A DNA stretch of 64,000 nt from Eledone cirrhosa (Eukaryota). The DNA lies in the NCBI GenBank assembly GCA_964016885.1, contig OZ024743.1, forward strand, positions 7,750,001 to 7,814,000, read 5' to 3'. The position numbers and the translations under genes were made by a program. Shown here in pieces: positions 1 through 64,000 of this stretch. How positions within the stretch are numbered: the stretch's first letter is position 1; every line of letters starts with the position of its first letter. Below the pieces are notes generated by a model. The model saw only the letters and a list, made by a program, of their open reading frames with translations. It searched no databases and had not been told where the DNA came from.

Positions 1-110
1 TTAAACCAAAACTGAATACTAACCAATACTATTACTAATTTTTACTTATTCCTAATTAAACTATTTTTCACTGGGAACAATTTGTCAGCATTTTCTTTTC
101 CTTTTACCAA
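1..110. repeat. Dispersed repeat end abutting (TA)n; second copy at about 63236-63348
   Basis: AAAACTGAATA.TAAC.AATACT.ATTACTAATTT..ACTTATTCCTAATTAAACTATTTTTCACTG.GAA.AATTTGTCAGCATTT.CTTTTCCTTTT is shared by both sites, and both run into (TA)n. Confidence 0.8.
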
Positions 111-127
111 TATATATATAAGTTGTA

Positions 128-234
128 ATAAAATGAAAACGAAATTTCATTTCTCACTCTTAGTACGGCACTTACTTAAATGTAAGTATGTATGTATACG
201 TACATACATATATGTATACAGACGTACAGTAGCA

Positions 235-290
<56 letters not shown>

Positions 291-560
291 CAGGTACACA
301 TACATATATGTACGTATCAGTTTAGCGGACGCTTATTATAACATCCGCTTTGTTCGTTTGTAAACAAACTGAACAGCCTGAATTTATGCCGTACGGTGTT
401 AAGGCAACCACGTCACCTTTTTTGTTCAACACTGACACAGGAACGATGTACTAGTTTCAAGCTTGTTAGCTATCATCAGCACCGTATACCCTTCTGCCAG
501 ATGGTTGAACGTTCGAAAGTATATACTTTCCTTATGAAAATTAACGGCTGAAGCCACACA
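128..560 (-). mobile_element. Hammerhead-bearing repeat (family H3, probable Penelope pLTR); homologous to 34520-35280
   Basis: Shared blocks GAAATTTCATTT.CCACTCTTAGTACGGC, CAGACGTACAGTAG.ATGC, TTTGTTCAACACTGACA.AGGAACG.TGTACTAGTTTCAAGCTT. Confidence 0.7.
443..485 (-). ncRNA. Minimal type I hammerhead ribozyme (family H3)
   Basis: Minus strand reads ACGGUG-CUGAUGA-UAGC(UAACAA)GCUU-GAAA-CUAG-UA-CAUCGU: stem I ACGGUG/CAUCGU, palindromic stem III, GUA cleavage triplet. Confidence 0.8.
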
Positions 561-799
561 TATAACGGGGTAATACCAACCTTTAATAGAAATCAGTACT
601 GCCACCTAGTGACTGATCACAAAAGTAATTCGAGACACAGGATTAGAGCCGTATGAATGCACAGAGAGACATAGGTGCGAGAAAATAGATGTAAATGGAT
701 GCATGTCCAAGCACATATTAAAGTAAAGGTATATGAGGCTTAGTGGGAGATTGCCTGGATACACAATTACGTCACCAACGTAGATAAATGTACACATAG

Positions 800-985
800 T
801 GATTTTAAGCTCCAACGGTGAATGTTATAGTTGATTGAACAATAAGAGGCTAGTTCCTGAAATTTACGTGCAAATGGCTGAACAGTTCACAGACAGGTGT
901 ACCCTTAATGTGCTTCTCTGGGTGGATCAGCGTGACACAGTATATGACAAGGCTGACTCTTTGAATCACAAGTATAACTCATGAA
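800..985 (-). mobile_element. SINE 3' fragment (same family as 44960-45260)
   Basis: CGTGCAAAT...ACAGACA.GTGTACCCTTAA.GTG...CAGCGTGACACAGT...TTTGAATCACAAG matches the reverse complement of about 45085-45200. Confidence 0.6.
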
Positions 986-1520
986 CCGACAGCCTTATGA
1001 TCGATAGCCAAAATCTAAACAACACGTTTTTACCCACCCCCCCGCACACCTACACACATATACACACATACACACACACACACAAACTTACGCTCACGCA
1101 AGAACACTCAGTGATAATAGTAATACGCATAAAAAGTAACAGTAATAATAGCAATAGTAATAAAAACACCAGGGAAGGCAACATGCGTGCGCAGGGACAT
1201 ATATGTACGCATATGTATAGCACACACGCTGTAGACAAAAAGACAAAGATAAAGAGAAAACGATGAAGTAGGGTGGAAGTCAAGTCGAGACGGAGATGAA
1301 CACACAGAGGGCAAAAGTCATTGATAAAGTCACATACGGTGTGATGAAAGAGATTTGACAGTTAGGTAAATAGCCAATTAGCTGATTAACCAACTGATGA
1401 ATGGATTAATTACCCGATTAATCATAAATAAAACTGAAATGAAACTCAATGACCGTCACAATGTATAACAGTGTCTGTTTCAACACATTTCATGAATCTT
1501 GAAAAACATAATCAAACGAA

Positions 1521-1558
<38 letters not shown>

Positions 1559-1559
1559 A

Positions 1560-1691
1560 TTGATTGTTGACGCGCGTTTCGCTGCTGATCAGCTCAAGGT
1601 TCGATCTGGCTTGACTCTGGAATCAAAAGCTGATCAATAGCGAAACGCGCGTCAATAATCAAGAAACGCAATGAAAGCTTAACAAATCGTC

Positions 1692-1693
<2 letters not shown>
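1560..1693 (+). mobile_element. Hammerhead foldback module in (TA)n (GAAA-CGCGCG-UC half ribozyme plus tail)
   Basis: Inverted repeat TTGATTGTTGACGCGCGTTTCGCTGCTGATCAGCT...AGCTGATCAATAGCGAAACGCGCGTCAATAATCAA (1560-1662), then about 30 nt of tail; (TA)n on both sides. Confidence 0.7.
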
Positions 1694-1754
<61 letters not shown>

Positions 1755-2199
1755 CCTGTTAGTTTTTTCGTTGCTTTGGTATTGTGTGTTAGGTTTTGTC
1801 TACCACAATGTTCAATTTGTCAAGCTATTTAAATGTATGTTGTTACTCTAAGGACCTACCCTTATTGAGTGCTTTGCTAACTCATTCATATTGTAGGTCG
1901 ACTTTGCTTGCTCACAGCCAAAGCTTCGATTTTACTAAGCTTCCACATATATATATATATACATATACACACACTCACACATATAAAGAGAGAGAGAGAG
2001 AGGAGGTGAAAGAGAGTTAGAGTGGGAGAGAACGATTGTATGATTGCGAGTCTCTGTGTATTTAAGAGTATGTTAAACATTCATACCAGTGAAATATTCT
2101 TATTGATGAGCTAGCATTGAAAATTCCTTGCGTAAATTGTTCAAGTTTTGGGATTAGCTAAGGAAGTCGATGTGAATTAACAAAGGCTGACGGTGACGT

Positions 2200-2474
2200 T
2201 AATATTTTAATATTTGCTCGATTTTGCAGAAAGAATCGCTGAACCCTGGTATAGAACCCCTTGAGCAAGATGGTTGGGTAATATCCATGAGCTCGGCTGG
2301 TCTCGCTTGGGAAACTAGCCGGGTCAATTGGAGTCTGTTGCTTCTGACAGGACCCTGTTGCGTCTGACAGGACCCTCTGGAAAGCGTGTATGAGGTCTCT
2401 GCCCCCATAACCCTCCCGGGAATAAGTGGCTGAAGAAGAAGAAGAAGAAGAAGAAGAAGAAGAAGAAGAAGAAG

Positions 2475-2504
<30 letters not shown>
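2200..2504 (+). mobile_element. RTE-clade LINE 3' end with (GAA)n tail
   Basis: Translates as ...ARWLGNIHELGWSRLG..., matching the RTE C-terminal RPRTRW.D....L.W.RLG pattern; ends in (GAA)n; same family as 31055-31300 and 33255-33672. Confidence 0.75.
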
Positions 2505-2506
<2 letters not shown>

Positions 2507-3180
2507 TATATAGAACGGGATATTATGACATCATGACAACCAGTATTTCTCTATTAATGACCTAACTGCAGCGATAAAAACAGCGACATCAATTTTTCTC
2601 ATCGAAGTTATACAATATAAGCTACCTAAATTTGACATATTCAGACAGCGAAACTATTTGTATGTATACAATTTATGCAATACGCTCCCCGCAAACATTT
2701 TTCCTGTTGTAGCAACTCATTTTTTCCATTTCAAAAACATCTCACAAATAATTTTTCTAATCATTTAAGAAACAAATTTTGAGGAGAATCTTCGATGGAC
2801 AATCAACATAAACTCATATGATATTCTTTTTCAATTTATATAAAGATTAATTACATAACAACCAAATATTTATGGAACATTGCTCAAATGCAAAGGGATA
2901 TTTTGATACTGAGAGATATAGACAAACAAAATACTCAAATAGGAACGAAAATAACAAACAAATGACTGATCAGTACTTTAAATATAACTGAATAGTTAAA
3001 AAAATCCAGATATCAATATTAAAGAAACATTCATTGACAATCACTGAAATATAAGTAAGGATATGCTTAAGAAATATATGATCTAAAGCACTCAAACAAT
3101 AACATGATATAGAAACAAAAAATAAAATGAAAAACAGGGAAAAGCAGAGCAATAAAAAATGGTATTGACCAAAGGAATAA

Positions 3181-3390
3181 TGGTTTCTTATATAGGCACA
3201 AGGCCAGTAAACTTGGGGTAGGAGAAAGTCGATTAAATCGACCCCAGTGCGTGACTGGTACTTTATTTTAAGGATTAAAGGCAAAGTTAAACTCGGCGGG
3301 ATTCGAACTCAGGTCATAAAGGGCCGTAACTCTATGCGTCAAAGCATGTCGTCCAACCCTCTACCGATACTGCCAATCGACCGCCCTATT
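3181..3390 (-). mobile_element. tRNA-derived SINE (dominant family S1)
   Basis: On minus: GGGCGG..GATTGGCAGTATCGG (A box), GAGTTCGAATCC (B box), core ...AAAATAAAGTACCAG, end GGCCTTGTGCC..AGAAAC.ATTATT. Confidence 0.85.
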
Positions 3391-3758
3391 GAGCAAAAGA
3401 ATAATAAAACAAAAAGAGCCCCCGCCCCCACAAATTGCAAAGAAAAAATAAAGATATGAAAGACAAGAGGAATAATGACTAATTAGTAAAGGAATTTAAT
3501 AGCTACTAAAAATAATCAATCGCTGTAGTGTATCGAATTGTATCTAGACTCGGTTGTTGTGGCTAACCTATGAATTACCTCTAAGTAAAAGGAAGAGAAA
3601 ACTAAAACTTATTAGAATATAACATATTTATACGACCAATGGAAGAGTAATACTACCGACTAGTTTTAATATAGATAAAGGTTTTGATATTTAAGAGTTA
3701 GAAAAATAACAAACACGCACATAGATACATCCAAACACGCACGCGCGCGCGTGTGCAC

Positions 3759-3876
<118 letters not shown>

Positions 3877-5194
3877 GCATGTTATATATTGATATATATA
3901 TACTTTAAGAAATGAAAGACTCCCCACACACATAACACACATACACACAAGAATATTTAAGGAGAGGATATTACAGGAGAATTTATTTAATATGAGACAC
4001 TGTATTTAATATAATACATGTCACGTGGCTCAATGTTCTCTTGGATAAGACATTAGTCAATCGCAATTATCATTCCCAGATGATCAGGTATATATTGTTG
4101 GCGGCTAGTTGACAATCTATGTATTTTCAACAGGAGATAAGGATTCTCTCTAGTATCTACAAAATAGCGAATCAAAACTAACTTACACATGTAGTCAAAT
4201 ATTTTATCCTCTCTGACCATCTCACCTTCTCAATATACTTAATGAAAAGAAAGCACATTTTCTGTCTGAGTATTGAGGTAAAGTTTCAAAAAAAAAAAAA
4301 AAATGGGATAAATAATGAACCCCCGGCATTGTTAAGAACAAAGAATATTACGATACAATTATAATTCAACCACCTAATATATGATGCTGGACGAACAAAT
4401 TTATCCAAATAGAAAATTAACCCGACATATATTTTAAACCAGCTTTTAAGAAATTTTATATTCTAAACTTTATAAGCCCAGAGTGTCTAAAAATAGGTAC
4501 ATAGCAGCAGCACAGAAACTACCAACAAGAAAGTACATGAAAATGTAAATAAATAACTGGTAATAACAGCATATGGAGACCTTTACTCTAAGATATATAT
4601 CATTGATTAAGTTTTACCAAGATATTCATCACATCCGTATTGCATACAAGACCTTGTTACTTTTCCAGAAAATAGACACAGGAAATTTTTAAGAAGCTCC
4701 TCTAGCATTTTTTATTAGTAAACCAATCACGCATTTTTGTTTCGATGAAACAAGTTAGTTTGATATTAAACTGTGTACCAAAAATCAAGTTTCCTGATGA
4801 AACAACAAATGCTCATATTTAGAAAAATATATAAAGCCTTAGAAATATAATGCAACTGACATAATGCAGTATATCGATATAAAGCATGATATAGGATAAT
4901 TATGATTACATTACTATCAGATATGCAGAAACTTTCACATGCGTCAATACTTTACACATGCGTCTATGGACGACTAAAAGTAGATGGGCAAGAGAGGAGA
5001 ATGAAGAAGTCATGACACCATTCTACACACCATTGAACCTACTAGGACGTGATCAAACTGAATTGTGTTTTAATATTTGGAGAGAAATGATAGGAGACGA
5101 CACCTGTGATTATATTGATGCAAACAAGCCAGCGTACACAGAGATATCATTTGTAACAACTGTCGAACACACTTATTTCTAAGCCACGAGAAAG

Positions 5195-6300
5195 TCTTGA
5201 CTGTGTCAGAATCTATCAAAATAGATCATGGAATATTTCAGGGTGATTCACTTCCCCTCTTCTCTTCTGTATTTCCTTCATTCCCTTGTCCTAAGAGTTG
5301 AATAGAACAAATTACGATTACAAAATATGCAGACGATGACAAAGATCTGAAAGGGCTACTGGTAACAGTGAAGAAATTCAGTGATGATATCAACATGGAA
5401 GTTGGCCTAGATAAGTGTGCAAAAGCTACATATAAACGCGAGAAATAAACAACTATTACCTCGATCCAACGTAATAATGATAAAACAATTAAGTATCTGG
5501 ATCAAGAAGGCTTTTATAAGTATATATAAGACGTGTTAGAATTGTCTTGAATACTGAGCTGAGCTCCCAGAAAAGAACTGACGCTATAAATCCCCTGGCT
5601 GTACCTGTTGTCCAGTATAGCATTAACGCCATCAATTGGAATTTGTGTGAGTTCCAACGTATGGACATAACGACTAGGAGATTGGTGACATTAGATAGGA
5701 TGTATCACCCAGACGTTCGAAAGCTCTATCTTCCACGAAAGGAGGGCGGTAGAGGCCTAATTTAACATGAAACGTCCTATAAAACTACCACGATAGGACT
5801 CCAAATTTACATCCAAAGTAACACCAATTGGAAGATACAGTTGGTAGGACAACACAAACAGGGTAAGAAACTTCACTCAGTAACAAAGGAGGCATATAAA
5901 TACAGACGAGAGCTCAACCTCTCTGATCATAAATATGGGAACGGGGACATACCACCCACTAAGATGAAAAAGGAAATAGGTGGAAAGATATTGCATGGCT
6001 AATTTGAACGAAAGTTCTTGTGATTGGCTCTAAAAACGGAGACAGAAACAGTGTTGATCTCAACCTTTGAGTACTAAGTCAATAACTATAGGGGTATATT
6101 ATCTTGGTGTCATCATAAAATGCAGTTGGTATGAAATACAGAAAATGTCAGTTACATAGTGAGTGCATGCAAAAGGAGTATAAAAGAAGGCCTGGTTGGA
6201 GACTTTCCTGGTGGTGGGGTACACAATAAAAGAACTGGTAGTTGCACAATCTCATAAACGCAAATCTTATGAAAATGATGACGAAAAGAAATATGAATTC
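5195..6300 (+). mobile_element. Decayed R4/Dong-like (RLE) non-LTR retrotransposon, RT fragment
   Basis: GIFQGDSL(S)PLLFCISFIPLS at about 5230; KFSDDINMEVGLDKCAK; AINPLAVPVVQYS...LYLPRKEGGRGLI (ORF 5547-5765); many stops and frameshifts. Confidence 0.8.
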
Positions 6301-6479
6301 AAACTGCTATGAGAGTAGGACTCTTGATGGGAGTCTGTAGGAGGTAACCGGAGCTGAAGCCGTCGGGCAAGGCAAGTGTGACACGAGTGTAGCTGTTAAC
6401 AGCTCACCTCAGAGGGTACAGGCATCTACAGGCCCTCTATGCAACTGTACCACAAAATAATCCATAGAAAAGTAAAACG

Positions 6480-8765
6480 ACGCAGTGAAACCGGAGGCAG
6501 GAGGAAATGTAGCAAATAAAATAAAATGGCAATGAAGTGTCACATTCTTGCGAAAGAGGGAGGAGTATTTGATGTTGGTGAACTGGTGCTTCAGCATTGG
6601 AAAAGGTTTGGAATGTTTGAAATCAATGTGAACAATCTGATGGGACAGATAAGGAAAATGAGGCGGAGTAATTGGCTCACTAAGGTTGAATTAGAAGCCC
6701 TGGAAGTTCAAAGTATGAAATATTAATGCTGAACGTAACTTAGATAATACGAATGTGGAAAGTGGGAAACAGAGATCAGAACGAAAATGAATCAAGCGAG
6801 GAAGAATTATCCTACCAAACTGGAGAAAATGATGAACCACTAAATGTGGAGAGACTGGAAAATAAGTGACTGATGATGTACAGTTTGAAAGTGTGAAGAA
6901 AATGAAAATGAAGTAAAGGAAGAAACAAGACTGATCATCAAAAAGATTGAGAGACCTGTTTAATGATCCTGGATTTAATAATACGCCGCTGAATCTTCGG
7001 TATATATAGATAAGTCGTTTCGCAAGTGAAACAGCCAAAGTAAACCATACAATAATGTATATAGAGACGAATGGTATAACCGACTTGAGAAAGTTAATGA
7101 GCGTTGCAGTGTTTCTGGTGGATGAGCGATTAATTGTTAAGCAAACTGAAAGGAAGTATTGGCAGGAATCTTGGTGGAACATAAGACTGAAAGTTGATAT
7201 AACTCAGCTCAGAAAAGATCTAGGAAAATAGATGCATGGCATAGAGGAAAATGGAAGACCAAAGTAGGGGAGAATCAACGCATAAAAATGAGGTATAAAA
7301 TAAGTTGAAAGTTTGAATGTAATGAAATATAAGAAGAGGAATATTTCAAAGAAATACCTTCTTACCATTGCTCTTTGTGATTGCCATGATTCCATTATCG
7401 ATGGTCTTACGGATATAGATATTGACCACCAGATGGAAAACAGAGGACCTAAGATCAATCATCTACTTTTCATGGGTGATCTGAACTCTTTGGCAGGAAT
7501 TAATCTCAGACTGGCTAACTGGTCAAAACTGTCCATTGGTGTTGCGGGGAAAGTGTGTTATCTTAAATATTAATAGAAGTAGGCATGTACATAGTGGTGG
7601 GATTGAGTTACCCGATGGTGAGTCGATTGGTGACCCTGAGGATAGTGGGCAATTTGGAGCTTGACAAATTTCTAAATGAAAAGATGAAAGGAAATATGAA
7701 GGAAATCTATCTAAATAGGTTAGAACTGCTACTGAAAACGAAATTGGATGGAAAGAACTTAATTACTGCTATCAATGTCTGGGCTGTGCCACTTATTAGA
7801 TATAATGTGGCTATTTTGAATTGCTCCAAAGACGAAATAGAGAAGTTGGATATGTTAACGCGTAAGAAAATGGTTGACAAAGGTGCAAAGGTAAATGCCA
7901 TCAGGCTCTGTACAACACGGAAAGCAGGCGGCCAAGGACTTGTAAGATAATTTGAAATAGAAACGAAGGAAGTAAAAGTAGAATCTTCATGGAATTGGTT
8001 GACAAAAGGTGATTTTAAAAGAGAGACAGAAAATTTATTATTAGCTGCTCAAGATCAAGCACTAAATACAAACTCGATAAAGAATATGTATAACTCAGAT
8101 GAAAAAAAGAAGTGTAGGTTATGTGGGAAGTAGGTGGAAAATGTGACACACATCGTGAGTGCCTGTGACATGCTTGTGCAGAAGGATTTTAAAAGGCGTT
8201 ACGATAAAGTGTGCATACACCTCCATTGGTGTTTATACAATAAATATGGGTGTGCAACCACTGAAAAATGATATCGGCACAAGCCAGAAGGGGTCCTAGT
8301 AAATCAGACTATAAAACTCTTGTGGGATGTTATACTCCAGACACACAGAGTTCTTGAAATACAAGGCCAGACATAACTTTGGTGGAGAAAGGTACTGAAA
8401 GATGTTTGTTGATTGATGTAGCCTGCCTAGGAGACCATTGCATCAATGGTAAAGAAAATGAGAAAATTGCAGGGCATGCAGACTTGAGAATAGATGTCGA
8501 GAGAATGTGGAATATGAAAGCAATTGTGATTGGAAAATGTGGGTTGGTGACAGAAAACCTTCAGAAAAAACCTTGATAGAATTGGAATCAGCCCCAGCAT
8601 TACGACATTGCAGAAAAATCACTTTTGGGAACAGAAAATATCCCGCGGAAAGTACTGTCTATTTGAGGTTACATAACTTGACAGAGTCAATTAAATGATC
8701 CAGTGTTAATAAGATTCTCCCTGTGCACATGAATAACAATAATAATAATAACAATAATAATAATG
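6480..8765 (+). mobile_element. Decayed, internally deleted R4/Dong-like non-LTR element (RT, Zn knuckle, RLE) with (TAA)n tail
   Basis: INHLLFMGDL (RT motif C); AINVWAVPLIRY; ETENLLLAAQDQALNT; KCRLCGK.VENVTHIVSAC; PDITLVEK...CLLIDVACLGD (RLE); ends in AATAATAAT. Confidence 0.85.
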
Positions 8766-8869
8766 TTTCTATTTGTTATAGAGACAATGTTACATAAACA
8801 AATTACAGAAAAAATCGAATGAAAAAATGGAGATGTAAATGCAAGTGTACAGAGTATACAAAATGTAAT

Positions 8870-9056
8870 AATTGTTTCTACTTTTGGCACAAGGCCAGCA
8901 ATTATTCCAGGGTATTACTGGTACTTTATTTTATCGACCCCATAAGGATGAAAGGCAAAGTTAACCTCAAAGTTTGAACTCAGATCATAAAGGGCTGTAA
9001 CTCTTTGCTGAAAAGCATGGCGTCCGACTCTCTACCGATACTGCCAATCCGTCCCT
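8870..9056 (-). mobile_element. SINE S1
   Basis: GGCACAAGGCCAGCAATT...ATCGACCCCATAAGGATGAAAGGCAAAGTTAACCTC...CTGCCAATCC. Confidence 0.85.
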
Positions 9057-10759
9057 AGAATAGATTTGTCAGCCATGGCCAATCAAGGCGACTCCAAAGA
9101 TCCTTTATTATCCCGACTTCCTATTGTAATTGTTCTCTCCCAACTGACATCCCTGGGTTTAGAGGTTATTGTTGAGAATAGGCCTATTCACTCTCACCCT
9201 CTTAACCACTTTCATCAATTTTCAACAGATTTCTCCAGAAATCGTATGAATCACTGGAAGACAGACCAATTGTTACGACTACACATACAATAAACGACAC
9301 CACAAAAATGGTGAAAATGGTACAGAATCCATTACACAAGGCACAAATAATGCATTACAAAAAAATGTTTTTTTAAATGGAGACGTAAAGAAAAAAGAAC
9401 TAAGATTCAAAATGATGAAGAAGGCTGTAGTAGTCCTCATAGGAATATTCAATCAAATATTCACCCATAAGAAACATATAGCCTCGGTCCAACACTTCAA
9501 AACACACAATAAAATCACACAACAGCACAATTAGATTTAATATTGAGGAAGTTCTAACAGAAACAATAAACACAATAGAAGAGAACATAACGAAATTGAT
9601 GAACAAGGACCAACGAAAATATCTGTACAAGCTACATACGAAAAATTAGCTCTACGAAATAGTAAGTATAGTCTGTCAACGGAAACAAACTATTCACTTA
9701 ACAACAAACTAAATAATCTAATCTATTCAATAGCAGTTGTAGAATCGAGGTAAACAGTGTTTGCTACTAACAAAGTAAAGCTCTTTTAAGCATTCCTACC
9801 GCACAAACAACAGAAGCAAAATATACTTCATAAGATTGAAATAAAAGGAATCAGGACTCAAAGCTGATCCAGGATAATCATCCAGATATAAAGGAATAAA
9901 CAAAACAAAACAAGAATGATACCCTAAAAAGAAAAAAAAAAACGAACTTAAATGAATAAAAAGTAAAAAAGTATATAATTAAAAACGATGAAACAAAAAA
10001 GCTTAAACAAATTGTATCAGCAAAAGTTTACAGAATAAAACGCTTTGAAAAAACGCGAACGTTTATTTCTGATTTCATATATAACCAGCAATGGTTATTT
10101 TATGCTAAATTTAAACAATAAACATCCCTATACAGATGACTTCAGCTAAACGAAACAATTAAGTGATAAAACCTACTAAATATTGTTAATAAAACCTGCA
10201 AAGACATATAATTATGTGAAAGGTTTGACAAATGTGTGACTGAACCCATTCATACATATAATACATATAGAGGAACAGACAAAATACAACACGCAGAAAT
10301 GAAGATGTAAACTAGAAAAGAGTATTACATAGACTTAGTCTCATAAAAAAAAAACAACTGAATAAGAATAGATATTTCTCTTATAAATAGAACTATCCAT
10401 ACTAGAAAATTTAGGATTAAAGAATCGACATATATAAAGTAGGAAACTACTATCAACGTTCTGATACCTTCAGCCACCATTCCAAAGCTTATATACGTAG
10501 AATACACTTATCCTATCCATAGAGTAGACAAGATATGATACAAATAGAAAAAAGTACTACAGAGTGATTTTCTCGTGGGTCCACGAAAATACGTTGAAGG
10601 AAGCAAAGGAAATCTGATTAATAAGGAAACGAAGAAAACAAAATACTTTTCTTTATATATAAAGAAACAATAACCGGAGAGAATCTATAACGAAGAAACT
10701 TATTTAGATGAGTGAGAAACAACAGAGGAGTTAAAAGATCAAAAGAAAAACTCAAAATA

Positions 10760-11590
10760 GAATTCTAAAATATATTGAAGAAAAAATGGACGATAATATC
10801 ACTTCATGGCTAATACACTGAAAGGAAGTAAACCAGAGTTAAAGTCAACAGTGGCTCAAATGTTCTGGGTTAAAGTCAAAGAGAGAAAGTTTGATTCTAA
10901 CTGTACAGGATCAATGCCTAATTAAAAATAATTTCAAAAATATAATAATTAAAAAACAACATCAAATGTAGACTATGCAAATAATGCAATGAAACAAACG
11001 ATTATATCTATTCTGCCTGTTTAACCCTTGCGAGCTCGAGTATATTAACAGACATGATCGTGTCGACAGCTATGTCCACTGAGGAATATGCCGACGCTTC
11101 AATGTAAAAGCAGAAAAGACGTGGTATAAAAGGTACCAAACATGATACATAACAAACTGGCTAAAATCACCTGGGATATACCTGTCCAGACAGATCAAGG
11201 CTAATCGTCCAGTTATTAAAAAATCAAACAAACAAAACCCGATAAAAAAGATGCTTGCAGTCTTATAGGCATTTGACAAAATCATTGCCCGCAAAGAGGT
11301 GGAGAAACTGTCAACATAAAAGGATATTGAAATTGAAATAAATAAATGTGTAGGTAAAAACCGCACTAGATGTGATAAAGACATGTTCACGGTTCACAAC
11401 GTTATACACTGTAAAAGATAGTTCTGCTATGACGGCGTACTTTCACCTCACTATTGAGGTCTATATGAAGAAGATGGTACTGGATGATGCTGGAGACGAG
11501 AAAAGAGACTAGATTAACTACAAGAAGGCTTTTGACTTAATCCCATATGGCTGACTTATGAAAATGCAGCAAGTACATAAATTTGTGCAA
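10760..11590 (+). mobile_element. Highly decayed R4/Dong-like fragments
   Basis: KCRLCK..ETNDYI...ACLTLAS.EYINRHDRV-like Zn knuckle at about 10965-11065; INYKKAFDLIPYG (RT) at about 11515; (TAA)n at 11857-11891. Confidence 0.6.
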
Positions 11591-11856
11591 CACAAACAAT
11601 ACGTTCTCTGCATACAACACATATCTCATAACATAAACGCCCAACAATATAACACAAATCACATTGCACATAGTCAACACGTCATGCGAAACACACAAAA
11701 TAACAGCAAAAATAATAAATCGAAATCTACAACTATGCAAGACTGATAAAAATTACGAATTCCTGAAATATAATGTAACATATACACCACAAAAAGACGG
11801 CGATGTACCGGTTGGTGCAGTAAAAGCTCAAAACTGTTGAAAACCTGACGATGAAG

Positions 11857-11889
<33 letters not shown>

Positions 11890-11891
<2 letters not shown>

Positions 11892-12485
11892 TGTTTCTAA
11901 TTTAAGCACAAGGCTAGCAATTTGAAGGGGGAGAGGAAAGTCGGTTAAATCGACTCCAGTGCGTGACTTTGTTTTATTTTATCGACCCCGTAAGGATGAA
12001 AGGCAAAGCTAATCTCGGAGGGATTTGAACTCAGAACGTAAAGGCCTGTAACTCTATGCCACTAAGCATGGTGTCCGACGTTCTACCGATTCTGTCAGTC
12101 CACCACCCTAATAATAATGCTTTCTTATATAGGCACAAGGCCAGCAATTTTGGGGGAGAGGAAAGTCGATTAAATCGACCCTAGTGCGTGACTGAGTACT
12201 TTATTTTATCGACCTTGTAAGGATGAAAGGCAAAGTTAACCTCGGCGCGATTTGAACTCAGAACGTAAAGGCCCATAACTCTATGCTGCAAAGCATGGTA
12301 TCTGACGCTCTACCGATACTGCCAATTTTCAAGTCCAACAATTTGGGTGAAGAAGAAAATTGATTATATCGGCCCTAGTACTTGATCAGCACATTTTTTA
12401 ATCGATCCTAAAAGGATAGAACGCAAAGTTGACTTCGATGGGATTTGAATTAAGAAAGTATAGAACCGGAAGAAATACTGCAAAT
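11890..12485 (-). mobile_element. Three tandem S1 SINE copies
   Basis: Copies at about 11890-12110, 12118-12325 and 12330-12485 (decayed), each carrying the ATCGACC..TAAGGATGAAAGGCAAAG core. Confidence 0.8.
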
Positions 12486-12492
12486 CTCCAGA

Positions 12493-12540
<48 letters not shown>

Positions 12541-12929
12541 ACTGCTACTACTACTACTACTACTACATCCTCAGAAACTGAAAAACGTTGTGGAATTGGC
12601 AACATCTAAAACTGTTGATTGTCACTTCATGTGTTGCATTGTTAGGCAACGATCAGCTTTATCAGGCTTAATAAGGACCTAGAGCCTTTATGGCTCTTTA
12701 CAACGATGATCCTTCTCATCTAAAAGAACCAATAGATGACCTAACTATTGCCCGGGCACTTGTCTGCATAATAGTATCTAAAAGGATAAATGGATATTTA
12801 CAAAAATAACAACAAATACAAAACAAAAACAAATAAACACCACAAATGAAACAACAATATAAAAGAAAAATAACAAAAAAATAACAACAAAATATGATGT
12901 AATTCCTGTAGAGCAGAAGGGTTGGATGT

Positions 12930-13075
12930 ATGCCGAGGTCCTTTGAGGCAATAGACTAGGTCTATGTGAAGAAGATGCAAGATACGAGAAAAGAGACTAG
13001 ATCAACTAGAAAAAGGCTTTTGATTTAATCCCATATGGCTGACTTATGAAAATGTAGTAAGTACATAAATTTGAG
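12930..13075 (+). mobile_element. R4-like RT fragment duplicating 11455-11585
   Basis: GAGAAAAGAGACTAGAT.AACTA.AA.AAGGCTTTTGA.TTAATCCCATATGGCTGACTTATGAAAATG is present at both sites. Confidence 0.7.
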
Positions 13076-13694
13076 GTCTAACTAATTTTAGACGATACAT
13101 TTTTGAAGTAAAAAAAAATATCAGAAACCAAAACAAAAAAAAAAGAATCCCTTTAAAAATACATAGCGAAAACAAGTAAAGTAATACAAATAAATACATA
13201 AATAAATAAACACATAAATAAATAAACCCCCAATGGAAACGTAAGGCACGAAGATAGACGAAACAGGTGTAAAATGAAGTAAATAACAAAACGCAACGAA
13301 ACTAAACCCTACACATACAGAATGCCGACAAACAAAAGCTTGAATAACACAACTAAAAATATTAATCATAAATAAAAAGTATATTTAAGAAGAGGAAATC
13401 TTAAATGTGGAAATCATGAAAATAATAACTAGAAGTGGAAATATTTAAGTATTAGAAATGAAATTTCCCTGTGCTCTATTGATTGTGCCTTCCCCCAAAG
13501 AAAATAATGTTAAAATAGCAACAACAAAAAAGTGGAATCCCAGCTTTCACAGACTTAATGAGAACAAATACGAACATCAGTATAACTATCTTAAAAGATA
13601 TCTTATATATGCAGCAGCTACACTGGATAGAAAGAAAAGTAATGCTCACCCCCAGATATACTCATATGGTATGGGAAGGTCCCGTAACTCCTGA

Positions 13695-13910
13695 TAGAGT
13701 CGTAGGGGCGCCGTATTGACATATAGCGTTTCTTGGGCATTTTAATCCTGGCAGAGCCCATCCCTCTCCAGTTTTTTTCTTCTTCTAGAGAGAGGAAAAC
13801 TCGACTCCAGTACTAGACTGATACATTTTTTATCGACCTCGAAAGATGAAATGCAAAGTTGACCTCGGCGGGATTTGAACTCTAGCGACTGTGCCAATTC
13901 GCCACCTATA
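13695..13910 (-). mobile_element. SINE variant S2 (S1 head and core with a different 3' part)
   Basis: GAGTCGTAGGGGCGCC.TATT.ACATA...GCATTTTAA.CCTGGC..AGCCCATCCCTCTCCAG joined to the S1 core; also at about 25333-25640, 27345-27630, 27727-27985 (minus) and 44130-44430 (plus). Confidence 0.75.
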
Positions 13911-15145
13911 CTTATATAGACATATCAAAACTCAAACAAACAATGTAGAGAGCAAACAGAGTAGATGATAGAAAATAAAATAAAAGATATCTTGGTCCTT
14001 AATAAAATCAATAACAAAACGACAAAAACTGAAAAAAAAGAAGCAAGTATTATAGAATTGTAAAATAAAATTAAAAAAAAACGAAAACAATTAGCCGAAA
14101 TCAAAGACTAAAACAAGAGAACGCCACTAAATCACAAAGAAGCACCAGTGTTACAAACGGCAAAGATTCCCTTGAAGAGACTTAGTTCGACTCCACCAAC
14201 CCAAAACGTGTTTATATAAACCCAGATAAAAAGTAAAATAGAAATCAATGCAGTCCTAGCAGCATGTGAAGTAAATGTTGTGAGGCGGGATTATGGAGAA
14301 TGATAACATTAGCAAAACAATAATCGAGGAAGGCCATAACAACAGGAAAAGTAGCACAGACGATGCAAAAGACAAACAATTGGAAGACGTCAGGATATGA
14401 TAGAACCACCATCTATGCGTTAATGTATTTAACAGGGAAATATAAGGTACTAGCAGAGATGTTTAATAAGTTAGTGACGGCGCCGGAGATAGAACTCGAT
14501 TGGTTCACTAAGGGGAAATTATCTTAATCCCTAAGACTAATGAAACAGCAAACATTAAAACAACATACCCATAAACTATCTCCTTACAGCTCACAAAACC
14601 TTAACTACAATAATATCACAGAATAAAAGAACATCTGGGAAAAATGACCTGTTTCCTAAAGAAAGGATAATGTAAAGGCTCACTTGGTTGTAAAAATCAG
14701 TAGCCATAACCGAAAGTTGTTGAAGGAGAAATAAGGGTTTGAGTGTGGCATAGACGGACTACCAGAAGGAGTTTGACAGTGTTTCGTGTTTCTCATATGT
14801 GGATGAATAAGACAGTATCAAAAATAAACAGATACTTTAAGAATAGCATGAATAAATGGCAAACAACTCTGCAGATATCTGTATCTGCAGAGTTGTTTGC
14901 CAAAAGAAGGAATTACAAAATCTCTCTATCTTCACTAGAAGAGCAAGCATTCTAAAAAGACTTCTCTCAACTCCTTTAAGTACCTTTAATCAACATTTGA
15001 AACAATACAAATTATATAGGAGGGCAATGTTCCTTGTATATACTATTTTATATATATACTATTATATATACTATTATATATGTATATACTATTTTATATA
15101 TATATATATTAATTCAAAATATTAAAAAATATAGACATTCATGTA

Positions 15146-15230
15146 ATCAAATATATTTTATTATATATATTTCGGAGGTACTGTGCTGTTTCCTCAGTAC
15201 GTCCTCATCAGATAAAATATATAAATTGAT
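15146..15230 (-). ncRNA. Type I hammerhead ribozyme H1 (inverted arm)
   Basis: Minus: AUAUUUUAU-CUGAUGA-GGAcGUACUG..CAGUACcUCC-GAAA-UAUAUA-UA-AUAAAAUAU. Confidence 0.8.
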
Positions 15231-15427
15231 GTATAACATACCTCAACTGTGCTGATGGTTCAATTCCAGTCTTGGCAGTGATTAATTATAACAAAACTCA
15301 ATATTTATATACCATATTTTATATACCAATATTTATATACCATGGTATATAAATATTGAGTTTTTGTTATAATTAATCACTGCCAAGACTGGAATTGAAC
15401 CATCAGCACAGTTGAGGTATGTTATAC

Positions 15428-15512
15428 ATCAATTTATATATTTTATCTGATGAGGACGTACTGAGGAAACAGCACAGTACCTCCGAAATATATATAATAC
15501 AATATATTTGAT
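15428..15512 (+). ncRNA. Type I hammerhead ribozyme H1
   Basis: CTGATGA at 15447; stem II GGAcGTACTG/CAGTACcTCC; GAAA at 15485; stem III TATATA; AUA site with cleavage predicted after 15496; one mismatch in stem I. Confidence 0.8.
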
Positions 15513-15661
15513 TACATGAATGTCTATATTTTTTAATATTTTGAATTAATATTAATAACTCCAGAAAGTTTTTCTGTTGAGTGCTTCTAATCTATTGTAA
15601 AACTATATTCATTGATTAATCAATGAAACTTGTTTAACTTTTGGTTATATATATATATATG

Positions 15662-15703
<42 letters not shown>

Positions 15704-15710
15704 CATATAC

Positions 15711-15770
<60 letters not shown>

Positions 15771-16499
15771 ACGACCTCAAGTTATACGTTCAAGGTAATA
15801 AACTACTAGAAAGACAATTGCAGATTGTGTACAGGTTTACTGGAGGAATTGATATGAAACTCAGATTAGAAAACTACGTCGAGTTTATCTTAAAAAGAGA
15901 GAAACATTAAGGACAGCAATATGAATACTTAGGAATCAATAAACGAGATTGAGTATAAGATACACAAAGAAAAAGTTGGGAAGGAGTGTTATAGATCAAT
16001 ATTAAATGCAAATAATAAGATGATAGTCATGAACACTGTTGCAGCTAATACCAACAAATTGTATTTATCATGAATATAATTATCATACGTAATTATAAAA
16101 TTATTGTAGAATACCCACTGAAAGGATTACAAAAATATTTAATAAAGAATAAGGGAAAACTCATGAAATCATAACAAAACAAGAAAAAAAAAAAACTGTT
16201 TTCTCAAAGAAGCCGGGAGTTTCTGCACCAAATGGAAACGGTCAAATGTTTAATGAGGGTATTAAGGTCAACACATTTGGCTGAGAAAAATATATGAGAA
16301 TCACGAAAAAAAAAAAAAATACAGTAAGATGAACCGTAATTAGGAGAATATAAGAACTTATAATCCAAGGCAAGGTAACCTTGAGGTAATAAATAGAAAC
16401 CAAGTGCAAGATGAAGAAATGAAAAAAAAAAAAAAAAATAATCAGAACAAATTTTGTTGAAATATCCGAAACTTCTCATGAAGCGCGCTTATTATAAAT

Positions 16500-16718
16500 A
16501 ATTGTTTCTACTTTAGGCACAAGACCAGCAATTTTGGGGGAGGGGAAAGTCGATTAAATCGAGCCTAGCGCATTACTGGTGCTTTATTTTATCGACCCCA
16601 TAAGGATCAAAGGCAAAGCTAAGCGTGGCGGGATTTAAACTCAGAACGTAAAGGTCCATAACTCTATGCTACAGGACATGGTGTCTGACTCTACCGATAC
16701 CGCCAATCTACCACCCTG
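16500..16718 (-). mobile_element. SINE S1
   Basis: Full head-core-tail match to the other S1 copies. Confidence 0.85.
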
Positions 16719-17199
16719 CTTATTGTCAATAATAAGAAAATGTTTATAAATGTAAATAACACTAATGATGTTAAATTGAAACCCAATGATATTTAATAAT
16801 ATAATACACGAACTAGGAAGCTGCTCATTTCTGTATTGAGCTTTTCACTACAAAGATGACATATTGATTGAGCAGGTTGAGGTTTGGTTCAAATAGAAGC
16901 AAAAATGTGTTCGACTGGATCTCCATGTTAAACAGACAAAGAACAATTTTATAAATGCAATTTACAATTACGATATAAGTAAATAGTTATACATTGTCTG
17001 TAAACAGAGAAATCTAGAAAACAATCAAACTTCAACGACACAGAATTCACAGTAATGTTGCAAGCCAGGCAAAGGTAAAAAAGAAGTAGAAACTACATAC
17101 AAATAGGAAACGTAATATGTAAATATATGACAACGAAAAACAAGCTGAGTAAAGAAACCACTCCATAGGGATCGACTCATCTCAAAATAGATAAAAAAG

Positions 17200-18125
17200 C
17201 TTGCGACGTAAATATCATATACATATTGGCTGACAAGCCTAAATCTAAATAGAGAGACTAGAGCCGATATACAACTAGTGCTTTAACATCAAACATTACA
17301 AGAAAATAATCTTGAAAATACCAGGAAACTCTAAATACCGCATGTACAGACAATCCGATGAGACATTTGATCGTGTATATGCTTGATGCTCAGTATTAGC
17401 TAGTATTGAATGCGTACATAACATATCAGCTGGATATCCACAGAAGACAATATGTAAGCATTGCTAGAACCCCATCGCAATTAAATAACATAAATACATT
17501 CTAGAACAGGGTGAAAGAGAAAGAACGAGAGAAGGTTGGTGAGAAAGAAGGTGGTTGAGGGAGAAAGCGTGTGTGAAAGTGAGGATTGTGAGACCGAGGG
17601 GTGAGAGAAAGAGAGAGTGTGAGAGAGAGAGCTATACATATTGACAATAAGATAGCTGTAAATCACAAGATATAAACAATTTGATATGCGCCTTAATTGG
17701 CAAATATTGAAATTTTGGAGAATGAAAGTTTTCAAAATACAAAGATATTGCACACGGATGATATACATAAAGATATTTAAAATGTGACATATGACCAAGA
17801 ACAGTATACATTCATGCTTGAATAGTAAATGTTCTAAGAAATGCTCAAAAGAATAAAATTTCTCAAGTAAACTATCTCCAAACGAAGAAGAAACATATTC
17901 AATATAGATTTTGATATATTATAATCATATATGGTAAACATATGACACAGTACTGGTTTATCAAGTGGAATAAGGTTAAGGTTGATGAGATAGAGCACAG
18001 AACAAGAAAAATGATGAGCATGTATAAGGCATTACTTCCTAAAGCAAGTGTAAATTGACTGTACATGAAACGCACAGTTGGAGACAGAACACTGATAACT
18101 GCTATTGAATATATTGAGAATGAGT
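17200..18125 (+). mobile_element. Decayed R4-like fragments
   Basis: IKWNKVKVDEIEHRTRKMMSMYKALLPKASVN.LYMKRTVGDRTLI (about 17958-18100) parallels the post-RT region of the other R4-like copies. Confidence 0.55.
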
Positions 18126-21067
18126 AGTGAATCATTAATTATTCAGTATTAATGGACCTAGAAAAGAGAAATATAGAGTGTAAAGAAGAATTTAACAATG
18201 TACTTTTATCCCTCCAATCCAACTCCGCAAAAAAAAGCTCTGAGATATATGAACTTATAATTACCATGGTAAATGATAATGCAAAGCCTTAGTATACAGG
18301 CTACCCACCGTATACCACATAATACACATAACATAATTTTCCATAGCAAAAATAACAATAGAGCGTTAATAACAAGAGCGAATGATTACAATGTGCAGAA
18401 GCTAAGGAATAACACAAACTATTTGATTCACTACATTATAGCAGTGAAGAAATTGTCATTCATCTCTTATATAATCTATACAATGGGAATGATACATAAT
18501 CGCTACTGTAAAGAAGCGAAGTTACCTACAGTAACTGTAAATGTTGCAGCAGTCAAATTGAGCCAAGTTCCGCAATAACTTTATGGTCTTCGGGGTTAAA
18601 TCTTGGATGTTCATATTGCTCTCTACCGATCACATCTCATTTATATTCCCTTGGCGCTCCCCGCTCGTATGTACTTTCCTATAGAGGTGATGACGAGGCA
18701 AGATTCAATGTAATCGTTAATGACCTTCGCAGTAAACCTGTTGCGTTGTCCCATATATTGTGACACATGCCTATGGGTAGATATATGACGCACCAGTTCG
18801 AACTGCTTTTTTTCCACGATCTATTTTTTGAAAACCTAGCATGAACTTTCATAAGCCCTACTTCGACTGATGTAGTTAGACTACTTTTCTTAGGACTACG
18901 GATACCTCCAGTTACTTTTTCTTTGAAGGCGTATGGCAAACCGTTGTTTTTTAGAGATGCTAAAATATGTAATCTCCCCCTTGTTTGCTCATCGATGAAG
19001 ACTTGAAGCAAGAAAGCGTTTTCTTTGGACATCACTGTCACTCTTTAGAAATAACAACATTTTCATCCGTTAAAATAGGATTATTTTTTCGTTTGGCAAA
19101 ATGTATGTCTGTGGGTTGTTGTTGTTGCAGTTGCTGCTGTTCCATTTGTTTATGTTGTGCAAATTTGTGATTCTAGGCATTAAATTGTGACTATATATGC
19201 TCAAAAGTTTATTTGTTTCAGTTTCACCTTTTCTGTTATCATTTTAAATTTCATTTTTGTTTATTCGAAAATTTCTTCATTATGTTCTGTATTACTCTCG
19301 TTAGATCTTACTGTTTCTACTAGAGAGAAAGCCATATTAAACATTTAGCGATCAAAATAATTTTTGTGAAAAGAAAATAATGTCTAAAAGATAAACATTC
19401 CGTCTACCCTATGTATTGGATTAAATGTCCTGACGTTCTAAAGCCTAATTTTTGTGAAATAATTCAAAAAGAAAAAGAAAATAATTCGAGCAGTTAACAA
19501 TAGAATTTTGCATGAAGGTGTCTTTAAGAGACGACTGTTTATGCCTAAAATGCAATAACAAATGATAATGAATAATCAGAATTATATATAACTAATGTAA
19601 AGCACCTAGAAAATATGTGGCTTAAATTGTTCATTAAGTTTGATAAAACAATACATAGGAAAATGTAGAAAAATCGTGAGTAAAAATGAATTTTAACAGA
19701 AATAATCAAATTATTATTTACACATTTGGAAGAATTGCGCCCATTGAATAGAAGTAATGAATAGCAAGTTATAATCGGAATAGAAGCATTATTCTCATTG
19801 TTGATCTCATTATTTACTGGAAACTTGATCAAGAAACTACTTCAAATATAGAATGAAACACTAAATTATTCACTTAACACAGAATACTATAATGAGATAT
19901 TATTATGCAAATATTATGGGAAAAAATTGTCGCACTTAATCAGGAAATGTTCCCTCGCAAACTGCAATAACTGACGTTCTATTTGGTTAGATCTACATAT
20001 AGCATGGACATTAATCACATTACAACAGAACACTTCTTCTTTTTAGGATTCTGTAATGTTTAATACAAACCGCCCAAACTTACTATCTACTACATATCTA
20101 AATGTTTAACAGAACTAAAGGTCTCAATGCAGAAATATTGGGCACAGACAAAACATAAAAGAGCCTGCAAAAACTTCCCCTGAACATTCAGTAGCTAGCA
20201 TGTGTTTTCGTAGGTACACATTAAGAAATGTTGTCATATTAAGAATTTTAAATAGCTTTAGGATGTTATTGCTTCTACGAGACAGAAAACATTTATATCT
20301 CTATATACGTATATATATCATCGATATTGTTCTATTTTACTGATCAAATATATTAATACAAACTTTATAGTTTTCTTCGTGTCGGATGAAATAGTTGTAA
20401 CATACATATCGAATTTTACCTTGGAATTATGTAACATTTTTATTATGCTCACTTTCAACAAACACTCATCAATGCCATGGGATTAAAATGCTAGGAGATT
20501 ATTTTCTTGTTGTTCTATCTATAATTGTTAGAACAATAGAGAAATTGTATATTGGTTTAATCAGTGTTATACCAGCCATTTAACCATTCAGAAGCTGTCA
20601 AGTAGGTCGAAAATAATTCACTATTTTCCTGCTAACTGTTTAAAAAATATTGACAACTTACTCAATCATTATGGTCTCTTAAACCCACGTATCAGTGTTT
20701 ATAATTTCCATTCATACCTATTACAATAAATTGAAAAAAAAATTGCACTATGATATTCATGCAGAGAAATTTGTGACTAGAGATAATATAGTGACGTTGC
20801 ATTTGTTGGACTATACTTTACTTATATGGTTTAGAATTTAGTCATTATAGAGCAATTATAGTTTATATTTTGACTGTTATTTGAAAGAAAGTTGACAGCC
20901 GAGAAGCAAGGTTTAGTTACATACTACACACACTTTCTAAGACATCTCTCTCAGAATGTTCAGTAATACGTGTAGAAGTATGACTACATTAGATAAACAC
21001 TGCTATATAAACACGCACATAATAAAATATCGGTTATAAAGCTCGTATATATATATATATATACGAG

Positions 21068-21104
<37 letters not shown>

Positions 21105-21155
21105 ATGTATATATATATTTATATATATATGTATATACATAACATACATACATAC

Positions 21156-21236
<81 letters not shown>

Positions 21237-21738
21237 GTACACACACACACATATATATATAAGAAAATTTAAAAGAAAAAAGGGGTTGTTAGGAAAATGA
21301 GAAAGAAATAAAGATAGAAAAAAAGGCATTAAGTGACCAGCAGCACCTGTCAGGGAAACGACTGAAATATTCACCAACAATAACCAATAAAATTGCCGTG
21401 CCAATACAAGACAGCAGTCACATTGGCAGACCTATAAAATTTAGGTGCTTAGTACTTATAGTCTCGTCCAAACTAACACCTGTCCTCATTACTGAAGTAT
21501 TTGGCACACATTCTCAGTCAGTTTATCTTGGCAAAGCGTTTAATAATGAAATGAAAAGATTCAGTTCGGTTGCTTGGAATGCAGACCTCCATTGCTTAGC
21601 CCACCAGAATGTCATTTTTATTCAATGGGATAACGGAAAGTTTTGATGCTGTTATCATTTTTCTTTTCATTTTTTCATTCTTATCTTCTGAATAGGACGT
21701 TTTGTTCTCTCCGCTGAAGTTTATTTATCAGAAACATT

Positions 21739-21917
<179 letters not shown>

Positions 21918-22834
21918 CGTCAGTGTGTATGCGTGTATGTATTTATATATAAATACATACACATATTTATGATTACATACATATATACACGTATATATTA
22001 TTTGTATTTATTTGTTAAGACAACATTTTATGAAACCTAAACGCAAATATAAAAGCCGAATTTGATCTTCAGCATTTCTATTTATTAACACCGGTATTCT
22101 ATATTTTGAAACAAAACACGAATAACTTGTTCAGTTGAACTTGAGTTTTGCAATAGAATAGAAGGGGTTTTACATTGACTCGATAAAAAAATACATCTCC
22201 ATCTTTATTTGGCATAGTATTAAGTATTACGTATACTTATTTCTTACCGAGACACTGGGTTACAAATTTATTGTGCTAGTGAGTCCCTAAATCCATTGAA
22301 CATTTAAGTTTCGTGTACACTATCATATCAACTTGACTGGGTCGATCCCTCCCCAAGCTATTCATCCAGGAACAATTAAATTCACATAAACATTTCTGCG
22401 CCGCTATTGCACAAAGCGGTGACGTGTTCATCTCTGTTGTAACTAGTATATATGAAAATGGTTCTCAGAAACCCAGATCACGTTCCTCTATTTGCAACTC
22501 TAGGTTTCCCCAACTCCTCTCCCATTTTGAATTGTCTTCCAGTCATTTTTTCACCATTATACTTTTACAATGTGAATTATTAAAACGATTTATTAAAGCA
22601 AATGACTTTATTAATTGCAATCAAATAAGGGAAGAAATTCTAATTTCAACGGCCAATAAAACTTTCTATTTGAGCTAATGATTAAATATGCTGTTAGGAG
22701 GGTCAAAAGCAATTTGTTAAATATTATCAAAAGAAAAAAAGAGCGTAATACGAAATTTCCCGTAACTCAAAACTTCCATTTGATTTAACGATCATTTTGG
22801 CCTGTGTGCAGAGAAACTATACTAGAAAATACAG

Positions 22835-22985
22835 GAAGAATTCCAGTTAGATACTGGTACTTTATTTTGACTGGCACTGGAAGGCATAGTTGACCTCGGC
22901 AGGATTTGAACTCAATGTAAAGAGCCAGAACAAATATCCCAATGGTACTTTATCCGACGCTCTACTTACTCTTTCAATCCACCTC
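22835..22985 (-). mobile_element. Decayed SINE S1
   Basis: CTGGTACTTTATTTT...GTTGACCTCGGCAGGATTTGAACTC...TCCGACGCTCTAC. Confidence 0.7.
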
Positions 22986-25332
22986 TCTTAAGATAATTGA
23001 AATATCAAAATATTGTCTCTTTTATAACTCAATAAATGAACATTATATTTACTTGATAACAAAATCTACAAGGAGATATTTCAATGTGATTTTTCATATT
23101 GTGATTATGTCTTCTTTAAAATGTCAGTAGATTTTCAAACATTGTTTGGGATCGTATTTCTCTTAAGGCTAGTGTAAAAAAAGGAGAAAATATTGATTTC
23201 TTAAATATATAAATACGTTAATCAGCTGAAACTACTTGCCTATTCTAATCCTGTAACGTATTGATTATAAGGACACAATTTGTATTTTTCTACTGTGTAC
23301 AAGGTTGCAATCACCAGTGAAAACTGTTGTTTCTCAAATAAAATTTCATTAATTGGCATCACGGGCCATACTATTGACTTAAAGGATAAAGCACAAAAAT
23401 CGATATTTGCCAGTACCAAATTGGAAGCATATTCAAATACCTCTTACAAGTTTAACGCAACAAAATTGAGATATAGTTTGGATACATAATCTTGTCTTGT
23501 TTGGAATATAAACAATGTGAACCAATTTAAAACTTTCTTACAAATTGGAAGACCTTTAAAACTTCTTTCATAGCTGCAACATAACTATGCTGACAGGTCT
23601 TTAAGATAATAATTACAATGAGACTTGGTAAGTATATGATTTTAATATAATTTCGATAATACCAGCAACCTCTACTATAGTTTCGAGGGGGAAATTTGGA
23701 TACTGGTACAAATTAAGATGGATCACCCTCAGATTAACTTTACATATTGCACCAGTATGACAGTTCAAGAAATGATAATATTAGAAATATATCTAAGGAT
23801 TTAATAAACCATTTGGAACAACCCAACAGAGATTCGAATATCATTCTCTATATAAGAGTCTTTGGAAAAATGCTCAATTCTTGTGTGAGTGCTGAGAAAG
23901 CATGACTCTTCAAAATCGAACTTAGAAATGTTATATAATGTAGTCTTTCATATGTTAAAGGTGAACAACATGACCAAAATTATACTTATTTTATTTATTA
24001 ATTCACCAGTTCATAGAACACTTTATAATAAAATGAGTTATTAACTTTCCTATACTCACTAATTTAACGTTTTCAATTTCTACGTGTTAGCACGTAGATG
24101 AATTGTAAATTGAAGCAAGTTCTACTAAATCAAAATTATTACGTATTGCCCTATATAGGCAAATAACCCATCATATGTTCCTAATAATATTATATCCCGT
24201 TTGAAAGATTGAAATAGACCAATAGGTAGTAAGAGCGAGAGAGAATGAGAAGAAAACAAATGAAAATATATTATATCTCAGTTGTTGCTTTACACCCCTC
24301 ACACATATACATACACATGTATGTATGTATGTATGTATGTATGTATGTATGTATGTATGTATGTATGTATGTATGTATGTATGTATGTATGTATGTATGT
24401 ATGTATGTATGTATGTATGTACGTACGTACGTACGTATGTATGTATGTATGTATGTACGTACGTTCGTATGTATGTATGTATGCATGTATGTATGTATGT
24501 ATGTATGTATGTATGTATGTGGTGGCAGTTGGCTCACTATGGAATATAACCACATTTCTCTCTTTGCTTTTAAGATGTAGTACCTTGCTGTCATGAGCTC
24601 CTACAATGATGAAAACACGCACTAGTATGGCAAGACCAAGACTCCTTTTTCTAGACAGTAACGGTACTTCAACAGAGGATGCAGTCACACTGGGAGCCAA
24701 AAGATCACTACTGCTTCTGCAGTGCCTCCAACGAAACTACGAAAGTCGTGGTATTTCATTTGTGCAGACGCGTGTGATATTCCCACTGTCCCAACGGAAG
24801 TTTCACTGTCTACTTGCGTTTTGGAGATGTCTAAGTCTTGACTTGTACTTCGGAAAATAAACTGTTAAAAGTAGCAGCACATCAAATTTGATAACAACAA
24901 ACGCATGCGCAACTCGAGTATCATTCTCTAAATATTTGAATTCACCAAACTAGCAACAAGCAAAAGTATGAAGGTAAGATAACCAGAGACTACTACTACA
25001 CACACATACACGCAACACGCACACGCACACACACACACACACACACATATATACATATATATGCACACACACGCACACACATATATATATATATCCTTTG
25101 ATACAATTTTTTTTATCGCGCAGTGTGTCTAAACCTCACCCTTCTTATCGAGCAGGCTTGATGGTGAGGTCGTTTTAGTCACTAACAACTCGACTATGCA
25201 ACTGGTTGTACTGGGCTACATGTTACTAATAACACTTAAGAGTGATTACATATACACATATGTCTGTATATATGTATGTCAGAAACAACCCATTAAAATA
25301 TGATGAAAGGAAAATCAGTTATATTTTTGAGG

Positions 25333-25640
25333 GAGTCGTAGGGGCGCCATATTAACATACACGTACGGCGTTTCTTGAGCATTTTAAGCCTGGCGAAACC
25401 TATCCCTCTCCAGGCCTGAGTATAGTAGATTTCTTTCCAGAGAAGGATAGAAAATGAGAGAGAGGAAGCGAGAAAGAGATATACAGGAAGAATTGACTCC
25501 AGTACTTCACTATTACTTTTTTTTATCAACCTCGAAAACATGAAAGGCAAAATGGACCTCAGCGGGATTTGAACTCAGAGAGCAGAGAACCAGAACGAAT
25601 ACCACAAATTATTCTGTCCGACGTTCTAATGACGCTGCCT
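25333..25640 (-). mobile_element. SINE variant S2
   Basis: GAGTCGTAGGGGCGCC...CCTGGCGAAACCTATCCCTCTCCAGGCC joined to the S1 core and B box. Confidence 0.75.
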
Positions 25641-26009
25641 TTTAGTGAATCTAATAGTAATAGCTAAATATTTTAGTAGAACTTAATATGATGTTCTATT
25701 GTAACGAAGATCCTTAATCAAATATTTGAAAATGTAGATGATAGTTCTGCCCACAATTCTATATAATTATAACACGTATCATTGTTATTGCCACATTTGC
25801 TTTACAAATATGAGGATGTCTTCAACAGTTTTATTTGGATCCTAGACCATGGTTACTGCAAGACATGATGACAGTAAAAACATAGTATGACTTAAACTAA
25901 AGTAGCCAACAACATCGTTCGTTATTTATGTGTTGTTCCGAAAAAGATGCAATACAGAGTGGTTATAGTGAGCTCAATTCCTGACAGTGCACAGTACCTT
26001 TGAATAATA

Positions 26010-26975
26010 CATGGTCAACTTTGCTTTTCCTCCTTCCGGAGTCGATGAAATAAAGTACCAGTCAATCACTGGGGTTGATTTTATAGACTTTTCCCTTTCC
26101 TTTAAATTGCTGGTCTTGTGCCTAAAGCAGAAATCATTATTAATAATTGTTTCTACTTTTTGGCACAAGGCCAGCAATTATCTCAGTATATTACTGGTAC
26201 TTTATTTTATCGACCCCGTAAGGATGAAAGGCAAAGTTAACCTCGGCGGGATTTGAACTCAGATCATAAAGGGCCGTAACTCTATGCTGCAAAGCATGGT
26301 GTCCGACTCTTTACCGATACTGCCAATCCACCGCCCTTTATTTGTAACAAATAATATGTGTATTCTTTGGCGTTTACATATTGTTGCTGCTATTATTGCA
26401 GATACACTTTACGTTCTGAGTTTAAATCTCGCCAAGGCCAACTTTGTCTTTTATCCTCCAGCTTCGATAAAAAATACCAGTCAAATATTGGTGTTGATTT
26501 AATCAACTTTCCTTCTCCCTTGATGGCCTTGTGCCTACGTTTGAAACCATTATAGAGCTAAGGAATGTTCTGTTTGATATTGAAAATTATGCAATAAACA
26601 AAGTAGTGTTGATATTATATACATTCATATGCATATATATAAAAGCATATACTTATAAAGACACATACAACCAAAATATTATTAATAATGATTTATTTAC
26701 AGACTGAGTTCAAATCCCGCTGAGGTTAACTTTGCCTTTCATCCTTACGGGGTCGATAAAATAAAGTACCAGTAATGCACTGGGTAATTGCTGGCCTTGT
26801 GCCAAAAAGTAGAAACAATTATTAATAATGATTTCTGCTTTAGGCACAAGACCAGAAATTTAAGGGAAAGGGAAAAGTCTATAAAATCAACCCCAGTGAT
26901 TGACTGGTACTTTATTTCATCGACTCCAGAAGGAGGAAAAGTAAAGTTGACCATGGCGGGGTTTGAACGCTGAGT
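26010..26975. mobile_element. Cluster of five S1 SINE segments forming a 250-bp inverted repeat
   Basis: 26010-26262 is the near-identical reverse complement of 26704-26955; a further plus-strand copy lies at about 26410-26552. Confidence 0.85.
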
Positions 26976-27344
26976 TCAGGCGTTATGATTGGTTACCTTT
27001 GATCTTAGACGGTCTGAAACTAAATAGCATGCATCATCTAAGACACTAATGTCTATGAAGTGAGCTCATAATAATTCAGCATAACAATTGAAAGAATAAG
27101 CTTCTGATATTGTTAATATATAAATATTTTCGTAATTAAGTGAAACCTATTAACGAGTTCTCATTCTCCAATAAACGGTTTATCTCTCCAAATACATCTT
27201 TACCTGGTTACTAAAATTCCATAAAATTTACTGTTCCATTTCATCTCATATTTCAGATATGCATTAGTACACTACCTCTAAATTGTAAAATGGATGGGGT
27301 TGAGTCATGCCATGCCATGGGTCTTTAACTAGTAATGGAGTTTT

Positions 27345-27440
27345 AGGGGCGCTGTAGTTACAATCAGCGTGTCTTGGTCATTGAAAACTTCGGGTCTGAA
27401 CACAGCTGATATCTACCAGAGAAACAAAACAGATATATAG

Positions 27441-27513
<73 letters not shown>

Positions 27514-27985
27514 GAGAGAGAGGCAACGACATCGATTCCAGTATTAAAGTGGTACCTTATTTATCGACCTCGAAAGGCTGAAAGGCAAAGTTGACTTCGG
27601 CGAGATTTGAACACAGAGCACCGGGACTCAGCATAAATACCTTTATAAAGACTCTACTACTTTTCCACATTAGGGTGGAGTAGACGATTGAATAAAAAAA
27701 AAGAATAAAGATCCTATAACACCTTAGAGGCACCGTCATTCGGTGTGCCTAGGGCAGTTTTAAGCCTGGCGGAGCCCAACCCTCTGCAGGTCTGAACACA
27801 GCTGATTTTTTCTATAGAGGAAGAATCCACCCCAGTACTGGACTGGTACTTTTTTATCGACCTCGAAAGGATGAAAGGCAAAATTGGCCACGGTGGGATT
27901 TGAACTCAGAGCATGCAATGAGGTGGGATGAATACCGTAAAGTATTCTATCCAACGTCTTAACGACTCTGCCAATTCGCCGATGT
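27345..27985 (-). mobile_element. Two SINE S2 copies (first with an internal (GA)n expansion)
   Basis: GGGGCGC...GGTCTGAACACAGCTGAT...ATCGACCTCGAAAGG.TGAAAGGCAAA occurs twice. Confidence 0.7.
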
Positions 27986-28842
27986 AGTAAATTATACTAA
28001 ATAAATATTAAAATGACGATGGAATAAATTATACTAAATAAATATTAAAAACAATACATGATATGAGAAGTATTCTAAAGTTAAATACAGGAAATGTGTT
28101 ATGTAAATTTAACTAACAAGAATTATAACTGGGCCAATTTCAAATTATAGTTGAGATTCATAGAAGCAATAGATAGAAATATGGAGGAGTTGGAACACAC
28201 AAGATGATAGCTCCTTTTCCTTTCTTTTCTTTGCTTTTCTTTTCTATATGTATAAAAGATTTAGAGTTCGGTTACAACAATATATATCTCCCACAGGGGG
28301 ATGGTGAGAAAATATATAAATAGAAATATATTCAGAATGTGTTATGTGCATACGTACACACATACATACGCACGTACATACATACATATATATATATATA
28401 CATACGTACGTACATACATACATATGCACACGCGTACGTACGAACATATGTATGAATGTATATATTTATGTATATAGGTATGTATTTATATATGTATGTA
28501 TATAGGTATGTATGTATATATATATATGTATATATGTGTATATACACAGACACACAGACACACACACAAACACATGTTTTTATATATACATATACGCACA
28601 TCCATGGATATGAGTATGTTGTGTATATGAGTGAGGGGATAAAACTTGGAACTTGATGATGATGAAAAGATAGGTGTGTATGTGAGGAAGAAAATGAAGG
28701 TGAAATAAAGAGATAAGAAAATATGAGTAAAACGTGAAAATTCAAAAGAGGCAAAAGAACAAACCAAAACAACATTGAAGTAAAGGGAGAGATAAAATAT
28801 AACATGAAAGCATCGTCGAAGAAAAATGTCAGGAACGGGTGC

Positions 28843-28905
<63 letters not shown>

Positions 28906-29605
28906 GAGGAAGGTGACTGAGAGAAACTGAATACATACATTGAAGTTTGTGTGTATGTAGTAAAAGAAGAGTAAAATGTAACAGTACTGAAGATGAAAAG
29001 AAGTTACAATAAACTTGGGGTTTACATAAAATAAATATAACTAAGCTCAAAGATTTGAGAGGAAAAATATGTATACCTTGTTTTGAAAAGGTAAATATCA
29101 AAGTTATTGATACATTATTACATTTTGGTGTCGTAATGAAGTTTCAGTTAGTTTCTCATGCTCTCTAATGAAGACCAGTTGGATCGTCTTATTTATCGTG
29201 TCTAAGACTACAGAAAAAGGCGTTTCCTAATCGTTTTTCATCAGAACTTCATCTTTGAAATTCTATTAATGCTAACGTCAAACAACAGCAGCAATTTTGC
29301 ATCAGCATCATCTAGCTATCCCTAAAAATGGGAGGACATGAAAAGGCATTGACCATTGCTTCACTTAATGATAGAAATATAGAACAAGACCAAAGCTCCA
29401 TATATGTCGGTATATGTAAACCACATTAGAAAATAAGTTCTAAAAACTTATCTCTACAAGAAAATAATTGATTGGAAGAAAGTACAGTTGAAACAAATTT
29501 TATTCCAATATAAAATATAGTTTGTACTCGAAAGATATAACATACTATTCAATGATTTAAAACATGGTTATGGTAGTAAAAACAAGTGAATAAAAATGAA
29601 ATACA

Positions 29606-29638
<33 letters not shown>

Positions 29639-30199
29639 AAATAAATAAATAAAACATTCTTCGAATCGGATCTTAATGGTAGTAATGGGATCTTAGGTAG
29701 TAAGCCGAAATGATCGCAAGGAGAGGTTTTTGCGTTCAAGCTGGAGATAGTAAGGTGGCTTCACGAAAACGTAGAAAAGCGTTAGCAATAGAAAAGAGAA
29801 ATCAACAAAGAAGACTTGAACGTTGATAGCGAGGAGAGATTGAAGATTCTCCATGTACTAGGATTGAAAAGAAAGATCAAATGAGAAAAAAAACCCACAT
29901 AGTTTATATATATTTTTTATTAATCTAAATATCAACATTCGTTCATTACATTATTACATATAAAAATGAGGTTTTCACTCGCACTTCGAAAACTATTGTT
30001 TCCATGAATCTATGAGTATTTGGAGGAGATCCCAGTGAGCAATGTATCTAGAATATTTCAACACCTCATGTGATAATAGCAACCTTAAATGGTGTACCCA
30101 CTCAACAACACAAACAAACACACGAAGAAAATAAAGAGAAGAGAAAATGAAAAATAAACACCCTCTATCTCGATTAGCACTTCCACCCCCTTATTTCTA

Positions 30200-30619
30200 T
30201 TACACACCTAAAAACTCAAAAGCTTCAGGGCCAGACAAAATGCGGAGAACCTGAAGGAATTACTGCGTTGATCAATAAATATATAACAACTTGTACCAAC
30301 ACTGTTGAATTATCAGAAACTGGGCATAATTATAACAACTCTAACAAATAAAGTAAATCCTATATACTCATTACCCTCCAATGAATACACTAAACTATTC
30401 TAGAAAATCTAACCCATGACATCACTACCCCTGACATCTCTCCCTTCAATTCACAAGCATTCAGACCAGTACACTTAACCTCCACACTACTCACAAAACT
30501 AACAAAACCGAAAATACATGATGACTTCAGCAACAAAATACTTCCATACACACGATTCTAACTATTATCAACATCTGCCAAGCTTTTGATTTCATTCCAC
30601 GCTATCCACTCGTACAAGA

Positions 30620-30650
<31 letters not shown>

Positions 30651-30725
30651 AAGAAAAGAAAAGCTCACCAATACCTTAAGAAACAACACAAAATGCTGGC
30701 TAGCAAATTACCTGTCAGGCCACCA
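30200..30725 (+). mobile_element. Decayed I/Jockey-group LINE RT fragment
   Basis: KNSKASGPD; QAFRPVHLTSTLLTKL (compare QHGFR..HSTTT.L); TIINICQAFDFIP (compare D.SKAFD). Confidence 0.55.
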
Positions 30726-31054
30726 AGTCAATAACATATACATAACATACACGAAAAAAAAAAAACAAAAAAAAAGATCTAAAACAACCAACAACAACAC
30801 CAAAAACTAGGAGTTTCAAACAACTTCACAACATTCACGACACATATAGAAGACAGTAAATAAGCAAAACGACCTACAGGCAACCACAATAAGGACCAAG
30901 GAACTGAAACTGTCATACTCTGGCCGAATCCAGCTCAGTTATAGACAAAATACTTCCAATACAACATCATAATCTATGGACATATAGTTATAGACTGGAC
31001 AGTGGGCGGTGTACAATTAATTCAGACTGTTACATTGCAAGATATATCTTCGAC

Positions 31055-31300
31055 TTCGTCTTCATCCACATATTCTTGAGAGGGTGGTGGGGGAAGAGTC
31101 CTCAAACCCTCCTTCCAGCAAGTCCTGTCAGAAGCAACCATCTCCAACTGATCCGGCTGGATCCCCGAGCATGACCAGCCAAGCTCATGAATGTTATCCA
31201 ACCATTTTGTTCGGGGTCTACCCCTGGGTCTCCTACCTGTTGGTTTTGCCCAAATGACTTTCTGATCTTCGAACTACGCAAGACATATGATTCATTAATA
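31055..31300 (-). mobile_element. RTE LINE 3' end
   Basis: Minus: KPTGRRPRGRPRTKWLDNIHELGWSCSGIQPDQLEMVASDRTCWKEGLRTLPPPP. Confidence 0.8.
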
Positions 31301-31315
31301 TTGGAGAGTTTGGTG

Positions 31316-31574
31316 TTAATTGATATAGAGAGCAAGATTGGAAGAGAGTTCCGTGTAGTAGATATAGAGAGGGGGAGTGTTTGAGATTAATTGATATAGA
31401 GAGGGGTATTGGAAGAGAGTTCCGTGTAGTAGATATAGAGAGGGGGGAGTGTTTGAGATTAATTGATATAGAGAGGGGTATTGGAAGAGAGTTCCGTGTA
31501 GTAGATATAGAGAGGGGGAGTGTTTGAGATTAATTGATATAGAGAGGGGTATTGGAAGAGAGTTCCGTGTAGTA
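31316..31574. repeat. Minisatellite, 71-72-bp unit, about 3.6 copies
   Basis: TTGAGATTAATTGATATAGAGAGGGGTATTGGAAGAGAGTTCCGTGTAGTAGATATAGAGAGGGGGAGTGT begins at 31381, 31453 and 31524. Confidence 0.9.
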
Positions 31575-31757
31575 GTGCGTGTTTTGGTAGTTTCTCCCCA
31601 AACCTTCAACACACACATCTGTTTAGATATCGCTACAATTTATGTACATGTCATGTTTATCGCATATCGAACTTTTCTGATCATTTTAGAGTGAAAATAC
31701 AACTAAATTGACCAAATTTGCTCTGCCCAATACAGAAATGCTTCCACTGCCCGTTTT

Positions 31758-31791
<34 letters not shown>

Positions 31792-31814
31792 AACACGCAC
31801 ATACACAAACACAC

Positions 31815-31913
<99 letters not shown>

Positions 31914-31982
31914 CATGTACATATATATATATGCACATATACGTGTATGCACATGCATGCATACATACATGTACACCCCACT

Positions 31983-32073
<91 letters not shown>

Positions 32074-32493
32074 TGTTTACTTGTCTCACTCGCTTTACGC
32101 GATTTACTTGTCCCAATAGCTTTATTTAACTATTGCTCGCACCAATCTGAGGTATATGATTTTTAATGCGATGAAATACCAATGATGGTTGGCAAATCAC
32201 TGACGAAGGACTATTTTTATCATATGTAACCCATGTGCAACCATGCAGTATTCTTCTTTCTTCTCATGTTTTATATATATATATACATATATACGTAAAA
32301 TTTATCTAAACTAACCAATGACAAAAGTGTATTTTAGAGTATATATCGATTAAAACATTGCTCATTGGGAAATGAAACTGATCTCCACCAAATACGGCAT
32401 TAACCTGTTGCACACAGTGTCCTTTATCTAAATCCAGTCACAAGTCTTGTTTATTTATTTTTTGTAATATTTTATCTATCTCAGTTTTCGTGT

Positions 32494-32730
32494 GGAGGCG
32501 CGTGACCTAGTGGTAAGGGTGTCGGGTTCGATTCCTGGACTGGGTTGTGTGTTGTGTTTTTGAGCAAAACACTTCCATTGACCTTGCTCCAGTATATTCA
32601 GCCGAAAATGAGTAGCAGTAATACCTGGAGGTATTACTGATGGCCTGGCGTCCTGTCCATGGCGGCGTCTCGTACCCTCAGTCGCTTCACGCCACGGAAA
32701 ACGGAATAAAAACCGGCTTGATGAGCCGCC
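32494..32730 (+). mobile_element. tRNA-derived SINE (second family)
   Basis: GGAGGCGCGTGACCTAGTGGTAAGG (A box), GGTTCGATTCC (B box), TTGTGTTTTTGAGCAAAACACTT core; related copy at about 39735-39990. Confidence 0.75.
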
Positions 32731-33058
32731 GAGCTCCAGGCAGATTCTTTTAGACTGTTTTCGTCGAAAGACACCCGGAATTTTTCTGTCCGTTCTTTGT
32801 TGAGGCATCATCTCACATGCATCTTACCAATAGAGCGGTTCTACATTCTAGCATTACGAGTGCATTACAACTGCAATGCCACCTTATTGCATGAAATTGC
32901 ACTCAAGCAGCAGGTGGTTGACGAGGTAGAAATGCAGTTGTCCGTCTTATGTATCTGTTTATCTGTTTGCATTTTCTGCTGATACTATACTATATATAAA
33001 CATATATACTTTACCTTACATTGCTACCTTGTCCCTCCAGTTGATGTACACCAATGGG

Positions 33059-33150
<92 letters not shown>

Positions 33151-33254
33151 ATCAAGCGTGAAAAACAGTGAAAGAAAACACGAGAAAAATAAAAGGTGAG
33201 TTGTGTAGAAAAGCACGTTAATTTAAGCATTTTGCTATCTTCAATTCGGTTTTC

Positions 33255-33672
33255 GTGCCAAATCTTATGAATCTTGGGTAATGACCGAAATAATACGATC
33301 CCGAATACAAGCGGCCGAAATGGGGTTCCTCCGAAGGGTCTTTGAAGCAACGTTACTCGATAGAGTGAGTAGCTCGAAGATGAAAGAGTCACTCTAGGTA
33401 GAGACTCTACTTTTCCGAATTTAGAGATCACAGCTCCGATAGCATGGGCATGTGGTTAGAATGTCTCAAGAAAAAATCAAGGGCAGAATTTACGGACAAA
33501 ACCAGCCGACAGGAGACTGAGGAGTAGACCCCAAGCCAGATGGCTGGATAACATCTATGAGCTTGGTTGGTCACGTTTGGGGATCCAGCTGGATCAGTTG
33601 GATTAAGTGGGCGAAGAAGAAGAAGAAGAAGAAGAAGAAGAAGAAGAAGAAGAAGAAGAAGAAGAAGAAGAA
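33255..33672 (+). mobile_element. RTE LINE 3' fragment with (GAA)n tail
   Basis: RIQAAEMGFLRRV...RSQLR.HGHVVRMS...RPQARWLDNIYELGWSRLGIQ. Confidence 0.85.
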
Positions 33673-34309
33673 GCAGTCGCATTGAGTAAGAAGTAATATT
33701 GTCCGTAGCACCATATACGTATAAATCATGTAATTATGTATTTACACTGAATCTCACGAAGAAAGAATGATATTATCTGTAGACTTAATTTTGAATATTA
33801 TTATTTTCGCTATGCGTTGAGAATTCCCATTCTATTCAAGTTTCTCTCTAACTGCATTTTACTTCTTACACACTCTTCTCCTGCCAAATGCTTAAATGAA
33901 GGCGCCCTTTTTTAACTACACAACTCAATCAACTCATGTTTTCTTTCATGTTTTTGAACGTTTGCTTATGTATTAACATAACTAGACTAAATGACTCAAT
34001 TAATTGATCTATATTTCTTGATGAGTTGAGATGTGTTTCGTGCCATATAAATAATTGATTGACTAATTAATTCATTCATTTGATTGGTACTGCATCTTAT
34101 TGAAACGATTGTAGAAATAAATGGTTTGACAGAGTAATGATTTTGTTATTCCTCCTTCTGAATTGATTATTTGTGCTGTGTCACTTTCACCGTCTTCATC
34201 TACCAATATCATAATCTTTGGGATTTAGGGACTTGGATTCCTGCATCATTTGATATGAATAACGCATTGGGCTTAACGCGACATGTTGATATTAGTGGAT
34301 ATTTCAATT

Positions 34310-34375
<66 letters not shown>

Positions 34376-34406
34376 CCTCTCTCTCTCTATATATATGTAT
34401 ATATAC

Positions 34407-35280
<874 letters not shown>

Positions 35281-35389
35281 ATAAATGCATATATACGTAT
35301 ATATGTATATATATATATATATAAATGCATATATATATATGAGCACATGTATATATATGCATATATATATATATATGAGCACATATATA

Positions 35390-35470
<81 letters not shown>

Positions 35471-35555
35471 GTATTAGAGACAGTTAACTTGAGAAATTAA
35501 TATTAACTGCTCCATCATTGTTGAGTATATATATATATGTATATATATGCGGGAG

Positions 35556-35695
<140 letters not shown>

Positions 35696-35714
35696 TACAT
35701 ATATTCATATATAT

Positions 35715-35777
<63 letters not shown>

Positions 35778-35974
35778 TATTAAAGATAGTTAACGGTTTT
35801 GGCTGCTATTTCCAGCGTCAATATAAGCCCGTCGTATTATCCTAATACATTGAGTGGGATATATTCATATAGTATTTCAACAATGCAACACGTTGTTCAC
35901 CATACAGTCTGGCAATGGCATGGTAAGTATGATATATATTCAACTTGGCCCCTTATTCCTAAGTAAGAATTTCC

Positions 35975-36072
35975 CTCCCGATGAAGGAATTGAAATTCTT
36001 CCAATATTGGTTATTCCATTGTCTTGGAATAATTGCTGTTGTTTCTTGAGTTCCAGAAACCATGGTCGGAGA
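35975..36072 (+). ncRNA. Degenerate hammerhead with long stem II
   Basis: CUCC-C(-)GAUGA-aGGAAUU...GAGUUCCa-GAAA-CCAUGG-UC-GGAG; core lacks U4; palindromic stem III; GUC site. Confidence 0.5.
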
Positions 36073-36399
36073 ACTGTGTAAGCAAAACCGACTTATTTTA
36101 GCCGGTCTTGCTTATATCCCCATAAACTGAGATTTTGGCTATACACACACATGGAGAGAAAGTGAGAGAGGGGGCGAGAGAGGGGTCAGAGGGGAAGAAA
36201 TTGAGGGCAAGAGAAAGAGAGAGAGAGAGAAAGAGAGATGTAGTCGTGGTGTGTTTGAAACATTGAAAACCTAATTTTACGTCTATTCTTCTTTACAAAA
36301 AAATTCTAAATTTTAAATCTTTTATTTTTGAGTTGCTTAAAAATGATATTAATTTACACGGGGACTAATAGGCAGATTTTATCTGACTAGTGTGATATA

Positions 36400-36590
36400 A
36401 CTGTTTCTACTGTTGGTACAAGGCCAGCAATTACCCAGTGTATTACTGGCACTTTATTTTATCGACCCCGTAAGGATGAAAGGCAAAGTTAACCTCGGCG
36501 GGATTTGAACTGAGAATGGCAAGGGCCGTAACTCCATGCGTCAGAGCATGGTGTCCGACCCTCTACCGATTCTGCCAATCCACAGCCCGG
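36400..36590 (-). mobile_element. SINE S1
   Basis: Full match to the S1 core, B box and head. Confidence 0.85.
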
Positions 36591-36698
36591 ACTAGTGTAA
36601 TATAATGTCGTTATGCATAGCTATTTTAATGTAATTATATATATCTATAACTATATCTATCCCCCATTCCCCCTCCTCTCTCTAATGTATAGATAGGT

Positions 36699-36789
<91 letters not shown>

Positions 36790-36790
<1 letters not shown>

Positions 36791-36848
36791 GGAAAGAGTT
36801 AGGACCCCGACGGCTGAGCGCCGGCCGTTTCGACAGCTAGATCCGAAT
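36790..36848 (-). mobile_element. Half hammerhead of family H2 between (TA)n tracts
   Basis: Minus: CUAGCUGUC-GAAA-CGGC..GCCG-UC-GGGGUCCU, truncated near the stem II apex. Confidence 0.7.
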
Positions 36849-36860
36849 ATATATATATAT

Positions 36861-36898
<38 letters not shown>

Positions 36899-37252
36899 AT
36901 ACACATGCACATATGTATGTATATGTGTATGTGTGTGTGTATGTCTGTAAAATGTATGTACGTATTCATAAATGTATGTTTACATCCATACACACACACC
37001 ATTCACGTAGCAGATGAATGACCTTTTCGAAGCCTCTCCTAAAAGCTAACCAGGTGCAACAAAGTAAGTGAGGGATAGGCACGCAAGCTTCTAAACAGCG
37101 CTACACATACTAAATAAAGTGGGTATCCCAATGACCTAAAATGTTTAAGGAGAAAATCTGTATGTTTTGTTGTTCTATTGCTACGTGTATTATATGTTTA
37201 CACTCTGACACACTCATACGCGCATAGACACATATGTATATATTATTTATGC

Positions 37253-37292
<40 letters not shown>

Positions 37293-37366
37293 ATATGTAT
37301 ATGAATATATATATATATATATAAGAAGAAACATAATGTATATATATACATATATACATACATATA

Positions 37367-37487
<121 letters not shown>

Positions 37488-37657
37488 CAGATGTGTGTGT
37501 ATTAAGTGAATTTTCTTACCACAGGAGTAAGGGACTACCGTTTCATATGAAGTCCCCGTAGCGAAACGGGATGATCATTTTTAAGGATGAATTATGTCAA
37601 ACAGATACGCACGCACACACACATACATACATGTATACACCCCCCTCCCACACACAC

Positions 37658-37699
<42 letters not shown>

Positions 37700-37938
37700 A
37701 CATACATATATACACACACAATATATATATAGGTTGAATTTTATATCAGGACATTATTCATTACTTGATAGCCTGACGGTCAAGCTTGAACCTTTACCAT
37801 ATGTCAAATGTTATGCGGCACCGTCTTAAAGGGAGACGATCAGATCGCTCACAGCATGTATTTTTTCAAGTCATGACTTATTTTATTTAGCTCCTTTCAT
37901 CGAACCACTACGTTAGGTTATCTCAATTCTAACCACTC

Positions 37939-37991
<53 letters not shown>

Positions 37992-37992
<1 letters not shown>

Positions 37993-38199
37993 GAAGGAAA
38001 TGTGGTAAGGAACCAGGTGGACCATAATGCACCAAAGTACTCAATACTTAGGGTAGTAGAGTGGGTAATAGGAACGAGTAGGACCCCGACGGCTGAGCTC
38101 AAGCCGTTCCGACGGCTAATTCTGTACTAAAATGATTTTAGTCCAGAATTAGCCGTCGAAACGGCTTGAGCTCAGCCGTCGGGGTCCTACTCATTCCTA

Positions 38200-38200
<1 letters not shown>
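37992..38200 (-). mobile_element. Hammerhead foldback module H2 (133-bp palindrome plus tail) in (TA)n
   Basis: 38068-38200 is palindromic around AAAATGATTTT and contains GAAA-CGGCU(UGAGCUC)AGCCG-UC-GGGGUCCU; tail 37992-38067 matches 55405-55485 and 61446-61510. Confidence 0.85.
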
Positions 38201-38261
<61 letters not shown>

Positions 38262-38286
38262 TGTAATAAACAACACAATATAATTA

Positions 38287-38357
38287 TCCCATTACTCAAG
38301 GTTTCACGAAGTCAAACGATTCTAACAGAGGCTCTGAAGTCGTTCATCTGATAGAAA
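38287..38357 (-). ncRNA. Degenerate type I hammerhead
   Basis: Minus: UUCUAU-CaGAUGA-ACGA...UCGU-GAAA-CCUUGAG-UA-AUGGGA; one core substitution. Confidence 0.5.
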
Positions 38358-38486
38358 TCTTTAATTTGGATATGAGATATGAAATTAAAATCTATTATAA
38401 ATGAAAGTGAGGCTGAAATAAAATAACGGGAAAAATTTCATGTACACACAGAATCAGAACGTAAAATTAGCGATAAAGATATATAA

Positions 38487-38564
<78 letters not shown>

Positions 38565-38710
38565 GTACATAGGCATACCTATATGAATATGTAAGTCTCC
38601 ACATACATACATACAAACATTCATATATGTAAATAAAGCCATATACATATAGATGCATGGACGCATGCGTCTGAAAGCCATCATATATATATATATATAC
38701 ACACACACAC

Positions 38711-38787
<77 letters not shown>

Positions 38788-38816
38788 AGATCAAAAGATG
38801 GTTAAAGGAGTTCCAT

Positions 38817-38888
38817 GTATTTTATTATGCGCATTTCAAAAACAAACATCATCATGCAATAATATTTGTGTTTTCATCAGATAAAACA
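38817..38888 (-). ncRNA. Type I hammerhead ribozyme, H1-related
   Basis: Minus: UGUUUUAU-CUGAUGA-AAAcACAAAUAUUAUU..GAUGAUGUUUGUUUUU-GAAA-UGCGCA-UA-AUAAAAUA. Confidence 0.8.
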
Positions 38889-39040
38889 GGAGAACATGAT
38901 ATGAAGGCTAAAAAACACTTGTGGATAGTGCAGTTTTAAATCAACATATTATATTATGTATACTCCAGTCCTACAAATTGTAGAGTGCTTCTTATCCGAT
39001 ATCTGCATTGCTTTATTGTACTACAATAAAACTCACCTCC

Positions 39041-39095
<55 letters not shown>

Positions 39096-39452
39096 TTATA
39101 TATACGATAAGGTTTTTCAGTTTCCATGTACTAAATTTCACTCACAAGGCAATGACTAACCCAAGATGGCATGTAGTGGTATTGAAGTCCTTGACTGTAT
39201 AGCAAACTCCCTACCCATACAGCCATACCTACACCTATAATAAATATCTTCACTCTACATTTCGTACCCCATATTACGTACCCAATTGAATAACGATCTT
39301 ACCCGTCGATTCACTAGTAACATGTTATTCATTTATATAAGGATAGTTATGATCACATCATGATACTCTGAATGAGTGTTAGGTTTGAGCCCATTGTATT
39401 ACCTTGCTTCATAACCTGCTGAAATCTAAATGTATTTTATATATATTGTTAT

Positions 39453-39559
<107 letters not shown>

Positions 39560-39641
39560 TGGGCACAAAACACCCCCAGAGCAATCAACCGAAATCTTAG
39601 AGTATTTATATTATCAAGTTGACTTAACACATCATTACGAG

Positions 39642-39719
<78 letters not shown>

Positions 39720-40404
39720 ATCTGTGTGTGAGAGACGCTTACTGGTCAGAGCGTTCGGCTTGCAATGGGGATGTGAGCTCGATTCTCCGAACTGGTGATG
39801 CGTTGTGTCCTTGAGCAAGACACTTTATTTCACCTTGCTTTAGTTTACCTAGCTGTAGAAATAAGTTGCGACTTCACTAGTGTCAAGCTGTACTTGCCTT
39901 TGCCTTTCCCTTATTGGCGTGGAGAGGGATGACCGGTATGTATGGGCTATTGCTGGTTTTCCACAAACAGCCTTGCCCGAAATTGTGCCTCGGAGGGGGA
40001 CTTTCGTGACTCTTTATATATACATAAGGAAGAAAAGATGTTTCATGTAACCCATATAAAGAACGGTTGCATTTCAAGATGGTGCTGGTTAGGGGAAAGC
40101 GATCTATTGGATCAGATTTTAATTGTTATTATTTTTTTGTCAGTTCTACTCTTACTGTTTTTTATTCGCTAGATATAAGCTCCGGTGACTAAGTTACTGT
40201 TATTTCTTTCCGCTAGTCTCAAGCTCCGGTGACTACGAACGGTAAATCTTCTATGCCTGATTGAATCTGATAAACAGAGACTGTACTCGAAAATTTAACA
40301 CAGCGTGTGAAAATAAAACAGAGTTTGCTTATTTAGTACAGAAGCTCAAAGATTCCTAGATTATGATGGTAATTTTAGTATAGTGCCTGTCATTATTAAT
40401 CTCA

Positions 40405-40530
40405 AAAGGCGGGGGTTTGGCAGAATCATTAAAAGGTCAACAAAAGAGTCTTGCGGTATTTAGTTATGTCTCTTTACATTAATATCTCACTGAGGTCAGC
40501 TTTGCTTTTCTGGGGTCGATAAAATAACAA
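40405..40530 (+). mobile_element. Decayed SINE S1
   Basis: AAGGCGGGGGTTTGGCAGAATC...GAGGTCAGCTTTGCTTTTC.GGGGTCGATAAAATAA. Confidence 0.65.
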
Positions 40531-40997
40531 TTCGCTCAGCTGATAAAGAACTTCAGTCTTCCGTGTATTAATTTTTAAGCCATAGTGTTCTCTGCACTAT
40601 GGGAGACAAGGTCACTATTATCATCAAGTAGTATTTGTCTCTCTAGCATATGTGTGGACTTGATCATAGCTTTGAAGTGTGACCTTATAAACAGATTAGC
40701 ACCAGATCTTACCTGTAGGTTTACACCAATCACTGCAGTGTCTACAGATACTGCAGCAACTAGAATGTGCAGTTTGATATCTCTGCTCCTTTGAGATGAT
40801 ATTATAGAGAATCTAGTCCGTATTCCATGACCGTGAACTCCGTTTACCAAGCAAATTTGTTGGTGATGTTTTAGTAAATGGTATCTCAACTGTGCACTGG
40901 TTGTATTGCATACCAGTAACATATCTATGGTTATAAAATCGGTGACTTGATACAATATTTACATATAAACCACACATATAGACACTCACACACAAAC

Positions 40998-41033
<36 letters not shown>

Positions 41034-41082
41034 ATACTTTGGGAGGGTCATGTTGCCAACAAATTCAGAAACGAATTATATA

Positions 41083-41137
<55 letters not shown>

Positions 41138-43609
41138 TTATATATAAATACGGACGTACATTTGCTAATACAAACACACACACATATTATATATATATAT
41201 ATGTGTGTGTGTGGGTGTGTGAGCGTGTGCGTGTTAGGCAATAGTGTTTGTAATTATTTGATTCTTTTCAATAATGTTTCTTAGTACATTGAAGGAAAAA
41301 TGAACGTCTGCAATAAACTGGTGAAAATCTAATACGACTTCTGTAGTCACAAGGAAAGCTACAAAAATAAGAACTATACAAATCCAGAAAATCATATTAA
41401 TATTATTAATTCAATTATACTAATTGTTTTAATAAAAAAAGTTACTTTAAATTTGGTATAGTTGAGGGATTTTGGTGTGGAATGTATACGCTGAATAACA
41501 TATAAACGATATTTTTAGTTTCACTTTCTTTGTCTTGCACACGAAAAATCCTTCGTTATAGATATTGAATATTATAGCTGATATTTTTATTTTCAAATTT
41601 CACGTGCTTTTCTTACTGACATATAAATACTTGCTTTTGCCGCATTGTTATAATAATTGTGTGGGTTTTTATTAAATATTTACGCTAAAATTAACTAAAG
41701 TGTCCGATTCCATTAATTGGTTATTTTATTTATCATAATGTTAAATTGACGTAAATGTTTCTTCGCAAAATACTTTTTTTTTTATTTGAATAAACTCAAA
41801 TAAATGTTTATTTGTGTAGCCAATCTATTTAACTGATTTCAGCTATGATTACTCAGCAATATTAGAAAAAATTCCCGAATGAGATAATGATAATGAGATA
41901 ATGTGCCATGTTTATGTGTTCGTATGAATACAAATAGGTGTGGTTTGATGCGAACGTGGTTGTATGTGTATGTGTATCTTGTCAGTATCCTGTCATCGTT
42001 AAATCAGATCTGTCTAGGTGCAATAAAAGGTTATGCGTGCCGCATTATACGTGCGTGACTTCAGAGTCTCAATTGCGAGGAACGAAGTATATCCCGTTTC
42101 TTCTTGCGTTTTATGCACCAGTATAAAATTCACACAAAGGTTTCTTGGTGGAAGGAATAAACTACAGATAAAGAAACCCAGACAACAAATGAATAGAAAG
42201 AAAGAAAACAAATAACAAATAAAAAACTTTCCTCCTAAAGTTGTCAGAATTCATTTGGATCTTCGCTTGCCTGCTTATTCACAAATGTCTCACTGTCGAA
42301 ATGCTGTATAAAAGGGCCCCCATACGTAGTTGGAGTGAAAGCTCAGCACAAAAAGAACAATAGGTCGGCTAGCTATACGTCAGATTATTGTTATATTAAC
42401 ACTCTAATAATAAACGAATGCTCACTTTCTCTTTGTTCGTATAGTTTCATTGACAATGATTCTGCAGGCAAACGCCGCACGGCACAATGTAGTGAATCCG
42501 CTTCTGCTATGATTAGGAGACCCTCCAACAGGTAGATTAGCTAGCACACAAACATATAAATACACTAGATATATAAACTATCTCTATAATTATAAAAAAA
42601 TATCACTTGGGAGTGTAGTAAATAGATAAAATGAGCGAATTTAGCTTGAGGCTTCATATAAAAATATATTACAGGAGGTGAGGGGCTTTTCAATCTCATT
42701 TCCTCATTCTATTTCAATGTCATGTTTCTCTTTCGTGTCCTTTTATTTTATTCTATTTTATTTTAAATGGTGTAATATATATCTGAAATGTCATAAAGTA
42801 ACAATGTAAATGTTTTAAATAGCGATTCATTTTACAATAATTCCATTGGTATGTACGAAGGAGATATTATTCTGATACAATGAAGAAAAACCCAATGATG
42901 ATGTTGATGGAATGAGTAAAACAAAAGTAAATTTATACGTCGAGGTTATCATCATATAGAAGGTGTGATTTGAATGGCTTGAGTACTAAGCAGAATGATT
43001 TAGAGACCAGCTAGAATAATTCCTATTAATTTCTATCGTTGATTTTCTTGTTGCCCGTAGTTCATTTATTAGTCTTTTTTAAATGTCAATCTTGGGCCTA
43101 TGTTCAACATGTATAATCTATTGGAATGAAGCATAATTAGCTGATAGTTTATTAGAGAGTAAAGTGAATAAAAGGAAGTTTTTTTTTTCGGTTGAGGTCT
43201 GAAAGTCGAAGTCAGTTGCTAGATTACTTTTAAAATTTTAGAAATGTCAAACATTACTAAGAGGTAGGAGACAAACATTGAGTGATGTTATAGTAGGCTT
43301 ATAAATGGCAGTTTCTGTGTTGTTACTTACATTTCCATCTCTGAGCAAAATCCATCAGCAGAACTCCAAAAGTTTAAGTTCAAATGAAAGCAACAAAATA
43401 ACGAAAAACACTTAATGTTGTCAAAATGAAACATTTTTATTAATTATTTTGAAGGGAGCATTATGGGGAAACTTATATTTTATGTGTGCATTGTACTGAC
43501 GTATGAAAATATATATTTAGATATTGGAAGTAAAATGTTTACAATTGAATCTATTAACAAAGACAAAATAATAGTAAAAATATATATTTGGTTTGTATAT
43601 TTTTGCCTT

Positions 43610-43840
43610 TGTTTAGCCCAGGTCAGCTATGATGAAGCAGATCTATTTTGTTTAACTGAGTTCAGCCTTGAAGGAGACCTATTGTTAGTAGGTATTTTTA
43701 GTTGTTTAGTTTAGGTTAGCTTTGATGAAGCAGACTTGTGGCAAGTGGTTATTTGTTGCTGTTTATACGAAGCAGACCTCACGTTAGTGGGTATCCCAGG
43801 TCAGCATTAATGAAGCAAATCTACTGAGAGTAGTTATTCT
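43610..43840. repeat. Degenerate tandem array of about 40-55-bp units
   Basis: About five copies of GGTCAGC.(A/T)TGATGAAGCAGA(C/T)CTA..GTTAGT.GGTATT. Confidence 0.6.
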
Positions 43841-44129
43841 TAGTTTGAACAATTTTGTGTAATTCACATATACCTTGTTCCAGATATTCCATACTGTGCT
43901 CTAAAACAAGTAGTTGCTTATTGTACATTGTGAAGTTTCGGTAAAGCCGTGTTTTTCGCTCTCTGTGGTAATAGGTTATTGCTTTAGTGTTTCTGTACAG
44001 TTTCTCATGGTGTGAAGATTGCTGTTTTGTAATGTTTATAGTTTTGTTTTGTTGAGAGCTGAAATGGTAGGCAAGATTAGCATAATCTATGATGAATGTT
44101 ATGTATTGTTTGTAATGAGGGCAGCCATT

Positions 44130-44430
44130 TGCAGAGTCGTTAGAACGCCGGATAGAATGTTTATGGAATTCGTTCCGGATTTCTGCCCTCTGAGTTCAAA
44201 TCCCGCCGAAATCAACTTTGCCTTTCATCCTTTCGAGGTCGATAAAAAAAGTACCAGTTTAGTACTGGGGTCGATTCTTCCTCTATATCACCTTCTCATT
44301 TCCACTCTCCCATTTTCTATCTTTCTCTGGAAGAAATCTGCTGTACTCAGGCCTGGAGAGGGATGGGCTTCACCAGGCTTAAAATGCGCTAGAAACTCTG
44401 TATGTCAATACGGCACCTCTACCACTCTAT
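44130..44430 (+). mobile_element. SINE variant S2
   Basis: B box GAGTTCAAATCC, S1 core, then CAGGCCTGGAGAGGGATGGGCTTC.CCAGGCTTAAAATGC. Confidence 0.8.
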
Positions 44431-44959
44431 CAGGAGTTATGGGTCCATACATATACAGACTAGTGATAGTTCTTTATTTCAACATTATAGGCTCTCTGTT
44501 CGAAGTGTGTCTCCCCTCTTGAATATATATTCTGTGTTCGCTGTGTATATTGTATGGGAGTATAAGAAAGTAAGTGTACATCTGTTAGATGATAGAACTG
44601 TGAGAATTTTGGTCAGTATCTGAAGATGTTGAGTGCAATAATTCTTTCATTGTGTACAAATTTGTCAAGCCCTGTGGCAATGGCTTTTTTTTTTGCATTC
44701 TCTTGTTGCTATTTCTGAAATCCGATAGAAGGAGGGGATACGGCAATTGTTGTCTTGAGTCAAATTTGGTTTGAGGTTTGTATTTCTGGCATCTTATGTG
44801 TGCTTCTGATGACTGATTTTTGAAATGGATTTGATTAGTTTGTGAGGTTAGCGTGTGAGGTTGTTATTTAAAGTTGTTTGAATTGTGATATATGACAAGG
44901 CGTGGCCGTTTTTAAGGTCACTGATTTTGCTAATTAAATATGTTTTGCTTGCTCATTGA

Positions 44960-45260
44960 AAACATGTGGCATAGTGGTTAGGTAGTTTGGCCCACATCTT
45001 AAGGTTTTGAGTTCGTTTTGTCCTTGAACAAAACATTATATTTCGCGTTATTCCGTTCCACTCAACTGAAAAGATTGAGCTGTCCTTGTGATTCAAAGAG
45101 CTAGTCCTATTACACACTGTCTCACGCTGAATTTCCCTGAAAATCACGTTAAGAGTAAACATATCTGTGGAATACTGAGTTATTTGCACGTTTATTTCAC
45201 GATCAGAGTGTTCTGTTGATCAAACAACTGGAACATTCGTCATCGGTATCGGCGGAAGTC
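44960..45260 (+). mobile_element. tRNA-derived SINE (third family)
   Basis: GTGGCATAGTGGTTAGG head; TGTCCTTGAACAAAACATT core; 3' part matches 800-985. Confidence 0.6.
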
Positions 45261-46058
45261 CAATTCACACAACACGTATCCTTGCTTTGTGGTTTACGTT
45301 GCTAGATTTTTTCTTTTCTTTGTTATTTGCCTATTTAGTTTCCTGATAGTAAATTTTGTTCCTGTTGTGTGATGCTATCAAGTTGACTATTTCCGTTGTG
45401 TAATTTTGGTAATATTTTAATGTTAAATCGTGAGATTTTTTATTGAAAGTTACTATAATAATGTTCATATAATATATATATGGTGGAATGTTTAGTGCCT
45501 TTCGTTTGGATATAGTTATGTTTCTTAGATCAATGTATTTCGTATTATATATACATACATACATACATGGTGGCTGCCAACTCGTTTTCGAGTACAGCCA
45601 CTACTTTATATCCATGTAGGAGAACCCCTACCGATGCGCTGAACGAGTGTCACTTTTTAGTCCAGCCAGTGACTTGAAAACTCTGGTACAAACACTACAC
45701 TTGTGACAATTATTGACACATAGTGCTGGGCCCATGGTACCATGTGACGACAAGTGCAGAGAGATCTCCAGATATAAAGCAATGCCTGTGCCGTGAAGCT
45801 TTTATAGTGAGCAAAGGCACTGCACAAAGCCAGTCCCACTCTCTTAACCAAGATGATATTTACCAAAAAGAAGAACAAGTCAACATCATTGGATACCATC
45901 AGAGTTGCAGGTGTTATATCAGAGTTTTCCTTCTCCTAGAATTCTGCCTTGACAAAGGCTAAGGGGTCATCTCTCCCGGTGATTTTGGATGGCCATTGAC
46001 TCTTAAGAGCTCCTTTGCCCTTTGACAGGTTTTGTTTTTAGTCCTGCAGGATGTCCAA

Positions 46059-46122
<64 letters not shown>

Positions 46123-46158
46123 GTATATATATACACACACACACATATATATATACAC

Positions 46159-46230
<72 letters not shown>

Positions 46231-47600
46231 TTATTTTTATATTGATATATATATATTTATATTGAAACCCTACTTGTTTAGTGTGTCGTTGTTCCCTATT
46301 AATGTTTGAGCATTATCTACGTACTAGATGCGTAATTTTATGCTTGTTCAAAGACCCTCTATATTTGGCGTGGCCTGTCCGATTGGAGTGAATTTACGAG
46401 TATAAGAGGTCCTGTGTTCACAAAACAAATTTGAGGACAATATTTATGGTCAAAATAAGGACGACAATATTTGATAATGTAATCTTAAATAAGCTATGCT
46501 TGAAAAAGAGAAAAGACGAGATAAAAACGATAGGATGGAAAACCTGTCAAAAGATTAAAAGATGCCAAATTAAAACCAAGAAACCGGTATATAGATGAAC
46601 ACTGTGTGATTATGTAGAAAAACATATGTTCGTTTTACATGTTAGTGACGAGTAGTATGCTGTTAATATCTACATCTGATAAAATGACTTGAGATTTGAT
46701 TAATATCTTCGTATTTATTCCGGCTTTCTGCATTCTGAGTTGAAGTTTCATCGAGTAAGACTTTCTGTGTTGATAAATAAAGTAACAGTCCAAGTGCAAT
46801 GGACTGATGGAATTGCTAAAGAGTCGAACGGGATGCTTTGTTGTATTTGTTCCACCCCTGTGCGTTTTGAGTTAAAATCTTGCCTCCTGTCACCAGAAAA
46901 ACTGTGACGCTTTTGCCAAGAGTCGCCACCGACAGATAGTATCCACAATGGAAAGACCAATAAAAACATAGTTTCCTTCGTCTGATCTGATGGTTGGCTC
47001 AATTTCTGTTTGAAGTTATTGGAGCATAAAATCATTTATTGTAGAAAACATTAAGAATACGAAAACAAACATTGTGAGGCTAAACTGAAAATGAATACAA
47101 TCAACATCACATGATATGCCAATGTGTTAAGATCTTATCTCAAATGTATATATCCAAACTAAATTATCATATTTTACATGTTATCTGATATGCATATTTA
47201 TAATGTACACTCGACAACGTTACTAACTTTTTATGGGTATGGTAATTATATATTTAATAAATATTGATTTCTAAAATATATTCAAGCTTGTTATTTTTAG
47301 GTCAAACATTGTGATTTGTTGTTTGTGTAATGTGAAGCTATAGAGCTCTTAAGATTGGGATTGTAAGATTCTGAACGACTATCTTGCCGCCAAGACTTAT
47401 TGTAAAATATCGAAGAAATCATTTATAAATAAAACTAATACAAATTGTGGTTCTTTACCCACCGAGTTAGTTTTCTTTCCTCATACCAATCTCAGGGCCG
47501 CATATGAAAATAAAATGCATAGAAAATGTGTTTCAATTTAAGCAAGAACCTGACCCTTTAGGTTTATGGAAGTCGGTTACTCTGGCTGTCGCTCAATATC

Positions 47601-47685
<85 letters not shown>

Positions 47686-48569
47686 GATAACGGTCTGTTG
47701 CCTTTTTATTGTTTGCTCCAGGAACTGCTTAGGCAATGAAAAAAATCCCATGTTTTTTTATTAACAAAAAAATAGATTTGTTTCTTCGAAAATATTATTT
47801 TCTTGTGAGGTATATCCGGTGGATGAGATACATGCAAATATAAACTGTACATATAATGGAAACAGATCCTTTGTTTCATTTGTTAAGCTTTTGATTAATA
47901 TTAGAGGACATATCTAGCTATGGGAGATTGGTGTATATTGAATATAGCTCTACGCTTTCGGATATATTCTTGATAGTGCCTATTGTCAAATATAGTTAGT
48001 CCGTTCAATAATGATATTTATAGTAGGCGTTTTATTTTTATTTCACTACAGTTGTAAATGGCTGTAAACAAAATAATACTATAAGAAATTGCTGAGAGTA
48101 TTTAAATATTTCTTGAAAGTTTGCTTGTAAGCTACTAAAATTATTTTGCTGTTATATATATAAAGCCTAATAATATTTGTAAAATTTCTGAAAAATTTCT
48201 CACATATTAATATTTTGAGATTCTTCGTGTGTTCAAATTAAAATCAAATAAAAATATTGATGTATATAAATACGATTTATTTTACAGCAGGGTACTTTAG
48301 TATACAACATTAGAAATAGGGACTCAGCATATACGATATATATTGCTATATTCAGAGTTACACAACGTGCAAACCCAGAGATTCGAGCCGTTGGAAATTT
48401 AGTGTTTGTTGGTGTTTTATATACGACCATTCTGTTTCCAGTTGTTTGTGTGATTATATTTTAATTAGACACACTCCAATTGAAACAGATAAAAAAATAA
48501 AGAACTTTTACCAATATCCACTCTTTCGATTCAACATTGCAAACAGACATTATTTATAATGGGTTGTAG

Positions 48570-48705
48570 TTCTGAGTTCTGAGGTTAGCTTTGCTTTTCA
48601 TCCTTACGTGCTCGATAAAATAAAGTACCAGTGACGCACTGGGATCGATTTAATCGACTTCCCCTCCCCCAAAATGTGTGGCCTTGTGCCTAAATCAGAA
48701 ACCCT
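48570..48705 (+). mobile_element. SINE S1 fragment; others at about 50775-50940 (-), 51435-51612 (-) and 62457-62575 (+)
   Basis: S1 core CTTTGC.TTTCATCCTTACG.G.TCGATAAAATAAAGTACCAG. Confidence 0.8.
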
Positions 48706-49014
48706 TGTTTATAATATTTCTGAATGGTATAATTTCGGAGACGAAGATAGTGGACAGTTCCACTGTATTTTAAAGCACACACACACACACACACACACGG
48801 GCCACGACTTCAAGAACATCATCTTTGTCCGTTCCCTTGTCGTTGTCTATTTGTAATGCCTCGAGAACGTAACCTTATTATATAAGAAGCTCTGTGGAAT
48901 CGCGTGGCCACTGTCGTCATTGAAATATGTATCACAGCCTTATCAATGGGGACTTAGACGTCTGGGACTGCTTCGCATTTTCCTATTCTCCCCGCTCTCT
49001 CTCTGTATACATAA

Positions 49015-49047
<33 letters not shown>

Positions 49048-49091
49048 AAACGCAAATGCATTTATTAATAGCAATAGCAGTGATTAAGAGA

Positions 49092-49158
<67 letters not shown>

Positions 49159-49198
49159 ATATATTAATAAATGGAAACTATATTTATAAAATCATAAT

Positions 49199-49264
49199 TA
49201 TTTTATTATATATATTTCAAGGGTAACCAAGGCAAATTTTTGTGCGCTTTCATCAGATAAAATA
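49199..49264 (-). ncRNA. Type I hammerhead ribozyme, H1-related
   Basis: Minus: UAUUUUAU-CUGAUGA-AAG...CUU-GAAA-UAUAUA-UA-AUAAAAUA, between (TA)n tracts; stem II is weak. Confidence 0.7.
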
Positions 49265-49315
49265 CAAATTTGTTTTATAAATATTGACATACCCGCATAA
49301 ATTAAATATAACCTC

Positions 49316-49385
<70 letters not shown>

Positions 49386-49512
49386 TTAAAATAACAGATT
49401 AAAGTTTAAGCAAAGAATCGCTGCTTTCACACTTAACGGGATCTTATATATTTGATATATATTTATCCTTATCGAGCACTCTTTGGATTTTAGTCTTCAC
49501 ATTTATTATTAT

Positions 49513-49563
<51 letters not shown>

Positions 49564-49594
49564 TATAAGTATTAATAAAATAGATGTTGTTTTG

Positions 49595-49664
49595 ATCAAT
49601 TACATTTTATTATACATATTTCGGATGTACAACAGTACGTCCTCATCAGACAAAATATAATGAT
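49595..49664 (-). ncRNA. Type I hammerhead ribozyme H1 (inverted arm)
   Basis: Reverse complement of 49751-49820. Confidence 0.8.
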
Positions 49665-49750
49665 ACATGACATACCCTGAGATGTTAAATGGTTAAGATT
49701 TACTACCTTGATTAAATCTTAACCATTTAACTTCTCAGGGTATGTCATGT

Positions 49751-49820
49751 ATCATTATATTTTGTCTGATGAGGACGTACTGTTGTACATCCGAAATATG
49801 TATAATAAAATGTAATTGAT
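49751..49820 (+). ncRNA. Type I hammerhead ribozyme H1
   Basis: AUCAUUAUAUUUUGU-CUGAUGA-GGAcGUAC(UGUU)GUACaUCC-GAAA-UAUGUA-UA-AUAAAAUGUAAUuGAU; stem I about 15 bp. Confidence 0.85.
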
Positions 49821-49948
49821 CAAAAGAACATCTATTTTATTAATACTTATATTTTAATATTTTAATAACTCCAGAAAATTATTTTTGCCGTTGAGTGCTT
49901 CCAATCTACTGTAAAACTCATTCTTTGACATAATCATTGAATTAACAC

Positions 49949-50012
<64 letters not shown>

Positions 50013-52106
50013 ATCTGTATCTCTGTGTGTGTATGATGCACACACACACACACACACACACGCATATATACACATATATGTGTGTATGATGCATACATAC
50101 ACATATATGTGTGTATGCACACGGGTGCATAGTTCTGTCAGCAGTACACATCATAGATAGTGTTCGACATCCTTTAACAAAGTGTTTCAATCCCCAGTAA
50201 TAAGTTAATGTAGCCATTTAGTATTGCATTGTGGTGGCGGTGGTGGTATGGTGGTGGCGGCGGTGGTGAAGGAAGTGCTGGTGGTGGTGGTGCGGCTGCT
50301 GTTACTAAATCTTGCCGCTGCTTCTTCCTTTGCAGACAGGAGGTTGATGTTACCTCGGTTAGGTCACTATCAGTTGCTACTGAAGAGACGGACATGTGCG
50401 TGTAAGATGCAAAAGCAAAATAGACGAGAAAAACAACACAAAACAAGTAAAAACAAGAGAGACGAGCAGGCAAGTGAAAAATACAAGAACAGTGAGTAGA
50501 AGTAGTATAGAAGGAAAGTGGCGTCCTATTAACATGTGAATTTTGGTTGATGTGTATTGGTTGGTAATTGACTACAGATGGGATACAACACTCATACGTA
50601 CAGAGACGCTTTCAGATGTATATAATCACATATAATACAACTTTTGTTGATAGATGTTTTAATTTGAGAGAACGAACATTGAATAGACCCAAACAATTAT
50701 TATTGTGAAGTATTCTTGTAATATGTGGAATATACAAACGTATATGTAAAACAGAATAGGTTCAATGAAATAATGATTTATAATTTAGGCACAAATGTTA
50801 GGAGGGGAAAGTCGATTATATCGAGCGCAGTTCTTTACTGGTACATTTTTTTTTATCGACCCCTGAAGAATGAAAAGCAAATTTGACCTTGGCGGAATTT
50901 ACACTCAGAACGTAAAGAGCCGGAACAAATGCTACTAAACACTTGAATACCGCCATAAAAAAATTAATAATAAAAAAATACACACATATTAATTTAAAAT
51001 TTGTATGTTATTATCACAAAAATTATTTTGCGATATTTTTGAATATTTATTAATCAACTAAAATAATTATTTCAATTTGTAAATAGATTCAACTCCTTTA
51101 GTAATTTCCGTCATTGGACTGCGATCACACCGTGGTCCCGCTTACAAGGTTTTAGTCGATCAGTACTCATTTAAGAAAGAATATGTTACATTTTGAGGAA
51201 CTTTTTAAAACCTTTTATTTAACCAGTAAATTTTTAATTTGTAGATAGATTCGTAAGTTTCTCAGTGGCAGGCTTTCAAATTATACAAAACACAGTGCCC
51301 CCCCCCCCCCGCCCCTCTCTGAAACAACGAGAGAACCTCTATGTCAAACTCAGGGTTGGTAAAGGTAGTAGTGAAAGTATGTGAGTTAAAAATTTCAAGT
51401 AGATTGTTAACATCATTATATACACACAAAAAAGATTTCTAATTTAGATATAAGACCAGCAATTTGATCATAGGATCGATAGTTACTTTATTTTATCAAC
51501 CGCCAACGATGAAAAACAAAGTTGCCCTCGGTGGGATTTAAAATCAAAACATAAAGAGCCGGGAACAAATACTGCTAAACATTTATCCGACGTTCTCACA
51601 ACTCTCCCAATCCAATATTTGGCACCACTGTTCTAAGTGTTCGTTCGACCTGTTGGTAATAGTATTCAAGTTTTTCTCAAATTATACACTATTTTGTTTT
51701 AAAAAGGAAGTATAAATTAGATTACATAGAGCGTTTCACATAAAAAAGACAGGAAGGCCACGACGGGAACGCTTTTAATGGCATGTCTGTCTGCTTTCTG
51801 CTTGCCTGTCTGTTTAGTCCCTTCTCTCCTCGCCCCTCCCTCTCTTTCACCTTACAGACTCAAATGTACATAATCTACTTCTAACTTTCAAACACATACG
51901 CACGTACAAACACAAACAGACAAAACAGACGCACACAATTACATACAAACAGACACGCACACGAATTCTATAAATTATGTTAAGGAAAGCTATTACATAC
52001 TTTTAATTCTTCAATAAATAGGTTATATATATGTATATATATATATGTATATACATATATATATATATATATATATACATACATAGAATCTCATCTATAT
52101 TAAAAC

Positions 52107-52161
<55 letters not shown>

Positions 52162-52182
52162 GTAGAATCTCATCTATTTTAA

Positions 52183-52278
<96 letters not shown>

Positions 52279-52409
52279 GTGAGGTTTTTTTTACAAAATG
52301 AAAAATAACCGAGGTGTCCTACACGAGTGAAAGTATAAAGAAAAAAAGATGAAATCGAAAATGCAACTGGAGTCTTATTTAAAAAAAATATATATATATT
52401 TATTTGGTT

Positions 52410-52446
52410 CCTTTACCGGTTTCGCAGTTCTTCTGCTTTTCAAAAG
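52410..52446 (-). ncRNA. Degenerate minimal hammerhead
   Basis: Minus: CUU-uUGAAaA-GCAG(AAGAA)CUGC-GAAA-CCGG-UA-AAG; two core substitutions. Confidence 0.45.
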
Positions 52447-52470
52447 TAGAGTTGAGATGGAGGGTCTGTG

Positions 52471-52658
52471 GTTTTAATATAGATGAGATTCTACAGGACT
52501 AGAACTGTTTCATTCTTTAGAAATCATCAGATGATTTCTAAAGAATGAAACAGTTCTAGTCCTGTAGAATCTCATCTATATTAAAACTTTTATACTCTGC
52601 TATGTATTGAGTACCTTACTTACTGTGGTTACCTCCGATTCAACCCGGAATAACGTAC

Positions 52659-52660
<2 letters not shown>
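52471..52660 (+). mobile_element. Hammerhead foldback module H4 (117-bp perfect palindrome plus tail)
   Basis: 52471-52587 is palindromic with a 1-nt centre at 52529; minus strand reads CUGAUGA-UUUC(UAAA)GAAU-GAAA-CAGUUCUAG-UC; tail 52588-52660, then (TA)n. Confidence 0.8.
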
Positions 52661-52707
<47 letters not shown>

Positions 52708-52712
52708 GTATG

Positions 52713-52773
<61 letters not shown>

Positions 52774-54200
52774 TGTAAATCAAATTTTAGCTGCAGTACA
52801 GCATGCACTATTTGATTTGTTTGGGGCAATCACAAAGCACTCAATGGATCGAAAGTTAAAGACAAACATTAAGTCCAGAGTTAACACTATAGTTACAAAG
52901 TGTGACACCTTGAAAACCGACCGAAGGCACAAACTATACATACAACACAATTACGATAGATATATATAGTTATGTCAGGTAGGCTGTGTTGCGTATTTAC
53001 GTCCCAGAATCAACCTACCCAGATCAATCACATTGGATTCACTGAAAACAGAAACAGAGCAGTATTATTCCTGCTGAATATCACCCATGTTTTTAACATC
53101 GTTATAGAGAATGTTTCCATCAATCAGTGGTCCAACCGGAGACAACAACTTTTTGCTTCTTGGCAAATGAGAACACTTTGGAGTCTTACTTTTTTCTATA
53201 TCGCCTCGTCTTCTTTATCTGTTCTTTGATTATTGGTGTTAATCTTCATGCAGTTTTGAAGATTATATTTTTGGGATTAAAAAAAAAAATGCTTTAGTAG
53301 TCAAATGAAATTGTTGTTGCTTTCAGTATTTTAGCTGGTTGATTGTTTTCTATCTCATGAGAGCCTGCACTTAGTTTTATTCACGGACTATGGTGGATTG
53401 TGGCTACAGCGCATATTTGCAACAGTATCTGCAAATAGCTGTCAATATATTTAAAGGTTGATGTTGGTGAGTGTGAAAGTGTATAAACACACATTCTGGT
53501 CTTTGACAAAATCTAAAGCACCAGGCTATACGCCTGTATTTCGGATGACACAAAAACGCGAATCTGTCAAAGATAAACTGGGCATCTACTAATCTTTGTG
53601 GCACGAGGACATACTTGCTAGTAATTAGAAAGTCGGATTATATATTCTTCATGGAATTAGATGGCCACAAACCTTTGTTAATTGAAACAATTCTCACAAA
53701 AATGGTATAGTTTATGTACTCTTTTGTTTATGTTTCCAAATAAAGACATCGGCTTCAGCGAGAACAACTCATACAAATAGTAACAGGAACACAACCATGT
53801 TTGGTCTCATTTGAAATAAATAGATCGAGCAATGGTTGACATATTTTCATGGAAGTTACGGACGTTTTCGATCATGTAATAAGATGTGCTGATTAAAATC
53901 CACAAAATAGAATCACAATTTCTTTTTATGTAAAACAAGAAATAAAAAATCCGTCTCCTGATATTTCTTTCTCTCGACCATTTTCAGTCCATTTCCCTCA
54001 AAGTAAATTATGTCTTGTGGTTCATTCCGGCACCGACACGCCCAAATTTTAAGACAGTGTCATTTACTCTTAATACTCAGGACTTTCAACTAATGAGAGA
54101 GAATGATGCAAGGGAAAATGGAAAAAAGGAAAGACAAATTCAAGATACAAAGAAAATGCAAAATATATTTTATTAACTATTATTTTCCACACACACACAC

Positions 54201-54315
<115 letters not shown>

Positions 54316-54317
54316 CA

Positions 54318-54450
<133 letters not shown>

Positions 54451-54548
54451 TCAAGCAAATATGTACATGATGATAGATATGTAATGTATGTATGTATGCG
54501 TACATGTATGTGTGCGCGTATATATATTTATATATATATATATACAAT

Positions 54549-55280
54549 GCATTGGTTTATGAGCTGAACTGCGCATGCGGCGCCAACTACATCGGTTTCA
54601 CAAAACGATCACTACATTACAGAGTGAAGGAACACTTAAAAAAATAAAATAACACCTCCAAGACAAAAATGTGGAAGAAGCATCACCACAAAAATATTTG
54701 CGGAACAAACAGACGCGACAAAACTCGGAATAACGGAGGAGCATTTGATTAGGAAGAAAGAACCGACTCTGCACCATCGGAGTGACCTGGGCAATTGGAA
54801 ACACCTGCACACTTACTCTGACGGGTAAAGGATTTGCCAACATGAAACAACAGAGCCTGACGAACGATTTTACAACAAAAAGCGCTAATCACTAACCTTA
54901 AACTAATCCATACTAACCCAGCAACAAGGCTCGTAGACAGTAACTGCGTACCCGCTCACGGCAAACATACTAATACTAGTTATAATTCCTTCCTTTAATC
55001 TTTTTAATTATTTTTAATTATTTTTATCCTAACCTTAATTCACACACACACACACACTTCTATCACTCTCCTCAGGTACCGAACAATAAAACACAGAACG
55101 TTTACCGTTTTAACAAGTTTTATCTCTATTATTTACTCCAGCTATTTCTTCCTTCCAGCTCCCTATAGCTCACCCCTGTCACCCGATGTCTAGCCTTCCC
55201 CTCAATACTCACATCATTAGGGACTATGCGCAACTATAACTTCTATACAACTCAGCCGTCGGGGTCCTGACCCTTTTCCT
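54549..55280 (+). mobile_element. Penelope-like element remnant: GIY-YIG endonuclease end plus 3' UTR, ending in an H2 hammerhead fragment and (TA)n
   Basis: From 54549: ALVYELNCACGANYIGFTKRSLHYRVKEHLKK (VY-x-C-x-C-YIG-T-R-L-R-EH); after a frameshift, KIFAEQTDATKLGITEEHLIRKKEPTL; ends CTCAGCCGTCGGGGTCCTGACCC. Not shown in the ORF track. Confidence 0.8.
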
Positions 55281-55290
55281 ATATATATAT

Positions 55291-55485
55291 AAAGGGTCAG
55301 GACCCGACGGCTGAGACCGGCCGTTTCGAGAGCTAGATCAGAACGCTCAGAACTAGCTGTCGAAACGGCCGGAACTTCAGCCGTCAATGTCCTGACTCTT
55401 TTCCTATAACCTACTCTACTACCTTAAATATCGAGTACTCTGGTGCCTTATGGTCCACCTGGTATCTTACGACACACTCTTTGTT
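55291..55485 (+). mobile_element. Hammerhead foldback module H2 plus tail
   Basis: Inverted repeat 55291-55401 centred on the stem II loop; GAAA-CGGC..GCCG-UC; tail homologous to 37992-38067. Confidence 0.8.
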
Positions 55486-55498
55486 ATATATATATATA

Positions 55499-56293
55499 TG
55501 AGTTCTGTCGAAAAATATCCAATTATTTTTCGTGGGAATTAATTAAGCTAGAGAGATATGTGTGCAAAGTGGAGCCACATATATTAATGCACATGCAGAA
55601 TTCTTGGCGAGCTCGTGTCGAATGCATCAGTTAGGCAGCCAGCGTATGAGGTGCTGTACTACTTACTCGCAGCACTTTTATTTCGTCCGACACCGCAAAT
55701 AACTACTCTAAGTTCCTGAATATTGTGATAACTGGAGACAAGACGTAGGTCTGTGGGTGTGAACGGGAAATCAAAGCTCAGTTAACACTGGACTCATCCA
55801 GCGACGTCAAAGTCCTCCCCACAAAACCACGTCTGGTGAAGTGGAGCAAAATGGAGATGTTGACTGTTTTTTTCGATTACCGAAAACGCTTGAGAAGGAC
55901 AAATTGTTAGGAAACATTCCGACGTTTTTGTGATGCACTTTGACGCAAGAGACCTGATCAGTGGGTCTCGAAAAATTGATTGTTGCACCAGGATAAAGAC
56001 CTGGCTCAGTCATTGCTGTTGATCCACAGTTTCTTTGCAAGGAAAGGCCGTTCATTCAGGATCCCTACTTTCCGGATAAGGCTTCTTCTGATTTCTTTGA
56101 GAGCTGAAGGGAGATCATGCGTCGGGTGAGCTGAGATCCATTACTGAAGAGGCATCCCAGACGTGCTTAAAGCAATGGAAGGTTCACGGGGCTTCGTGTG
56201 TGGAGGCACAAGACTTCTACTTCAAAGGGAATTAACAACTGAAGCCCACCAAGTACATATTTCTTTCCCAATCTGAATACAAATACCTCTTCG
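55499..56293 (+). mobile_element. Decayed mariner transposon (catalytic-domain remnants)
   Basis: KFLNIVITGDKT. (compare ITGDETW); MLTVFFDY; PYFPDKASSDFF (compare YSPDLAPxDF). Confidence 0.7.
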
Positions 56294-56472
56294 TGCACAC
56301 ACACAACACATACACACACACACAAACACACACACACATATATATATATACACACACACATACATATATATGTATGTAATATCTATCTATCTATTTATAT
56401 ATATGTTATATATGTATATATATATATGTATATATATATCTATATCTATATTTATATATATACATATATAAC

Positions 56473-56556
<84 letters not shown>

Positions 56557-56849
56557 CACATAGTATCCGAGAAAACAAAATATATCTAATGCATTATCTT
56601 TTCCATTTTTCCATGTAGAATACTCTGTAGAGCAAAAAAAAAAAAAAACCTATACTTTGATAGAGATTAGTTACTCACCAAAGATCCTTGTGCACGCCCG
56701 CACAGCTCTGAGCACAAACTCACATATACAAATACATACATGCACACACATATTTACATACATTTACAGAAACATACATGCACACGCACCATATTGAAGA
56801 AACAGATGTATGTGCCTCAATCAACAGGATGGATACATAGTCGGCAACA

Positions 56850-57500
56850 GGGCCTGAAGGCATCCCTGCAGTTCTCCAAAAGATATAAAAAAAGATTTAG
56901 CTAAACCACCGTAGAGGATTCGTATATTAAAAAAGCTCTTGACAGTGGCATTCTACCAAAAGCACTGATGTAGGGGGTAATAACTCGATATATAAAGGAA
57001 GAAGCAGAGAAGGGATTAAAAACTATAGATCTGCTTCCATAAATACCAGCAAGGTTGTGGAGAAAATTATCAGAGTGTAGTTGATAACGTTGTTGGAGGA
57101 GAACCAATTGTTATGTAATAGTCTGTATAGAATTAGGGAGGGTAAAAACTGCATTAAACTATTTCAACTATACGAAAACTGTTTAGGAAGGCAACACCGT
57201 GGCAATTTTAATGAAGGTCTGGTGTATCCAGGCATTTCTGAGACATTTGGCAAAATTGATAAAATATGTCGCTTGGTGGTATCGAATGGCTAGTAAACAC
57301 GAGAGGAAGGTTCAGTGATAAACTAGCAATATATGGGTTGTATCTATTTCATATGCTATCCCACGGGGAATAAGAAACCTGCTCAATACGAATACATGAA
57401 TATATGCTCGGATGAAATTGGTATTTTCAAAATGCCAGATGGCATTACAATTTTCTCTTTCCACGATGGTAAGCTCCTCACCAGGGACATGCAATGCAGC
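56850..57500 (+). mobile_element. Decayed CR1-like LINE RT fragment
   Basis: GPEGIPAVL; ALDSGILPKA...IYKGRSR..IKNYRS; SKVVEKIIR..LITLLEENQLL. Confidence 0.65.
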
Positions 57501-58088
57501 GATATGTTCTCCAGCAGCAAAATAACCTAGTGAATTCAGCATCAGATCCAGATTCTAATAAGAACTAGCCTAACAAAGAACTAGCTGCTTTCTGATAAGT
57601 TTATCATCGAACCTACAGAGGTGAAAATATCTGTCATTATGGGTCCTCGAGTTACTTTTCTATTTACTGTTATCGGGATGCCGATGGCCACCAGCAAGGA
57701 TTAGCCCCACGACTTTGACTGATGACTCCTTAGCTCTCCTCCAGGTTAACGCATTTTCAATCCACCTGAGGTTATTTTAAATTCAGAAGGACAGAACGAA
57801 CGAAAGAACGTAACTTTTTATAGGTTGCTCATACCATTACCCACTACATATATAGATATATACGTGCATACATAGATACATACACACATTCACACATTTA
57901 CACATACATATATGCATACATAGATACTTACATGCATTCAGACACTTACACATACATATATACATACATGCATACATACATTTACACATTCACACACACA
58001 TATACTCATACATACATGCATACTTACACACATGCACACATAAATCTGTATATGCATAACATAATACATACATACATAGAAATATACA

Positions 58089-58129
<41 letters not shown>

Positions 58130-58258
58130 TGTAATACATTGTTTGATATATTTAAAACACATAGAGGTGAGTGTTAGTTACAACCTCTTTCCGTAACAAT
58201 TCCCACCACTTTTCGTACATATAACGTACTATATTGAATAAGGGTCTCACTGGTCTCT

Positions 58259-58306
<48 letters not shown>

Positions 58307-58624
58307 CACACACACACACACAATCACGCACACACACAGTTAAGTAGGTGGTCTCTCGAAACGAATGAAACAGCGCTGTTCACTAAGTGCAAATAGAGAA
58401 TCACTATGTGTTGTGAAGGCTCTCCCTTGTGCAGTGAGGTGGTACAAGAATATTTTTCATTTAATCTTTTGAATTTTACATTCATTTGCACACATTTTCT
58501 CTATATCGCCAGACTCAAATAGTTTCATGTTTCTCCAGATTCTTCCCATTCCTAGAAGTATTTCTGTGAAAAGTCCTAAAATTACAGCAATCTTTAATCG
58601 TCAGCTTACTATGTGAATCTTAGT

Positions 58625-58960
58625 TACCAGATATCATCTTCTCTCAGCAGATTTAATACCACAAATCACTATTTGGTATATCTTTTACTCTTCTCGTACA
58701 TACATTGTATTTTATGTCCCCACAGTTCCTGATATCTATCCTAGTAAAACTTGATTTTCTTTCTCTCTTCCTATCCATGTTGCCTTCTATTAGCAATCTC
58801 TGGTAAACCAGTTTTCTAATTAATTGTCTAAAGTATTTTAGTATTTTGATGATGTCTTTGTAAGGTTTTGCCATTTGTATACTTCATAATTTGTTTTCTG
58901 TTTTGTCCATGTTATCTTCAAAAGTCTCTGTATACGTGCATTTGAAAAACTTATGGGAAT
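58625..58960 (-). mobile_element. Decayed RTE-like LINE 3' end
   Basis: RLLKITWTKQKTNYEV; LKYFRQLIRK...QRLLIEGNMDRKRERK. Confidence 0.6.
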
Positions 58961-60686
58961 ATCGTAATAGAAGACCAACTGTAAAGAGATAAATCTCAAT
59001 GAGACCACTACGGCCAAGAAAAGTATGTATATAATCATCAACAATGGTAATACGAGAGAAATCGAATTACATTGAGACTTCACCATATTTAGATCATGAT
59101 ATATATTGCTAAGTTGTCCCATTTGACATCGTAAATCATATGAATTATAAGCATGTTTGGCGACATCTCTCTCAAATCTCCATAAAATGTAGCAAGAAGC
59201 GACTTATATTTTGCACATTTTAGATAACATATCACCCACAAATCAGTAATAAGTAGAGAATATTTCAAATATACCTACTATTTGGCACATTTGATATGGC
59301 AGGGACGAAAAACTATTGCTTGAATATAATCTATCCTTAAAACAACCGAGTAGTGTGTGCGTGCGTTCTTTTAGACCTAGCAAGACGAAATACGAAATAT
59401 ACAACCACATATTGAGGTCCACGGATAGAACGCTTTTTAGCATAAGTCTGCTCAGTCAAGACTGACCCGAGGATATACAACAACAAAAAACAAAAATGCT
59501 CTTCCTGCTTACAGCAGTGAAATCCTTTGATCTGGGGACCAGCATTCTAACTACATAGGCATCTGACATTCTTCATTTGTGTATAAATTCCATTTGTTTG
59601 ATTTCTTTTGACAAGTGAATAACTTCAGTATGTAATACGTTTAGACAGTCAGATACTTTTCCTCTTCTTTCTCTTTCTCCAATACACTCATATATTTATT
59701 TTGCCTTTAGCTGTTATGTAAATTCAATTTAAGGTTATATATGCTTAGCTAATTACTTAATTTCAAAATTTACGGATTACAACATCAAAATAATGCATTT
59801 AGAAAACATGATATTTTGAAAGAAGACAAGGAATACATTGACTAAAACGTTTGCATTTCTCCACACAAATTAATTCATATAGATTTCATGTTATTTGATT
59901 TGGTATAGAAATATTAGTGTCAATTTTCTTCGCCCTTTATTAAAAGAAAATGCAATGAGAAATGTTATTCTTAATTAACTAAAATATCCAGTAGCTTGAT
60001 TATTCTATATATCTAGATTGTGAAATAGCTTTAAGTTTCGCAATATATATCTTTCATCGTCATGTGTAAAAGTAGTAAAACAGTAAATTTTCCCTAAGCT
60101 AATATGAAACTAAAAAGTAAAAAGGCGGTAACCGGTATCACTAGCTATGTAAGAAAAGCCCTTATTATGCTAAAGTCTATTTCAGACGTAACATTTAGTT
60201 TAAACTAGACTTCCAAACAAACATATTACAATCTCTAATATTATCTATAGATGATATGAGAAAGGATTTGTGGAATCAATCATTATTAGATAAGACTTAT
60301 AACATAACTGTGACATATTATTGACATAATATTCTAATTGCAAGAGGTAAGAACAATACAATATATTCAGCTCCCTACTAAACATAAACACACCCATTCC
60401 TACATATATACATACATACACACTCACACAAACACACATATATATTATAAAGAATCAGGACCCGACGACTCAGCTCTTGCTGTTTCAACAGCTAGTTCCA
60501 GACTCGCATATATATATATACATACGAGGGCAATCCCAAAAGTAAGGTCTCTAAAGCGATGGGGACGCAGAGAAAGTGTTCGTACGGCTGTTGGCAACAC
60601 TGTTGTGATTGGTGCTTCATTCACTCCTAAACAAGCATGCGCGCGCTTCGCTGGGATACTCAATCTTGGCTTGGCAGCCGTTGAGA

Positions 60687-61030
60687 ATGGAGCTCCCGTT
60701 GAACGCTACCGAAGTGCGAAGTTCGCGCAGTTATTCAGTTTTTGAACGCAAAAGGCGTTGAACCGATTGAAATTCATCGCCAATTGACGGAAGTGTATGG
60801 ACAGTCGTGCATGGATGTCAAAAACGTTCGCAAGTGGTGTAGAGAGTTTACAGCCGGTCGTACTGAAATTCACGACGAACAAAGAAGCGGGAGACCGTCA
60901 ATTTCCGACGAGACAGTCGCAAAGGTTGAGGAAAACATGCGTAAAGATCGGCGGATCACTCTGGATGCTCTCTGCATTTTGCTTCCTGAGGTTTCCCGAA
61001 GCACCATCCACAGGATTTTAACGGAAAAAT
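60687..61030 (+). pseudogene. Truncated mariner transposase N-terminus (HTH), with a 2-bp deletion near the start
   Basis: FLNAKGVEPIEIHRQLTEVYGQSCMDVKNVRKWCREF..GRTEIHDEQRSGRPS...RKDRRITL...SRSTIHRILTEKL; no DD34D domain. Confidence 0.85.
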
Positions 61031-61267
61031 TGCGACTGTCTCGTCAGAAATTGACGGTCTCTCGCTCCTTTGTTCGTCGTGAATTTCAGTACGACCGGCT
61101 GTAAACTCTCTACACCATTTGCGAACGTTTTTGACATCCATGCACGACTGTCCATACACTTCCGTCAATTGGCGAGGAATTTCAATCGGTTCAACGCCTT
61201 TTGCGTTCAAAAACCGAATAACTGCGCGAACTTCGCACTTGGCGGTAGCGTTCAACGGGAGCTCCAT
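61030..61267 (-). pseudogene. Truncated mariner transposase N-terminus, inverted arm
   Basis: MELPLNATAKCEVRAVIRFLNAKGVEPIEIPRQLTEVYGQSCMDVKNVRKWCREF...DETVA. Confidence 0.85.
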
Positions 61268-61445
61268 TCTCAACGGCTGCCAAGCCAAGATTGAGTATCC
61301 CAGGGAAGCGCGCGCATGCTTGTTTGGGAGTGAAGGAAGGACCAACCACAACAGTGTTGCCAACAGCCGTACGAACACTTTCTCTGCGTCCCCATCGCTT
61401 TGGAGACCTTACTTTTGGGATTGCCCTCGTATATATATATATATA

Positions 61446-61565
61446 ATGAAGGAAGTGTGGTAAGGAACCAGATGGACCATAACGCTCCAGAGAATTCAAT
61501 ACTTAGGGTAGTCCAGAAATAGCTGTCGAAACGGCTTGAGCTCTGCCGTCGGGGTCTTGAACATT
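61446..61565. mobile_element. H2 module with one arm deleted; a decayed H2 half also lies at 60453-60505
   Basis: Tail GAAGGAA.TGTGGTAAGGAACCAG.TGGACCATAA joined directly to TAGCTGTC-GAAA-CGGCTTGAGCTCTGCCG-TC-GGGGTC. Confidence 0.7.
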
Positions 61566-62700
61566 TTAATATATATATATATATATGTGTGTGTGTGTAT
61601 GTGTGTATATATACATGTACATTTATTAGTAAACTCTGTTAAAGAAGACTGGGTTAACAAATAAAATGTTTCAAGACAAATTAACCACTCATACAAATGC
61701 ACTTCTACTATCTTAATCATATGCTACCGATTCAGTATTTATTTATGTTATAGTTTAATGGATAATCTTTTGCATTTTTTTCTTCAAGAGAAAACTAATT
61801 AGATACATAAAATCTGTTTCAAACCATTGTAGTATTAGAAATTACTTTCTGTCTGATATGGTTTTTAGATAAGAAGGAACTGACAAAAGTAGTAAAACAA
61901 TCCAAAAGACGTACGAAGTGCTATAATGAAGTGTTACTAATAGTTAGTAAAGTTAGTCAGCGGTGAATGAAAACTGTGCTTAATAATAGTCAGTGGATGT
62001 AGAAGATCAACTGACTGTCAACAATAATCTAGCGAGGATTTCAGAGAAAATACAATTTATTAAATTTATTCATTTTATACTATTGAGAGAATTAGTTAAA
62101 TTTAGTATGAGAAGATAATAGCTTAATGTACCGATTGACACTAGCAAAGTACTAATATTTTGTACTATTTAATACATTATAGTTCATTGTGGCATTTTGA
62201 CCAAATCATTGGGTTTCCCAATATTGGGTTTTATAGTTATGGAATGATAAAATGTGGAAAATATGCCGCCCATACCCCCAGATATCTTTGATAGGGAAAC
62301 GGCTTTAAATCTATTTACAACTGAAATTGAGTCACGTACTCTATTGAATATGTTATTTATTATAGCGTTTTCTTTTTATATAACCACGATTAAAGAGAAG
62401 TAGAATTGAAAATTGTTGACGTTCAGGCCTCTCATTCATTATTTTTTAATTTACGATCTGAGTTCAAATCCCGCCGAGGTTGACTTTGCCTTTCATCCTT
62501 ACGGGGTCGATAAAATAAAGTACCAGTAATGCACTGAGTAATTGCTGGCTTGTGCCAAAAGTAGAAATAATTATTTTTTAATTTACATATATGTAAAGAC
62601 AATATATATGTCTAATATATATATGTACGTAAAACGGAGTTACTAGATAGATGTATATAAAGTAACTATACTCATATTTCACATACTCTAGCTAAAGAGC

Positions 62701-63173
<473 letters not shown>

Positions 63174-63345
63174 TTAGAGCAAAAATGTCGAGCACTCTAT
63201 CTCAAAATTATTAATAAATGCGCAACCGGTTAAAACTTAAAACTAAAACTGAATAGTAACTAATACTTATTACTAATTTATACTTATTCCTAATTAAACT
63301 ATTTTTCACTGAGAAAAATTTGTCAGCATTTACTTTTCCTTTTTA

Positions 63346-63422
<77 letters not shown>

Positions 63423-63486
63423 GTGTGTGTGTGTAAATACTGAGAGAGAGAGAGAGAGAGACATTGAGAAAGAGAGAGAGTGAGAG

Positions 63487-63659
<173 letters not shown>

Positions 63660-64000
63660 TCTGCTGTTGTGAAGAAACGATTTTAGAAGAAAAAAACTTG
63701 TTATAGTATGTTTAACTAGCTGAAATCACCGATTTATGCTGCATGACATATGAATGAACGTTTATAGGTATTCATTCAAGATACACTATTTTACTTTCTC
63801 TGTTTTAAAGCTTCTTTAATATTAGAAAAAGACTGAAAACAAGTTTATGTATACTATGTTTCCCATGCCCTAGTATTTATTCGTTTATTGTAGTAAAGTG
63901 TATGCCTATTTGTTTTTTCATTTTTAAGCACACCCTCAGACTAGTTAAAACATACCAAGATATTTTATTACAGAGGAATAGTTTATATATATGAATATAT

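Follow-up and report, generated by a model that had tools for sequence, protein, structure and literature searches.

A head-to-head pair of 5'-truncated Penelope-like element ends in the genome of Eledone cirrhosa and its probable origin by twin priming

Inverted, 5'-truncated copies of Penelope-like elements (PLEs) that carry a tail on one side have already been published (PMC8557442, PMC3846280), and an inverted form and an internal promoter of these elements are treated in PMC2377424. According to the parts of these reports that deal with insertion structure, the tail is 30-40 bp long, the targets are AT-rich, and the junctions show palindromes and microhomology (PMC3846280, PMC8557442); in a rotifer pseudo-LTR, a TATA box and the sequence TCACT have been described (PMC3846280). 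Among the endonuclease-bearing PLEs, the Hydra clade is marked by the DKT and RWK motifs, a CxCx5C linker, the absence of CCHH, a hammerhead ribozyme and (TA)n targets, and its elements are generally shorter than 3 kb (PMC8557442). The hammerheads of metazoan PLEs are of the minimal or canonical type I, of which dimers are expected to work and monomers to cleave poorly (PMC4209133), and related motifs cleave weakly or only with protein (PMC4209133, PMC11167929). PMC8557442 describes as undefined how the inverted repeats and tails come about, and PMC3846280 put forward self-priming on an antisense template. For an anole Penelope element, two internal reverse-transcription starts that bound the tail have been demonstrated in vitro, both strands were cut and extended, both strands used the same start sites without difference, and a protein dimer was predicted (PMC11167929). 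In LINE-1, untemplated G at full-length 5' ends is regarded as the signature of a copied cap (PMC4859970).

Here we characterize a window of 64,000 nucleotides from the 3.0-Gb assembly of Eledone cirrhosa (contig OZ024743.1, positions 7,750,001 to 7,814,000), together with related copies elsewhere in the genome. The module at 15106-15644 of the window, H1, is a head-to-head pair of 5'-truncated Penelope-like ends (pseudo-LTRs), and the locus is an ordinary dead insertion. The inverted arms span 15106-15552, of which 208 bp are 99% identical (15106-15312 against 15345-15552). The left arm, an inverted copy on the minus strand (15106-15342), has its short end at 15106, at +56 relative to the ribozyme cut, and beside the pivot a 28-nt stutter made of two extra 14-nt units. 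The right arm is a direct, plus-strand copy that runs from 15343 to the short-end position at 15552. Both truncated ends are joined at a CCATGG palindrome (15340-15345), with its centre between CCA and TGG at 15342/15343; from this pivot it is 37 nt downstream to the likely transcription start site and 155 nt to the cut site. A TATA-like box (15346-15354) and an Inr-like TCACT follow on the plus strand, in the interval 15346-15381. The tail, whose TAATAACTCCAGAAA motif begins at 15553, comprises 92 nt between the short and the long end (15553-15644, plus strand); in full-length copies this stretch is the 5' untranslated region that precedes the open reading frame (ORF). The position of the boundary is uncertain by up to 4 nt, because its final letters, ATAT, could derive from the TA target.

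H1 interrupts a decayed frame at the Y-M codons of the sequence YMDDLKLY, which we take to be a LINE reverse-transcriptase motif. Remnants of decayed LINE reverse transcriptase are present at 14300-15036, 15769-16100 and 7567-7950 of the window, the first of which hosts H1. An AT-rich run of TA repeats and short interspersed units (15037-15105) starts at the TATAT of the Y-M codon pair and flanks the left arm, and on the right the tail is followed by a (TA)n run (15645-15768) and then by the remainder of the host remnant. A DNA search for relatives of the host LINE gave best matches of 73-77%; in a protein search, two of eight relatives were readable and uninterrupted (53% identity), with TATAT alone at the site. 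Because the uninterrupted relatives have TATAT alone, the long TA-rich runs probably formed at the time of the insertion or later, as judged from this one case. Empty target sites were found at none of 18 loci.

The module at 49555, H2, has the same structure as H1 and comes from a sister family. Its left arm (49555-49702, minus strand) has the short end at 49555, a hammerhead core at 49649 with the predicted cut at 49611, and extends 92 nt upstream of the cut; the right arm plus tail (49702-49952, plus strand) has the core at 49766, the predicted cut after 49804, the short-end position at 49860 and a small deletion in the tail. The arms are 98.6% identical over 146 bp (49555-49700 and 49715-49860). 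The earlier note on this DNA had described the two modules as diverged, as having the inverted arm stop just before the tail, and as carrying hammerheads on both strands, and the present results bear this out: from the start site to the long end H1 and H2 are 69% identical and the stem II loops of their hammerheads differ; the H1 arm stops at 15552 with the tail motif from 15553, and the H2 arm stops at 49860 with the motif from 49863, after two T that are absent in the family copies; and cores are recognized by motif and fold at 15447 and 49766 on the plus strand and at 15211 and 49649 on the minus strand.

Other parts of the window carry related features. A third hammerhead family, with a rewritten stem II, is represented at 49157-49280 (minus strand), 300 bp from H2, by a single arm that ends near the short site in a TA run, and at 38790-38900 (minus strand) a fourth motif that resembles a hammerhead, and has the palindrome TGCGCA at stem III, runs into a TA run. 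Two related short matches to the hammerhead core, at 479 and 34769 (minus strand), belong to another family. The region 52420-52600 contains a small palindrome centred at about 52530, with short repeated end pieces between TA runs at 52085 and 52165, and likely represents the ends of another Penelope-like family. A second type of foldback, with arms of about 410 bp at about 97% identity, occupies 60509-61445 between TA runs; its arms are derived from a mariner/Mos1-type transposase gene (HTH_48 and HTH_32 matches).

A type I hammerhead motif is present in every arm of H1 and H2: stem I has 11 bp, stem II is bulged, and stem III has 2 bp and a palindromic loop; the pseudo-LTR hammerhead has the core, the stems and the cut triplet. 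In the H1 left arm the motif occupies 15151-15222 (minus strand; core start 15211, predicted cut 15162, 11 of 11 pairs in stem I), and in the right arm 15436-15507 (plus strand; core start 15447, predicted cut after 15496, 10 of 11 pairs in stem I), where stem II is long. An Rfam scan of the window gave no match at the gathering score, and the ribozyme call is accordingly based on motif and fold. By analogy, these motifs fit the weak, dimer-dependent hammerheads of animal PLEs (PMC4209133), with which they have in common a long stem II with an extra base and a short stem III with a palindromic loop; unlike those described in the corresponding part of that work, stem I here is long, with at least 11 bp, and the two motifs of H1 lie on opposite strands, so that no tandem dimer is formed on one RNA. 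A functional bidirectional ribozyme was rejected as a reading of the two-strand arrangement; the antisense hammerhead would be a passive by-product of the inversion.

A 29-mer from the H1 ribozyme has 784 exact matches in the genome, against none for the reversed control, and the repeat is therefore not due to chance. The foldback is a by-product of a coding Penelope-like element and not an element in its own right. At one locus (L181) a 3.8-kb H1 foldback contains thumb and endonuclease fragments, and two loci (L189 and L192) are its H2 counterparts, with the same fragments. A genome search with reverse-transcriptase DNA returned 60 loci, in 11 of which the pseudo-LTR or the tail continues into the ORF; the ATG is located 315-328 nt from the likely start site, past both the short and the long end. 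The H1 and H2 ends enter or follow broken ORFs with a YRDD core, a thumb and VY...YIG endonuclease motifs (L181, L192, L211, L196 and L230), an assignment based on motifs; for seven ORF pieces, Pfam gave nothing above the cut-off, the best being RVT_1 with an E value of 0.023. Tandem junctions of the order 3' region, pseudo-LTR, ORF are found in L211, L215, L230 and others, and inverted pairs are present as well. Both families have LVKSDKTNNLY, with DKG changed to DKT, and RWR, not RWK. In the translations of L181, L189 and L192, inspected by eye, the CxCx5C linker is present and CCHH is not, a single Cys is found between VY and YIG, and CxxC and CxH are present near the end of the endonuclease; a regular expression spanning the whole Cys/linker stretch gave no match. 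In nearly all loci examined the intact short and long ends adjoin TA runs, and the tail, of about 92-96 nt, is one-sided and optional in the family.

By these motifs, H1 and H2 appear to belong to the Hydra clade of endonuclease-bearing PLEs, with which they agree in DKT, RW(R), the CxCx5C linker, the lack of CCHH, the hammerhead and the (TA)n targets (PMC8557442). They differ from the published clade marks in having RWR for RWK and, in L181, a 3' untranslated region of more than 1 kb; the complete unit is likely longer than the length given there for the clade as a general figure (PMC8557442). Compared with the insertions described in PMC3846280 and PMC8557442, those found here are alike in the head-to-head inverted 5'-truncated copy, the one-sided tail, the AT-rich targets, the junction palindromes, the microhomology and the TATA plus TCACT of the pseudo-LTR, and unlike in the tail of about 92 nt; most insertions here measure 170-550 nt. 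H1 and H2 are new families of a known kind, whose structure is itself published. A DNA foldback transposon or MITE was rejected, given the unequal ends (short and long), the centres that vary by locus and the frequent single arms. Retrozymes are head-to-tail tandems of non-coding hammerhead monomers without an ORF, and this identity was also rejected, both families being the ends of ORF-bearing elements.

The earlier note had read the fixed boundary as a defined step of integration, a reading that holds with one addition, that the boundary is one of two 3' ends and is used by single copies too. We analyzed 90 H1 loci covering 97 of the first 100 listed matches of the 29-mer (contigs 1 and 2), and kept 86 insertions after removing four duplicates. 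By automatic call, 46 arm ends were short, 27 long and 13 other; 34 of the 46 short-site arms stop exactly at +56, the long end lies at about +150 from the hammerhead cut site, and among the 13 others at least four are long ends of diverged subfamilies and some are broken by later insertions. The ends are fixed in most of the 86 insertions. Because the same ends are used in single copies and in pairs, in H1 and in H2, the boundary belongs to the element, as a fixed 3' end, and not to the foldback as such; two such ends match, by analogy, the two reverse-transcription starts reported for the anole element (PMC11167929).

Paired copies follow a strict rule. All 38 H1 foldbacks in which both outer ends could be read combine one long and one short end (31 by automatic call and seven by eye). 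This set was selected by the ribozyme 29-mer alone; the rest of the 86 comprises six insertions with one end lost or unclear, one with an odd end and a tiny long partner (L118), one whose partner end was unread (L141), and 40 for which no adjacent partner was detected. In the 30 top-scoring H1 loci, selected for the tail, 18 adjacent partners are present, and every one of them stops at the short site. In H2, where the short end has the same +56 offset, 15 of 16 score-ranked loci are long plus short and one is long plus long, and the sets anchored at the start site gave 14 of 14 for H2 and 11 of 11 for H1 (three of these 11 are shared with the first H1 set). Arms of kilobase length obey the rule too (L181, L189 and L192). 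The arms of L046, the sole long-plus-long pair seen, have private changes in common and differ by a 3-nt deletion.

The motif with which the earlier note had marked the tail is the beginning of a hairpin-like element, RCTCC-loop-GAGYGCTT, found in H1 at 15558-15586 (plus strand), 5 nt past the short end. A second copy is placed 8-9 nt past the long end in the 11 tandem junctions examined, three of which have an altered CTC. The outer pair of the motif passes from A-T at the first copy to G-C at the second; across all loci there are 183 distinct matches to the motif pattern, chance ones included, of which 136 have A-T and 13 G-C. The predicted hairpins are weak, from about -1 to -9 kcal/mol, and in several copies, including three of the four at the H1 long site, the minimum-energy structure is a different one. 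From its position, we infer that the motif is a candidate for placing the reverse-transcription starts.

The pivot had been considered variable. Most pivots do differ by locus, but they are not freely variable: 33 of 92 H1 arm starts (in the range -175 to -30) fall within the 6 nt from -121 to -116 (p = 2e-22 against a uniform distribution), at a TATA/Inr-like site, and in 20 of 34 pairs one arm or both start at this hotspot. In the genome, 287 copies with a perfect following 23-mer start exactly at the hotspot A, with a base other than C before it, and 191 copies run at least 4 nt past it; in H2, 618 copies start at the equivalent base. About 30 nt upstream of the hotspot there is a TATA-like word in both families, with TCACT at the site itself; TATA-like words are frequent in DNA this rich in AT. 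The hotspot A (15379 in H1, 49702 in H2) is likely the transcription start. H2 of the window begins exactly there. H1 extends 37 nt past the likely start site, and its template was for this reason likely a read-through RNA.

The base that precedes the hotspot is G in 49 of the first 100 H1 matches and in 39 of the first 100 H2 matches, whereas in the antisense arm 15% of the bases are G. The partner arm could have templated about half of these extra G (six of 15 in H1, plus two with one mismatch, and six of 12 in H2), so that a cap reading rests on the remaining ones; these, by analogy with LINE-1, look untemplated, as a copied cap would be. An extra G after a plain TA run is present in L153, L176, L177, L266 and L282. 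Among arms that extend exactly to the start site, those with the short end prevail, with 24 short and two long of 30 in H1 (L153-L180 set) and 16 short and seven long of 29 in H2 (L261-L290 set). The same pivot junction recurs at independent loci (L065, L066, L083, L150, L151, L165 and L173). With one base added, the start-site end is almost self-complementary over a stretch of 7 nt, and judging from this sequence two full-length cDNA ends could anneal with each other.

We consider it probable that the palindrome consists of two joined 5'-truncated Hydra-clade ends that arose in one twin-priming event on a capped RNA, from one short and one long start. The element protein would cut both strands of TA-rich DNA, and each side of the cut would prime a DNA copy of the same capped sense RNA of the element, one from the short start (+56) and the other from the long start (about +150 from the ribozyme cut site), and the hairpin-like motif immediately 3' of each start would fix its position. 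Synthesis of either copy would go on until it aborts or reaches the RNA cap (the hotspot, with the extra G), microhomology of 0-7 nt would serve to join the two cDNA 3' ends, in many cases with templated stutters such as that at the H1 pivot, and the gaps would then be filled in. The tail would be the stretch present in the long copy alone.

A template that snaps back on itself is unlikely to have produced these pairs, even if part of the evidence agrees with it. In this reading, published for head-to-head structures (PMC3846280), one cDNA or an antisense RNA template folds on a small palindrome, primes itself and is copied as far as a fixed nick; junction palindromes are in fact common, including CCATGG in H1 and the recurrent start-site junction of H1, and subfamily alleles are common to both arms. 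The relative reach of the arms speaks against it: among 34 pairs the short, tail-less arm reaches further in 11, the long arm in nine, and both stop within 5 nt of each other in 14, and six long arms (L135, L114, L170, L171, L268 and L272) are wholly inside the tail, with no overlap with the partner. Since arms may be non-overlapping and either may be the longer, copying back from one cDNA needs later deletions and two primers do not, although later loss of palindrome centres could also yield unequal arms, which counts against twin priming. Single copies, moreover, use both ends, and both arms can end at the sense start site (L136, L107 and L038), which is not expected with an antisense template. 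The common alleles also bear on a two-step origin, by a second inverted copy inserted into the 5' end of an older one or by later recombination with deletion of centres, which we hold to be very unlikely. Elements are indeed found inserted in one another's TA runs, in vitro the protein of the anole element nicks the pseudo-LTR of that element (PMC11167929), and the arms drift apart, many of them by several changes (0-12 differences in 119 columns); but independent insertions would often mix subfamilies, and in 21 pairs the arms are discordant at 6% of the subfamily-diagnostic columns, against 41% for random pairs. Two steps would also yield short-plus-short and long-plus-long pairs, and the pivots have no TA run. 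Both arms are of the same subfamily, and the partner arm is the nearest relative in four of 23 pairs (three ties, 16 not), so that 'same RNA molecule' goes beyond the nearest-relative result.

The earlier note had further suggested that a read-through transcript forms more than 200 bp of dsRNA that sequesters the ribozyme and could serve ADAR or Dicer. The length applies to H1 (208 bp) and not to H2 (146 bp). Sequestration agrees with folding predictions, in which read-through RNA of either strand forms a stem of more than 200 bp (-354 kcal/mol) with a stem II probability of about 0, against 0.97 for RNA from the likely start site; a function for it is not supported, since no host gene is evident in the window, with no host exon evident among its 48 long open frames. 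Rare changes in genomic copies amount to 20 A>G against 12 T>C, with no clear excess of A>G. Use of the dsRNA by ADAR or Dicer would be physically possible, and is not needed to explain the palindrome. That a non-autonomous foldback element moves as a unit, with its dsRNA as a selected switch, is highly improbable, given that pivots are mostly locus-specific, with the recurrent ones linked to the start-site hotspot, that the arms diverge, and that both families are the ends of a coding element. An assembly or library artefact, produced by chimeric fold-back reads, has next to no probability. None of the short-read contigs and RAD-seq reads on 15130-15630 spans the whole H1 pivot and the only raw-read run is empty at the centre; these are short-read runs on a repeat with hundreds of near-identical copies, and the depth is dominated by other copies. 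Perfect mirrors and arbitrary ends would be expected from chimeric reads, whereas the arms differ by substitutions, their ends obey the short-plus-long rule and the junctions carry templated inserts; contigs from public runs show foldback joints of the family near the hotspot (possibly from the source sample and not independent).

The twin-priming reading can be set against two known systems. LINE-1 twin priming uses the poly(A) tail for the first primer and a variable second site, and little is duplicated; here, in contrast, the two sites are internal and do not vary, and the palindrome is the duplicated overlap. Alike are the priming of one RNA by two target ends, which gives the inversion, and the untemplated G at full-length 5' ends (PMC4859970). 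The anole Poseidon element PAc, in the part of its description used here, resembles these families in the two internal starts downstream of the hammerhead that bound the tail, and, on the present proposal, in the cutting and extension of both strands of AT-rich DNA (PMC11167929). The ORF of PAc begins inside the ribozyme and the starts lie within it, whereas here the ATG comes after both ends; unlike in PAc, each end here has its own copy of the motif (PMC11167929). Use of the start sites by both strands does not by itself give the strict short-plus-long rule. The strictness of that rule, in line with the dimer predicted for the anole element, hints that a single complex may allot the two starts. 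In the open-access literature we found no twin-priming account of Penelope inverted repeats, and three text supplements of PMC11167929 contain no mention of inverted, tail or palindrome.

As a tentative extension, which may well prove wrong, integration in the Hydra clade could be a programmed form of twin priming, in which a dimer holds one capped RNA through the two hairpin copies and gives one start to each break end, both copies run to the cap and are joined, and the TA runs come in part from telomerase-like restarts. H1 itself sits where the uninterrupted relatives of its host LINE have TATAT alone, and reiterated ends are present at two loci: in L181 (3955-4015) the terminal 14 nt of the short end occur four times, and in L012 the long-end hexamer plus TA occurs three times; these ends look as if priming had restarted at the same site. 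If true, the programmed form would replace antisense self-priming and would bring pseudo-LTRs, tails and inverted repeats under one rule.

What is added to the descriptions of inverted PLE insertions in the cited portions of PMC3846280 and PMC8557442 is the quantified, strict short-plus-long rule for the ends, the start-site hotspot with its extra G and the non-overlapping arms, all of which bear on the question of mechanism. These young, high-copy families constitute a genome-scale record that favours two primers on capped sense RNA, and they name the exact bases involved: the two start sites, the motif beside each, and the transcription start. Because PLE reverse transcriptases are the sister group of that of telomerase, such a priming rule would be of wider interest.

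Follow-up and report, generated by a model that had tools for sequence, protein, structure and literature searches.

The palindromes studied here are head-to-head insertions of the ends of Penelope-like elements (PLE) in (TA)n repeats. The centre of such a palindrome probably corresponds to the point where the sense RNA has its capped 5' end, as suggested by the position of the arm ends relative to a TATA-like box and by an extra G at these ends. That cDNA synthesis ran off at this capped end is, on the same sequence evidence, a reading in which we place high confidence.

Hammerhead palindromes in the window

The window, i.e. the whole stretch of DNA analysed (64 kb), belongs to a 3.0 Gb animal assembly rich in (TA)n. 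A hairpin scan located all five palindromes named in a first-pass annotation: 1560-1662 (spacer 33 nt), 38068-38200 (1 nt), 52471-52587 (1 nt), 55291-55401 (4 nt) and 63001-63076 (2 nt). The PLE-family origin and the hammerhead halves proposed for these palindromes and for solo halves at 36790 and 60453 are real: all arms of the five contain the hammerhead 3' half, which reads outward as stem II 3' strand, GAAAC, stem III and GUC. The division into four families was likewise recovered: A (38068, 55291, 36790 and 60453, to which 61448 is added), B (1560), C (63001) and D (52471). Two further hammerhead palindromes, 15110-15548 and 49555-49860, form family E, with a full hammerhead per arm and a pivot well upstream of the intact ribozyme; the scan also recovered the second of them and the centre of the first. 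The window's C and D copies are atypical for their families. Coordinates of arms and pairs are given in Table 1.

Table 1. Arms and pairs of PLE ends in the window
Feature	Position	Strand	Details
Family A tail-bearing arm	37992..38128	-	putative +1 = A 38128; hammerhead 3' half, 81-nt tail, terminal (TA)n; 94% to full-length element
Palindrome centre	38129..38139		11-nt A/T-rich palindromic linker, unlike parent stem II loop
Family A arm without tail	38140..38200	+	putative +1 = A 38140; GAAA at 38158; end = internal TA site, then (TA)n
Family A solo arm	36791..36847	-	flanked by (TA)n runs; start 2 nt short of putative +1
Family A solo arm	60453..60505	-	start = putative +1 (60504); extra G at 60505
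Family A head-to-head pair, older	55291..55487		arm identity 78%; tail on + arm; starts 2-3 nt short of +1
Family A inverted tail fused to + arm	61448..61570		+ arm begins at putative +1
Family B pair	1560..1692		AGCT microhomology join in long stem II; tail-bearing + arm is the shorter at centre
Family D pair	52471..52660		ends 6-8 nt short of putative +1, within CUGAUGA; tail on + arm
Family C pair	62920..63076 (left end approximate)		pivot in long loop II; rare short case amid dispersed pivots
Family E pair	49555..49950		both arms with complete hammerhead; + arm start = putative +1 (49702)
Family E pair	15110..15645		both arms with complete hammerhead and running past TATA box (15348); wall exception

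Several other repeats were noted. Self-BLAST revealed a mariner-type foldback in (TA)n (60523-61431) with inverted arms of ~415 nt and no ribozyme; it contains a broken transposase start (Pfam HTH_48/HTH_32), and a family A arm abuts it on each side. A decayed GIY-YIG-like frame (54560-55280), with no nucleotide match among the loci compared, is followed by a 30-nt family A piece; a TA run separates this piece from the 55291 pair, to which it is oriented tail-to-tail. On the minus strand, 52400-52470 is another repeat, with a GAAAC-CG-GUA motif, which adjoins the family D pair and is also present at locus L133. Different PLE families are repeatedly stacked in one (TA)n tract (loci L015, L035, L068, L098 and L257), each new arrival using the TA run that its predecessor left behind. 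An abundant SINE-like repeat occurs at 36397-36588, at 26010-26968 (as an inverted pair, 26010-26262 / 26704-26955) and at ~20 other places in the window. Finally, a small palindrome with 21-bp arms (14857-14902) is without hammerhead motif.

Parent elements and ribozyme cores

The 26-nt tail motif of family A has 29,978 exact matches in the assembly. Full-length copies consist of 3542-bp tandem units with an open frame of 784 codons, in which a reverse transcriptase (RT) is followed by GIY-YIG (YRDD is present, and YIG occurs close to the C terminus). A Pfam search of this frame gave no match; in the atlas clusters closest to it, a minority of members have RVT_1/GIY-YIG. With a single ORF combining RT and C-terminal GIY-YIG, family A is an EN+ Penelope-like element, and its tandem or partial-tandem units have the corresponding pLTR, an inverted 5' copy and a tail on one side only. 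The endonuclease is preceded by a Cys-rich linker, an inexact match to the CX2-5CxxC of the Neptune/Nematis clade. Near-identical tandem arrays of full-length family A, of up to four units seen, were observed on several contigs (L253-L256); as their frames are open, recent activity is suggested. Family C has RT frames related to those of family A and family E an RT-like frame upstream at one locus, while families B and D, for which no ORF was recovered, are assigned to PLE by architecture alone.

Unless indicated otherwise, r coordinates below are counted from the G in the hammerhead GAAA. The family A pLTR contains a hammerhead motif whose minimum-energy structure is a three-stem fold, with a U3-A8 core at r-61..-55 and the stem II apex loop at r-26..-23. 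Among 41 long copies the core reads TTGANAA (the U3-A8 variant) in 27 and CTGAGAA in 9; in the latter subfamily the 3-8 core pair is broken and the ribozyme may be inactive. Parents of families B and C combine a U4-to-C core with long stem II regions, and folding recovered the three stems for C and not for B. The core is CUGAUGA in families D and E, the family D hammerhead being without the G10.1-C11.1 pair. A canonical CUGANGA core joined to the family A stem II was searched for and gave 0 matches; the family A core is a variant. The expectation that CUGANGA precedes the hairpin is thus borne out in part: long parents do carry a core upstream, mostly in variant form, and only D among families A-D has CUGAUGA. 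The 5' core half is missing from short family A arms.

CTGANGA occurs 34 times in the window against 23 in shuffles, only mildly above. No hammerhead is present among the 150 Rfam matches listed of 197 for the window; those listed are microsatellite-driven microRNA matches below gathering score and were rejected.

Position of arm ends

Family A arm ends were collected by BLAST, with a possible overshoot of a few nt, from the first tail matches listed on contig 1 (L031-L120), chosen regardless of centre; this gives 94 matches, the duplicate L043 being dropped and the L042 pair counted from both sides. An inverted arm accompanies 73 of these 94 matches. Its outer start lies at r+42, a TA within the element, in 51 of the 73 cases, and solo copies end at this site too; the outer end of tail arms is r+123. 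Inner ends fall within r-25..-10 for 55/73 inverted arms and 57/94 tail arms. Family A pivots therefore adjoin the stem II apex and are far from uniform. Uniformly spread pivots and intact elements lacking a core before the hairpin had been named in the first-pass annotation as grounds for abandoning its reading; neither was found for family A, if variant cores are allowed. A wider set of 234 arms, 30 score-biased loci included, has its main peak of ends at -17/-18 and a second one at -21; at the latter, another T follows in 27 of 28 cases, consistent with A-tailing of the cDNA. Pile-up at the cleavage site is weak (4 of the 94 tail matches listed, at +23/+24).

Family D was retrieved by a sequence pattern (31,535 matches). 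Of 70 arms, 53 end at or before r-26, none between -27 and -83, and 17 run on, a count in which arms of subfamilies without reference would be mis-scored as truncated. Among 46 core-bearing arms of family E, 37 reach no further than 70 nt upstream of CUGA, and 18 of these end at -61..-70; at 30 tail-anchored loci the core is kept in 15 tail arms, and 4 arms begin at GAAA or within stem II, which does not exceed the ~6 estimated for evenly spread ends. Family C behaves differently: 30 of 39 arms extend beyond -127, 4 end at -10..-19 (2 of them the window's own), and the pivots of 22 head-to-head pairs are spread over 87-6224 nt, with no sharp inner limit, or wall. Hidden tail-only short copies were looked for in this family, and 437 tail matches versus 333 hammerhead matches indicate no large excess. 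Ends are mixed in family B (13 matches), several being near -90, upstream of the core. For the most part the samples come from one chromosome and comprise young, exact-match copies.

A sixth hammerhead family with canonical core is represented in the window by 310-551 and 34613-34833 (- strand). It is mostly intact in the 20 copies seen, and these show no usable wall. A ATGCAAAT motif, which we take to be the octamer, is located ~100 nt upstream in most copies; the family is possibly a retrozyme or a SINE-like element.

TATA-like box, wall and extra G

In families A, D and E, the three abundant ones (one parent copy each), the wall is found 29, 30 and 31 nt downstream of a TATA-like box, respectively, and sits on an initiator-like A. 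Relative to the ribozyme its position differs: inside stem II, 5 nt 3' of the predicted apex loop and 18 nt before GAAA in A, 6 nt before CUGAUGA and 25 nt before GAAA in D, and ~64 nt before CUGAUGA in E. As the spacing to the box is nearly constant while the position in the ribozyme is not, the wall follows TATA+30 and not the ribozyme. The family A box is a weak TATA in several subfamilies, and families B and C have no clear TATA+30 wall. A break at stem II common to all four families, as had been proposed, is accordingly seen in the clustering of family A; it does not extend to D, whose wall, like that of E, is upstream of the whole ribozyme, nor to C, which has no wall.

The base preceding the wall was counted by eye in the first 100 matches listed per family, after removal of long copies. 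Truncated arms of family D have G in 75 of 93 of these matches (A 8, T 10), the parental base, C, being excluded by the pattern. In family A, where the parental base is T or C, G is present in 59 of 92 (C 24, A 9), T being excluded by the pattern; for ~22 of these 59 G the partner arm may have served as template, and some other truncation points, too, are often preceded by G. The extra G is found in solo copies as well, in the order (TA)n, G, element (e.g. 60453-60505). Reverse transcriptases add C opposite the cap, and an extra G at the wall is what would be expected if the cap had been copied.

Joining of the two arms

Junctions were analyzed in 49 family A pairs having both GAAA motifs. The stem II loop had been taken as the palindrome centre, or the core in the case of 52471-52587. 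In the window, families A, B and C do pivot in stem II or next to it, and family D pivots in the core; the natural loop itself is kept in 0 of the 49 centres, and the 38129-38139 linker differs from the parent. The arm without tail is the longer at the centre in 18 pairs and the tail arm in 22, the two being equal in 9; a loop of at most 2 nt is left in 21. In 5 pairs of family D and 2 of family A among the matches listed, and at locus L066, the two arms each extend to +1 and are separated by C-[A/T]-G, a spacing too tight for a fold-back. Loops of 4-6 nt and 1-nt overlaps are recurrent. Arms of one pair almost always belong to one subfamily: 32 of 45 pairs are identical at 9 sites, with 0.56 differences within pairs compared to 3.04 after shuffling, and one locus (L075) has arms from two subfamilies. 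This sharing needs one RNA or one source, and equally fits snap-back. Tight centres, longer tail-less arms and the absent natural loop favour two cDNAs; later deletion could also produce arm asymmetry and tight centres, blurring these signs.

A pair could also arise from a single cDNA that, having run off at the capped 5' end, loops back there and serves as its own template; attachment of the second strand at the internal TA site would follow. The shared subfamily of the arms and the recurrent short loops and overlaps agree with this, and the passages of PMC3846280 compared propose self-priming, in that case with antisense RNA as template, as the origin of head-to-head PLE palindromes. It accounts poorly for the 18/49 pairs in which the tail-less arm is longer, for loops of 0-2 nt in 21/49, for an extra G belonging to each arm and for an outer end at which solo copies end too. 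We consider it rather unlikely, snap-back at the RNA 5' end being possible for some copies. In favour of the explanation first put forward, in which RT stalls at the hammerhead and the cDNA snaps back through stem II to prime the second strand, are the closeness of the family A wall to the apex loop, the window's B and C copies, joined inside stem II via short microhomology, and the 4/30 tail-anchored E arms beginning in stem II or at GAAA. It is nevertheless very unlikely, on several grounds: the natural loop, which a fold through stem II would have to preserve, is found with its 5' strand in none of the 49 centres, the wall tracks TATA+30 in A, D and E and precedes the entire ribozyme in two of them, the 22 family C pairs pivot anywhere over 87-6224 nt, the E arms do not exceed an even spread, and the extra G is left unexplained.

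Very unlikely too, in our view, is that the wall represents an RNA processing site (a 3' splice acceptor or another cut), or that the short palindromes derive from longer ones through subsequent deletion. The family A wall lies in a pyrimidine-rich stretch ending in AG, the D. virilis Penelope intron ends at its hammerhead according to the part of PMC4209133 compared, and 61448-61570 resembles a centre-deleted copy. Yet no constant upstream exon is seen at the junctions, and deletion would neither halt at TATA+30 in three families nor add a G. Assignment to MITE (uniform copies, TIRs, DNA transposase) was rejected, the centres varying across the 49 copies and the ends being asymmetric. The description of the palindromes as MITE-like and devoid of catalysis is right as to the loss of the 5' core half in clustered family A copies; since junctions vary between copies, these appear to be separate insertion products and not a MITE family amplifying as a unit.

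Twin priming on the capped sense RNA is the best reading of the sequences, one that we hold to be probable and favour over fold-back at the 5' end. A promoter in the pLTR would start the RNA at the wall, and the element's protein would cut both strands of a (TA)n repeat. Priming would then take place at two internal sites, which for family A would be 60 and 141 nt from the RNA start. Both cDNAs would run off the RNA 5' end, often gaining C opposite the cap or an A run, and, with some trimming, the end of one would template-switch to the other or be linked to it by end joining. Either full-length mRNA or read-out transcription of copies bearing a pLTR may supply the template. As the putative family A start is inside the hammerhead stem II, the pivot would merely coincide with the ribozyme. 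The direct observations behind twin priming are the architecture, the outer ends fixed at two TA sites, the clustering of inner ends, the box/initiator spacing, the extra G and the A/T runs at the wall; against it count the many arms that end 1-14 nt short of +1, and 15110-15548, both arms of which pass the TATA box.

Comparison with known systems

In L1 twin priming, two primers are provided by the cut target and each cDNA copies a different part of the RNA; full-length L1 5' junctions have a cap-derived extra G. Two primers and an extra G at a complete 5' end are common to L1 and to the reading proposed here, in which, unlike in L1, both cDNAs would cover the same 5' stretch. The palindromes resemble MITEs in being short, palindromic, abundant and located in TA; they differ from them by their retroelement origin, asymmetric tail and varied centres, and gave no evidence of unit mobility.

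The architecture is already known in PLE. In the passages compared, an inverted 5'-truncated copy with one-sided tail is described for EN+ PLEs (PMC8557442), a transcription start site is placed in the pLTR (PMC2377424), and palindromic junctions are read as self-priming on antisense RNA (PMC3846280). With the EN+ PLEs of PMC8557442 and PMC3846280, as far as these passages go, our elements share the head-to-head inverted copy, the tail at one end, the pLTR hammerhead, the (TA)n target, partial tandems, and a TATA and Inr-like motif noted in a pLTR. They differ by a longer tail (~80 nt vs 30-40), by arms of 60-140 nt that number in the tens of thousands, stop sharply at an inner wall and show an extra G, and by a template that appears to be capped sense RNA, where the PMC3846280 passages favour antisense self-priming. 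In the passages compared of PMC11167929, the anole PLE (Anolis Poseidon) cleaves and extends both strands in vitro and initiates RT at two internal sites which define the tail, hammerhead cleavage is unneeded, RNA 5' truncation shortens the product, and inverted junctions or run-off at the transcription start are not treated. PLE minimal hammerheads, in the passages of PMC4209133 compared, share the U3-A8 core variant, the palindromic loop 3 and opposite-strand pairs 100-700 bp apart; the stem II regions of families A, B and C are much longer (~55-85 nt), with a putative promoter inside that of A. The parts compared of a 2026 retrozyme preprint (10.64898/2026.07.22.740005) and of PMC6962438 held nothing further for comparison. 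A start-site wall or an extra G at PLE inversion points was not found in the literature searched, and supplements, subscription papers and Repbase reports, which were outside its scope, may describe it.

Significance

The origin of PLE inverted termini, on a sense or an antisense template, is stated as open in the passages of PMC3846280 and PMC8557442 compared. The wall and extra G suggest an answer open to direct testing, for which a huge natural sample exists, and from them start sites can be predicted with single-nucleotide precision. They also account for a very abundant class of repeats (~30,000 exact matches each for two families) which could be mis-annotated as MITEs or microRNA hairpins. 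More broadly, the genome may be a fossil map of 5' ends: tens of thousands of insertions would record the capped start on both arms, the inverted pLTR would result from twin priming on sense RNA, and the family A promoter would lie inside stem II, leaving half a ribozyme at the start of the transcript and restricting self-cleavage to the read-through copy downstream. We give this complete picture, drawn from sequence patterns, about an even chance. If true, placing the promoter within a ribozyme stem would offer a simple means of silencing the ribozyme at the 5' end while the one at the 3' end stays active.
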